42,694 nucleotides of DNA, from IMG/VR virus record IMGVR_UViG_2690316224_000012, positions 1-42,694 of that record; one strand, 5' to 3'. The DNA is from a virus (lineage: Duplodnaviria > Heunggongvirae > Uroviricota > Caudoviricetes). This document shows, in pieces, positions 1 through 42,694 of this stretch; the stretch's first letter is position 1, and each line of letters begins with the position of its first letter. The position numbers and the translations under genes are program-made. The notes under the pieces were generated by a model, which saw nothing but the letters and a program-made list of their open reading frames with translations, did not search any database and was not told where the DNA came from.

Positions 1-1248
1 ATGGCACTGAATATTCCATTCAGAAATGCGTACTATCGTTTTGCATCCAGTTACTCATTTCTCTTTTTTATTTCCTGGTCGCTGTGGTGGTCGTTATACG
101 CTATTTGGCTGAAAGGACATCTAGGGTTGACAGGGACGGAATTAGGTACACTTTATTCGGTCAACCAGTTTACCAGCATTCTATTTATGATGTTCTACGG
201 CATCGTTCAGGATAAACTCGGTCTGAAGAAACCGCTCATCTGGTGTATGAGTTTCATCCTGGTCTTGACCGGACCGTTTATGATTTACGTTTATGAACCG
301 TTACTGCAAAGCAATTTTTCTGTAGGTCTAATTCTGGGGGCGCTATTTTTTGGCTTGGGGTATCTGGCGGGATGCGGTTTGCTTGATAGCTTCACCGAAA
401 AAATGGCGCGAAATTTTCATTTCGAATATGGAACAGCGCGCGCCTGGGGATCTTTTGGCTATGCTATTGGCGCGTTCTTTGCCGGCATATTTTTTAGTAT
501 CAGTCCCCATATCAACTTCTGGTTGGTCTCGCTATTTGGCGCTGTATTTATGATGATCAACATGCGTTTTAAAGATAAGGATCACCAGTGCGTAGCGGCA
601 GATGCGGGAGGGGTAAAAAAAGAGGATTTTATCGCAGTTTTCAAGGATCGAAACTTCTGGGTTTTCGTCATATTTATTGTGGGGACGTGGTCTTTCTATA
701 ACATTTTTGATCAACAACTTTTTCCTGTCTTTTATGCAGGTTTATTCGAATCACACGATGTAGGAACGCGCCTGTATGGTTATCTCAACTCATTCCAGGT
801 GGTACTCGAAGCGCTGTGCATGGCGATTATTCCTTTCTTTGTGAATCGGGTAGGGCCAAAAAATGCATTACTTATCGGAGTTGTGATTATGGCGTTGCGT
901 ATCCTTTCCTGCGCGCTGTTCGTTAACCCCTGGATTATTTCATTAGTGAAGTTGTTACATGCCATTGAGGTTCCACTTTGTGTCATATCCGTCTTCAAAT
1001 ACAGCGTGGCAAACTTTGATAAGCGCTTGTCGTCGACGATCTTTCTGATTGGTTTTCAAATTGCCAGTTCGCTTGGGATTGTGCTGCTTTCAACGCCGAC
1101 TGGGATACTCTTTGACCACGCAGGCTACCAGACAGTTTTCTTCGCAATTTCGGGTATTGTCTGCCTGATGTTGCTATTTGGCATTTTCTTCTTGAGTAAA
1201 AAACGCGAGCAAATAGTTATGGAAACGCCTGTACCTTCAGCAATATAG
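1..1248 (+). CDS. cscB: Sucrose:H+ symporter (LacY/oligosaccharide-H+ symporter family MFS permease), CscB-like
   Basis: 415-aa polytopic membrane protein; N-terminus MALNIPFRNAYYRFASSYSFLFF recalled as CscB; position next to argW is consistent with the known csc locus location. Recalled, not searched. Confidence 0.8.
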   Translation: MALNIPFRNAYYRFASSYSFLFFISWSLWWSLYAIWLKGHLGLTGTELGTLYSVNQFTSILFMMFYGIVQDKLGLKKPLIWCMSFILVLTGPFMIYVYEPLLQSNFSVGLILGALFFGLGYLAGCGLLDSFTEKMARNFHFEYGTARAWGSFGYAIGAFFAGIFFSISPHINFWLVSLFGAVFMMINMRFKDKDHQCVAADAGGVKKEDFIAVFKDRNFWVFVIFIVGTWSFYNIFDQQLFPVFYAGLFESHDVGTRLYGYLNSFQVVLEALCMAIIPFFVNRVGPKNALLIGVVIMALRILSCALFVNPWIISLVKLLHAIEVPLCVISVFKYSVANFDKRLSSTIFLIGFQIASSLGIVLLSTPTGILFDHAGYQTVFFAISGIVCLMLLFGIFFLSKKREQIVMETPVPSAI

Positions 1249-1689
1249 ACGTAAACTTTTTCCGGTTGTTGTCGATAGCTCTATATCCCTCAACCGGAAA
1301 ATAATAATAGTAAAATGCTTAGCCCTGCTAATAATCGCCTAATCCAAACGCCTCATTCATGTTCTGGTACAGTCGCTCAAATGTACTTCAGATGCGCGGT
1401 TCGCTGATTTCCAGGACATTGTCGTCATTCAGTGACCTGTCCCGTGTATCACGGTCCTGCGAATTCATCAAGGAATGCATTGCGGAGTGAAGTATCGAGT
1501 CACGCCATATTTCGCTATCAGGATTCTGTGTGATGGTTACATCGCCCGGCTCAGGGCTGTTTAGTCATCAGCGCTTTCTGACAGTGCTGAGATTTCAACC
1601 TGTTGCAGTAAAAATGAGTAGATATAAGGCAAGTGTGCTGCCAAACCCATCTTTTACGGGGTGAAGGTAGATTTCGTTTGAAGGGTATC

Positions 1690-1704
1690 TGGTGTCCCCT
1701 GCAG
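1690..1704. repeat. attL core (direct repeat of argW 3' end), TGGTGTCCCCTGCAG
   Basis: Exact 15-bp copy of the tRNA 3' terminus at 41612..41626; flanking sequence diverges immediately. Confidence 0.7.
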
Positions 1705-1777
1705 ACATCTACTTGACGAGGCAGGGGATTGATTGGAATGGTGTTTTTTAGATATGAGAAATATTTTACCCGCTATT

Positions 1778-1978
1778 TTACCCATTGGCGCGGCTTAAGA
1801 GCTTATTTTTGAATTCACAATGGTCACGATATAACCATCTTGCTCGCCCGTGGATAACTTTGGCTTTAGGCAGGTCCCCGGACTTAATCCGGTCATAGAT
1901 GAAGGTTTTACCGAAGCCAGTATCGGCCATGATGAATTTCAAATCAACCAGTGAATCAGGCTGTAGTTCGTGTTGCAT
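1778..1978 (-). CDS. torI: Excisionase / recombination directionality factor, TorI (AlpA-family) -like
   Basis: 66-aa ORF at the prophage end opposite the IntS-like integrase; size, position and recalled KplE1 synteny match TorI. Two ATTTTACCC repeats overlap its 3' end. Confidence 0.7.
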   Translation of the reverse strand: MQHELQPDSLVDLKFIMADTGFGKTFIYDRIKSGDLPKAKVIHGRARWLYRDHCEFKNKLLSRANG

Positions 1979-2023
1979 GAGTGCTATCTCCGAATAGGGA
2001 ATCGAACCTGCAAATCAGGCAAT

Positions 2024-2044
2024 AAAAAAACCGCATTGATGCGG
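2024..2044 (-). terminator. Putative intrinsic terminator (minus strand) between early-left genes and torI
   Basis: Hairpin CCGCA-TTGA-TGCGG (2031..2044) preceded on the plus strand by A7, giving a U-run on the minus-strand transcript. Confidence 0.45.
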
Positions 2045-2103
2045 CAATGGCAGGTCTGGATATCTTGAGAAATGAACAGGCCTCATCGAGTGTGAGGCTG
2101 TGG

Positions 2104-2448
2104 TTAGTCCTTGCGTAACTCGCTAATTCTTCTGTAAGTCTCTGGTGCTTTGTTTCCGTGTATCTTCATTTCAGACTTCAACAGAGCAACGAGGGAATCC
2201 CATTCGTTGAGGATGCCTTTGAATGCCGGAACGCGCTTTGCAACCTTGTCGAATGAATCTCTGATTTCTGGGATCTGCTCAACAAGTGCAACGCATCGTC
2301 GGAAATCGGCTGCGTCATGTGGAGCGCCGAAGTGATGACCATAGATATTCTTTTTCAGTCCACATGCGATTGAGGCAAGAGTTGCGCTACTGATGCCGAC
2401 ATCGCCAGTCGATTGCCATTTCAAAACCTTCATAGCCAAATCTGACAT
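2104..2448 (-). CDS. Hypothetical early-left protein (114 aa)
   Basis: Track ORF 2104..2475; start moved to the internal ATG at 2448 (MSDLAMKV...), which has a GGAGA Shine-Dalgarno 6 nt upstream. Confidence 0.55.
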   Translation of the reverse strand: MSDLAMKVLKWQSTGDVGISSATLASIACGLKKNIYGHHFGAPHDAADFRRCVALVEQIPEIRDSFDKVAKRVPAFKGILNEWDSLVALLKSEMKIHGNKAPETYRRISELRKD

Positions 2449-2460
2449 TTCTTGTCTCCA

Positions 2461-2483
2461 ATAAAAAACCGCCATCAGGCGGC
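2461..2483 (-). terminator. Putative attenuator/terminator hairpin between two small genes
   Basis: Minus-sense GCCGCC-TGAT-GGCGGT followed by TTTTTTATT; the upstream gene's stop codon lies in the loop. Confidence 0.35.
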
Positions 2484-2642
2484 TTGGTGTTCTTTCAGTT
2501 CTTCAATTCGAATATTGGTTACGTCTGCATGTGCTATCTGCGCCCATATCATCCAGTGGTTATAGCAGTCGTTGATGTCCTCTGCTTCGATAACCCTGTC
2601 GAATGGCTCTCCATTCCATTCACCTGTGACTCGGAAGTGCAT
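2475..2642 (-). CDS. Hypothetical small protein (55 aa)
   Basis: Below the track threshold; ATG at 2642 with GGAGA 6 nt upstream; translates MHFRVTGEWNGEPFDRVIEAEDINDCYNHWMIWAQIAHADVTNIRIEELKEHQAA; stop overlaps the downstream track start (TGATG). Confidence 0.4.
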   Translation of the reverse strand: MHFRVTGEWNGEPFDRVIEAEDINDCYNHWMIWAQIAHADVTNIRIEELKEHQAA

Positions 2643-2800
2643 TTATCATCTCCATAAAACAAAACCCGCCGTAGCGAGTTCAGATAAAAGAAATCCCCGC
2701 GAGTGCGAGGATTGTTATTGTCTTTTCTTCGTGCATTTGTCGCACTTTCGGCACCATCCAGATAGGCACATCCGTCCGCAATTAACACATATAGGCCACA

Positions 2801-3082
2801 TCATTTTTCCTCTTTTGGTTTATGAATCTGAATGGTCATGCCGCTTTGAGTGGTGACTACAATGACAGAACCAGGCTGAAGACTGTTAAGATTGAATGCT
2901 TCGTAAAACGAATCCAAGGCCAGCGTTTTTTTATTCTTTCGGTTCCACCAACGCCATCCCTTGCTACAGGCTACACTGACAATCCACTGCCCACTCCTGT
3001 AAGCCATATAAAACCAGATGAGCAAAACCTGAAGGAATGCTATCCAGTCAATAATCGTATATTTCGCGAAGGAGTCCATCAC
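2801..3082 (-). CDS. Hypothetical protein (93 aa, hydrophobic N-terminal half)
   Basis: ORF whose start overlaps the upstream gene's stop by 4 bp; same orientation as the early-left operon. Confidence 0.5.
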   Translation of the reverse strand: MMDSFAKYTIIDWIAFLQVLLIWFYMAYRSGQWIVSVACSKGWRWWNRKNKKTLALDSFYEAFNLNSLQPGSVIVVTTQSGMTIQIHKPKEEK

Positions 3083-4263
3083 TTCACCTCCTGCTGCGGT
3101 GCTGCTGGCATTTCACGCCAGTGCGTAACTGAGTGCGGATCCGGATATTCAGTGCCATCATCCCAGCGATTGCCATTCCACATTGCAGACCACATCTCAC
3201 CGTCTTCATACATGACCATTACCGGAATTAACTTATCCGGCATTCGCTCACTACAGCTTATCCAACCATCCGGAGTTACCGGAGTTGGTCCATCGAATTC
3301 GGGCATGTCAGGACCTTTTCTGATAGCTTTAGCCAGCTCCAGCGGGTCATCGTAAAGCCAGTCGCCAGTTTGTGGGTGATTTGCTTCTGCAAGCTGCGCA
3401 GCCCATTCAAGACCATCTTTTTGACCTTGGAGATAATCAAGCGGCAACTCTTCATGATTACTTGCAGGTTCGGCACTATGAAGCATGGCAGCGTGGCAGG
3501 CATCCTCAACGTTCTTCACTGCATCTGCGCAGTAGTTATAGCGATTGCATTCCACTAACTTCTGCTTGAGATTTTCAATTGCTTGCGCGACATCAGCCTG
3601 TATTGGCGGAACGGCTGTTTGCTCTCGAACGTCATTAGGCGCTATAGGTTCTGCTGCCAACTGACTGGCATATTTGTTAATGGTAACGATAAGCTCTTGC
3701 TCAGCCTCATCCAGACAATCACCGATACCTCGCCTGTCACCGTCAAAATCATCGAAATCGGCACGAATCTTGGCAACCTTCAGGATTGCGGACAACACTT
3801 CACTAGGAATTACCGGATAGTTGGTTGACGTTTCCGCGATTTCCCGAAAATTATTGGTTGACGAATTCTTATTTTCCCGAAAGTTTCCGGACTGAAGCAT
3901 GGCGGCGCGGCAGGCGTTCCAGCCTCTCACCTCTGCAATAGCGGCAACAGCATCAACCGCGTACATGCTAAGAGGATTAGGCATTGGTTTTTCTTCCGGT
4001 ACTACTGGAACGGGGGGAGCGGCGTAGACCTCAATAATTCCATTATCAATAGGCCATTCTCCATCCTTGAGGTAGTCACTTGTGCCGTCAACTTGCTGTT
4101 CTGCAATGTGGAATGCACCTATTGGTTTTGCTTCCAGCGATGCCAGAGCAATCCGTGCCAGTTCTTCCGCTTCTTCTGCTGGCAGTACAACGTTGCTACC
4201 CGGTCCGTATGTTTCGCGCCACTGCTTGATTGTCAGCAGTCGCTCTTTGGTTATAGTGGTCAT
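3079..4263 (-). CDS. Phage protein with C-terminal DUF551-like domain
   Basis: 394-aa ORF; Trp-rich C-terminal segment (MWSAMWNGNRWDDG...HWREMP) resembles the DUF551 domain common in enterobacterial prophage early regions. Confidence 0.65.
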   Translation of the reverse strand: MTTITKERLLTIKQWRETYGPGSNVVLPAEEAEELARIALASLEAKPIGAFHIAEQQVDGTSDYLKDGEWPIDNGIIEVYAAPPVPVVPEEKPMPNPLSMYAVDAVAAIAEVRGWNACRAAMLQSGNFRENKNSSTNNFREIAETSTNYPVIPSEVLSAILKVAKIRADFDDFDGDRRGIGDCLDEAEQELIVTINKYASQLAAEPIAPNDVREQTAVPPIQADVAQAIENLKQKLVECNRYNYCADAVKNVEDACHAAMLHSAEPASNHEELPLDYLQGQKDGLEWAAQLAEANHPQTGDWLYDDPLELAKAIRKGPDMPEFDGPTPVTPDGWISCSERMPDKLIPVMVMYEDGEMWSAMWNGNRWDDGTEYPDPHSVTHWREMPAAPQQEVK

Positions 4264-4273
4264 TTGTTATGCC

Positions 4274-4471
4274 TCAATACACGAAATCTGTTTTAAATTC
4301 ATGGTTACATTCTGGACAGCATGTTTCGTAACCTTTTATTTCTTCACATGCCTGTTTAGCTCCAGAAAACTCCCAGAAATCTGGATCACAAAGCAGATCG
4401 AAATTGTGACCACATTTGGGACATTCGGTATCAAGTGACAGACTCCAGTAGGCAGTGATGTTTTTATCCAT
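4274..4471 (-). CDS. Small zinc-ribbon-like protein (CxxC...CxxC)
   Basis: Track ORF begins with TTG at 4504; internal ATG at 4471 has AAGGAG upstream and abuts the upstream stop; two CPxC pairs. Confidence 0.5.
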   Translation of the reverse strand: MDKNITAYWSLSLDTECPKCGHNFDLLCDPDFWEFSGAKQACEEIKGYETCCPECNHEFKTDFVY

Positions 4472-4472
4472 A

Positions 4473-5024
4473 TCACTCTCCTTTGATGCGAATGCCTGTT
4501 GCAATGCTGTTTATGATGCTGTCAGTGCATGGGGTAGAAAGCTGGGCATCTCCAGCAATTTTCATGACCTCAACATCTGCATATCGAATACCGAGGTGTA
4601 TCAGACCGGCTATGCCTGACTTAAGCCGAGCATTTTCCATAAATAGAACTTTTGCCCGCTGTTTTTCTGCTTCAAGCTCAACGCGCAGCTTCCCAACCGT
4701 AAGCGCAATTTCCTCGTTCTCCTGGTCGCGGCGTTTGATGTATTGCTGGTTTCTTTCCCGTTCATCCAGTAATGCCAGCACGGTAGCTGGATTGGCTGCG
4801 GAGATGAATTCAGCATTGGCCTGCTGTTCCATTTGGAAATCTTCATCGAAACCGCTTTCAGGATGCGCTCCTTCAATTCTGCAAATGGGAAGATATCCAA
4901 CAACTTCACGATGAATTAGCGCATCACCAGCATCAAATCTCTCCTCTCCATATTCGAGCGACCACACACCACACGTTGCTTTCTCTGCCTTTTCACGCAG
5001 TGCCTGATAGTCAATCTCGCTCAC
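4473..5024 (-). CDS. Ead/Ea22-like family protein
   Basis: N-terminus [17 protein letters not shown] and coiled-coil centre typical of Ea22-like proteins of lambdoid early-left regions. Confidence 0.65.
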   Translation of the reverse strand: MSEIDYQALREKAEKATCGVWSLEYGEERFDAGDALIHREVVGYLPICRIEGAHPESGFDEDFQMEQQANAEFISAANPATVLALLDERERNQQYIKRRDQENEEIALTVGKLRVELEAEKQRAKVLFMENARLKSGIAGLIHLGIRYADVEVMKIAGDAQLSTPCTDSIINSIATGIRIKGE

Positions 5025-5482
5025 TGGCTGCCTCCTTTACGAAGCTGTTCAGCAATACTTACGCATATCTCTGCGCCTCTAATCAGCCCCGGAACGTTCT
5101 TGTTTGGCCCAACTTCACCATCAACAAAATCAATCATCGCGTTACGAGCCATATCCACGCCCTGCGCCCGCACTTCAGCCAGGAAGGCGTCGGTGGCTGG
5201 GGTTCCCTCTACCACTAACCCTACTGGAGCTAGATATTCTTTCATCCCCGCATTCTCCACAGCCAGCGCCGCGCACTTGTCCTCAAGGTTATCAATCGTG
5301 ATTCCAGCAGAACGACACTCCCGCAACGCAGTTTCCAGTTTTGATTCAAGTTCACCGAACTTACGGACAAGATATTCAGCGTTTGTTTCGTTAACCTTTA
5401 AATCTCGTGGGATGCATTTACCTTTCAGAAAACCATCCATCTCAATTAGTGACATTTGTTTCATTTCTTCCCACTCCGCCAC
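5021..5482 (-). CDS. Hypothetical early-left protein (153 aa)
   Basis: ORF translationally coupled (4-bp overlap) to the downstream Ea22-like gene. Confidence 0.55.
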
Positions 5483-5621
5483 ATTGCATTCAGATATTTG
5501 TTTTGATTCACTGATGGAAAAGAATTTCTCTTAAGCAATTCCTCTCTCGATGGCATTGGCTTTACGCGTTGGCGAATAATCATTTCTGCCGGAAGAATGC
5601 CGAGATTGTATGCAAGTCCTC

Positions 5622-5903
5622 TCATGATTTACTCTCCACGAACTGGTCAATAGCCATGCTAAGTGATACACCTAAAGTCTCGATATGCTGCTGAATATCC
5701 TGTAGCGTCTGCGCCTGAGATAACAGGATTTCACGGTTGCATAACTCTTTGACCAGATGCTCAAACTTGCTGTAATAACCGATACGGCTTAGTGTTTCTT
5801 TCCCTGCATTCTCGCCTTCTTTGATAATTCCTCTTTCACTAAGAATCAGGTCGTGTTTTGTTCCGGTAATAACGTATTTTCCGAGGTCGATGTTTAGCTT
5901 CAT
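5622..5903 (-). CDS. Hypothetical protein (93 aa)
   Basis: ORF in the minus-strand early operon; no recognisable motif. Confidence 0.5.
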
Positions 5904-5919
5904 TGTTAATTATTCCATG

Positions 5920-6234
5920 TTAATTTATTCGTATACCTGCTCTTTCTTCATCGAGTTTTTTTAGCTTGTATCGCATAGCTCTTACTGAATAAATTGAGCG
6001 GCAGGTTGCAATTGCTATTTCTTCTGCGGAGAACTTACCGAAAAGTGATACTTCGGCTCTTGTCCAGCGTCTTCCACGAAGTCGGCTAACAATGTCAGCG
6101 CCAATCCTTGTTGCTTTCGCCATTACTGCTTTTTCAGTCCTTTCCAGTTTTTCAGCGATAACTTCAACTGGCATTGTCGCCGCTACTTCGCGCAAGAAAT
6201 CGACTTCCCATTTCTCCCATGGAGTCTTTTTCAT
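5920..6234 (-). CDS. Hypothetical protein with internal two-fold repeat (104 aa)
   Basis: Two similar ~35-aa segments (WEKWEVDFLREVA... and WTRAEVSLFGKFS...); possible DNA-binding repeats. Confidence 0.5.
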   Translation of the reverse strand: MKKTPWEKWEVDFLREVAATMPVEVIAEKLERTEKAVMAKATRIGADIVSRLRGRRWTRAEVSLFGKFSAEEIAIATCRSIYSVRAMRYKLKKLDEERAGIRIN

Positions 6235-6245
6235 AGGCGATACCG

Positions 6246-6734
6246 TTATTTGATAAGAAGTGAAGGTTTCCCAACCTTGAGTTGAGCGCCGGGGATATTT
6301 ATTCCTGCTTTTAGTTGGTGCTTGATTGCCAACTTGTCGGCTTTAATTGTCGTTTCAAACTCAACGTATTCAGGAGGAAGGGCGCTTGAGTCGATGATTT
6401 CTACAGTTTCTGACGGTTTGCGGATTGTTACCTGGTGAATACCTGCTCGAATATTTTTCTTGCCAACCATTTCAAGCGATGACGCTATATATGATTTGAT
6501 GCTGTCAATCTTATTTTGAATTACTGCGGCTCGCTCATTCAGTGACTTTGCCTCTTCCTTGAGGCGTTCAGCATAACCAGATTCATTTTTAATGACGGAA
6601 AGAAGTTGCTCTATTTTATCGGTAAATTCTCCTTCCATGCCTTCTATTGTGTCAGCAATCATCTCTGGTTCTAAATCTGAATCCATCAATTTTGCGTATT
6701 CATTGGCTATTTCATACAGTTTGCTCACTGGCAA
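6246..6734 (-). CDS. Gp157 / Mu Gam-like protein (putative host-nuclease inhibitor)
   Basis: 162 aa with coiled-coil N-terminus and beta-rich C-terminus, immediately downstream of RecT; family assignment from memory. Confidence 0.5.
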   Translation of the reverse strand: MPVSKLYEIANEYAKLMDSDLEPEMIADTIEGMEGEFTDKIEQLLSVIKNESGYAERLKEEAKSLNERAAVIQNKIDSIKSYIASSLEMVGKKNIRAGIHQVTIRKPSETVEIIDSSALPPEYVEFETTIKADKLAIKHQLKAGINIPGAQLKVGKPSLLIK

Positions 6735-7623
6735 CCTCCAGTTTCGCTTTGCATTCTATGTAAATGGCTTGTACGTTCTGCTGCAATTTCATTCCAGATG
6801 TCAGGCGATATGCTTCTGCAAAATATCGCTTCAAATCATCCATGTTTTCTGCCTGAGCCATTTCATCACAAAGAAGTTGTGCTTTATCCATTATTTCCTG
6901 CTGGCGTTTCCGTTCATCTTCGCGGATATCTTCCTCTGATTTGTGCGGCATAACTGGTTCAGTCCACACACCTTCTTCTTCGTTTAGTACGTGAATAGCA
7001 CTATCAAGACGTGATGCCTTAGGCCAATACTTGCTTGCACGCTTTACGACCGTCTTTCGCGCCATCTCATTCCAGTGATTTACCCATGGTCCTTTATCGC
7101 TGAATGCTGCCTTGCTTGTTTTCCTTACAGCCTCAATTTCAGCCAGACTCATCTCTTCCGTTAGATAATCACCTGCTGGCGTCTTAACTGTGCAGTAAAC
7201 GCCAACGATATCACCACGATCACCGAAGGCGTTGTATTTATGGGTTGGTGCTTTATCAAGCCCGTTTGACTCATAGGTATCGTTAGCATGAACAAGTTTT
7301 GCCTGACCCCATGAGATAACACCAGACTCCATTGCAATATGGAGCAATCCCATATAACTGATATCAAGGCACACCATGCCGTCGCGCGGAACCAGATAAG
7401 CCAGTTTGCTTGCAGGGTTTAAGGTGATGCCGATCGCCGCAACGTTGATGATAGCGTTCTGTGCGCTGGTTGGATTTGCCAGTGCCGTTTTAGCCAGGTA
7501 ATCATTTTTCTGGAAATACTGAATTGCAAACTGGCTTTCCTTAGCCCATGTCACCGTCTGTTCAGTCAATGCTCCGCAGAATAACTGCTCTTGCTGTTTA
7601 ACGAATTCAACGATATTGCTCAT
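6712..7623 (-). CDS. recT: RecT-family single-strand annealing recombinase
   Basis: Segment GPWVNHWNEMARKTVVKRASKYWP matches the conserved RecT motif (Rac RecT GPWVTHWEEMAKKTAIRRLFKYLP). Confidence 0.85.
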   Translation of the reverse strand: MSNIVEFVKQQEQLFCGALTEQTVTWAKESQFAIQYFQKNDYLAKTALANPTSAQNAIINVAAIGITLNPASKLAYLVPRDGMVCLDISYMGLLHIAMESGVISWGQAKLVHANDTYESNGLDKAPTHKYNAFGDRGDIVGVYCTVKTPAGDYLTEEMSLAEIEAVRKTSKAAFSDKGPWVNHWNEMARKTVVKRASKYWPKASRLDSAIHVLNEEEGVWTEPVMPHKSEEDIREDERKRQQEIMDKAQLLCDEMAQAENMDDLKRYFAEAYRLTSGMKLQQNVQAIYIECKAKLEVASEQTV

Positions 7624-7931
7624 GCTGCTTCTCCAAAAATGTGTCTGCGTTTGAATATTGCGAAGGCATATTCAGCCTTAACTCTTTCGGTTATTGCATC
7701 CCAGAACCATTCAGCGGCTTTTTCCTGATAGTTACAGTCATCATCTTCCAGCCAGTCGATAGCGTCCTTAGTGTGTTCATCTGGTTTATATGAGCGAAGC
7801 ATTTCGCTTATTGGGTCGCAACGTTTGCAGAGGCGATCAACTTCACTGTTGATTCGTTCGTAATCTTCATCAGTAAAACTTGCGATTATTTGCGATATTT
7901 CACGCTTATCATTCAGAGTCAGAATCATCAT
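7620..7931 (-). CDS. Hypothetical protein (103 aa)
   Basis: ORF with GGAGA SD upstream; its stop overlaps the recT start. Confidence 0.5.
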   Translation of the reverse strand: MMILTLNDKREISQIIASFTDEDYERINSEVDRLCKRCDPISEMLRSYKPDEHTKDAIDWLEDDDCNYQEKAAEWFWDAITERVKAEYAFAIFKRRHIFGEAA

Positions 7932-8012
7932 CTTTCTCCTGTTCTTTGTGCTGATTGAGCATTTTGTTCATCTGACGAATGAATTCTTCGTCTGACCATG
8001 TATCCGCAATGC

Positions 8013-8177
8013 TCATTGCTTAACGACCTTAATCAGTTGAGTTACCTCAATGATGTCCTCGCATAAATCCGAGTACTGAAATGGGCCGCAGTTGTGAGAG
8101 TTAGTGCGTCTGGCGAAAGCCATTCTTCTAAGCTCTTTCAGGGCTTCTTCCAGTTCCTCGTAAGTTGGTTTTTTCAT
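8013..8177 (-). CDS. Hypothetical small protein (54 aa)
   Basis: Sub-threshold ORF MKKPTYEELEEALKELRRMAFARRTNSHNCGPFQYSDLCEDIIEVTQLIKVVKQ; its ATG overlaps the stop of the cIII-like gene (ATGA). Confidence 0.35.
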   Translation of the reverse strand: MKKPTYEELEEALKELRRMAFARRTNSHNCGPFQYSDLCEDIIEVTQLIKVVKQ

Positions 8178-8344
8178 GGCTGTACCTTTTGATTCAGAAA
8201 CTCAACAAGACGGTCCAGCAAGCTCTTAACGCGAGGTTGTTTAAAGTCTGCTCCGGTTAAAATATTTTTTCGTGAATGCTGCACCGATAAAATTGGGTTG
8301 AAAGGGCGAACCGATGCCGCCCCTGCAATAGCGAACTGTTGCAT
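8174..8344 (-). CDS. CIII-like protein (putative FtsH inhibitor)
   Basis: Only the last 56 codons of the track ORF look coding: ATG at 8344 with AAGGAG 6 nt upstream; MQQFAIAG... resembles lambda CIII MQYAIAG...; correct map position. Confidence 0.5.
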   Translation of the reverse strand: MQQFAIAGAASVRPFNPILSVQHSRKNILTGADFKQPRVKSLLDRLVEFLNQKVQP

Positions 8345-8529
8345 AGGATGCTCCTTCTGTTTGATTGCATAACGAAAACGCCTCGAGTGAAGCGTTATTG
8401 GTATGCATATAAAAAGGCCCTCACACTGGAGGGCAAAGAAGATTTCCAATAATCAGAACAAGTCGGCTCCTGTTTAGTTACGAGCGACATTGCTCCGTGT
8501 ATTCACTCGTTGGAATGAATACACAGTGC

Positions 8530-8742
8530 TTATTCGCGAGCTTTGAGCATTTCATCAGCAATAAAGTAGGCATCATCTGCTAATTCTTTGTACTGTGGTG
8601 AATTCTGTCCACCACCAAAGGAATGTCCGTCCCATCTGCGCACTATTGCTGCCATAGCCTTAGCAGCGAAGTAATCACGTAATGTCGCATCACTTGCCAT
8701 TTCTGGGCGTTTGATATCTGCTTCATAAAACTCGCACATCAT
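8530..8742 (-). CDS. Hypothetical protein (70 aa)
   Basis: ORF in the early-left operon, overlapping the upstream stop. Confidence 0.5.
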   Translation of the reverse strand: MMCEFYEADIKRPEMASDATLRDYFAAKAMAAIVRRWDGHSFGGGQNSPQYKELADDAYFIADEMLKARE

Positions 8743-9035
8743 TCACCTCCCAGAGCCTTGCTGATTGCTGCAAGACCTTTATTAACAGATCCATACCATT
8801 CTTGATATGTTGTCGTTGTTCTATTTTTGGATTGCTTAAGTAATAACTGAAGTGCTTCGAGAAGGTCAGGTGCTGCCGCTATTAAATTGGCATCTTCAAT
8901 ACATTGAACTTCCTCACAGATTGCAATATACGAACGCCAGCCTGCGCCATTTTCAAGTGAGTCTGCCTGGATTATTTTAATCTCATCGCCATCCATCATT
9001 ATTTCCCACTTACCTTCAGTACCTTTAAATTCCAT
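8739..9035 (-). CDS. Hypothetical protein (98 aa)
   Basis: Track start is TTG at 9059; ATG at 9035 (MEFKGTEGKW...) has a GAGG SD 5 nt upstream. Confidence 0.5.
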   Translation of the reverse strand: MEFKGTEGKWEIMMDGDEIKIIQADSLENGAGWRSYIAICEEVQCIEDANLIAAAPDLLEALQLLLKQSKNRTTTTYQEWYGSVNKGLAAISKALGGE

Positions 9036-9082
9036 GTTAGCCTCTGTTGTTAGTGCCAAAAATAAAGGCCGACTATGCGGCC

Positions 9083-9265
9083 TCAGAATGGGTTGTATCC
9101 ATGTTTAAAGGCGAAATCGTATGCCTCACCCTTAGTGCTGAAGTATTCATAATCAGCAAATCCATCACGATAAAACTTGCAGCACCAATGAGGCGGAATG
9201 CCATCCTCAGGACCATAGTTTTGATGGAAAACATCCTCGACGATTATATTTTCATCTTTTCCCAT
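9083..9265 (-). CDS. Hypothetical protein (60 aa)
   Basis: ORF with GAGGTG SD. Confidence 0.5.
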   Translation of the reverse strand: MGKDENIIVEDVFHQNYGPEDGIPPHWCCKFYRDGFADYEYFSTKGEAYDFAFKHGYNPF

Positions 9266-9319
9266 ATCTCACCTCAAATAAGTGGTTTGCTGCGAAAGTA
9301 AATACGCTTAAGTTACCTG

Positions 9320-9457
9320 TTATTTATCCCACCAAGTTCCGTATCTATCTATCCAGTTACACCAATCATCGACACTCCATTTTGTTGTGTCGCATTTTGG
9401 CAACTGGCATGAATATCTACCTTCTTTGTAAAGTCGGCGTTTGACTTTCTTGAGCAT
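9320..9457 (-). CDS. Hypothetical Cys/Trp-rich small protein (45 aa)
   Basis: Sub-threshold ORF MLKKVKRRLYKEGRYSCQLPKCDTTKWSVDDWCNWIDRYGTWWDK with GAGGTG SD 4 nt upstream. Confidence 0.3.
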   Translation of the reverse strand: MLKKVKRRLYKEGRYSCQLPKCDTTKWSVDDWCNWIDRYGTWWDK

Positions 9458-9643
9458 GGCTCACCTCAATCGTAATAAGCTGGAATTGATTTTCCGCGTT
9501 GCTTCTGGCGGCCTGAGCAAGTCACACCCATTCCACTGCGTGGTTTGCGGTAGTAAAGATTGTGCCTGTCTTTTAACCACATCAGGCTCGGTGGTTCTCG
9601 TGTACCCCTACAGCGAGGAAAATAGTAAAATCCTCTCACCCCC

Positions 9644-10006
9644 TTATTTTGTCAGGGGGATATCTCCTTCAGTTCTGACCATTCGACTTAATACTTTCCT
9701 TAAGTCGATGTAAAGTTGAAGGTCTCCATTTGCTGCGGCATCAGCCATTTTTTGCCTGACAAGCAGTAATGTTTCATACGGCTCAATAAGAATATCGTCA
9801 TGAGTAATTAGGTGAAGCGTTGCCGCATCAACTATTCCTAGAGCTGCGCCAAGTATCAAAAATTCCCTGCTATTTTTGTCGCATGAGGAGATAAGCGTAT
9901 TTAGCGCATACCTAATATTCTTTATAGCTGTTGTTAATGCTGCAATTTCTTCTATGGCGTCTTCTTCAATGAGCTTTTTAAGCTCATATTTTTCTTCCTG
10001 ACCCAT
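9644..10006 (-). CDS. Hypothetical protein downstream of N (120 aa)
   Basis: Track ORF overlaps the N-like gene; internal ATG at 10006 (MGQEEKYEL...) has a GAGGT SD and abuts the N stop. Confidence 0.5.
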   Translation of the reverse strand: MGQEEKYELKKLIEEDAIEEIAALTTAIKNIRYALNTLISSCDKNSREFLILGAALGIVDAATLHLITHDDILIEPYETLLLVRQKMADAAANGDLQLYIDLRKVLSRMVRTEGDIPLTK

Positions 10007-10008
10007 AA

Positions 10009-10281
10009 TTACCTCGCCGTCAATTGTTTTGATTTCCGGTAGCCTGCCGCGTAAACGGCTACGTTTGGCAGGCAAATACTTCCACTGCATTCATCTGCCT
10101 TCTTGCAGCGAAGGCTTCCGAGTGAAGCTGCTTTGTCTGCTCTGACGCAACCAGAGAGCTTTAGCGCAATTTTTCGCGCCAGTCGCTGCTCTTGCATTGC
10201 CTGTTCACGTTGAGCCTGTCTGCGTGCTCTGCGGCGATTTCTGGCGTTATCGTCAGCCAGATATGTAATGACTACTGTCAT
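10009..10281 (-). CDS. N-like transcription antitermination protein (P22 gp24-like)
   Basis: Arg-rich N-terminal motif (NARNRRRARRQAQRE); C-terminus VAVYAAGYRKSKQLTAR resembles P22 gp24; first gene after pL/nutL; GGAGGT SD. Confidence 0.65.
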   Translation of the reverse strand: MTVVITYLADDNARNRRRARRQAQREQAMQEQRLARKIALKLSGCVRADKAASLGSLRCKKADECSGSICLPNVAVYAAGYRKSKQLTAR

Positions 10282-10307
10282 GTTGACCTCCGATGATTGA
10301 CTTTGGC

Positions 10308-10366
10308 GGTGACGCGCCGGGTGCTTATCTTCCGGTTGCCGTCGTGCAGCTGCACTTCACGTCACC
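10308..10366 (-). other. Structured element in the N-gene leader
   Basis: Inverted repeat GGTGACG (10308..10314) / CGTCACC (10360..10366) enclosing the 12-bp perfect palindrome GTGCAGCTGCAC (10344..10355). Confidence 0.3.
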
Positions 10367-10639
10367 CCAAAGCCAACTACTCTTTGACTCACACTCTCGC
10401 AGTGAGCGCGCTCATGCCCTTGAGTCTCTGTCGCTTATTAGCCGCTGATAACCGGTGCGCGTCTGGCATTCGCGCTGCCTTTCCGGAGCATGTTCCCTTA
10501 TTTACCCTCACATCGGTCTGCTAAACCTGCTCGCCATTACGCGACTCGGGGCAGCATCATTACTGCTGCATTGCCTTTCGGCTGCGGTCTAACCGCGTTA
10601 GTGCACCATTACGGCACCTCCTGTTTGGTTAAACTCAGT

Positions 10640-10680
10640 TCCCGCATTTCGGCGGGACAATCCCATCAATGTTAAAGAGC
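10640..10680 (-). promoter_or_regulatory. nutL (boxA-like GCTCTTTAA plus boxB hairpin)
   Basis: Minus-sense TCCCGCCGAAATGCGGGA (10640..10657) is identical to the hairpin after cro; boxA-like GGCTCTTTAA 14 nt upstream (10672..10680). Confidence 0.6.
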
Positions 10681-10728
10681 CTGCCAATCTGTTCCGTTTG
10701 GCTACCAGCGTCCTGCTGATGGCTAAAG

Positions 10729-10813
10729 AATACTGTAGGTATTTTATTGTGTAAATACCCAAGGTATTTATTTTTGGTGAAATAATGATAAGCAAATGAA
10801 TACAAAGGATATT
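10729..10813. promoter_or_regulatory. OL operators and leftward promoter pL
   Basis: Three sites AATAC-N5-GTATT at 10729..10743, 10754..10768 and 10799..10813 (third AATACAAAGGATATT); same half-sites as at OR; minus-strand -35 TTTACA / -10 TATTCT overlap two of them. Confidence 0.55.
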
Positions 10814-10899
10814 TATTTTTTCGGTGTCTGCTTGTTCAGTGCTTTTTATGCGGGATATGTGAAGTGGATCCCGATAGCTATTGCTGCCGGGATTATGGG

Positions 10900-11289
10900 T
10901 TAGTCAGCGAAGGTTAAGACGAGAATTACCTTAATGATGTCTGCTACAACAGACACGGCCATAGATAAACCAAAGACGATCCAAGCCATAGAGATGTCTT
11001 CACTACCATCGTATAGAGTTCCGTAATCACTGGTGTAAGGCGTAAATGTCGCGCCTTGATACAACAAGTATAAGCTTGATCCATAGAGGATAAATGCAGA
11101 TATCCCTTGTATTGCTATGATCACTAGAATCATGAAACGAGCTGATCTATGCGCCCAAGCCTGGCTTATTTTTTCTGATAGAGATTTCGCAATAAAAGCA
11201 TGCGCTAAGCCGTAAATTGTCGAGATTGCCAACATCCCAAAAAAGCTTGCTATAGCGGTTCCAACCATAATCGCCCCTTGCGTGATCAA
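10900..11289 (-). CDS. Small integral membrane protein in the lysogenic (cI) operon, rexAB-position
   Basis: 129 aa, about three predicted TM segments; start overlaps the cI stop by 4 bp, so it is co-transcribed with the repressor; lies between cI and OL exactly where lambda carries rexA/rexB. Confidence 0.6.
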   Translation of the reverse strand: MITQGAIMVGTAIASFFGMLAISTIYGLAHAFIAKSLSEKISQAWAHRSARFMILVIIAIQGISAFILYGSSLYLLYQGATFTPYTSDYGTLYDGSEDISMAWIVFGLSMAVSVVADIIKVILVLTFAD

Positions 11290-12002
11290 ACCAGCCTTAG
11301 TTTTGTCTCAATTGCAACGCCTATAATCTTGCAGTTTCCATTGATTGGCACGAGAGGCCATGCAGGATTAAGTCCCTTGAGGTATTTATTTCCGCCGTCG
11401 ATTATCAGCTTCTTGAATGTTGCTTCGTTAGAGTCAGAAAGTTTTGCTATGACCAAGCTGCCGTTGATCGCCTCCCTTCCGGTATCGAAAAGAACGAATG
11501 TTCCCTCTGGAATGCTTAACCCAACCGGTGCCGTCATTGAATCACCTTCCACTTTAAGCCAGAACGCATTACCTTGAATATGCGCGTCAGACTCAAGCCA
11601 AACATCTATGTCTTTAATGGTGTATGGTTCGCATGCTTCACACCACGAGCCAGCCTGGATACTGCTTAACACCGGATACCTCTTTCCTGCTCTGTATTCC
11701 CCTGCATACCTTACGTTGGCATCGCTCTTAAGGCTTTCTGCCTGTTCTGCAACCTTGGCAGCAATTGACTGGCTAAAATCAGCAATTGAGACTTGCAACA
11801 GCCGTGCAAAACCAGATGCAACCTCAACGTTTAGCGCGTTTCTGCCATTAAGATAATGCCCTACCGCTCCTTGGGTGATACCCAGTTCATCAGCGATTGA
11901 GTATTGGGTTATTCCCAATTCTTTCTTTTTTGACTCATACAAAGCCTTAAGCCGCTTAGCGTCTTCGAGCTGTTCTGTCGTCAGTGATTTTTTATTTTCC
12001 AT
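11286..12002 (-). CDS. cI: CI-type prophage repressor (HTH plus S24 LexA-like autopeptidase domain)
   Basis: 238 aa; N-terminal HTH (ITQYSIADELGITQGAVGHYLNG); Ala-Gly site (SIQAGSW); Ser/Lys dyad motifs GDSM and FKKL; divergent from cro across the operators. Confidence 0.9.
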   Translation of the reverse strand: MENKKSLTTEQLEDAKRLKALYESKKKELGITQYSIADELGITQGAVGHYLNGRNALNVEVASGFARLLQVSIADFSQSIAAKVAEQAESLKSDANVRYAGEYRAGKRYPVLSSIQAGSWCEACEPYTIKDIDVWLESDAHIQGNAFWLKVEGDSMTAPVGLSIPEGTFVLFDTGREAINGSLVIAKLSDSNEATFKKLIIDGGNKYLKGLNPAWPLVPINGNCKIIGVAIETKLRLV

Positions 12003-12037
12003 AGCTTAATTCTAATAGCTAAGGTACTTAAACTAAA

Positions 12038-12079
12038 AATACCCTGAGTATTGATTGCTTTGAATACCTGTAGTATTCT
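12038..12079. promoter_or_regulatory. OR operators and rightward promoter pR
   Basis: AATACCCTGAGTATT (12038..12052) and AATACCTGTAGTATT (12063..12077), 25 bp apart; -35 TTGATT (12051..12056), 17-bp spacer, -10 TATTCT (12074..12079). Confidence 0.6.
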
Positions 12080-12108
12080 TTGTTCATGGTTAATAACGGA
12101 GAGTGCAT

Positions 12109-12303
12109 ATGATTCGAATGACACTTGCCGATTACGCCAAAATCCATGGACAGGCTAAAGCAGCCAGTGACTTTGGTGTAATCCAGTGCGCTATCAGCAA
12201 GGCCATTCTGGCAGGTCGTAACATTATGGTTACGGTAAAGCCTGATGGCAGTGTGATTGGAGAGGAAGTTCGTCCTTTCCCAAGCAACAAGAAAAACAAA
12301 TAG
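12109..12303 (+). CDS. cro: Cro repressor
   Basis: Track ORF begins with GTG at 12103; ATG at 12109 has GGAGAG SD; protein resembles lambda Cro (...[19 protein letters not shown] vs ...DGSVYAEEVKPFPSNKK). Confidence 0.85.
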
Positions 12304-12309
12304 TAACAC

Positions 12310-12353
12310 CGCTCTTTAACAGTCATGGTCCTCATTCCCGCCGAAATGCGGGA
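12310..12353 (+). promoter_or_regulatory. nutR (boxA CGCTCTTTA plus boxB hairpin)
   Basis: boxA CGCTCTTTA at 12310..12318, then 17 nt downstream the hairpin TCCCGCCGAAATGCGGGA (12336..12353), immediately after the cro stop. Confidence 0.6.
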
Positions 12354-12360
12354 ATACAAC

Positions 12361-12393
12361 GCGCATAAGTTGATGCGCATAACTTCTTATTAG
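12361..12393 (+). terminator. tR1-like hairpin between nutR and cII
   Basis: GCGCAT-AAGTTG-ATGCGC perfect 6-bp stem followed by a U-containing stretch (ATAACTTCTTATT). Confidence 0.3.
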
Positions 12394-12411
12394 TTAAGGA
12401 AATACTTACAT

Positions 12412-12690
12412 ATGCAACTTACAAGTACTCGCAAGAAAGCGAATGCAATTACAAGCAACATCCTGAATCGAATTGCTGTACGTGGTCAGCGAAAGGTTGC
12501 CGACGCGTTAGGGATTAATGAATCGCAAATTTCGCGATGGAAAGACAGCTTCATCCCCAAAATGGGAATGCTTCTTGCTGTTCTTGAATGGGGTGTTGAA
12601 GACGAGGAGTTGGCGGAACTGGCTAAGAAAGTAGCCAGAATGCTGACAAAAGAAAAAGCCCCGAAGAACGGCGAATTCTTCGAGGCCTGA
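12412..12690 (+). CDS. cII: CII transcriptional activator
   Basis: Resembles lambda CII (...SQISRWK...IPKMGMLLAVLEWGVEDEELAELAKKVA... vs ...SQISRWKRDWIPKFSMLLAVLEWGVVDDDMARLARQVA). Confidence 0.8.
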   Translation: MQLTSTRKKANAITSNILNRIAVRGQRKVADALGINESQISRWKDSFIPKMGMLLAVLEWGVEDEELAELAKKVARMLTKEKAPKNGEFFEA

Positions 12691-12724
12691 TGTAGAAAGA
12701 CTGGATCAATCCACAGGAGTAATT

Positions 12725-12886
12725 ATGACAAAACGTCGTAAGAAATACCAGGAAAAAGAAGAGATTCGACACCCTGATTCACCTGAGGGATTAGTGGTAG
12801 CCGCAGCAAATAACAGGGCGTTCGCAGAGCGCCTTGTTGGTGTTTACAGACTAGCCAAAGCAGGAGTGAAACATGGGCGTCGTTAA
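12725..12886 (+). CDS. Hypothetical small basic protein (53 aa)
   Basis: Sub-threshold ORF with GGAG SD; overlaps the start of the replication gene, so it could instead be a leader or translational-coupling element. Confidence 0.3.
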   Translation: MTKRRKKYQEKEEIRHPDSPEGLVVAAANNRAFAERLVGVYRLAKAGVKHGRR

Positions 12887-13763
12887 GTTAGCTGATTACA
12901 GGCATAACCCTGTACAACATCAGGAGGCATCCAGTATGGGGTATGCCTTTATACACCGCCAGTTTATGGACAGCAGGCTCTATAAGGACTCTCAGGCAGT
13001 ACATCTTTGGCTTCACTTAATCCTCAAGGCTAATCACGAATCTACTGTCGTCAATACGGATATCGGTCCGATAACTGTTGATCGCGGTCAGATGATAACT
13101 GGACGCCCGTCGCTGGTCAGAGAAACATTCATCCCCGACAACAAAGTTCGGAGCTTATTACGGACTTTTGAGTCGAAGGGGATGCTTAATATTTGCTCGA
13201 TGGGGAAGAAATTTAGCCTGTTTACAATCGTTAAATATGACGATTTTCAGGCAAAAAATTGTCCAACGGTTGTCCAACGGTTGTCCAACGCAAACACCAG
13301 TAATGGCGCGGCTCTCAGCGGAGATTGTCCAACGGTTGTCCAACGGTTGTCCATAAACAATAATATAAATAATATCTCTAATACTGACGTATTAGAGAGT
13401 GCCACAGCAGACAAAAAGTCTGACAAGAAAAAACCTTCCGTCAGCTGTCAGGATGTTGTCGATGCTTACCACGAAATCCTTCCTGAAGCGCCAAGAATCC
13501 GCGCACTGAATGACAAGCGTAAAAACCAGATCCGAACGTTCTGGCGCAAAGCCGGAGTGATAACCCGCCAGCTTGACGGGCATGGGTTCACGATGCAGGA
13601 CTGGAGAAATTATTTGAGCTACGTAGGCGAAAATTGCCGATGGATGTTCGAAGAACGCCCAAACCATCAACGCGGAACCGTCTGGCACAAAAAGGGATTT
13701 GACTTCCTGCTTAACGACAATACCTACCTGAAAGTTCGTGAGGGTGAACACGATGACCGATAA
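12873..13763 (+). CDS. Replication initiation protein (lambda O-like, iteron-containing)
   Basis: 296 aa immediately upstream of the helicase gene; AGGAG SD; origin iterons lie within its coding sequence, as in lambda O. Confidence 0.7.
   Translation: MGVVKLADYRHNPVQHQEASSMGYAFIHRQFMDSRLYKDSQAVHLWLHLILKANHESTVVNTDIGPITVDRGQMITGRPSLVRETFIPDNKVRSLLRTFESKGMLNICSMGKKFSLFTIVKYDDFQAKNCPTVVQRLSNANTSNGAALSGDCPTVVQRLSINNNINNISNTDVLESATADKKSDKKKPSVSCQDVVDAYHEILPEAPRIRALNDKRKNQIRTFWRKAGVITRQLDGHGFTMQDWRNYLSYVGENCRWMFEERPNHQRGTVWHKKGFDFLLNDNTYLKVREGEHDDR
13259..13383. repeat. Replication origin: two clusters of three 11-bp iterons (TTGTCCAACGG) plus AT-rich tract
   Basis: TTGTCCAACGG x3 at 13259..13291 and x3 (last partial) at 13325..13354, followed by an AT-rich stretch at 13355..13383. 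Confidence 0.7.
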
Positions 13764-15189
13764 TTTTTATGCGCCGCCCCATAGCATCGAGGCAGAGCAG
13801 GCGGTTATTGGTGGATTGCTTCTGGATGATGACAGCAGTGAGCGCGTCCGGAAAGTTCTGGCGATGCTGAAGCCTGATTCATTTTACAGCCGACCACACA
13901 AAATCCTTTTCGAAGAAATAACCAGAATGCACCGGGAGCAAAAGCCAGTAGATGGGCTGACGCTTTTCGATGAACTGGAGCGCAAATCGTTAACGGCGTC
14001 TGTTGGCGGTTTTGCTTATATCGCTGAGATCGCAAAGAACACGCCAAGCGCAGCAAACATCGTTGCCTATGCAATGCAGGTTCGTGAAACCGCAATGGAA
14101 CGCTACGCCATCAACCGCATGACTGAAGCGACGGAATTGCTCTATTCCCGCAACGGAATGACTGCAACGCAGAAGTACGAAGCTATTCAGGCGATTTTCA
14201 CGCAACTGACAGACCATGCAAAAACCGGATCGCGTCGCGGCCTTCGCTCATTTGGTGAGGTCATGGAAGACTGGGTTAGCGACCTTGAGAAGCGATTTGA
14301 CCCGTCAGGTGAACAACGAGGAATGAGCACAGGGCTCCCATCGCTGGACAGGATGTTGTCACCGAAAGGTCTGGTGAAAGGCTCTCTGTTTGTCATTGGC
14401 GCTCGCCCTAAGATGGGGAAAACGACGCTATACAGCCAGATGGCAATCAACTGCGCAGTGCATGAGAAAAAGCCCGCTCTGATGTTCAGCCTTGAAATGC
14501 CCGGTGACCAGATACTGGAAAAACTGGTAGGACAGAAGTCAGGTGTTAACCCGAATATTTTTTACCTTCCGGCGACAAATGACGCTGATGACGGCTATCA
14601 GGGTGATTACGATGGTGACTTCAACAGGGCGATCGAAACAGCAAATCGCTTGAGTGAAATCGACCTGCTTTACATCGACGACACGCCGGGATTATCTCTG
14701 GCTCAAATCGTCAGCGAAAGCCGTCGAATCAAGCGAGAAAAAGGATGTGTTGGCATGATTCTGGTCGATTACCTGACACTAATGACCGCTGAGAAGGCCG
14801 ATCGCAACGACCTTGCTTACGGCATGATCACCAAAGGACTGAAGAACCTTGCCAAAGAGCTTGATTGCGTTGTTGTGCTTCTGACGCAGCTTAACCGCGC
14901 ACTGGAAAGCCGAACCAATAAACGCCCACTACCAAGTGACTCACGAGATACAGGGCAGATTGAACAGGATTGCGATTATTGGGTGGGGATCCATCGTGAA
15001 GGTGCTTTTGATGACAGTGTTCCACCTGGTGAAACCGAACTAATCCTTCGTCTCAATCGTCATGGCAATACCGGCACGGTGTATTGCATTCAGGCAAATG
15101 GCGCTATTTATGACACAGACCAACAGTCTGCTGAAATGCGCCGCCGTGAACGCGAGGAACCGCAGTCCAAGAAGAAAGGAGGATTCTGA
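13753..15189 (+). CDS. Replicative DNA helicase (DnaB family, P22 gp12-type)
   Basis: N-terminal DnaB-like domain (IEAEQAVIGGLL); Walker A GARPKMGKTT; ATG at 13753 with GAGGGTG SD overlaps the initiator stop. Confidence 0.85.
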   Translation: MTDNFYAPPHSIEAEQAVIGGLLLDDDSSERVRKVLAMLKPDSFYSRPHKILFEEITRMHREQKPVDGLTLFDELERKSLTASVGGFAYIAEIAKNTPSAANIVAYAMQVRETAMERYAINRMTEATELLYSRNGMTATQKYEAIQAIFTQLTDHAKTGSRRGLRSFGEVMEDWVSDLEKRFDPSGEQRGMSTGLPSLDRMLSPKGLVKGSLFVIGARPKMGKTTLYSQMAINCAVHEKKPALMFSLEMPGDQILEKLVGQKSGVNPNIFYLPATNDADDGYQGDYDGDFNRAIETANRLSEIDLLYIDDTPGLSLAQIVSESRRIKREKGCVGMILVDYLTLMTAEKADRNDLAYGMITKGLKNLAKELDCVVVLLTQLNRALESRTNKRPLPSDSRDTGQIEQDCDYWVGIHREGAFDDSVPPGETELILRLNRHGNTGTVYCIQANGAIYDTDQQSAEMRRREREEPQSKKKGGF

Positions 15190-15264
15190 TGACCATCTAC
15201 ATCACTGAGCTAATAACAGGCCTGCTGGTAATCGCAGGCCTTTTTATTTGGGGGAGAGTAAATC

Positions 15265-15471
15265 GTGGCTGAGTTTATGCTCGTCGCATTCAAATGCGTT
15301 GGCGTTGGATGGATTCTTCTGACGTTTTTTATTGTTCTGCGTAGCTACATTCGTCTTGTGAATGACGGCAAAGACCCATGGTATACGTTGTTTGGCGCTG
15401 CATTTGTCTGGGTGATTATCGGTGTTATGCCTGTTGTCGTAGCAAAAATGGCGTGGCGTTTTGTGAGTTGA
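15265..15471 (+). CDS. Small hydrophobic membrane protein (68 aa)
   Basis: GTG start with GGAGAG SD; two predicted TM helices. Confidence 0.45.
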   Translation: MAEFMLVAFKCVGVGWILLTFFIVLRSYIRLVNDGKDPWYTLFGAAFVWVIIGVMPVVVAKMAWRFVS

Positions 15472-15488
15472 ACTGAGGGTAAGTATCG

Positions 15489-15752
15489 ATGGACGAATCA
15501 AGAAAGCAGTTTGAAGAATGGTTTGAAAATTACACCGGATGTGATCCTAAAAATAAAATATACGCCAATATGGTTGAGATGTATTGGCAAGCGTGGCAGG
15601 CATCGCGAGCAGCTATCGAGATTGAGCTGCAAAAGCCAAAGAAAGGCCCACTTCCCGGTGATTATCACATTGGCTATGACTCAGGTGCAGAATCGCAATA
15701 CGAAAGCGATGTAGAGGCTATCCGCGCCGCTGGAATCAAAGTGAAGGAGTGA
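15489..15752 (+). CDS. Hypothetical nin-region protein, paralog A
   Basis: First 36 nt identical to the gene at 16210; shared internal motif WQASRAAIE. Confidence 0.6.
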   Translation: MDESRKQFEEWFENYTGCDPKNKIYANMVEMYWQAWQASRAAIEIELQKPKKGPLPGDYHIGYDSGAESQYESDVEAIRAAGIKVKE

Positions 15753-15754
15753 GC

Positions 15755-15940
15755 ATGAGTCGACGAAGTAGCTTTTTGGGGTTTGTAATATTCCTGTTCT
15801 GCACTGGTTACATCGTAATCTGGTCAATTTCGAACATTGACCGTGGCGGGGAATATCTCATTGTAATGTTCTTTCCTTTGTTTCTTGGGTGGTACGCCGC
15901 AAGGTTGCTGGAAGAATGGGGTTACAGGCATAAAAAATAA
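15755..15940 (+). CDS. Small hydrophobic membrane protein (61 aa)
   Basis: ATG at 15755 with AAGGAG SD; two predicted TM helices. Confidence 0.45.
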   Translation: MSRRSSFLGFVIFLFCTGYIVIWSISNIDRGGEYLIVMFFPLFLGWYAARLLEEWGYRHKK

Positions 15941-15999
15941 AGGAGTGTTCAGTGAAGCAAACCCTTTTTTATTGGATTAAGAGCGAGTGGTAAGTACCG

Positions 16000-16182
16000 A
16001 TGGTAAATGCATTTATTTGTAGTTTATTTCTTGTCGCGATTTTTCATGGATTCCTTCTGATGATGAGTTTTGTTCTCTGGAATAATGGATATCGCATATT
16101 GGGAGTAGGTTTTGTTTTACGGTTTTCAGTTGTCTGCGCGTTGCTACCGATAATTATGGCGACTATCAAATATTATTGGTAA
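16000..16182 (+). CDS. Small hydrophobic membrane protein (60 aa)
   Basis: ORF with two predicted TM helices; weak SD. Confidence 0.4.
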   Translation: MVNAFICSLFLVAIFHGFLLMMSFVLWNNGYRILGVGFVLRFSVVCALLPIIMATIKYYW

Positions 16183-16209
16183 CCCAAAAAATCATCGATG
16201 GAGAGTGAT

Positions 16210-16539
16210 ATGGACGAATCAAGAAAGCAGTTTGAAGAATGGTTTAAAAACAAATATCACGTTTCAAGTGACGTGATGAAGATTATGCACATCAAGGTCG
16301 AGATTGCATGGGAGGCATGGCAGGCATCGCGAGCAGCTATTGAACTGGATATCGACTGGCCCGAATCGAATGACGACTTTTGGAAAGATGGTGAAGAAGG
16401 TGCTTATGCGATGGGTTATGAGGATGGGAGAGACAAAACGGTAATTGCAGTAATGAAAGCTATCAGATCCGCTGGAATTAAAGAGAAGAATTTCGATGAA
16501 GCAAATATACATGCTTCGCAACGAAGCAATCAGAAATAA
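16210..16539 (+). CDS. Hypothetical nin-region protein, paralog B
   Basis: ATG at 16210 with GGAGAG SD; N-terminus MDESRKQFEEWF identical to paralog A. Confidence 0.6.
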   Translation: MDESRKQFEEWFKNKYHVSSDVMKIMHIKVEIAWEAWQASRAAIELDIDWPESNDDFWKDGEEGAYAMGYEDGRDKTVIAVMKAIRSAGIKEKNFDEANIHASQRSNQK

Positions 16540-16942
16540 CGCCATAGACGCAATACTCTCACTTCCCATCGACGACAAGTCACCCCACGAAGTCCACCTT
16601 AAAGAACCCAAACGCAGCAAAGCGCAGAATGACCGTATGTGGCCGATGCTGAACGATGTTTCGCGTCAGGTGCTATGGCATGGTCAACGGCTGGCACCGG
16701 AAGACTGGAAAGACCTGTTCACTGCCCTGTGGCTTAAGACCAAAAAACTGGAGCAACGAAGTGTTCCTGGTATCGACGGTGGCGTTGTCATGCTTGGCGT
16801 GCGTACCAGCAAAATGCGAAAGGCCAGCATGACTGAGCTTATCGAAATCATGTTCTGGTTCGGCTCAGAGCGCAACGTGCGGTGGAGTGATGACTCCCGG
16901 CGAGAGTATGAATGGTCACAACGAAAAGGGAAGGCTGCATGA
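16496..16942 (+). CDS. ninB: NinB (Orf) recombination mediator
   Basis: Resembles lambda NinB (...QNDRMWPMLNDVSRQVLWHG... vs ...QNRKLWACLGDVSRQVEWHG...). Confidence 0.8.
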   Translation: MKQIYMLRNEAIRNNAIDAILSLPIDDKSPHEVHLKEPKRSKAQNDRMWPMLNDVSRQVLWHGQRLAPEDWKDLFTALWLKTKKLEQRSVPGIDGGVVMLGVRTSKMRKASMTELIEIMFWFGSERNVRWSDDSRREYEWSQRKGKAA

Positions 16943-17466
16943 CTATCAAATCAAATACGCCGGCACACGACAAGGACTGCTGGCAAACGCCGCTTTGGCT
17001 TTTTGATGCACTGGATATTGAGTTTGGATTCTGGCTGGATTCGGCAGCGAGCGACAAAAATGCTCTGTGTGCTCACTGGCTAACTGAGGCCGACGACGCG
17101 CTCAATTCTGAGTGGGTAAGCCACGGTGCAATCTGGAATAACCCACCGTACAGCAATATCAGACCGTGGGTGGAAAAAGCCGCTGAGCAGTGCATACAAC
17201 AGCGACATACGGTAGTTATGCTTGTGCCAGAGGATATGTCAGTCGGATGGTTCAGCAAGGCTCTGGAGAGTGTCGACGAAGTTCGCATTATCACTGATGG
17301 ACGGATTAATTTTATCGAACCATCGACAGGGTTGGAGAAGAAGGGAAACAGCAAAGGCTCCATGCTGCTGATTTGGCGACCGTTCATCAGTCCTCGACGG
17401 ATGTTTACTACCGTATCCAAAGCGGCATTGATGGCGATCGGGCAGGGCGTCAGGAGGGCGGCATGA
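16939..17466 (+). CDS. Phage DNA N6-adenine methyltransferase (Dam-like)
   Basis: NPPY catalytic motif (IWNNPPYSN); ATG at 16939 overlaps the ninB stop (ATGA). Confidence 0.8.
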
Positions 17467-17639
17467 GGCGACAGCGACGAAGTTTCACCGACATCATCTG
17501 CGAAAACTGCAAATACCTTCCAACGAAACGCTCCAGAAATAAACGCAAGCCAATCCCAAAAGAATCTGACGTAAAAACCTTCAATTACACAGCTCACCTG
17601 TGGGATATCCGGTGGCTAAGATATCGTGCGAGGAAATGA
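17463..17639 (+). CDS. ninE: NinE-like protein
   Basis: 58 aa [23 protein letters not shown]...; ATGA overlap with the methyltransferase stop; AGGAGGG SD. Confidence 0.65.
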
Positions 17640-18043
17640 CAATGCTTTTAATTCAACCTGGATTTGGCCTTAGCATCAAAAAATGGCACATGTTTGGCGA
17701 GAAAGAGTCTCAACGAAAAATGGTGCTTATCAAGTTGCCATTTATCAGTATTTGTTGGCTAAACAGGGAGGCAGCAAATTATTTGTCTACATGCGCCAGA
17801 GCAGCATTTAACGACCCTGAGTGGTTTGTAGAAAACCATCACGCTGTTCGTCAGGCAAAGAGAAAGGCCAAAACGACATACATGAAGGCGTATCGAAAAG
17901 CATGGAAAGAACACCGCGATCGATACCAACAAGACATGGAAAAGCTTGAATCAGAAAACATGGAATTAAGACGAAAGCTCGGTGAAGCAAAACGAGACAT
18001 TGATGCTTACAAGCGACTTTTTAATGGTGAAAGCCATGCTTAG
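17636..18043 (+). CDS. Hypothetical nin-region protein with C-terminal coiled coil
   Basis: Track ORF 17600..18043; start uncertain (ATG at 17636 or 17642). Confidence 0.4.
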
Positions 18044-18212
18044 CCCATCCCAATCCCTTCAATACCAGAAAGAAAGCGTCGAGCGAGCTTTAACGTGCGC
18101 TAACTGCGGTCAGAAGCTGCATGTGCTGGAAGTTCACGTGTGCTCAGATTGCTGCGCAGAACTGATGAGCGATCCGAATAGCTCAATGTACGAGGAAGAA
18201 GACGATGAATGA
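18036..18212 (+). CDS. ninF: NinF-like protein
   Basis: 58 aa from the internal ATG: [36 protein letters not shown]... matches lambda NinF as recalled. Confidence 0.7.
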   Translation: MLSPSQSLQYQKESVERALTCANCGQKLHVLEVHVCSDCCAELMSDPNSSMYEEEDDE

Positions 18213-18927
18213 GTTAATAAATGGCAATGCCATCAAAATGACAAGCATTGAAATCGCTGAGTTGGTGGGTAAGCGTCATGACAATGTGAAACGTACCATC
18301 GAAACGCTGGCTAAAAATGGTGTTATCCGGCTTCCTCAAATTGAGGTTTCCGAAAGAATCAATAACTTAGGGTTCCATGTTCAGTACGAGCATTACGTCT
18401 TCGAGGGCGAACAAGGTAAGCGAGACAGTATTGTCGTTGTTGCCCAGTTGTCGCCAGAGTTCACCGCTCGCCTTGTTGACCGCTGGCGAGAGCTTGAAGA
18501 AGCTGCAGTTAATATCCCCAAAACGCTACCGGAAGCGTTGCGCCTTGCTGCCGATCTTGCTGAGCAGAAAATGCAACTGGAAAACCAGCTCGCAATTGTC
18601 GCACCTAAAGTTGAGTTTGCCGATCGCGTTGGCGAGGCCAGCGGAATTTTGATTGGGAACTTTGCAAAGGTTGTTGGTATTGGTCAAAACAAACTGTTTG
18701 CGTGGATGCGTGATCACAAAATCCTTATTGCTTCAGGTTCCCGGCGCAATGTGCCAATGCAGGAATATATGGATCGCGGCTATTTCACAGTGAAAGAAAC
18801 AGCGGTCAACACAAATCACGGAATACAGATATCGTTCACCACAAAAATCACCGGGCGCGGTCAACAGTGGCTGACCAGAAAGTTGCTCGATAACGGAATG
18901 CTGAAAGTAACAGGGGAGGCTGCTTAA
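18205..18927 (+). CDS. Rha-family regulatory protein with KilA-C domain (antirepressor-like)
   Basis: N-terminal Rha-like segment (MTSIEIAELVGKRHDNVKRTIETL) and C-terminal KilAC-like segment (FADRVGEASGILIGNFAKVVG...). Confidence 0.7.
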   Translation: MNELINGNAIKMTSIEIAELVGKRHDNVKRTIETLAKNGVIRLPQIEVSERINNLGFHVQYEHYVFEGEQGKRDSIVVVAQLSPEFTARLVDRWRELEEAAVNIPKTLPEALRLAADLAEQKMQLENQLAIVAPKVEFADRVGEASGILIGNFAKVVGIGQNKLFAWMRDHKILIASGSRRNVPMQEYMDRGYFTVKETAVNTNHGIQISFTTKITGRGQQWLTRKLLDNGMLKVTGEAA

Positions 18928-19217
18928 TGGCTAACCTACGCAAAGAAGCACGCGGCAGAGAATGCCAGGTACGTATTTACGGCGTATGCAATGGCAATCC
19001 TGAAACTACAGTTCTGGCACATTACCGGATGGCTGGAATTTGCGGAACGGGAATGAAGCCTGACGACCTGATCGGTGCATGGGCTTGTAGTGCGTGTCAC
19101 GATGAAATCGACCGACGCACCCATAATCTCGACAACAAAGACGCCAGACTTTACCACCTCGAAGGCGTGATCAGAACGCAGGCGATACTGCTGAGGGAGG
19201 GGAAGATTAAGTCATGA
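18927..19217 (+). CDS. YbcO-like (DUF1364) putative nuclease
   Basis: 96 aa MANLRKEARGRECQVRIYGVCNGNPETTVLAH...CSACHDEIDRRTH, as in DLP12 YbcO. Confidence 0.7.
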   Translation: MANLRKEARGRECQVRIYGVCNGNPETTVLAHYRMAGICGTGMKPDDLIGAWACSACHDEIDRRTHNLDNKDARLYHLEGVIRTQAILLREGKIKS

Positions 19218-19576
19218 ACGAATATCAGTTTGTGCTTCCATACCCGCCGTCGGTGAATACCTACTGGCGAAGACGGGGAAGCCAATATTACATAAGCGAT
19301 AAAGGCCAGAAATACCGAAAAGACGTTCAGCAAATCATCCGCCAACTCAAGTTAGACATTTTCACCAAATCACGACTCCGTATCAAAGTCATCGCAGACG
19401 TTCCAGACTCCCGCCGCCGCGACCTCGACAACATCCTGAAAGGTTTACTCGACTCCCTTATCCACGCCGGATTTGCGGAAGACGACGAGCAATTCGATGA
19501 CATTCGCGTAATTCGTGGTGTGAAAGTGCCAGGCGGACGGCTTGGAATAAAAATCACCGAACTGGAGAACGTATGA
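19214..19576 (+). CDS. rusA: RusA Holliday-junction resolvase
   Basis: 120 aa with RusA motifs (PDSRRRDLDNILKGLLDSL, GGRLGIKITELE). Confidence 0.85.
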   Translation: MNEYQFVLPYPPSVNTYWRRRGSQYYISDKGQKYRKDVQQIIRQLKLDIFTKSRLRIKVIADVPDSRRRDLDNILKGLLDSLIHAGFAEDDEQFDDIRVIRGVKVPGGRLGIKITELENV

Positions 19577-19761
19577 ACGCCACAATTCAAACGATACCAG
19601 AGCTTCTTATCCAGACACGAGGCAATCAGACCGAAGTGGCGAGGATGCCTTCCTGCGCAAGAGGGACAGTGCTCAAGTACAACCGAGACAGCAAAGGCGA
19701 GCGTCACGTAATAGTTAACGGCGTCCTGATGGTCAAACAGGGCAAGAGGGGAAGACGATGA
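19573..19761 (+). CDS. ninH: NinH-like small DNA-binding protein
   Basis: 62 aa; GNQTEVAR...RGTV...IVNGVLMV matches lambda NinH. Confidence 0.65.
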   Translation: MNATIQTIPELLIQTRGNQTEVARMPSCARGTVLKYNRDSKGERHVIVNGVLMVKQGKRGRR

Positions 19762-20246
19762 GCATAAGAGAACTAAACCTCACCAAAGAACAGCACGATT
19801 GGCTGAATGGCTGGCTTGAACTGTGGGGCGCATGGGTTTATTCAGGTCGTCTGGAAAAGCGCATGAGCAGCGTAATAGCGAAGTTCATGGAGAGCGTAGA
19901 GCCGGGAAGAGTTATGACAAGGCCAATGTGTAATGATGATGATGGAATGTTGATTTCTCAGGTCGTCGATTCCGTCATGTACATTGACAAGAAAGCCTTT
20001 GGAATCCTCCTCAGCTACTACGCTCATGGCTCTTCCAAGCACGCCATTGCATCTTACTATCATCGCGTCGCAAGACCTCGCAAGATGTTATGCCGTGGCG
20101 GCGGGCGCATTCAAAAACCATCGCTCGCAACCTGTCGACGGGAAGTTGACGAAACCCTTAATGCCTCGTTGTTTATGATTTACCCGGTTCTGGATAGTGC
20201 GTTTAAAAATCGGAAACGTGTAGAGAAAATTAAACATGTAGCATAG
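19758..20246 (+). CDS. Late-gene antiterminator Q (P22 gp23-type)
   Basis: LELWGAWVYS...RPMCNDDDGMLI resembles P22 gp23 LERWGAWAAN...RPQCCDDDAMII; last gene before the lysis cassette. Confidence 0.7.
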   Translation: MSIRELNLTKEQHDWLNGWLELWGAWVYSGRLEKRMSSVIAKFMESVEPGRVMTRPMCNDDDGMLISQVVDSVMYIDKKAFGILLSYYAHGSSKHAIASYYHRVARPRKMLCRGGGRIQKPSLATCRREVDETLNASLFMIYPVLDSAFKNRKRVEKIKHVA

Positions 20247-20291
20247 AACGTGTTGACATCATTGAGCAAATGAGCAACACTATTGGCATAA

Positions 20292-20333
20292 GCTGCCGTT
20301 AGTGACTCTTAAGTTGCAACGGTGGCTTTTTTT
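20292..20333 (+). terminator. Putative tR'-like intrinsic terminator
   Basis: Stem GCTGCCGTT/AACGGTGGC (two G-U pairs) with a 17-nt loop, followed by T7. Confidence 0.45.
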
Positions 20334-20337
20334 ATTT

Positions 20338-20412
20338 GGGTCAGTCGTATAAAGGTCATTACGGAAGGCTGTTAACCTTCTTATCGTGGTTCGAGTCCAC
20401 GCTGTCCCGCCA
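20338..20412 (+). tRNA. tRNA-Asn (anticodon GUU), phage-encoded
   Basis: Hand-folded cloverleaf: anticodon stem GAAGG/CCTTC with loop CUGUUAA, T-arm CGTGG-TTCGAGT-CCACG, 3' CCA; one acceptor-stem and one D-stem mismatch. Confidence 0.5.
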
Positions 20413-20417
20413 AATAT

Positions 20418-20493
20418 GCTGGTTTAGCTCCAATGGTAGAGCAGTCGCCTTGTAAGCGAATGGGTAGCGGTTCAAGTCCGTTAACCAGCACCA
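20418..20493 (+). tRNA. tRNA-Thr (anticodon UGU), phage-encoded
   Basis: Hand-folded cloverleaf: perfect 7-bp acceptor stem, D-arm GCTC/GAGC with GG loop, anticodon loop CUUGUAA, T-loop TTCAAGT, 3' ACCA. Confidence 0.6.
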
Positions 20494-20735
20494 TAACTGA
20501 GCCGTAGCCACTGGCTATCCTGAATTCATCAGTGATAGTTACGCTGCGGCATTCTACGCATGACCTTCGTGAAAGCGGGTGGCAAGAGGCTGCGCTAACA
20601 ACCTCCTGCCGTTTTGCCCGTGCATATCGGTCACGAACAAATCTGATTACTAAACACAGTAGCCTGGATTTGTTCTATCAGTAATCGACCTTATTCCTAA
20701 TTAAATAGAGCAAATCCCCTTATTGGGGGTAAGAC

Positions 20736-21059
20736 ATGAAGATGCCAGAAAAACATGACCTGTTAGCCGCCATTCTCGCGGCAAAGGAACAAGGCATCGG
20801 GGCAATCCTTGCGTTTGCAATGGCGTACCTTCGCGGCAGATATAATGGCGGTGCGTTTACAAAAACAGTAATCGACGCAACGATGTGCGCCATTATCGCC
20901 TGGTTCATTCGTGACCTTCTCGACTTCGCCGGACTAAGTAGCAATCTCGCTTATATAACGAGCGTGTTCATCGGCTACATCGGTACTGACTCGATTGGTT
21001 CGCTTATCAAACGCTTCGCTGCTAAAAAAGCCGGAGTAGAAGATGGTGGAAATCAATAA
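20736..21059 (+). CDS. S: Holin S (lambda class I, dual-start MKMPEK)
   Basis: 107 aa, essentially lambda S as recalled. Confidence 0.9.
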
Positions 21060-21519
21060 TCAACGTAAGGCGTTCCTCGATATGCTGGCGTGGTCAGAGG
21101 GAACTGATAATGGACGTCAGAAAACCAGAAATCATGGTTATGACGTCATTGTTGGCGGAGAGCTATTCACTGATTACTCCGATCACCCTCGCAAACTTGT
21201 CACGCTAAACCCCAAACTCAAATCAACAGCCGCCGGACGCTACCAGCTTCTTTCCCGTTGGTGGGATGCCTATCGTAAGCAGCTTGGCCTGAAAGACTTC
21301 TCTCCGAAAAGCCAGGACGCTGTGGCACTGCAACAGATTAAAGAGCGTGGCGCTTTACCGATGATTGATCGCGGTGATATCCGTCAGGCAATCGACCGTT
21401 GCAGCAATATCTGGGCTTCACTGCCGGGGGCTGGTTATGGTCAGTTCGAGCATAAGGCTGACAGCCTGATTGCAAAATTCAAAGAGGCTGGCGGAGCGGT
21501 CAGAGAGATTGAGGTATGA
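21043..21519 (+). CDS. R: Endolysin R (lambda-type lytic transglycosylase)
   Basis: 158 aa, near-identical to lambda R as recalled. Confidence 0.9.
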
Positions 21520-21983
21520 GCAGAGTAACCGCGATTATCTCCGCTCTGGTTATCTGCATCATCGTCTGTCTGTCATGGGCTGTTAATCATTACCGTGATA
21601 ATGCCATCGCCTACAAAGAGCAGCGAGATAAAAAAGTCAGTGAGCTGAAGCAGGCGACCGCCACCATTACTGACATGCAGCAACGCCAGCGTGCTGCTGA
21701 TGTACTCGATGCTAAATACACGAAGGAGTTAGCTGATGCGAAAGCTGAAAATGATGCTCTTCGTCGCAAGCTTGATAATGGTGGCAGGGTGCTCGTCAAA
21801 GGAAAATGCCCTGTGCCATCCTCAGCCGAAACCTCCGGCGCCTCCGGCATGGGCAATGATGCCACCGTCGAACTCTCTCCAGTTGCTGGACGAAACGTTC
21901 TCGGTATCCGGGACGGAATCATCAGCGACCAAACAGCACTGAGAACGCTTCAGGAATACATCAGGACGCAATGCCTTCGATGA
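21516..21983 (+). CDS. Rz: Spanin inner-membrane subunit Rz
   Basis: N-terminal TM segment and coiled-coil periplasmic domain; follows R with an ATGA overlap. Confidence 0.85.
21736..21942 (+). CDS. Rz1: Spanin outer-membrane lipoprotein subunit Rz1 (embedded in Rz, +1 frame)
   Basis: Lipobox MVAGC and Pro-rich mature region ([11 protein letters not shown]). Confidence 0.7.
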
Positions 21984-22364
21984 TAGCGATAATTTTACTC
22001 ATCATCCTTCACATCTGGCTCTGTAGACAGGGTGGTGAACACTTCTGGATTGAATCCAGATTAAACATCTCATTGCTGATGCTTGAAGTTGAGCATCTGG
22101 CGCGCGGTAAGGGGCTGCGTTGAGATAAGAGCCAGTTCATTACAAAGCCTATCTACGGGTGGGCTTGATAATGAAACCGGAATTTATTCTGGGCAACCAG
22201 TTACGGCAGTACAGCGAAACAACCCAAGCCAGTAAGTGGGGAAATAACACTGGCAGCCACTGAAAGATGAACCCCCTGCCTTATGGCAAAAAAGATTCTT
22301 TGTGGTGGCGGACTGATGGAAAGACATCCGCTGAATCGATGATAAACAAGTGGAAGAGGTTGCG

Positions 22365-22535
22365 ATGGTTTCCGTGAACAAAGATCCGAAGGAAGGCGTT
22401 GAATACATCACTGGTGCTGATGGTGTGAAAAGACCAATGGCTTATTACAAAGCGGCTGAAGAGAGGGCAAGAATAGAAAATCCCCCTAAATGCGGATCAT
22501 TTTTCGACATGCTGGACCTTCAATGGAAGTTGTGA
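22365..22535 (+). CDS. Hypothetical small protein (56 aa)
   Basis: Track ORF 22350..22535; ATG at 22365 has a GGAAGAGG SD; terminator immediately downstream. Confidence 0.35.
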   Translation: MVSVNKDPKEGVEYITGADGVKRPMAYYKAAEERARIENPPKCGSFFDMLDLQWKL

Positions 22536-22545
22536 ACAACTAACA

Positions 22546-22567
22546 GGTCGCTCAGGCGGCCTTTTTT
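22546..22567 (+). terminator. Intrinsic terminator
   Basis: GGTCGC-TCAG-GCGGCC hairpin followed by T6. Confidence 0.6.
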
Positions 22568-22674
22568 ATTGCCATCACAAAAGCCATTCCCTACAGAGTG
22601 GCTTTGGTAATGGCTTATACCCTACACGGGATAACTTAACTGATATCCCTTTTAACGGATAAACGGAGCCAACA

Positions 22675-22917
22675 ATGGCAGAGATTATTCCCATGACTGA
22701 AGAACAGAAATTCCAGTTAGAGATTTACAAACTGGTCATGAACCAGAACGCAGCCGCAGAAGAAGCATTTCAGTTCATTGGCACTGACGAGTTGAAGCTT
22801 GAGCTATTCAAAATTCACTTCCAGTCAGGCGGCGCTAATTCAGATATCACGACCCGCACTATCGAAGCGGTGCGTAAATCGAAGGAAGCGTTAGACCTGT
22901 TCACTACCGGAGCATAA
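22675..22917 (+). CDS. Hypothetical protein upstream of terminase (80 aa)
   Basis: ORF with AGG-containing SD, preceding the packaging module. Confidence 0.5.
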   Translation: MAEIIPMTEEQKFQLEIYKLVMNQNAAAEEAFQFIGTDELKLELFKIHFQSGGANSDITTRTIEAVRKSKEALDLFTTGA

Positions 22918-22996
22918 ACATGGCAACTCAAGGTTTCGACAACCCATCCAAATTCCGCGATGAATGGGATAAGCAAGCAGAAGGGAAATAATCAAT

Positions 22997-23422
22997 ATGG
23001 CGACTGAGAAAAAGAAAGGTGGTCGCCCCTCTGATTATATGCCGGAGGTGGCTAATGACATTTGCGCATTGCTTTCCTCCGGTGAGAGTCTGCGCAAAGT
23101 TTGCGAACGCCCAGGAATGCCGAGCAAAACATCAGTTTTTCGCTGGCTGGCTGAACATCAGGAGTTTCGTGACCAGTACGCGAAGGCAACAGAGACTCGG
23201 GCCGACTCTATTTTCGAAGAGATATTCGAAATTGCTGACGACGTAATCCCTGATGCCGCCGAGGTGGCAAAGGCAAGACTTCGCGTTGATACCCGCAAAT
23301 GGGCGCTGGCCAGAATGAATCCCCGTAAGTATGGCGACAAGGTAACTAATGAGCTTGTCGGCAAAGACGGCGGCGCAATCCAGATTGAAACATCACCGAT
23401 GAGCACTCTATTCGGAAAATGA
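22997..23422 (+). CDS. Terminase small subunit (Sf6 gp1-like)
   Basis: 141 aa; MATEKKKGGRPSDYMPEVANDICALLSSGESLRKVCERPGMP... resembles Sf6 gp1 as recalled. Confidence 0.8.
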   Translation: MATEKKKGGRPSDYMPEVANDICALLSSGESLRKVCERPGMPSKTSVFRWLAEHQEFRDQYAKATETRADSIFEEIFEIADDVIPDAAEVAKARLRVDTRKWALARMNPRKYGDKVTNELVGKDGGAIQIETSPMSTLFGK

Positions 23423-24834
23423 CCTCGATTAATCCTATCTTTGAACCGTTCATTGAGGCGCATCGCTACAAAGTCGCCAAAGGCGGTCGAGGTAGCGGTA
23501 AGTCATGGGCAATTGCGAGGCTGCTTGTTGAAGCGGCGCGTCGGCAGCCTGTGCGTATTCTCTGCGCTCGTGAACTGCAAAACAGTATCAGCGATTCGGT
23601 AATCCGGTTGCTTGAAGACACCATAGAGCGGGAAGGGTATTCGGCTGAGTTTGAAATTCAGCGTTCAATGATTCGTCATCTCGGAACGAATGCTGAATTC
23701 ATGTTCTACGGCATCAAAAACAACCCGACGAAGATTAAATCGCTAGAAGGCATTGATATCTGCTGGGTGGAGGAAGCGGAAGCGGTAACGAAGGAATCAT
23801 GGGATATCCTGATACCAACCATCCGCAAGCCATTTTCCGAAATATGGGTGAGCTTTAACCCGAAAAACATCCTCGACGATACCTATCAGCGATTCGTCGT
23901 AAATCCTCCAGATGATATTTGCCTGCTGACGGTGAACTACACCGACAACCCGCACTTTCCTGAAGTTCTCCGTCTGGAGATGGAAGAGTGTAAACGCAGA
24001 AATCCGACCCTGTATCGTCACATCTGGCTTGGTGAGCCAGTAAGCGCAAGTGATATGGCAATCATCAAACGTGAATGGCTTGAAGCCGCAACCGATGCGC
24101 ACAAGAAACTAGGATGGAAAGCGAAAGGCGCTGTTGTTTCTGCACATGACCCGTCAGATACAGGGCCGGATGCTAAAGGTTATGCATCGCGTCACGGTTC
24201 GGTTGTTAAGCGCATTGCCGAAGGCCTGCTGATGGACATCAACGAGGGTGCTGACTGGGCTACTTCGCTGGCGATTGAAGACGGCGCTGACCATTACCTG
24301 TGGGATGGTGATGGTGTTGGTGCCGGGCTACGCAGACAGACAACGGAAGCGTTCTCCGGCAAGAAAATCACCGCCACGATGTTCAAGGGCAGCGAATCGC
24401 CATTCGATGAAGATGCACCGTATCAGGCCGGAGCATGGGCTGATGAAGTCGTACAGGGCGACAACGTTCGCACTATTGGTGATGTGTTCCGCAATAAGCG
24501 AGCGCAATTCTATTACGCGCTGGCTGACAGGCTTTATCTGACATATCGGGCGGTTGTCCACGGTGAGTATGCAGACCCCGACGACATGCTGAGTTTCGAC
24601 AAAGAAGCAATAGGCGAGAAGATGCTGGAGAAGCTGTTTGCAGAACTGACGCAGATTCAGCGCAAATTCAATAACAACGGGAAGCTGGAGCTTATGACTA
24701 AGGTCGAAATGAAGCAGAAGCTCGGTATTCCATCTCCTAACCTGGCTGATGCATTGATGATGTGTATGCATTGCCCGGAGTCGGCTGCGCAACCCGACTA
24801 TTCCAGTTACTCAATTCCTTGTGGTGTAGGTTGA
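23419..24834 (+). CDS. Terminase large subunit
   Basis: 471 aa; Walker A KGGRGSGKS; ATGA overlap with the small subunit. Confidence 0.9.
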   Translation: MTSINPIFEPFIEAHRYKVAKGGRGSGKSWAIARLLVEAARRQPVRILCARELQNSISDSVIRLLEDTIEREGYSAEFEIQRSMIRHLGTNAEFMFYGIKNNPTKIKSLEGIDICWVEEAEAVTKESWDILIPTIRKPFSEIWVSFNPKNILDDTYQRFVVNPPDDICLLTVNYTDNPHFPEVLRLEMEECKRRNPTLYRHIWLGEPVSASDMAIIKREWLEAATDAHKKLGWKAKGAVVSAHDPSDTGPDAKGYASRHGSVVKRIAEGLLMDINEGADWATSLAIEDGADHYLWDGDGVGAGLRRQTTEAFSGKKITATMFKGSESPFDEDAPYQAGAWADEVVQGDNVRTIGDVFRNKRAQFYYALADRLYLTYRAVVHGEYADPDDMLSFDKEAIGEKMLEKLFAELTQIQRKFNNNGKLELMTKVEMKQKLGIPSPNLADALMMCMHCPESAAQPDYSSYSIPCGVG

Positions 24835-24835
24835 T

Positions 24836-27034
24836 ATGGCAGAAAAAAAGATGACTGACTGGCATCGCAAGGTGCTGTGCAACTTTGATAATGCCTGGTC
24901 AGCAACGCAGGATATGCGTGAGCAGATTATTGAGGCTCAACGTTTCGTCCGGGTGTCCGGCGCACAGTGGGAAGGCAGTACAAACGCTGGTTACTCATTT
25001 GATGAGGGCAGGTTTGAGCATTACCCGCGCTTTGAACTGAATAAGATTTCCCGTGAATGTGATCGCATCATTGGCGAGTATCGACAGAATCGCATCAGCG
25101 TTAAATTCAGGCCGAAGGACGATAAGGCATCGGAAGCGTTAGCCGAAAAGATGAACGGCAAATTCCGCGCTGACTATCAGGAAACATCCGGTGGCGAAGC
25201 GTGTGATAACGCATTTGATGATGCTGTAACAGGCGGATTTGGTTGTTTCCGCATGTGTGCCGATTACGAAGATGAAATGGACCCAAGTAACGAGCAGCGA
25301 CGCATCAGCCTTCTTCCTGTTTACGACCCGGCGACATGCGTCTTCTTCGATCAGGACAGCAAGCAATATGACCGCTCTGATGCTATGTGGGCTATGGAAA
25401 TGTTCTCCATGACGCCTAAAGCGTTCGAGGCTGAATACCCTGATTCCATCGCAGCAAGTCTTTCTCGTGATGACACTGGTACTCAGTATGACTGGTCAAC
25501 GCCCGATGCCATCTATGTTGGACGTTACTACGAAGTCCGCATAGAGAAGGTGAAGCTCACGGCGTGGCGCAACCCTGTTAGCGGAGAAACGGCAATCTAT
25601 GATGAAGAGCAAATCAAAGATATTGTCGACGAGCTGACCGATGGTGCATTCGAACTGATTGGCGAGCGAACGGTGAAGAAGCGCCGCGTTTATTGCGGAC
25701 TTCTGTCTGGCGCTGAATGGCTGGAAGAACCGAAGCGTATTCCAGGCGAACATATTCCACTCATCCCGGTATATGGGCGTCGCTCATTTGTTGATAATCA
25801 GGAGCGAATCGAAGGTCACGCAGCAAAAGCGATGGATGCACAGCGTCTTGAGAACCTGATGGTTTCTATGATTGCAGATAACGCTACTCAGGCTGGCGGT
25901 GATGGCATTCCTGTAGTTGATGTTGACATGATTCCTGGTCCTCTCGCCACTCATTGGGCGGAGCGCAACAAAAAGCGCCCGGCGTTCCTGCCGATGGTCA
26001 GTCTGAAAAACAAAAACGGCGATATTACTGCGCAGGCTCAGGTAAGTAGTTATACACCTCCGACACAAATGCCTCCTGCTCTTGCTGGGCTATTGCAGTA
26101 CACCGGAACGGCTATTCAGCAAATTACAGGTGCGTCGCAGATTGAGAACATGCCGAGCAACGTCGCCACCGATACCGTTGATAGCATCTTTAACCGGATG
26201 GATACGCAGTCCTATATCTACATGGACAACATGGCTAAATCCATGCGTCGCGCTGGCGTCGTGTGGCTTTCTATGGCACGTGAGGTCTATGGCAGTGATA
26301 CGCCGATGCGTATCGTTAATGAGGACGGCAGCGATGACGTGGCGCTGATGACTGGTGAAGTGGTTGACCGTCAGACAGGCCAGGTTATCGCTCTTAATGA
26401 CCTTTCGCAGGGCAACTATGAAGTGACTGTCGATGTCGGTCAGTCGTTCGCTACTCGCCGTGATGCAACGGTTAAGTCGTTACTTTCCATGCTGGCACTT
26501 ATCCCACCAGGAACGCCGAAGCACGACCTTGTATCGTCGATGATTCTCGACAATATGGACGGCGAAGGGATGGACGACCTTAAAGAATACAACCGCAATC
26601 AGTTGCTTCTGTCTGGAGTTATCAAGCCGAGAACACCAGAAGAACAGAAGATGGTTGAGCAGGCGAAACAACAACAGGCCAGTCAGCCAGATCCGGCTAT
26701 GGTTGCAGCGCAAGGTCAGCTTCTTGCTGGTCAGGCTGAATTGCAGAAAGCGCAGAACGAACAGGCAGCCATTCAGGTTAAAGCATTCCAGGCACAGACT
26801 GATGCTCAGGTTGCAGCGGCAAATGTTGTGAAAATACTCGCATCTGCCGATAGTCAGCAGAAATCTGATATCCGCGAGGCTCTGAAACTGCTCGGACAGT
26901 TCCAGCAACAGCAAGGAGATAATGCCCGTGCTGATGCAGAGCTTGTCCTGAAAAGTCAGGCACAGGGCCATGCGCAGCGCATGGACATCAGCAGCATCCT
27001 GCAAAAATCAACTCAGCAACAACCACAGCAGTAA
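24836..27034 (+). CDS. Portal protein (P22 gp1-like)
   Basis: 732 aa with Gln-rich coiled-coil C-terminal barrel; follows the large terminase. Confidence 0.85.
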   Translation: MAEKKMTDWHRKVLCNFDNAWSATQDMREQIIEAQRFVRVSGAQWEGSTNAGYSFDEGRFEHYPRFELNKISRECDRIIGEYRQNRISVKFRPKDDKASEALAEKMNGKFRADYQETSGGEACDNAFDDAVTGGFGCFRMCADYEDEMDPSNEQRRISLLPVYDPATCVFFDQDSKQYDRSDAMWAMEMFSMTPKAFEAEYPDSIAASLSRDDTGTQYDWSTPDAIYVGRYYEVRIEKVKLTAWRNPVSGETAIYDEEQIKDIVDELTDGAFELIGERTVKKRRVYCGLLSGAEWLEEPKRIPGEHIPLIPVYGRRSFVDNQERIEGHAAKAMDAQRLENLMVSMIADNATQAGGDGIPVVDVDMIPGPLATHWAERNKKRPAFLPMVSLKNKNGDITAQAQVSSYTPPTQMPPALAGLLQYTGTAIQQITGASQIENMPSNVATDTVDSIFNRMDTQSYIYMDNMAKSMRRAGVVWLSMAREVYGSDTPMRIVNEDGSDDVALMTGEVVDRQTGQVIALNDLSQGNYEVTVDVGQSFATRRDATVKSLLSMLALIPPGTPKHDLVSSMILDNMDGEGMDDLKEYNRNQLLLSGVIKPRTPEEQKMVEQAKQQQASQPDPAMVAAQGQLLAGQAELQKAQNEQAAIQVKAFQAQTDAQVAAANVVKILASADSQQKSDIREALKLLGQFQQQQGDNARADAELVLKSQAQGHAQRMDISSILQKSTQQQPQQ

Positions 27035-27124
27035 TTAACCCATAACGTGCAATGGCTGTCTTTATGAGGCCTGGCACCCTATTGCCTTCCGATGGGCTGA
27101 ACATCGAGTAAACAGGGGTAACAA

Positions 27125-28018
27125 ATGGACCAGATGGCAGAAAACACACCAGAAGTTGAAATCGAAACCGACGCGTCAGAGCAGATTCCTGATGATGTCG
27201 AACTGGCTGAAGAAGTCGAAACAGAAGATGGCAGTGAGTCCTCCGGCAATGATGCAGAGGAAGCTACTGAAACTGATGACGACGAATCAGAACAGGAATT
27301 CTACTTTGGTGACGAAAAGCTGGATTCGCCAACCAGCGAAGATGGCGCAGAGCATGGACTGGTAAAACACCTGCGCAAGACGATTAAAGAGAAAGACCGT
27401 GAGCTGAAAGAGCTGATGCGTCAGTCTCAGAAACCCGTCGAGCAGCAGCCGGTAATCACTCAACCACCGCGAATGCCAAAACTGGATGATGAGGACATCG
27501 GTTTCGATGAAGAAATCTACCAGCAACGCATGGCTAAGTGGGCAGAGGATAACGGCAAGTACCAGCAACAGGAGATGGCTCGCAAGCAGAAGGAGCAGGA
27601 GCTTCAGGCTGCCTATCAAGAGCGATTATCCAAATATCAGCAACGTGTTAAGGCTCTCAAAGTTCCTGGCTATCAGGAAGCTGAGCAGGCCGTACTCGAG
27701 GAAATTCCCATCGAGACACAAAACGCGATCCTGTTTGAGTCAGAGAAGCCGGAAATCGTTGTTCTGGCGCTCGGTCGCAACGCTGAACTGCGCAAGCAAC
27801 TGGCAGAAGCTACCAACCCCGTAGCAATTGGTCGTCTGCTGGAACGTATCGAATCGAAGGCCAGAATCATGCCAAAAGCAAAAACCACGGCAGCCACAAC
27901 CCCGACAGTTAAGGGGAGCAACGGCGCAGTAATCAATAACCTCGACAAACTGAAAGCCAAGGCGCTGGAAACTGGTGACTGGACGCCGTATTTCGCCGCT
28001 AAAAAGGCAAAAAAATAA
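27125..28018 (+). CDS. Scaffolding protein (P22 gp8-like)
   Basis: 297 aa, acidic N-terminus, coiled-coil, between portal and coat. Confidence 0.7.
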   Translation: MDQMAENTPEVEIETDASEQIPDDVELAEEVETEDGSESSGNDAEEATETDDDESEQEFYFGDEKLDSPTSEDGAEHGLVKHLRKTIKEKDRELKELMRQSQKPVEQQPVITQPPRMPKLDDEDIGFDEEIYQQRMAKWAEDNGKYQQQEMARKQKEQELQAAYQERLSKYQQRVKALKVPGYQEAEQAVLEEIPIETQNAILFESEKPEIVVLALGRNAELRKQLAEATNPVAIGRLLERIESKARIMPKAKTTAATTPTVKGSNGAVINNLDKLKAKALETGDWTPYFAAKKAKK

Positions 28019-28036
28019 CCTATCGGAGCATTAAGC

Positions 28037-29290
28037 ATGGCTAACCAATTAGCAAAAGACCTTGAAATCATGTTCGAAAACTACGTTGAAGGCTTTGAGG
28101 CCGCCTGCGTAGTTTCCCGTAACGCTAAAAAATTCCGTCCCGGTGATACAGCAATGCAGCGAGCAGGTGATGTTCTGTATCGTCCGCAGCATTACCACAT
28201 GAACATTGAGGAAGGCCTCGACCTCAGCAGCAAAACGCCAACAGCACTGGTTCAGCGCCTTGTTCCTTCTGTGTTCAAGGAGCCGAAAAACATTCTGTAC
28301 ACTCTGGATGCGCGTGAAATGCGTGACCCGGAACATAAAAATGAAGCTGGTCGCGCCGCAGGTATGCGCCTTGCTGCACAGATTGACTCTGACCTGATTT
28401 CCATGGTCACGCAGCGTGCTACTAACGTGATCACGATGGCTGACTCAACCACAGGTACACAGGGCCGTGATTTGTGGAACTGTGCGGCAGGCATTGATGC
28501 CACCATGACGGCGATTGGTGTACCTCAGGGCATCAACCGTCGCTCTTTCTGGAACCCCTTCAACTACAAAGATCTTGCAGGCGAGCTTGGTCACCGTGCC
28601 TATGCTCAGGGCGCAACCCTGACAGCATACGAAAAAGCGCAGATCCCTCCGGTTGCTTCCTTTGATAGCTACAAGACCGATATTTTTGGTCGATTACCGA
28701 AAGGAAGCACTGAATCCTTGACAGTATCAGACCAACCTGAACACAAGGTTGAAGCGAAAGATTTAAATGGTATGCCAGTTGATAACCGACAGGGGACTAT
28801 TACGGTATCTGCATCTGGCTTGCAGGTTGGTGATGCGTTCACCATTGCCGGTGTGAATTCCGTACACCAGATCACAAAAGATACCACCGGGCAACCGCAG
28901 GTATTCCGTGTTCTGGCTGTTAGCGGAACTACCGTAACAATCTCTCCAAAGATTCTCCCTGTTGAAAATGCCGATGTTGCGAGTCGTCCATATGCAAACG
29001 TCGATGCCAAGCCGGCAGCATCAGCAGCAATCACCATTCTCAACAAGAACGCAGCACCTGCTAACCTGTTCTGGGCTGATGGTTCTGTTGAGCTGATGTA
29101 CGGCAAACTGGCGTTCCCGACTGGTCAGGGTCCACAGGTAATGACAGCAACCACCGAGCAGGGCGCTACGCTGATCATGTCTTACGCCTTCGACCACATC
29201 AAAGGTGTAACCACTGCGCGTTTCACCACTCTGTACGGTTGCTCTGTACTGGTTCCTGAATATACGGGCATCGTTATTGCCGGGCAGTAA
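28037..29290 (+). CDS. Major capsid (coat) protein (P22 gp5-like)
   Basis: 417 aa; position and size fit P22/Sf6 coat; strong terminator downstream. Confidence 0.85.
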   Translation: MANQLAKDLEIMFENYVEGFEAACVVSRNAKKFRPGDTAMQRAGDVLYRPQHYHMNIEEGLDLSSKTPTALVQRLVPSVFKEPKNILYTLDAREMRDPEHKNEAGRAAGMRLAAQIDSDLISMVTQRATNVITMADSTTGTQGRDLWNCAAGIDATMTAIGVPQGINRRSFWNPFNYKDLAGELGHRAYAQGATLTAYEKAQIPPVASFDSYKTDIFGRLPKGSTESLTVSDQPEHKVEAKDLNGMPVDNRQGTITVSASGLQVGDAFTIAGVNSVHQITKDTTGQPQVFRVLAVSGTTVTISPKILPVENADVASRPYANVDAKPAASAAITILNKNAAPANLFWADGSVELMYGKLAFPTGQGPQVMTATTEQGATLIMSYAFDHIKGVTTARFTTLYGCSVLVPEYTGIVIAGQ

Positions 29291-29296
29291 TTTTGG

Positions 29297-29320
29297 TGGG
29301 GCTTCGGCCCCATTTTTATT
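29297..29320 (+). terminator. Intrinsic terminator after the coat gene
   Basis: GGGGC-TTCG-GCCCC hairpin followed by TTTTTATT. Confidence 0.7.
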
Positions 29321-29331
29321 GGGAGAAGACA

Positions 29332-29520
29332 ATGGCACGAACAATGCTCTATAAGCCTGGCAACATGATCACCTGCGGTCAGTTTGCTGTCGATTACATC
29401 ATTGTTGATGACGAAGAAGTTAAATCTCACCTGAAAAAAGGCTGGGTAAAAACTCCTGAAGAAACCGCAACGAAGCATAAAGTGGCTAAGGCGGAAGAAG
29501 ATGGCGAAAACGAAGGGTGA
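29332..29520 (+). CDS. Hypothetical small head-module protein (62 aa)
   Basis: ATG at 29332 with GGGAGAAG SD. Confidence 0.4.
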   Translation: MARTMLYKPGNMITCGQFAVDYIIVDDEEVKSHLKKGWVKTPEETATKHKVAKAEEDGENEG

Positions 29521-29962
29521 TCTCGTTCTTAAGGCTTTACGAAAAGCCGGGCTGTATTCCAATGCCACGTTGACAGATGCTGACCCTCAGGCAATTGAAG
29601 ATGCCATTAATGACCTCGAAGACATGATGGCAGCATGGCAGGCTAAAGGTATCGAGCTTGGATATCAGTTTGCTGATACAGAAAACGGCATCATGCCGTT
29701 ACCTGACGATGATTCAGGTATCCCTGCATGGGCAAATGATGGCGTCGCCTTGAAACTCGCTGTGCAAGTGTGCATGGATAACGTCATTCAGCCGTCAGAC
29801 GCTCTCCTTACCGCTGCTGACAGTGCATACCAGACAATTTGCATCGCTTTAACCAAAATACCACCACTTGAGCGGCGAAATGACATGCCTCGCGGTAGTG
29901 GTAACAAAAGCGCGTTTACGTGGAATCGGTTTTACATCGAGAAAGATGATCCGAGTACGTGA
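29501..29962 (+). CDS. Head-tail adaptor (P22 gp4-like)
   Basis: 153 aa; KTKGDLV...ALRK...ATLTD...DLE.MMA.W and PRGSGN motifs resemble P22 gp4. Confidence 0.75.
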   Translation: MAKTKGDLVLKALRKAGLYSNATLTDADPQAIEDAINDLEDMMAAWQAKGIELGYQFADTENGIMPLPDDDSGIPAWANDGVALKLAVQVCMDNVIQPSDALLTAADSAYQTICIALTKIPPLERRNDMPRGSGNKSAFTWNRFYIEKDDPST

Positions 29963-29971
29963 GGTGAATAA

Positions 29972-31390
29972 ATGCCGATTCAGCAACTTCCGCTTATGAA
30001 AGGTGTCGGCAAAGACTTTCGAAACGCCGACTATATCGACTATCTGCCAGTGAATATGCTGGCTACACCCAAAGAAATCCTCAACAGCAGCGGATATCTT
30101 CGCTCATTCCCTGGCATTGCCAAACGTTCTGATGTGAACGGTGTATCTCGCGGCGTCGAGTACAACATGGCGCAGAGTGCTGTTTATCGCGTGTGTGGTG
30201 GGAAGCTTTACAAAGGCGAAAGCGAAGTCGGTGACGTCTCCGGAAGTGGTCGCGTATCAATGGCGCATGGTCGAACATCACAGGCGGTAGGCGTTAATGG
30301 TCAACTGGTCGAGTATCGCTATGATGGCACGGTTAAAACAGTCTCAAACTGGCCTACAGACAGCGGATTCACTCAGTATGAGTTAGGTTCAGTCCGCGAC
30401 ATTACACGCTTACGTGGGCGTTATGCGTGGTCAAAAGACGGAACTGATTCATGGTTTATCACTGACCTTGAAGACGAATCGCACCCTGACCGATACAGTG
30501 CACAATATCGTGCCGAGTCTCAGCCTGACGGTATTATCGGCATCGGAACATGGCGAGACTTCATCGTCTGTTTTGGTTCATCGACGATTGAATATTTTTC
30601 CCTGACAGGTGCAACCACTGTTGGTGCCGCTTTGTATGTCGCACAGCCATCGCTGATGGTGCAAAAAGGCATCGCCGGGACTTACTGCAAAACGCCATTC
30701 GCTGATTCGTATGCGTTCATCAGCAATCCGGCAACAGGTGCGCCGTCTGTGTATATCATCGGTTCCGGTCAGGTATCACCAATCGCCAGCGCGAGCATTG
30801 AGAAAATACTACGCTCCTACACTGCTGATGAACTGGCTGATGGTGTGATGGAATCGCTGCGATTTGATGCGCATGAACTGCTGATTATCCATCTTACGCG
30901 TCACGTCCTCGTGTACGACGCATCTTCAAGCGCCAATGGTCCGCAATGGTGTGTACTGAAAACAGGCCTGTATGACGATGTGTACCGCGCTATCGACTTC
31001 ATTTACGAAGGCAATCAGATAACGTGCGGCGATAAGCTGGAATCTGTTACCGGCAAATTGCAGTTCGATATCAGCAGCCAGTATGGGCTACAGCAAGAAC
31101 ACCTGTTGTTTACACCACTCTTCAAAGCTGAGAACGCCAGATGTTTTGATCTGGAAGTTGAATCATCGACTGGTGTCGCTCAGTACGCTGACCGCCTGTT
31201 CCTCTCTGCAACCACTGACGGCATCAACTGGGGACGTGAGCAGATGATTGAGCAGAATGAACCGTTCGTTTACGACAAGCGCGTTTTGTGGAAGCGTGTC
31301 GGGCGAATCAGGAAAAATGTCGGCTTCAAATTGCGCGTTATCACGAAGTCACCTGTCACTCTGTCTGGCTGCCAGATAAGGATTGAGTAA
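29972..31390 (+). CDS. Tail hub protein (P22 gp10-like)
   Basis: 472 aa, same length and map position as P22 gp10. Confidence 0.75.
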
Positions 31391-32238
31391 TGGCGGATTC
31401 ATCACTGAATGATCCTGTCGCGGTTCAGGCTGCGCGCCTTGATGCTTCAATTTTGCCACGCAATATATTCAGCCAGTCTTACCTGCTGTATGTCATAAAT
31501 CAGGGTGCTGATGTTGGCGCAATTGCCGGGAAGGCAAATCAGGCTGGTCAGGGCGCTTATGACGCGCAGGTAAGGAACGATGAGCAGGATGTGATTCTCG
31601 CTGACCATGAGCAGCGAATTTCTGCTGCGGAAGCAACGCTTGTTAATCATGAGGAGCGAATCAGCCAGGCAGAATCAACTCTTCAGGAACATGAAACACG
31701 AATCACTAAGAATGAAAGCGATATTGCGTCGCTTGATACCAGAGTTCAGTCGCTGGAATCGCAGGTTTCAGACCATGAAACGCGCATTGATGCTCTGGAG
31801 TATGCAACCACACGCAAGAAGTCAGAGGTTGTTTACTCTGGCGTATCTGTAACCATCCCGACAGCGCCGACCAACCTTGTTAGCCTGCTGAAAACGCTCA
31901 CGCCGTCATCCGGCACGTTGGCACCATTCTTCGACACCGTTAACAACAAGATGGTTGTGTTCAACGAGAACAAAACCTTGTTCTTCAAGCTGTCGATCGT
32001 CGGGACGTGGCCCAGCGGAACCGCCAACAGGTCAATGCAACTAACATTTTCCGGCTCTGTTCCTGACACACTGGTAAGCAGTCGCAACTCGGCGACAACG
32101 ACCGATAACATCCTGTTAGCTACGTTCTTCAGCGTGGATAAAGACGGATTTCTTGCCACAAATGGCAGTACGTTAACCATTCAGTCGAATGGTGCGGCGT
32201 TTACTGCCACAACCATCAAGATAATCGCGGAGCAGTGA
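31390..32238 (+). CDS. Tail needle protein (P22 gp26 / Sf6-type with C-terminal knob)
   Basis: Heptad-repeat trimeric coiled coil ([34 protein letters not shown]) plus a C-terminal globular region. Confidence 0.75.
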
Positions 32239-32693
32239 TGATTCAGTTCAAACCAACGCGAAACATCGACCTGATAGAAGCCGTGGGAAATCACCCCGAC
32301 ATTATCGCCGGGAGCAACAACGGTGATGGATACGACTACAAGCCTGAATGCCGTTACTTCGAGGTGAACGTGCACGGGCAGTTCGGCGGCATTGTTTACT
32401 ATCAGGAGATTCAGCCTTTGACCTTTGATTGCCACGCCATGTACCTGCCAGAGGTTCGTGGATTCAGCAAGGAAATCGGGCTGGCGTTCTGGCGATACAT
32501 TCTGACTAACACCACCGTTCAGTGCGTCACATCGTTCGCTGCGCGCAAATTCCGCCACGGTCAGATGTACTGCGCAATGATTGGCCTTAAGCGTGTAGGA
32601 ACCATCAAGAAATACTTCAAAGGCGTGGATGACGTGACGTTTTACAGCGCAACACGCGAAGAACTAATCGACTTCCTGAATCACGGGAGATAG
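32235..32693 (+). CDS. P22 gp14-like head/ejection accessory protein
   Basis: 152 aa, assigned by position between the needle and ejection-protein genes. Confidence 0.55.
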
Positions 32694-32695
32694 CC

Positions 32696-33388
32696 ATGTT
32701 ATATGCATTTAAGCTGGGCAGAAAACTGCGCGGCGAGGAACCTTGGTGCCCTGAAAAAGGCGGGAAAGGTGGCTCCGATAAAAGCGCAAAGTATGCAGCA
32801 GAAGCTCAGAAGTATGCCGCAGACCTGCAAAATCAGCAGTTCAACACCATCATGAACAACCTGAAGCTGTTTACTCCTCTGGCTGATAAGTATGTCGGCA
32901 GCCTCGAGAACTTATCGTCTCTGGAAGGGCAAGGTCAGGCACTTAACCAGTATTACAACTCTCAGCAGTACAAAGATCTTGCTGGTCAGGCTCGCTATCA
33001 GAGTCTGGCGGCAGCGGAAGCAACAGGTGGATTGGGTTCCACTGCAACCGGTAATCAGTTAGCAACAATCGCACCAACGCTTGGTCAGCAATGGCTATCT
33101 GGTCAGATGAACAACTACCAGAATCTGGCAAATATTGGTCTTGGCGCACTGCAAGGTCAGGCAAACGCCGGGCAGACATATGCCAACAACATGAGTCAGA
33201 TTTCGCAGCAAAGTGCGGCTCTTGCAGCGGCAAATGCCAACAGACCATCAGCAATGCAATCTGCTATTGGCGGAGGTGCGTCTGGTGCTATTGCTGGGGC
33301 TGGACTTGCGAAATTAATTGGTTCATCAACTCCGTGGGGTGCTGGTATCGGTGCTGGTATCGGTCTGCTTGATTCACTGCTTTATTAA
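32696..33388 (+). CDS. Ejection (internal virion) protein, P22 gp7-like
   Basis: 230 aa (P22 gp7 about 229 aa), Gln/Ala-rich with Gly-rich hydrophobic C-terminus. Confidence 0.65.
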   Translation: MLYAFKLGRKLRGEEPWCPEKGGKGGSDKSAKYAAEAQKYAADLQNQQFNTIMNNLKLFTPLADKYVGSLENLSSLEGQGQALNQYYNSQQYKDLAGQARYQSLAAAEATGGLGSTATGNQLATIAPTLGQQWLSGQMNNYQNLANIGLGALQGQANAGQTYANNMSQISQQSAALAAANANRPSAMQSAIGGGASGAIAGAGLAKLIGSSTPWGAGIGAGIGLLDSLLY

Positions 33389-33398
33389 GGGGTAATCA

Positions 33399-34814
33399 AT
33401 GGCTACGTGGCAACAGGGTATTAATTCTGGTGGTTTTCTGGCTGGCATCGGTACGCAAAATGAGAATGCGCCAAAGGCAAGCGACATTAACGCAACGCTT
33501 GGTCTGATCCGCGAAAACAATGAACTGGCTCGCTCAGGTGCAAATAACGTTGGTCTGACCGCGTTACGTGGTCTGGCTGGAGTTGCTGATATTTACAATC
33601 AGGAACAGCAACAGAAAGCGATTAGTGCGTTCAATAAGGTTCACGCTGATGCATGGGCTTCTGGTGATCCATCGGGACTATTTAAGTTTGCCAAGGAAAA
33701 TCCAGCGTTTGTTGCGCAGGCACAACAGGCGTTTTCCGGTCTTAATGAGCAGCAACGCAACGATATGGGCGATTTAGCCATGAGGGCTAACGTCGCTCTT
33801 TCTCAGGGACCGGAAGCCTACAGTAAATTCATTACTGACAACAAGGACAGGTTAAATCGCGTTGGTGCTAATGCTGACTGGATGATTCAGACAGGTATCC
33901 AGAATCCAGAGCAGCTATCACACATGCTGACTACTATGTCTCTCGGTGCTCTTGGACCAGAAAAGGCGTTTGCTGTTCAGGATAAGATGGCTGGTCGTGA
34001 AATTGACCGAGGCAGGCTGGCAGAGACAATCCGCAGCAATCAGGCTGGCGAGGCACTTCAGGCGAGAGGGCAAAACCTTTCCTATCAGTCAGCAATGACT
34101 GGGCACAATATCGCAGCACAACGCTTGGCTCTGGATCAGCAAGAGTTCGGGTTTAAGATGCAGCAAGCGCAGGAAAAGGCTCAGCAGTTGATTAGCGAAG
34201 CACCTAAGCTGTCAGTAAATATGGAAAAAGGCATCGAGACGGCTGTAAACAATGCCACAGCATCATCAAACTCAGCCAATTCCATGAGTGCGCTTGCTCA
34301 ACAGTTCAGAGCAGAAAAACCAACGACAGGTTTGTTCGGTAACGCACAGAACATGTTCGCAAAACTTACCGGAAGCGATACGACATTGCGTGATTTGCGC
34401 ATTCGCCAAAATGCCCTTGTTAACAGTCAGGTTCTTAAATTCCTACCTCCCGGCCCAGCAACGGATAAAGACGTTGAGATCGTTCGGCAGGGTGCGCCAA
34501 CTGACATGGATAACCCTGAGACGGTCGCAAGATGGCTTGATGCAATGGCAAACCTTGAGCGACGAAACGCGCAGTTTAATGAGTTTAAAGCTGAGTGGAT
34601 GAGCGCGAATGGCAATCCTGGACAATCGCGTAATGGCGGTCAGATATTGGGGTTGGATGTTAAAAAAGGTGAATCATTGGGGAGTGCCGTTAAGCGGTAT
34701 ATGTCATTGAATACTGACGCAGCGCCAGCACAAGATTCGACACCTTCAGGAGAACCACGGAATCAGGTTGGATCATATACCTCAAAATCAGGCATTCAAT
34801 TTACGGTGGAATGA
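33399..34814 (+). CDS. Ejection protein, P22 gp20-like
   Basis: 471 aa, matching P22 gp20 length and position. Confidence 0.65.
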
Positions 34815-36652
34815 TGAAAGTAACTGCAAACGGTAAGACATTTATCTTTCCTGATGGTACGAGCACCGAAGATATTGGCATCGCCATTGATGAGTATTTT
34901 GCTGGTCAGGCTGTTCAGCAACAAACAGTTAATCAGGCCAATAATGCACCAACACGGGAAGAACCATCATTGATGCAACAAGCTGGCGATTGGCTCACTG
35001 GTGGTCAAAGTGCAGGGCAAATTGCAGAACAGGCTGGTCGTGGTCTGGTAAACATACCATTTGACGTATTGCAGGGTGGCGCAAGTCTGATTAATGCAAT
35101 CAGTCAGGGGATTGGTGGGCCAAAAGTTTTGGATGATGTTTATCGTCCAGTAGACAAACCGACAGACCCATACGCACAAGCCGGTGAAACAATTGGTGGG
35201 TATTTAGTTCCAGGAGTTGGAACGGCAGGAAGCATGGCTATTGGATCGCTGGCAGAGGCCGCAAATCAGAAAGGCGATTTCGCACAAAATGCAGCTAAAA
35301 ATGCCGGAGTTAACCTTGCCGCTCAGGGTGTTCTTTCCGCAGCAGCAAAGGGAATAGGGCGTGGAATAACGGCTATAAAAGGTGATATTGCGCCAGAAGT
35401 GGCGAAGAAAATTGCCACATCAGAATCGATGGGCGTGACACCAATGACATCTGATGTTATCCCGCCGAAAAATGCTTTCACTCGCGGCCTTACTCAGGAT
35501 GCCGAGGGGGCTTTGCTCGGGACGGGCTCAAAGCGAGCAGAGCAATATGCAACGCGGAGTAAGCTGGTAAGCAATTATTTTGACCGTTTTGGTGAGTACA
35601 ACCCTGATGATGTGGTGAAATCTCTGACCACCACGTTAAGGGGGCGGAAGGATGCCGCTGGCGCTGTTATCAATGACGTCACCAATAAAATGGGTAATGC
35701 CGCAGTTGATACCACAAATACCATGAATGCTCTGAATACAGCGATCGCAAGACAGGAACGGCTTGGGACGTCTGCCAATCAAAGCCTGCTTACATCCTTG
35801 CGTAACCTACGTGAAGAATTAGCAAACCCTGCAACTGATTTGGATGTTACGTTTGATCTCTTGCGTCAGCACAGAACAGCATTTAGATCTAATGTTCAGG
35901 GAGATGCTATGGTCTTCCCCAACCAGGCAAAAGCAGCTACCAATATGGTAGAGAATGCAATGTCAAAAGACCTTCGTAACGCAGTTGCTAAAAACCTCGG
36001 TGCATCAGACGCAGCAAAATACCTTAAAGCAAATTCCGATTATGCAAACGTTTATAATAAGGTGCTTAATAAAAACATTGCCAACAAGCTCAACAAGGCA
36101 AGCAGTGAAGCCAGTCCTGAACTTATAAATACCGTTGTATTAAGCAGAAAACCATCTGACGTGAAACGAATCTGGAGCGCACTGGATGATAAGGGGAAAG
36201 ATGCTATGCGTGCAGCTTACGTCAGCAAAATAGCGGAAAAGGCCGGGGACTCTCCAGCCAAGTTCATCACTGAAGTTAATAAGCTGAAATCTCAGTCAGG
36301 CGGTGAAATTTACAACACTATTTTTTCTGGAAAGCACATGAAAGAGCTTGATGCTCTTCATGAAGTTCTACAGCAAACAGCAAGGTCAGACACCGCAAAT
36401 GTAGTAACTCAGACGGGGCAATCGCAAGCCAACAGGATAAGGACGATTGGCGCAACTGCGACCCTTGGCGTATCAATGGGGCTTGAGGCTGGTTTTGGTG
36501 CAATGATGCGCTTGTATGAGTCCAAAGCAGCAAGGAATATGCTTCTTCGTTTGGCAAACACCAAAGCAGGAACACCAGCCTATGAAAGAGCGATAAATAA
36601 CGCTGCGAATGCCATCAGACCGCTGTTTGCTACTGAGGCAACACAGCAGTAA
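34811..36652 (+). CDS. Ejection protein, P22 gp16-like
   Basis: 613 aa (P22 gp16 about 609 aa), last of the three ejection genes. Confidence 0.65.
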
Positions 36653-36676
36653 CGTATGGGAAATTGGATTCAATCG

Positions 36677-37066
36677 CTAACATTTTCTTTTTACTTTTCC
36701 AACAAAAGCTTTGGTTGAATCCATATTTCCATAACCGGAAATGGTTTTTGACATTAAAACTGTTCCAGTAGGATGTATTACCCATGAGTCGATAACGCGT
36801 TGAGTTTCGCCATTCGCGCCGATTCCTATGATGGAGTTTTTAGACAATGCTTTGTAAGCCATGCCGCCCGCATCTGTCCCAGAATATGTGATGCTGGCAT
36901 CTTCACCGTTTGTCTTAATGATGAATGTTCCACTAAAACCATCTTCTTCCGGATGGAAATTATTTCGTTCTGAATAGCTTATTCCGCGCATATCTCCAAC
37001 GACCCAGCACTCTGCTGTAGCCCCAAAAGATATGAATAAGAACATAGCAGTAAGAAATTGCTTCAC
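36677..37066 (-). CDS. Secreted protein with signal peptide (moron)
   Basis: GTG start with AAGGAGG SD; N-terminal signal peptide (MKQFLTAMFLFISFGATA|E); convergent with the flanking structural genes. Confidence 0.6.
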   Translation of the reverse strand: MKQFLTAMFLFISFGATAECWVVGDMRGISYSERNNFHPEEDGFSGTFIIKTNGEDASITYSGTDAGGMAYKALSKNSIIGIGANGETQRVIDSWVIHPTGTVLMSKTISGYGNMDSTKAFVGKVKRKC

Positions 37067-37184
37067 GCCAACCTCCTTAGTTTTGAGCAGGATACCATGA
37101 AAAAAGTAAACATCTTTTGCCTACTTCACATTTGAATGGTTTGTCATTAGGATGTTTCCGGTTTTTTCAAATATGGAAATTGAT

Positions 37185-37604
37185 ATGAAGAGGATTATCG
37201 GCGTTGTTGCTGGCGCTATATTGTTATCTGGGTGCGCAACTATTGTTGGTGACGAAACACAGCTCGTGCAAGTGAACAGCAATCCTTCCGGTGCGAGCTT
37301 TAAAGTAAAAGACGAATCAGGCGTGATTGTTGCGCAAGGCAAGACCCCGCAAGGAGTAACTCTTGCCAAGTCAGATGGTAGTTATTTTGGCAAAAAGAGC
37401 TACCAGATCACTATGGAAAAGGATGGGTACGAACCAGTTACCCTGCCAATCAAAGCCAATGCTAATGGTTGGTATATTGGTGGAAACCTTGTGTTTGGTG
37501 GGTTAATTGGTTGGCTTGCTGTAGATCCTTTTAATGGTGGGATGTATACCTTGAAGCCAAAAGAGGCAAACGCATCTCTTATACCATCAACAAAGCAAGA
37601 CTAA
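37185..37604 (+). CDS. Lipoprotein (moron)
   Basis: Signal peptide with lipobox AILLSGC; mature part has PEGA-like beta-rich sequence and a Gly-rich hydrophobic C-terminal segment. Confidence 0.6.
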   Translation: MKRIIGVVAGAILLSGCATIVGDETQLVQVNSNPSGASFKVKDESGVIVAQGKTPQGVTLAKSDGSYFGKKSYQITMEKDGYEPVTLPIKANANGWYIGGNLVFGGLIGWLAVDPFNGGMYTLKPKEANASLIPSTKQD

Positions 37605-37615
37605 TAAATAGGACC

Positions 37616-37635
37616 AACCGTCAGGTGGTTTTTTT
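37616..37635 (+). terminator. Weak intrinsic terminator after the lipoprotein gene
   Basis: AACCGT-CAG-GTGGTT hairpin (with G-U pairs) followed by T5. Confidence 0.4.
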
Positions 37636-37687
37636 GTACAAATCCTTCAGCCAGTACATAACTACTGACACTTAACCAACGCAACGA

Positions 37688-37710
37688 CCCAGCTTCGGCT
37701 GGGTTTTTTT
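37688..37710 (+). terminator. Strong intrinsic terminator
   Basis: CCCAGC-TTCG-GCTGGG followed by T7. Confidence 0.75.
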
Positions 37711-37759
37711 ATGCCCAAAATTCACCGTAGCTACTCAGCGGCTATGGCCTTGAGAGATA

Positions 37760-37782
37760 GCACTACACAAAAAGTGTAGTGC
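37760..37782. promoter_or_regulatory. Perfect inverted repeat GCACTACAC-AAAAA-GTGTAGTGC upstream of the tailspike gene
   Basis: 9-bp arms with a 5-bp spacer, flanked by 10-bp direct repeats TCACCGTAGC (37722..37731 and 37800..37809). Confidence 0.35.
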
Positions 37783-37846
37783 AAAAAGCGAACAAATACT
37801 CACCGTAGCCATGCTGCGGCGATTCCTTGTATCTGGAGCAAATTAA

Positions 37847-40084
37847 ATGACAGACATTACAGCCAATGTGATCGTATCGATGCCTTCGCAACTCTTCACT
37901 ATGGCTCGTTCTTTTAAAGCCGTAGCCAATGGCAAAATTTATATCGGTAAAATTGACACTGACCCGGTAAATACTGAAAACCAGATTCAGGTTTATGTAG
38001 AGAACGAAGATGGTTCTCACGTTCCTGTTTCGCAACCAATCATCATTAACGCTGCTGGATATCCGGTATATAACGGACAGATTGCCAAATTCGTAACCGT
38101 GCAAGGCCATTCTATGGCTGTTTATGATGCGTATGGTGCGCAGCAGTTCTATTTTTCGAATGTGCTGAAGTATGACCCTGACCAACTCAGGCAAGATCTT
38201 GCATCTCAAGGAGGTGTTAATCTGGTAAACGGAGCTATCTCACAGGAAGATCTTGTTTTGCAGTCGATCACAAAAATTCCAAGTTATGATAATTCTAACG
38301 TAGTCCAGGCGTGGCGCGATAGTGTTGCGACCTACGGGTATGTTTACTTCTCTAATCATTCAAAAAATCAGATGGTGTACACCGTACCGTCTACAGCTGC
38401 TAACGCTTCTTTCCTTGCGAACAGTAAAGTAATCATTGATAAAAATGTCACCCTGAGATTCGACAGTGATCTGTACTCACTGTTTAAATCGTTGCAGTAC
38501 GAGGGGGAGGGTACGTTTGAATTTACGCACCTGAACTTTAAAGCAACCGGTGGAGAAGTGGATTATCTGGCTAAGCAGGCCATCCTCAACCGAAACCCTA
38601 TTCGCATGAAGCGAGTGGAATGGTCAGATTGTAAAGTTTATTCCATAAATGGTGACACGTTCTTCTATGAAGGTGAAGTCACCATATCCTCAGATAGCGC
38701 AGCTATCTTCCCCTTAACTACTGACCGTACAACAGGCCTGTTCGCACCAATAGATATTGGAGAGCATATTTCTGCACATATTCGTATGGAGTCTCAGGCC
38801 GCCTCAGAAGTTGGGATTGTTCTGCGATGCTCTGGTGGTTGGATGATGTTCTATGGGGCACCAGGTGCTACACAGTGGTCTTATAGACAGAAACCAATTG
38901 GTGGTCCAGTAGCAGAAGGAACTCCATTCCCGCTGCCAGGAGGTTTACTGTCGTACGCCCCGGGCAAAGCAACCGTTGGCGTATCACTGCAAGGTAAAAA
39001 CTGGGCGCAGATAACGATGAATGGCGTTGGGATACGTTTGCCCTTTGATACTGCTGATGTAGGGGATGTATACGAAGTTGGGTTTGTTGCACTGACCACG
39101 GCATCTGGAGGTTCTGCGCGTGTAACTGGATTATGCAGCTACACCTCTGATAATGGCGTGCACGGTAAGCCTCCACTTAATATCCTTATCCACGGTGATA
39201 GTACAGCTGAGGATTTCATTTCCGCGTTCAGCTCGTACATTCCGCAATTAATGGATGGAGCGAACGGCCACCGTTCATATAGCATTGTAAACAAGGCGGT
39301 TGCCGGACAGACAATGAGGCAACAGTTAGATCTCCTGAAGGCTCAGGGGCCGGGTGATGCTTACATCGTTATTATGGTTGCCGGAACTAACGAAGGGCAG
39401 GCAAACCAAAACGGCGATTATATGGCGTCATTGATAGATGAGTTTGTCTTATATTGCAATGGCCTTGGTCGTATCCCTGTTTGGGTTGAGCCGTGGATGT
39501 GGTATAGCCAGTCATTTATTGGAGGGGCTGGCCAGCCATCTTCTAACTACGACGGTGTCGCAGAGTTGCGAGAAGCTGGTAAACGCCAGATGATGAAATA
39601 TGGCAATAACGTCATTTGTGTAACAACAACTCACCAGCTCCCGGCCCCATATCCAGAGTATTTCAACACGCAATACGACCCACTTCTGCGTGATGACATT
39701 CACCAAAGCCAGTTAGGGTATCGTCTGTATGCGGAAATTATCTGCTCTGCCATTATCGACTGGTGGTCGCGTGTTGATTACACGCCAAGAGCAGCTGTTC
39801 AATGGTGGGCTGGAACAAACGTAACAGTACAGGCACCGTCAAGTTTAACTGCCAATTCAATTAATATTGAACTGGCAGCCACTTCATTTGCGAATGGCAA
39901 TACTGTTCTAACGCTTCCGAGGTGGTGCAGACCAAAAGTAACCAAAAATGTCCCTGTACCGTTCACTGCTGATGGCGTTTCATTTGGCATGGCAATGGCC
40001 ACCATTAATGCTTCAACAGGACAAATATCGATTGAAGGGTCCACCACTACATCTCCAACGTTCTACATAGATGCGACATGGTAG
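37847..40084 (+). CDS. Tailspike: P22-type head-binding N-terminal domain fused to a receptor domain with SGNH-hydrolase (esterase) motifs
   Basis: N-terminus [11 protein letters not shown]...[12 protein letters not shown]...DTDPVN...VTVQGHSMA matches P22 gp9 residues 1-110; C-terminal part has GDS ([14 protein letters not shown]), GxNE (VAGTNEG) and DxxH ([11 protein letters not shown]) blocks. Confidence 0.8.
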
Positions 40085-40085
40085 T

Positions 40086-40113
40086 AAAAACATGGAGGCA
40101 ATACGCCTCCATG
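40086..40113 (-). terminator. Hairpin terminator between convergent tailspike and integrase genes
   Basis: CATGGAGGC-AATAC-GCCTCCATG perfect 9-bp stem; T5 follows on the minus-strand transcript. Confidence 0.5.
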
Positions 40114-40292
40114 CTAATAACTCAAATGCTCTTAAAATACTCTTAAGGAGATGATCAGCGCTTTTATTAACATCAACCATCTATGTGCGTTATAGGTTAA
40201 TTATCTCCATGTGATGGCAGACAAAACTGAGACACACAAAGCTTTGCACTGGATTGCAAGGCTTTGTGCTCTTAGATAGTAGTTAAGGTGGA

Positions 40293-41450
40293 TCACTCCA
40301 CCTTCCCATCAAGCCATTCCGCCCACCACTGCATCATTTCTCTGCGCTTATCTAGATACTGAGCATGGTTGTAAATCCCGCGCACAGATCCGCCGTTGGC
40401 ATGTGCAAGTTGCACTTCAATAGCGTCAGCAGGCCATTCGTGCTCGTTCATAATCGTGCTGAATTCATGCCTGAATCCGTGACCGCTTTCCAGACCCTCA
40501 TAGCCGATTTGTTTAATCACAAGTAGCACCGCGTTCTCGCAGATTGGCTTCTTCTTATCGTTGCGTCCGGCAAAAACAAACTCTGATACTGGTTTGGTGA
40601 TTGAGCTTAGCGTAGTGAGAAGTTCAACCACCTGGTCTGACATAGGAACCACATGAATTTTGCGTCCCTTCATCACACTGGCGTCGATAGTGATAATCCT
40701 GTTTTCAAAATCGACGTTCTTCCATTGCATGGAACGAAGCTCTTTCGTTCTTAGGGCTGTGTAGCGTAAAACTTTGGTCGCAATGAGCGATACGATGCTT
40801 CCTGAAAATGTTGCCAGTGCTTTGTTGAATGCCGGGATCTGGTCTGCAGGAAGAAACGGGAAGTTCTTCTTGCGGTATCCTTTCATGGCGTCTGCAAGGT
40901 CAGGTGCCGGGTTATATTTAGCCCTACCAGTGACAATAGCGTAACGGAAAACCTCGCCGCATCTTCTGCGTGCTTTGTTGGCTCGCTCCATTGCGCCGCG
41001 ATCTTCAAATCTGCGGATTACTTCCAGCAGTTGCATCGGCTCAATATCCTGAATTTCAAGGCCGCCGATGATAGGTAAAATGTCGTCATCAAACATTTTT
41101 GCAAGTTCAGTTGCATAGCCTACTGACCAGACTTGCTTCTTGTGCTCGTACCATTCCTTGTAAATCGCACTAAAGGAATTGTTGTTAGACGAAGCCTTTT
41201 TCGCTTTTACCGGATCGATGCCAACCGAGATGTCTTTCCTCGCAGTCCATGCTTTATCCCTTGCCTCCTGCAAAGTCATTAGCGGATATTTTCCTACGGT
41301 CAGGATTTTCTCCTTACCGTCAATCTTGTAGCGAAGCTGCCATACCTTTTTCCCTGACACAGGGACATAAAGGTACAGGCCATTACCATCGAGTAGGCGG
41401 TATGGTTTTTCTTTCGGCTTTGCTGCTTCAATCTGCTTAACGGTGAGCAT
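40293..41450 (-). CDS. intS: Tyrosine integrase, IntS (KplE1/CPS-53) type
   Basis: Track ORF begins with GTG at 41486; ATG at 41450 gives 385 aa starting MLTVKQIEAAKPKEKPYRL..., as recalled for E. coli IntS; adjacent to argW. Confidence 0.85.
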   Translation of the reverse strand: MLTVKQIEAAKPKEKPYRLLDGNGLYLYVPVSGKKVWQLRYKIDGKEKILTVGKYPLMTLQEARDKAWTARKDISVGIDPVKAKKASSNNNSFSAIYKEWYEHKKQVWSVGYATELAKMFDDDILPIIGGLEIQDIEPMQLLEVIRRFEDRGAMERANKARRRCGEVFRYAIVTGRAKYNPAPDLADAMKGYRKKNFPFLPADQIPAFNKALATFSGSIVSLIATKVLRYTALRTKELRSMQWKNVDFENRIITIDASVMKGRKIHVVPMSDQVVELLTTLSSITKPVSEFVFAGRNDKKKPICENAVLLVIKQIGYEGLESGHGFRHEFSTIMNEHEWPADAIEVQLAHANGGSVRGIYNHAQYLDKRREMMQWWAEWLDGKVE

Positions 41451-41611
41451 GGGTAAAAATCCGGTGGGTAAAATTATTTTATCCACTTTTTACCCGTCAT
41501 GGAGTGCGGCTGTCAACGATCTGACGCGAACCATTACGAACTGTGAATCTACGGAAGGCTTGATATTCAGGGGATTTTGCGGACTGGTACGGATGGGAGC
41601 GAACTGATAAA

Positions 41612-41626
41612 TGGTGTCCCCTGCAG
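41612..41626. repeat. attR core (argW 3' end), TGGTGTCCCCTGCAG
   Basis: Identical 15-mer to 1690..1704. Confidence 0.7.
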
Positions 41627-41686
41627 GAATCGAACCTGCAATTAGCCCTTAGGAGGGGCTCGTTATATCCATTTAACTAAGAGGAC
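41612..41686 (-). tRNA. argW: tRNA-Arg (anticodon CCU), argW
   Basis: Reverse complement GTCCTCTTAGTTAAATGGATATAACGAGCCCCTCCTAAGGGCTAATTGCAGGTTCGATTCCTGCAGGGGACACCA folds as a cloverleaf with a CCU anticodon. Confidence 0.9.
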
Positions 41687-41761
41687 AATGCGGCATGAGT
41701 ATACCCGCTAATGGACTGCGGGGTAAGTACGCTGCCGCTCGATTGCTTAAACCCTCGCCAT

Positions 41762-42694
41762 TTATGCTGGGTTTTTATCATTTTTCTTAATGTTTTCCGC
41801 ACGTTCTGCTTTTTGGCGTGCTTCTGCTTTACGCTTGTTGCTCATGTCGTTACGAATCTGTGCATGACTCATTAACGCGAAGATAAAGGTGCCGCCGCAG
41901 ATGTTCCCCGCTAAAGTAGGTAGTGCGAAGGGCCAGATGAAATCGCTCCAGTGCAGCGTGCCGTTAAACACCAGATAGAGGATTTCAACAGAACCGACAA
42001 CGATGTGGGTGGTGTCACCCAGTGCAATAAGCCAGGTCATCAATATAATCACCACAATCTTTGCCGCACCCGCAGCAGGAAACATCCAAACCATAGTGGC
42101 GATCAGCCAGCCGGAAATGATCGCGTTGGCAAACATCTCGCTGGGGGTGTTCTTCATCACATCCATGCCGATTTTGACAAATGCATCGCGAGTTTCTTCA
42201 TTGAAGATAGGCATATATTCAAATGCCCATGCAGCAATACCTGTCCCGAGAATATTACCCAGCAGCACGACGCCCCATAATCGCATAAGTAAGCCGACGT
42301 TGCTCATTGTCGGTTTTTGCATGACGGGTAGTACCGCAGTCACGGTGTTTTCGGTAAATAATTGCTGGCGGGCCATAATGACGATAATAAAACCAAAGGT
42401 ATAACCGAGATTCTCCAGTAAGAAGCTGCCTGGCACTCCTTCCAGTTCGACATGAAATATCCCTTTTGCCAGTAGCGAAGCGCCCATCGACAGACCCGCC
42501 GCAATGGCTGACCACAGTAGCGCCATTGCGTCGCGTTCCAGCTCTTTTTCACCATCCTGGCGGATATGCTCATGAATTGCCATCGCCCGGGAGGGGAGTC
42601 GGTCTTCATCTATTTCTATTTTTTTGCCGCGCTCTTTTTCTTCGCTCTCAACTTCAATTTCGTCGCTGTGTTGATCAATTTTGTCGTTGTCCAT
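41762..42694 (-). CDS. yfdC: Formate/nitrite transporter-family inner membrane protein YfdC-like
   Basis: 310 aa, acidic N-terminus then about six TM segments; position next to argW matches E. coli yfdC. Confidence 0.75.
   Translation of the reverse strand: MDNDKIDQHSDEIEVESEEKERGKKIEIDEDRLPSRAMAIHEHIRQDGEKELERDAMALLWSAIAAGLSMGASLLAKGIFHVELEGVPGSFLLENLGYTFGFIIVIMARQQLFTENTVTAVLPVMQKPTMSNVGLLMRLWGVVLLGNILGTGIAAWAFEYMPIFNEETRDAFVKIGMDVMKNTPSEMFANAIISGWLIATMVWMFPAAGAAKIVVIILMTWLIALGDTTHIVVGSVEILYLVFNGTLHWSDFIWPFALPTLAGNICGGTFIFALMSHAQIRNDMSNKRKAEARQKAERAENIKKNDKNPA

Follow-up and report, generated by a model that had tools for sequence, protein, structure and literature searches.

The first genes of the late operon of this prophage encode a tRNA-Asn(GUU) and a tRNA-Thr(UGU), which we consider functional tRNAs whose main selected role is probably to keep late translation going despite a defense nuclease. 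Published tests on a sequence identical to this tRNA-Thr, expressed from plasmids, have shown that it is a cleavage-resistant stand-in for the host tRNA-Thr(UGU) cut by P2 OLD. The same counter-defense would be expected of tRNA-Thr in its native context, and an anti-nuclease role is plausible for tRNA-Asn, judging from its sequence. Publications or annotations already cover the genes, where they lie, and the anti-OLD activity of exactly this tRNA-Thr. For annotation, these are standard phage-21-type tRNA-Asn and tRNA-Thr genes and nothing new is needed. In terms of function, tRNA-Thr should no longer carry the default label of "codon usage". Its constant companion is tRNA-Asn, whose host counterpart is a known PARIS target.

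In the window, that is, the whole stretch of 42,694 nucleotides that was analyzed, ARAGORN called three tRNA genes: Asn (gtt), Thr (tgt), and Arg (cct). The first two lie on the plus strand, with tRNA-Asn (75 nt) at 20338-20412 and tRNA-Thr (76 nt) at 20418-20493, separated by the 5-nt spacer AAUAU (20413-20417). The original prediction of an Asn-GUU and a Thr-UGU gene at 20338-20493 was thus reproduced by ARAGORN to the exact coordinates. Both genes also matched Rfam RF00005 above its gathering score of 29, with 55.3 bits for tRNA-Asn and 61.5 bits for tRNA-Thr (E-values over the whole window, 2e-9 and 5e-11), and between Q and S a relaxed, permissive local scan detected no further RNA family. 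As had been predicted, CCA is encoded at the 3' end of each gene. Moreover, both tRNAs carry U33, a purine at position 37, G18G19, and a T-loop UUCRA, as read from the sequence. The anticodon arm of tRNA-Asn is GAAGG/CUGUUAA/CCUUC, with the loop CUGUUAA, and its 3' end, ...CCCG-CCA, includes the discriminator G73. tRNA-Thr has G1-C72, C2-G71, and A73, with the ends GCUGGUU...AACCAGC-A-CCA and the loop CUUGUAA. The identity set of AsnRS consists of the anticodon G34, U35, and U36 plus the discriminator G73, and that of ThrRS of G1-C72, C2-G71, G35, and U36; each set is complete in the corresponding phage tRNA. tRNA-Asn is, by its identity set, a predicted AsnRS substrate, and decoding of ACA by tRNA-Thr is implied by the rescue experiments carried out with an identical tRNA. 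The two stem mismatches previously noticed in tRNA-Asn are U4·U69 (acceptor stem) and U13·U22 (D stem). A further mismatch, G27·A43, had escaped the original prediction; it sits at the base of the anticodon stem of tRNA-Thr and leaves this stem with only 4 bp. In addition, position 14 of tRNA-Thr is C instead of the nearly universal A14, which would pair with U8, and across the tRNA-Thr family this position is a pyrimidine, C or rarely U. This oddity lies in the D-loop, which is among the regions that AriB has been proposed to read.

The location between Q/tR' and the lysis cassette, also part of the original prediction, is borne out by ORFs, alignment to phage 21, and leader folding. Upstream of the pair, the plus-strand ORF at 19758-20246 encodes a 162-aa late antiterminator Q of the phage-21 type (full-length tblastn match to phage 21 Q, 95% identity, E 1e-103). 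The late promoter pR' and the start of the qut region follow at 20252-20287 on the same strand, with a -35 element TTGACA (20253-20258) and an inferred -10 element AACACT (20276-20281). We placed pR' by alignment to the phage 21 promoter (AJ237660, 4616-4641) and to the "P R'" and qut features of Sf6. The next element, at 20288-20337 (plus strand), is a terminated short leader RNA that contains tR', recognized by folding and by its homology to the phage 21 "aRNA" (4652-4701), which stops one base before tRNA-Asn. The leader fold reaches -20.2 kcal/mol (z = -6.1), and none of 200 shuffles was equally stable. tR' is formed by a hairpin (20290-20328) and a U7AUUU tail that extends to 20337, and G1 of tRNA-Asn is the base directly after this tail. 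A consensus promoter and terminator scan reported neither pR' nor tR', since the -10 element matches at only 3/6 positions and the hairpin contains G·U pairs and an internal loop.

Downstream of the pair, the plus strand carries a lambda-homologous late leader upstream of S (20495-20735). This homology, detected by blastn with 97.7% identity to lambda 44945-45600, begins 2 nt past the CCA of tRNA-Thr and continues through S, R, and Rz. The lysis cassette S/R/Rz (20736-21983, plus strand) was delimited from its ORFs: the S holin at 20736-21059, the R endolysin at 21043-21519, and Rz at 21516-21983, all three with homologs annotated in Sf6, Kapi1, and lambda, plus an Rz1 ORF (21736-21942) embedded in Rz. 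Kapi1 and HK446 carry a Q of the lambda type, and they are homologous to the window from 20328 on, at the U-run of tR'. With joints at 20328 and 20495, the tRNA pair is a module whose two ends coincide with mosaic recombination joints.

The earlier analogy to tRNA clusters downstream of Q in lambdoid phages turned out to be a close one, as the same pair is present in phage 21, Sf6, SfI, BTP1, Kapi1, and others. Over its 156 nt, the pair is 100% identical to that of HK446 (NC_019714) and Bas106, and 99.4% identical to those of phage 21 (AJ237660), Sf6, and SfI. The only base that differs from phage 21 and Sf6 lies in the spacer, AAUAU here and AACAU there, and the tRNA-Thr of the window is identical to those of phage 21 and HK446. 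Many Salmonella P22-like phages harbor the pair at 97-99% identity, usually annotated. Among 5426 complete E. coli genomes, 369 (about 7%) contain it, and PGAP annotates tRNA-Thr and tRNA-Asn there. Two pattern scans of IMG/VR retrieved 155 loci, and in 120 of them the array consists of Asn-Thr only; arrays such as Asn-Phe-Thr-Arg(UCU), Asn-Thr-Arg(UCU), and Asn-Thr-Gly(UCC) make up smaller groups. Upstream context was examined in the 133 loci with enough upstream sequence. Q is of the 21 type in 100 of these and of the lambda type in 22, and a lambda-type holin follows downstream in only about half. Nevertheless, in nearly all of the 133 the first tRNA lies directly behind a terminator T-run ending TTTTTTATTT. 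Given two Q types, varied holins, and a constant T-run, the conserved feature is the placement immediately behind tR'.

Relatives of the second gene are not always intact. In Salmonella phage L (L005, 881-952), and also in ST64T and ST160, a 72-nt derivative takes the place of the second gene, and its anticodon arm is unable to form a 7-nt loop. The copy in phage L and ST64T is annotated as "tRNA-Leu (TAA)", yet ARAGORN makes no call. This 72-nt gene has either degenerated or encodes a tRNA-like RNA of non-canonical form.

The functional evidence comes from studies of P2 OLD. Cleavage by this nuclease requires a paired CNG motif, and phage tRNA-Thr(UGU) species resist cleavage and rescue the cells (Govande et al., PMC12445682). 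Their resistance is attributed to a shortened anticodon stem together with an altered CNG motif, and the tRNA-Thr of phage 21, with its shorter stem and a C28U/G42A change, "also protected against P2-OLD" (PMC12445682). That the window encodes this "tRNA-Thr21" rests on GenBank AJ237660 and on the substitutions given in the text of that study (PMC12445682). In agreement with the published resistance criteria (PMC12445682), position 27·43 of the window tRNA-Thr is unpaired (G27·A43) and the CNG motif at 28-30/40-42 is disrupted, reading UCG/CGA versus CUG/CAG in host thrU. Over 27-31/39-43, the window tRNA-Thr reads GUCGC/GCGAA, with no paired CNG, and host thrU reads ACUGA/UCAGU, with a paired CNG. 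More recently, the Thr(UGU) tRNA of HK446 was described as providing "strong counter-defense" that restored plaques of OLD-sensitive phages; on its own, Thr(UGU) failed to rescue either lambda or recB-deficient cells from the nuclease (10.64898/2026.07.10.737580). All these rescue experiments used plasmid-expressed tRNAs. Unlike the phage version, overexpressed host tRNA-ThrU gives no OLD protection (PMC12445682; 10.64898/2026.07.10.737580), which indicates that the sequence differences matter and not just dosage. Gly(UCC) is another reported target of OLD, and Asn is absent from the 2026 list of preferred targets (10.64898/2026.07.10.737580). The authors of that study also proposed that the tRNA of HK446 may be a lifestyle adaptation, as HK446 possesses Oad2 as well (10.64898/2026.07.10.737580).

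A variant array composed of Asn, a chimeric Thr(UGU), and Gly(UCC) was found at seven IMG/VR loci (L105, L117, L017, L085, L096, L104, and L115; for example, L105 2417-2650 and L115 1279-1512). The 5' third of its chimeric Thr(UGU) is phage-type and the remainder is host thrU-like. All copies except that of L115 bear G42U/U43C, which reduces the anticodon stem to only 3 bp, and ARAGORN does not call the genes with these changes. The Gly(UCC) gene of the array presumably closely resembles host glyT. This array looks like a case in which host tRNAs that are reported OLD targets were captured and then acquired stem-weakening mutations.

On the other nuclease, PARIS AriB, published work bears on both anticodons. 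AriB cuts Lys(UUU) and Thr(UGU) and, to a lesser extent, Asn(GUU), with the break falling between positions 40 and 41, and all of its targets share U36-A-A-U39 (Belukhina et al., PMC12409363). Cleavage is abolished by U39A and impaired by A41C and U16C (PMC12409363). In T5, Lys, Thr, and Asn tRNA variants jointly neutralize PARIS; the T5 tRNA-Lys was "required" for bypass, and Lys(UUU) is the primary AriB target (PMC11464382, PMC12409363). At positions 36-41, host thrU reads UAAUCA and host asnT UAAUCC, and both have U at position 16; asnT also has a paired CNG in its arm GCGGA/UCCGU (27-31/39-43). The window tRNAs read UAAGCG (Thr) and UAACCU (Asn) at 36-41, both have A at position 16, and their D-loops are CAAUGGUA in tRNA-Thr and AAAGGUCA in tRNA-Asn. 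Hence, the AriB determinants are substituted in tRNA-Thr (G39, G41, A16) and in tRNA-Asn (C39, U41, A16), against U39 and U16 in the host tRNAs. The arm of tRNA-Asn, GAAGG/CCUUC at 27-31/39-43, likewise has no paired CNG, with AAG/CUU at 28-30/40-42. Thus, neither window tRNA matches its host counterpart at any determinant mapped so far for either nuclease, and from these substitutions we infer that tRNA-Asn and tRNA-Thr may evade AriB. The literature searched contained no AriB assays on tRNAs of the window type. ARAGORN found no tRNA-Lys(UUU) in the window, where its three calls are Asn, Thr, and a host Arg(CCU). Since Lys(UUU) is the primary PARIS target, the pair alone should not defeat the characterized B185 system.

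We rejected the idea that phage Asn and Thr tRNAs have universally lost the CNG and UAAU motifs, because P7 and Klebsiella-type variants keep them. Paired CNG motifs are retained in a Klebsiella-type Asn variant and in the Thr tRNAs of P7 and P1, and UAAUCA is retained in the Asn tRNA of P7. Together with the insufficiency of Thr(UGU) alone in some assays and the lack of a Lys(UUU) tRNA in the window, this retention is a main weakness of the counter-defense reading.

Based on these observations, we propose the following course of events. The late operon starts with the two tRNA genes, which follow the Q-controlled terminator tR' directly, and this placement suggests that they would be produced in quantity only after Q antiterminates, that is, in lytic growth. 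If a resident defense nuclease destroys the matching host tRNAs, the phage tRNAs would sustain late translation. tRNA-Thr(UGU) would replace the single-copy, low-abundance host tRNA-ThrU, the primary target of the OLD Toprim tRNase of P2 prophages. Its resistance comes from the shortened anticodon stem (G27·A43) and from the absence of the paired CNG motif needed for cleavage, as experiments on the identical sequence of phage 21 and HK446 have shown. Against related Toprim tRNases such as PARIS AriB, tRNA-Asn(GUU) most likely acts in the same way. It has neither the OLD CNG motif nor the mapped AriB determinants (U16, U39, and the residue at position 41). A more specific version is that the pair constitutes a dedicated mobile counter-defense cassette against the OLD and PARIS Toprim tRNases of P2/P4 elements. 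In this version, tRNA-Asn would be nuclease-resistant, its conserved oddities (C39, A16, no CNG, U4·U69) would be the determinants, and the position behind tR' would serve as Q-gated delivery. We regard this version as possible and give it somewhat less than an even chance.

The original prediction also suggested that the tRNAs compensate codon usage, and this is the best surviving alternative. Here, the tRNAs would raise the supply for ACA and for AAU/AAC and speed up late synthesis, with no defense system involved. We compared the prophage genes with 42 annotated E. coli K-12 genes. ACA occurs 15.3 times per 1000 codons in the prophage (17.0 in late genes and 13.6 in early genes) versus 5.4 in the K-12 genes, a 2.7-fold enrichment. 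This codon is read by the single-copy thrU gene, and the same ACA bias was reported for SfI in 2013, where the case for Asn was "not clear" (PMC3636060). ACA thus lends the suggestion some support, but other data weaken it. HK620, a close relative without tRNA genes, uses ACA 14.6 times per 1000 codons in its early and lysis genes, which matches the early genes of the prophage and makes the ACA bias a general lambdoid trait not tied to tRNA carriage. Rare codons that are more enriched, AGG (5.2-fold), AGA (4.9-fold), and ATA (3.7-fold), have no phage tRNA. Asn has a single isoacceptor, and the excess of Asn codons is only 1.2-fold (45.8 per 1000 in the prophage versus 37.7 in the K-12 genes). 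Codon supply also does not account for the failure of overexpressed host tRNA-ThrU where the phage version protects. Thus, codon compensation is unlikely as the main explanation, and codon supply is better seen as a partial, non-exclusive contributor. At the same time, with ACA about three times commoner than in host genes, the prophage is unusually exposed to loss of tRNA-ThrU, which explains why such a loss hurts phages of this kind.

It is very improbable that one or both genes are decaying, non-functional relics. The suspicion falls particularly on tRNA-Asn, because of U4·U69 and U13·U22, and the second-gene relative in phage L and ST64T (72 nt, no ARAGORN call) has clearly degenerated. 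Nevertheless, the Rfam score of tRNA-Asn is almost twice the threshold, its AsnRS identity set, U33, A37, T-loop, and GG18-19 are present, and its 75-nt sequence is identical in 98 IMG/VR loci. Furthermore, both cloverleaves are maintained by compensatory substitution. Among 23 distinct variants of tRNA-Asn, compensatory double changes occur at 6 pairs and 89.6% of cells are paired; among 26 distinct variants of tRNA-Thr, they occur at 9 pairs, including 5/7 pairs of the acceptor stem, and 94.5% of cells are paired. The covariation score of neither tRNA was reached by any of 500 shuffles, and slid alignment controls remained at or below 54% paired. The mismatches are conserved against this background: U4·U69 is kept in 21/23 tRNA-Asn variants and U13·U22 in 23/23, and position 27·43 is unpaired in 25/26 tRNA-Thr variants. 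As these mismatches are fixed while other stem pairs covary, the stem mismatches of both tRNAs look selected rather than the result of decay. The doubt originally raised about the functionality of tRNA-Asn is thus not supported by the sequence evidence.

Equally improbable is that the tRNAs are kept as RNA-processing signals, with RNase P and 3' processing cutting off the Q-modified leader and setting the 5' end of the lysis transcript. The tRNAs always lie between tR' and the first late ORF, and general tRNA maturation would make their excision from the polycistronic late transcript unavoidable. However, lambda and HK620 produce this late transcript with no tRNA in it, and a processing signal would not need conserved anticodons, identity elements, and CCA.

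The window represents a mosaic P22-like podovirus prophage related to HK620, CUS-3, and Kapi1. An intact tRNA-Arg(CCU) gene (41612-41686, minus strand; ARAGORN cct, 63.4 bits) adjoins the presumed integrase of the prophage, an ORF of fitting size (40293-41486, minus strand, 397 aa), and together they probably mark the argW attachment site and the right prophage end. The first 1248 bases of the window contain a 415-aa ORF labeled sucrose permease in related records, so that the left end probably consists of host or cargo DNA. A further idea is that the pair makes up for a host tRNA gene damaged on integration. This "temperate lifestyle" idea, raised for HK446 in the 2026 preprint (10.64898/2026.07.10.737580), draws on the integration of HK446 and SfI at thrW, a tRNA-Thr gene, but we reject it as the least credible explanation, because the prophage sits at argW beside an intact tRNA-Arg(CCU), a gene of neither the Asn nor the Thr type, the pair occurs at different attachment sites (for example, in Sf6), and genes behind the tR' terminator are poorly placed for expression in a lysogen.

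The minus-strand ORF at 5021-5482 is a homolog of HK446 gp27 (Oad2; 55% identity, E 2e-49). Oad2 is a protein inhibitor of P2 OLD, and an HK75 homolog that is 54% identical does not inhibit OLD (10.64898/2026.07.10.737580). With an inactive homolog at that identity, OLD-inhibiting activity should not be assumed for ORF 5021-5482. A recombination module on the minus strand comprises a Mu Gam-like end-protection protein (6246-6734) and RecT (6712-7623). Regarding RecBCD inhibitors as possible OLD triggers, the window holds no homolog of lambda Gam, Exo, or Bet or of P22/HK620 Abc2, and Gp33, the OLD trigger of HK446, gave only a partial match of 20 residues. In a PADLOC scan of ten accessory ORFs, nothing was found beyond one orphan methyltransferase, the 184-aa plus-strand ORF at 16912-17466 (E 4e-19), which is likely an anti-restriction self-methylase of the nin region.

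Returning to the tRNA pair, several known systems offer a comparison. The pair of phage 21, HK446, Sf6, and SfI is like that of the window in its two genes, their order, the 5-nt spacing, and the position directly after tR'. Besides the single spacer base that sets the window apart from phage 21 and Sf6, the surrounding mosaic differs: the window belongs to a P22-like prophage at argW, in which the pair is preceded by a 21-type Q and followed by a lambda-type S/R/Rz. Transfer RNA genes in a lambdoid late leader are also found in the Stx-phage 933W, where an ileZ-argN-argO cluster lies downstream of Q/pR'; these are other tRNA species, for rare Ile and Arg codons. Related ileX work is cited in the SfI study (PMC3636060). 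With respect to nuclease resistance, tRNA-Thr21 and tRNA-Thr6 share with the window tRNA-Thr the UGU anticodon, the shortened anticodon stem, and the altered CNG motif (PMC12445682). The changes themselves differ, being G30C/C40G and U43A in tRNA-Thr6 and C28U/G42A, G27·A43, and further changes in the window tRNA-Thr. The T5 tRNAs that act against PARIS resemble the window pair in that UGU and GUU are two of the three protective T5 anticodons and in their substitutions at the determinant positions 16, 39, and 41. However, the window tRNA sequences are unrelated to those of T5, and the window has no tRNA-Lys(UUU). The same two anticodons recur together in unrelated plasmid prophages of the P1 family (P7, L007 1425-1578; P1 and D6 are similar). 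As in the window, the Asn(GUU) and Thr(UGU) genes of P1 and P7 are adjacent and belong to temperate enterobacterial phages. They are switched on in lytic growth, but from the C1-controlled operator of a C1-repressed operon and not in a Q/tR' context. The P7 tRNA-Thr is 81% identical to that of the window, yet has a full 5-bp stem and a paired CNG motif, and the P7 tRNA-Asn differs in sequence from the window tRNA-Asn and keeps UAAUCA.

Follow-up and report, generated by a model that had tools for sequence, protein, structure and literature searches.

What do two small genes lying between the ejection-protein genes and the tailspike gene of a P22-like prophage encode, when are they expressed, and what could they do for the lysogen? 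The DNA analysed here, a stretch of 42,694 nucleotides (the window), is a prophage of the P22-like type that has integrated at argW, as shown by tRNA-Arg(CCT) at 41612-41686, an adjoining integrase gene, host flanks and ejection genes of the gp7/gp20/gp16 type. The interval with the two genes corresponds to the left-hand portion of a hypervariable region known from the literature, the 'ant moron' (sieA/immI region), which lies between gene 16 and the gene 9 homologue of P22-like phages and was described as variable and in rapid flux (PMC2629481). The features of the interval and its borders are as follows.

34811..36652, plus strand: gp16-type DNA-ejection (DNA transfer) protein gene (PHROG 770 'DNA transfer protein', E 6e-277)
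36653..36676: tail-to-tail spacer of 24 nt between the ejection gene and ORF-A
36677..37066, minus strand: ORF-A, 129 aa, predicted to be Sec-exported, GTG start at 37064-37066
37013-37066, minus strand: part of ORF-A coding for the predicted signal peptide
36680-37012, minus strand: part of ORF-A coding for the predicted mature protein of 111 aa
37067..37113, minus strand: sieA-type leader and promoter region of ORF-A, ATGTTTACTTTTTTCATGGTATCCTGCTCAAAACTAAGGAGGTTGGC, including the Shine-Dalgarno (SD) sequence at 37072-37078
37125..37153, plus strand: predicted sigma-70 promoter of ORF-B (TTCACA, 17 nt, TAGGAT)
37185..37604, plus strand: ORF-B, lipoprotein of 139 aa, lipobox LSGC at residues 14-17
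37610..37635, plus strand: weak intrinsic terminator, bulged hairpin and U7 (-8.4 kcal/mol, z -1.4)
37686..37712, plus strand: strong intrinsic terminator upstream of the tailspike gene (-14.5 kcal/mol, z -3.2)
37847..40084, plus strand: tailspike gene with the P22 head-binding N-terminal domain (Pfam Head_binding, E 6e-66)

Organisation of the locus

A first-pass annotation of this DNA had described two genes here, together with an SD sequence, a signal peptide, a lipobox and two terminators, and our analysis recovered all of these elements and showed that both genes are real open reading frames. It had also called the pair convergent, which was wrong, as the start codons of ORF-A and ORF-B face each other across 37067-37184 (118 bp) and the genes are divergent, head to head. 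The true convergence is between ORF-A and the gp16-like ejection gene, which meet tail to tail with a gap of 24 nt that was kept in 28/29 ORF-A loci; a terminator hairpin was looked for in this spacer and none was found. The ejection gene, whose homologues are named 'P22-gp16 family phage DNA ejection protein' by PGAP, is the final gene of the late-operon block ahead of the moron region.

The base composition of the interval was unlike that of its flanks, with a GC content of 0.408 in ORF-A, 0.347 in the intergenic region and 0.448 in ORF-B, compared with 0.47 in the gp16 gene, 0.464 in the tailspike gene and 0.475 in the whole window. The shift of ORF-B from its flanks is modest. Both genes are under purifying selection, with pN/pS of 0.20 for mature ORF-A and 0.044 for ORF-B. 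The immI genes (mnt, arc, sar, ant) are absent altogether from the window, and among 27 ORF-A loci this architecture was found only once, in the window itself.

ORF-A occupies the sieA slot of P22

In P22, gene 16 is followed after 22 nt by sieA, which is encoded on the other strand and has an annotated promoter, PsieA. As judged from sequence comparison, ORF-A sits exactly in this slot and retains the sieA leader: the two genes share the strand and the position 22-24 nt past the gp16 stop, and leader, SD and GTG are near-identical. Over the leader at 37067..37113, 44/47 nt are the same as the sequence ahead of P22 sieA, and the SD of ORF-A (AAGGAGG, the complement of 37072-37078) stands 5 nt upstream of the GTG. 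The first-pass comparison with P22, whose gap holds immI and sieA where the window has other content, was thus upheld, and it is the sieA slot itself that ORF-A fills. The sieA-type leader was also kept in epsilon34 and, from TGGTATCC on, in Emek. In epsilon34 it precedes gene 14 (hkcB-like), whereas the leftward gene of the window is ORF-A instead; epsilon34 genes 14 and 15 belong to the described 'ant moron' (Villafane et al. 2008, PMC2629481).

The likeness to the sieA locus does not extend to the protein. P22 SieA is a multi-pass inner-membrane protein of 164 aa with four hydrophobic 19-mers and the cytoplasmic motif FxRYPxEAxxFNK of the SieA family (P22 types A-C; PMC10883804), whereas ORF-A has no such motif and only one hydrophobic 19-mer, that of its signal peptide, followed by A-x-A. 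The proteins have no sequence similarity and were placed in separate classes by BLASTP clustering. ORF-A would thus work from the place of sieA without being a member of the SieA family.

The 34-nt core of the leader was present in at least 119 IMG/VR contigs, where it was followed by 12 unrelated ORF classes, among them ORF-A (30), hkcB-like proteins (25) and P22 SieA (8). ORF-A was the commonest leader-driven class in this sample. Eleven of the 12 classes carry a transmembrane segment or a signal peptide; ORF-A is the sole soluble beta-barrel, and two smaller classes have signal-peptide-like N-termini. A single gp16 C-terminal type was found with five payload classes, which indicates that the payload is exchanged as a cassette. 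We use 'sieA-slot payload' as an operational class for a frame that starts at the GTG of the leader TGGTATCCTGNNCAAAACTAAGGAGGTTGGNGTG and ends beside the gp16 stop on the opposite strand, and ORF-A has both properties. When loci were collected by protein similarity, ORF-A abutted gp16 on the opposite strand in 76/80 IMG/VR loci. A PhoP box was also looked for by eye in 37067-37184; only a single TGTTTA half-site was seen, on the minus strand 12 nt upstream of a -10-like hexamer (TATCCT), which was unconvincing and is not claimed.

ORF-A is predicted to be a small exported beta-barrel

The first-pass reading of the opposite-strand gene as one with an AAGGAGG SD and a signal peptide was borne out. 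The N-terminus of ORF-A (MKQFLTAMFLFISFGATA, with the predicted cleavage before EC) shows the parts of a signal peptide, a hydrophobic core after a basic n-region and then an A-x-A site for cleavage. The AF2 model showed an 8-9-stranded beta-barrel with a pLDDT of 94.2, so that the predicted fold can be called confidently as a generic beta-barrel without a characterised relative. Cys20 and Cys129 are conserved and probably form a disulfide that closes the barrel. In a Foldseek search against BFVD viral structures, ORF-A matched uncharacterised proteins only, with TM of at most 0.52, and in the fold comparison PhiA was placed 31st, behind many unrelated barrels. The likeness to T4 Spackle and to the lysozyme inhibitors PliC, MliC and PhiA is at fold level only: ORF-A gave no Pfam MliC match at E<=1 and no profile match to any PDB sequence.

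Searches of Pfam, NCBIfam, PHROGs and PADLOC gave no functional name for ORF-A or ORF-B. Apart from the PEGA and Cor matches described below, the only matches were PHROG 2651 and 6823 (both 'unknown') and the uncharacterised NCBIfam LEPBI_I2678, far below threshold at 22.9 bits against a cut-off of 240; PADLOC-DB gave no match for either protein at E<=1, and single-sequence and family-profile searches of PDB gave nothing meaningful for either. Similarity to virion structural proteins, named in the first-pass annotation as a result that would speak against its reading, was found for neither ORF-A nor ORF-B.

By tblastn at E<=1e-5 in 50,697 phage genomes, ORF-A was found only in Emek and ST-35, and the Emek annotation 'similar to Sf6 gene 38' was not reproduced for ORF-A in this search. 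The gene is present in 147/5,426 complete E. coli genomes, O111 strains among them. Three large multidomain proteins matching ORF-A (P0181, P0190, P0211) contain Big_1, Calx-beta and Big_3_5 repeats and were treated as beta-strand-rich noise. P0012, the representative of the biggest ORF-A cluster, has another C-terminus; it is not a separate variant and is instead a copy cut short where a prophage remnant ends, next to dsdX/dsdA.

ORF-B encodes a predicted lipoprotein and has its own transcription signals

ORF-B likely starts at ATG 37185 rather than at 37152, because every homologue, like the epsilon34 and Gally annotations, opens with MK(K/R), and a start at 37152 would overlap the predicted -10 box. 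The first-pass description of a lipobox lipoprotein with a Gly-rich hydrophobic segment proved correct. Cys17 of the LSGC lipobox is encoded at 37233-37235 and was invariant in 41 homologues, 5 of which matched LPAM_1. Lipoprotein sorting follows the established +2 rule, and the Ala at this position predicts sorting of ORF-B to the outer membrane. Residues 25-93 were modelled as a transthyretin/PEGA-like beta-sandwich (pLDDT >90), with a match to PEGA (Pfam PF08308) below threshold; residues 95-113 form a Gly-rich hydrophobic loop, followed by a conserved VDPFNGGMY motif.

Small phage lipoproteins made by the lysogen or the infected cell, such as Cor of phi80, N15 and HK022 and Llp of T5, act on the outer membrane. 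The mature domain of ORF-B is unrelated to theirs, and the matches were confined to the signal peptide (residues 1-20 or 1-30) and below cut-offs (PHROG 1119, residues 1-20, E 0.0034; NCBIfam Cor, 11.7 bits against a cut-off of 31). ORF-B also differs from Cor and Llp in occurring in phages with different receptors. HK97 gp15, studied by Cumby et al. in 2012 (cited in PMC10883804), is reportedly a small envelope moron product that the prophage expresses and that prevents DNA entry. Its gene lies between the tail-chaperone and tape-measure genes, the slot in which the siphovirus homologues of ORF-B are found. HK97 gp15 is, however, an inner-membrane protein unrelated in sequence to ORF-B, which is a lipoprotein with a beta-sandwich.

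ORF-B is 100% identical to gene 14 of Gally and 97.8% identical to gene 15 of epsilon34. Homologues with 68-81% identity directly precede the tape-measure gene in siphovirus prophages of several lineages, and two Enterobacter genomes carry ORF-B by itself in the chromosome, at a conserved locus that is not of phage type. In Gally both hexamers of the predicted promoter are kept (TTCACG, 17 nt, TAAGAT) although the spacer has diverged. The two terminators that the first-pass annotation placed after ORF-B were both found, one strong and one weak. The strong one (hairpin 37686-37705 and a T-run) matches the terminator region of HK620 and CUS-3. The window and epsilon34 match at 94% over 37064-37651, a segment that includes the weak terminator; in epsilon34 a terminator is annotated at the same place, following the lipoprotein gene (gene 15). 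The weak hairpin was missed by our terminator scan.

Published RNA-seq data on the Gally lysogen show that gene 14 is transcribed in cells whose late operon is at background (PMC9928086). Its log2(fpkm+5) was 9.4-11.0 in four conditions, compared with 3.6-4.2 for the adjacent ejection gene (PMC9928086, S1/S4 tables), and its transcript increased in macrophages at 6 h relative to LB (log2FC 3.84, q 1.4e-31; PMC9928086).

ORF-A and ORF-B as probable lysogen-expressed envelope morons

The reading of ORF-A and ORF-B as lysogen-expressed envelope morons, proposed in the first-pass annotation, is well supported: each gene is present or absent independently among close relatives, ORF-A lies on the opposite strand, and the Gally copy of ORF-B is transcribed in the lysogen. 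Of 50,697 phage genomes, 4 and 3 records have the two genes, and P22, HK620 and CUS-3 are without them. At one and the same position, closely related phages differ in having or lacking these genes, which interrupt an operon that is otherwise syntenic. An own promoter, a terminator and independent prophage transcription were found together for ORF-B only. Being on the opposite strand, ORF-A is out of reach of the late promoter, and this orientation and the conserved sieA leader suggest that it would be transcribed independently.

Proposed roles of ORF-A and ORF-B

The reading that we favour, with a rough probability of 0.5, is that ORF-A and ORF-B are two unrelated accessory genes with their own promoters, whose products are envelope proteins made by the lysogen, ORF-A serving exclusion and ORF-B envelope modification. 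The position of the genes and the predicted cell location of their products are consistent with superinfection exclusion or lysogenic conversion. The ORF-A payload takes the exact place of the sieA frame, beginning at the GTG codon and stopping some 24 nt short of the gene 16 end, and its product would be exported by Sec, cut after Ala18 and folded as a small periplasmic beta-barrel. There it may act on the envelope-crossing step of incoming P22-like phages, perhaps by binding the needle, one of the ejection proteins or an activity that cuts peptidoglycan. Exclusion is our best guess for ORF-A and its most likely role, as suggested by position only; SieA is made from the prophage and stops DNA delivery by P22-like phages via the ejection proteins gp16/gp20, and sieA with 85 bp upstream is enough for at least 1e7-fold exclusion of P22 (PMC10883804). 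ORF-B would be a separate mobile moron encoding an outer-membrane lipoprotein with its Gly-rich loop facing the periplasm. Its own predicted sigma-70 promoter would drive its transcription, which would end at the two terminators, and late transcripts would have to pass both of these to reach the tailspike gene. Its role could be modification of the lysogen envelope (exclusion or receptor masking) or fitness under stress. The immI module (mnt-arc-ant), usually the next segment, has been lost in the window.

A bolder version of this reading, which we regard as doubtful, is that ORF-A founds a new exclusion type, a soluble periplasmic beta-barrel, and that the sieA leader marks a plug-in slot at which P22-like prophages swap at least 12 mechanistically different exclusion proteins that act on the envelope. 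ORF-A would then bind the trans-envelope conduit (gp7, gp20, gp16, needle or peptidoglycan hydrolase) and halt the DNA between the membranes.

To our knowledge, P22 SieA is the only occupant of the slot that has been studied. Its mechanism was clarified only in 2024 (Leavitt et al. 2024, PMC10883804). Should one leader indeed serve a dozen small envelope proteins with no kinship to each other, the slot would offer a ready list of candidate exclusion factors, which would fit the established sieA assay of a single copy with its native upstream region. As a soluble beta-barrel, ORF-A would probe how the ejection-protein conduit crosses the periplasm, which SieA does not. ORF-B represents a widespread uncharacterised lipoprotein family of Enterobacterales that was captured repeatedly by temperate phages of two morphotypes, beside DNA-delivery genes. 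Its Gally copy is strongly on in cell-culture medium and inside macrophages in an adherent-invasive E. coli strain (PMC9928086), and ORF-B is therefore worth considering as the source of a conversion or exclusion phenotype, which would have escaped the 5-fold LB cut-off of the original authors. Should both genes prove to lack a phenotype, they would simply be two further hypothetical genes in a known variable region.

Alternative explanations

One or both genes could instead be host-fitness or lysogenic-conversion factors not concerned with exclusion, for example in envelope stress, in serum or macrophage tolerance (as lambda Bor) or in immunity to competitors' toxins that act in the periplasm (bacteriocins, T6SS or CDI effectors); we consider this possible but rather unlikely. 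Inhibitor and immunity proteins are commonly small periplasmic beta proteins with disulfide bonds, which favours such a role. Distant relatives of ORF-A were found in integron-cassette-like arrays, the Vibrio one beside a T6SS Tdi1-type immunity gene, although adjacency in integron arrays is functionally meaningless. ORF-A itself is confined to the sieA slot of P22-like phages (76/80 loci), beside the genes whose products SieA targets, which argues against such a role. For ORF-B, the stand-alone Enterobacter copies are consistent with host fitness, as is the expression of its Gally copy, about 100-fold over its neighbour in the B1/B6 and macrophage samples and near background in LB overnight, but deletion of the whole Gally prophage left the macrophage survival of LF82 unchanged (PMC9928086).

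It is very improbable that ORF-A and ORF-B form a functional pair, for instance a periplasmic partner docked on an outer-membrane anchor. They are neighbours with a common intergenic control region, the products of both end in the periplasmic space, and at least 41/5,426 complete E. coli genomes carry them together. In the leader-based sample, ORF-B was commoner beside ORF-A (12/27) than beside the other payload classes (about 13/74). The treatment of the two genes as a pair did not survive the wider count, however: ORF-B stood beside ORF-A in only 20/55 ORF-A loci with enough flank, and in 74 P22-like contigs with ORF-B the leftward gene was ORF-A (19), a Gally-13 type (17), hkcB-like (12), class 3 (11) or another (15). 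In all, ORF-B was seen beside five leftward genes other than ORF-A. No phage in the 50,697-genome collection has both, and ORF-B occurs alone in siphoviruses and chromosomes. A functional pair is already largely refuted by this distribution.

A function in the late operon, as a virion component or as an accessory to assembly, ejection or lysis, would fit the embedding of the genes between the ejection-protein and tailspike genes and the orientation of ORF-B, which lytic read-through transcripts should include, but is highly unlikely given that ORF-A is antisense to the late operon, structural-protein similarity is lacking, most P22-like phages are fully viable without both genes, the region plays no part in morphogenesis or lysis according to published analysis (PMC2629481), and Gally gene 14 is on while the late genes are silent.

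Two divergent genes in the ant moron region

The window represents a P22-like prophage of Lederbergvirus type, with gp7/gp20/gp16-type ejection genes before the interval studied here and a tailspike with a P22 head-binding domain after it. The gene 16-gene 9 stretch of P22-like phages has been described as the "ant moron", variable, in rapid flux and not involved in morphogenesis or lysis; epsilon34 genes 14 and 15 within it were left as unknown (PMC2629481). The features of the interval are as follows.

37066 down to 36677, minus strand: ORF-A, 129 aa, GTG start
37185 (ATG), plus strand: ORF-B, 139 aa, beginning MKRIIGVVAGAILLSGC
37610-37635, after ORF-B: weak terminator, -8.4 kcal/mol, z -1.4
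37686-37705 plus T-run, after ORF-B: strong terminator, -14.5 kcal/mol, z -3.2

The first-pass annotation described the genes as a convergent pair, but they are divergent and read outwards from start codons on either side of 37067-37184. ORF-A converges instead with the gp16-type gene, across a 24-nt gap in which no hairpin was found. The strong AAGGAGG SD claimed for the opposite-strand gene lies 5 nt upstream of the ORF-A GTG, and its signal peptide was also recovered, as the N-terminus (MKQFLTAMFLFISFGATA, followed by EC) has a Sec signal-peptide layout with an A-x-A cleavage site. The mechanical ORF of ORF-B opens on the plus strand at 37152; the ATG at 37185 is the likely true start, because all homologues and the epsilon34 and Gally annotations begin there and a predicted -10 box overlaps 37152. 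The predicted ORF-B promoter (TTCACA, 17 nt, TAGGAT; 37125-37153) has a counterpart in phage Gally (TTCACG, 17 nt, TAAGAT) whose spacer has diverged, a small phylogenetic footprint. ORF-B is the lipobox lipoprotein first reported, with a canonical LSGC, Cys17 and Ala at +2. Under the established Lol sorting rule this Ala predicts the outer membrane as the destination of the lipoprotein. Both terminators reported after ORF-B are present, one of them weak; the weak one falls within a 94% match to epsilon34, where the terminator after epsilon34 gene 15 is annotated. Across IMG/VR alleles mature ORF-A had a pN/pS of 0.20 and ORF-B one of 0.044. ORF-A and ORF-B are real genes.

ORF-A is one of many payloads behind the sieA leader

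P22 sieA, with its annotated promoter PsieA, is found 22 nt past gene 16 in the opposite orientation. Of the 47 nt that lead up to the ORF-A GTG (ATGTTTACTTTTTTCATGGTATCCTGCTCAAAACTAAGGAGGTTGGC), 44 were the same as in the stretch ahead of the sieA GTG, and the likeness ended exactly at the start codon. The same leader is found in Emek and, before an hkcB-like gene, in epsilon34. Scanning IMG/VR with the 34-nt leader core gave at least 119 contigs, and the ORFs starting at the leader GTG fell into 12 mutually unrelated classes among the matches listed. ORF-A shares slot and leader with P22 SieA but belongs to a separate, unrelated payload class.

Table. Payload classes behind the sieA-type leader (among the matches listed)
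Payload; length; loci
ORF-A; 129 aa; 30
hkcB-like, transmembrane plus coiled coil; 107-109 aa; 25
Second transmembrane/coiled-coil type; 109 aa; 15
Two-transmembrane protein; 75 aa; 9
Two-transmembrane protein; 62 aa; 9
P22-type SieA; 164 aa; 8
Six rarer classes; various; 2-6 each

Among these matches, 11 of the 12 classes had a hydrophobic transmembrane segment or a signal peptide, and a single gp16 C-terminal sequence type was paired with five classes, indicating that the payload is swapped as a cassette between the gene 16 end and the leader. In an independent sample collected by protein similarity, ORF-A adjoined gp16 on the opposite strand in 76/80 loci, with a tailspike nearby in 75/80. 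At leader-driven IMG/VR loci ORF-A carried one of two signal peptides, MKQFLTAMFLFISFGATA or MKLIIAMAFLVFSFSVSA, before an almost invariant mature protein; pN/pS was 2.2 over codons 1-18 and 0.20 over the remainder, and an MKRW(F/V)(L/I) start was common to three other payload classes. These results suggested that recombination joints may also lie inside the signal-peptide coding region (window 37013..37066).

As first noted, the content differs from that of the P22 gap; the analysis placed ORF-A in the position of sieA and showed the immI genes to be missing. The immI genes (mnt, arc, sar, ant) usual between the lipoprotein gene and the tailspike are absent from window 37605..37846, and the two terminators that usually bracket them are now 50 nt apart, an architecture that, among 27 ORF-A loci with enough flank, was seen in the window alone. 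It has been reported that sieA with 85 bp of upstream DNA suffices for at least 1e7-fold exclusion of P22, and that sieA is present in only 22 of 66 sequenced P22-like phages (PMC10883804). Since the sieA leader is kept, ORF-A would inherit expression signals known to work from a prophage.

Sequence relatives and predicted fold of ORF-A

Salmonella phages Emek and ST-35 each have a hypothetical gene that matches ORF-A at 96-97% identity, and ORF-A occurs in 147 of 5,426 complete E. coli genomes. Among 5.8 billion proteins searched, close homologues (22 clusters) were restricted to E. coli and Salmonella prophages. An exhaustive HMMER search extended the family by 89 remoter representatives (125-135 aa), each with a signal peptide, a Cys just past the cleavage site and a C-terminal Cys. 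Family-wide conservation was limited to C20, G28, W95, G111, G123 and C129, which argues for a scaffold and against an enzyme. The AlphaFold2 model is all-beta with nine strands (pLDDT 94.2); its first strand and its last each carry one of the two cysteines, which makes a disulfide closing the barrel likely.

Distant members (25-32% identity; L012-L015, L219-L221) sat in one-directional small-gene arrays with spacers of roughly 110-380 nt, an arrangement in Vibrio and metagenomes that looks typical of integron cassettes; the Vibrio parahaemolyticus relative neighbours a T6SS Tdi1-type immunity gene. A Microbulbifer member belongs to a prophage-like island. P0012 (L222 4001..4405), which represents the largest ORF-A cluster, diverges after residue ~112. 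It stands directly beside host dsdX/dsdA-like genes, on the border of a prophage remnant that consists of the tailspike, mnt, two small ORFs and the truncated ORF-A, and in which the moron end is the part surviving decay.

ORF-B moves independently of ORF-A

ORF-B matches epsilon34 gene 15 at 97.8% identity and Gally gene 14 at 100%. This allele was found in 124 of 5,426 complete E. coli genomes, and the family exceeds 728 clusters in Enterobacterales and beyond. In the predicted model, residues 25-93 form a transthyretin/PEGA/CnaB-type sandwich (pLDDT above 90; Pfam PEGA score just under threshold), on which the invariant VDPFNGGMY motif packs back. The Gly-rich hydrophobic C-terminal segment seen at first pass corresponds to residues 95-113, modelled with low confidence.

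ORF-A and ORF-B stand side by side in at least 41 of the 5,426 E. coli genomes, and one reading is that they work as a functional pair. Their distribution speaks against joint working and largely excludes this: the two were found together in none of 50,697 phage genomes, and on 74 P22-like contigs the leftward neighbour of ORF-B was ORF-A in 19, a Gally-13-type lipoprotein in 17, an hkcB-like gene in 12, class 3 in 11 and others in 15. ORF-B moves independently of ORF-A. Copies 68-81% identical were located directly upstream of the tape-measure gene, behind the tail chaperone genes, in siphovirus prophages of E. coli, Proteus and others, the position that the HK97 gp15 exclusion moron also takes. 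Two Enterobacter genomes (L223, L224 6001..6390) have a homologue about 80% identical on the chromosome, standing alone among metabolic genes: an aldehyde dehydrogenase/ABC transporter cluster lies on one side, tehB-like and ghoT-like genes on the other, and neither locus has phage genes nearby.

The E. coli siphovirus prophages with an ORF-B homologue ahead of the tape-measure gene (L003, L005, L006, L007) also contain a porin gene (Porin_1/Porin_4; about 10261..11424) between tail genes M and L, a second envelope moron of the tail operon.

The Gally copy of ORF-B is expressed from its prophage

Published RNA-seq of the Gally prophage in LF82 (S1 and S4 tables, PMC9928086) allowed Gally gene 14, identical to ORF-B, to be compared with the adjacent ejection-protein gene 12.

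Table. Expression of Gally genes, log2(fpkm+5) (PMC9928086)
Sample; gene 14; gene 12
LB overnight; 6.2 / 4.8; 3.9 / 3.6
B1; 9.8 / 10.2; 3.7 / 3.7
B6; 10.5 / 10.2; 3.6 / 3.6
Macrophages 1 h; 11.0 / 11.0; 4.0 / 4.0
Macrophages 6 h; 9.4 / 9.5; 4.2 / 4.1

B1 and B6 probably stand for bacteria kept in cell-culture medium with no macrophages present. The gap between the genes was roughly 100-fold in the four non-LB samples, and gene 14 rose in macrophages at 6 h versus LB (log2FC 3.84, q 1.4e-31; PMC9928086). The five rightmost prophage genes went up 6- to 40-fold in macrophages, and the packaging and injection genes did not (PMC9928086). The study listed Gally as moron-less because gene 14 in LB was 3.3-fold over background, below its 5-fold cut-off (PMC9928086). 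Lysogen expression, which the first-pass annotation named as a check, is supported on the ORF-B side through the identical Gally gene.

Gally gene 13 (L018 4381..4896), which occupies the leftward slot without the sieA leader, holds a lipobox (MKKSLLIIPLLLAGC) and reads as another envelope lipoprotein; it was also induced in the macrophage RNA-seq, log2(fpkm+5) going from about 6 to 10.3.

Probable roles of the two genes

We consider it well supported (about 0.85) that ORF-A and ORF-B are two independent envelope-targeted, non-virion accessory genes, ORF-B being expressed from a prophage and ORF-A very probably so, because it uses the signals of sieA. ORF-A might be a superinfection exclusion factor acting in the periplasm, a tentative assignment at somewhat under even odds, favoured because ORF-A resides exclusively in the sieA slot, nearly all alternative payloads are envelope-targeted, and it is linked to the ejection genes that SieA targets. 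If ORF-A is indeed a soluble periplasmic exclusion factor, the finding would carry more weight. For ORF-B, exclusion or receptor masking and host fitness are both candidate roles: its chromosomal copy, spread over phage morphotypes and medium- and macrophage-responsive expression lean towards fitness, and its recurrent insertion beside DNA-delivery genes towards exclusion.

The region and both genes are already in databases as "hypothetical", and the region's variability is published. We found stated nowhere else that ORF-A corresponds exactly to the sieA slot, that one conserved leader serves at least 12 exchangeable payloads, or that independent ORF-B expression is already in published RNA-seq.

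Other features of the prophage

1..1248: LacY-family permease, host flank
41612-41686: tRNA-Arg(CCT) beside the integrase, read as argW
41762..42694: FNT-family transporter, host flank

Directly after the tailspike, without an intervening gtr or oac O-antigen conversion module, comes the integrase, which abuts tRNA-Arg(CCT) (window 40293..41686). Phage-borne tRNA-Asn(GTT) and tRNA-Thr(TGT) lie at window 20338..20493, upstream of the lysis and late region. Behind its N-terminal P22 head-binding domain, the tailspike (37847..40084) gave a sub-threshold GDSL/SGNH hydrolase match at residues 450-627 (19.5 bits, cut-off 32.9), its best PHROG being 17606 ("unknown function"); the protein is perhaps a tailspike of esterase (deacetylase) type, not a glycanase.
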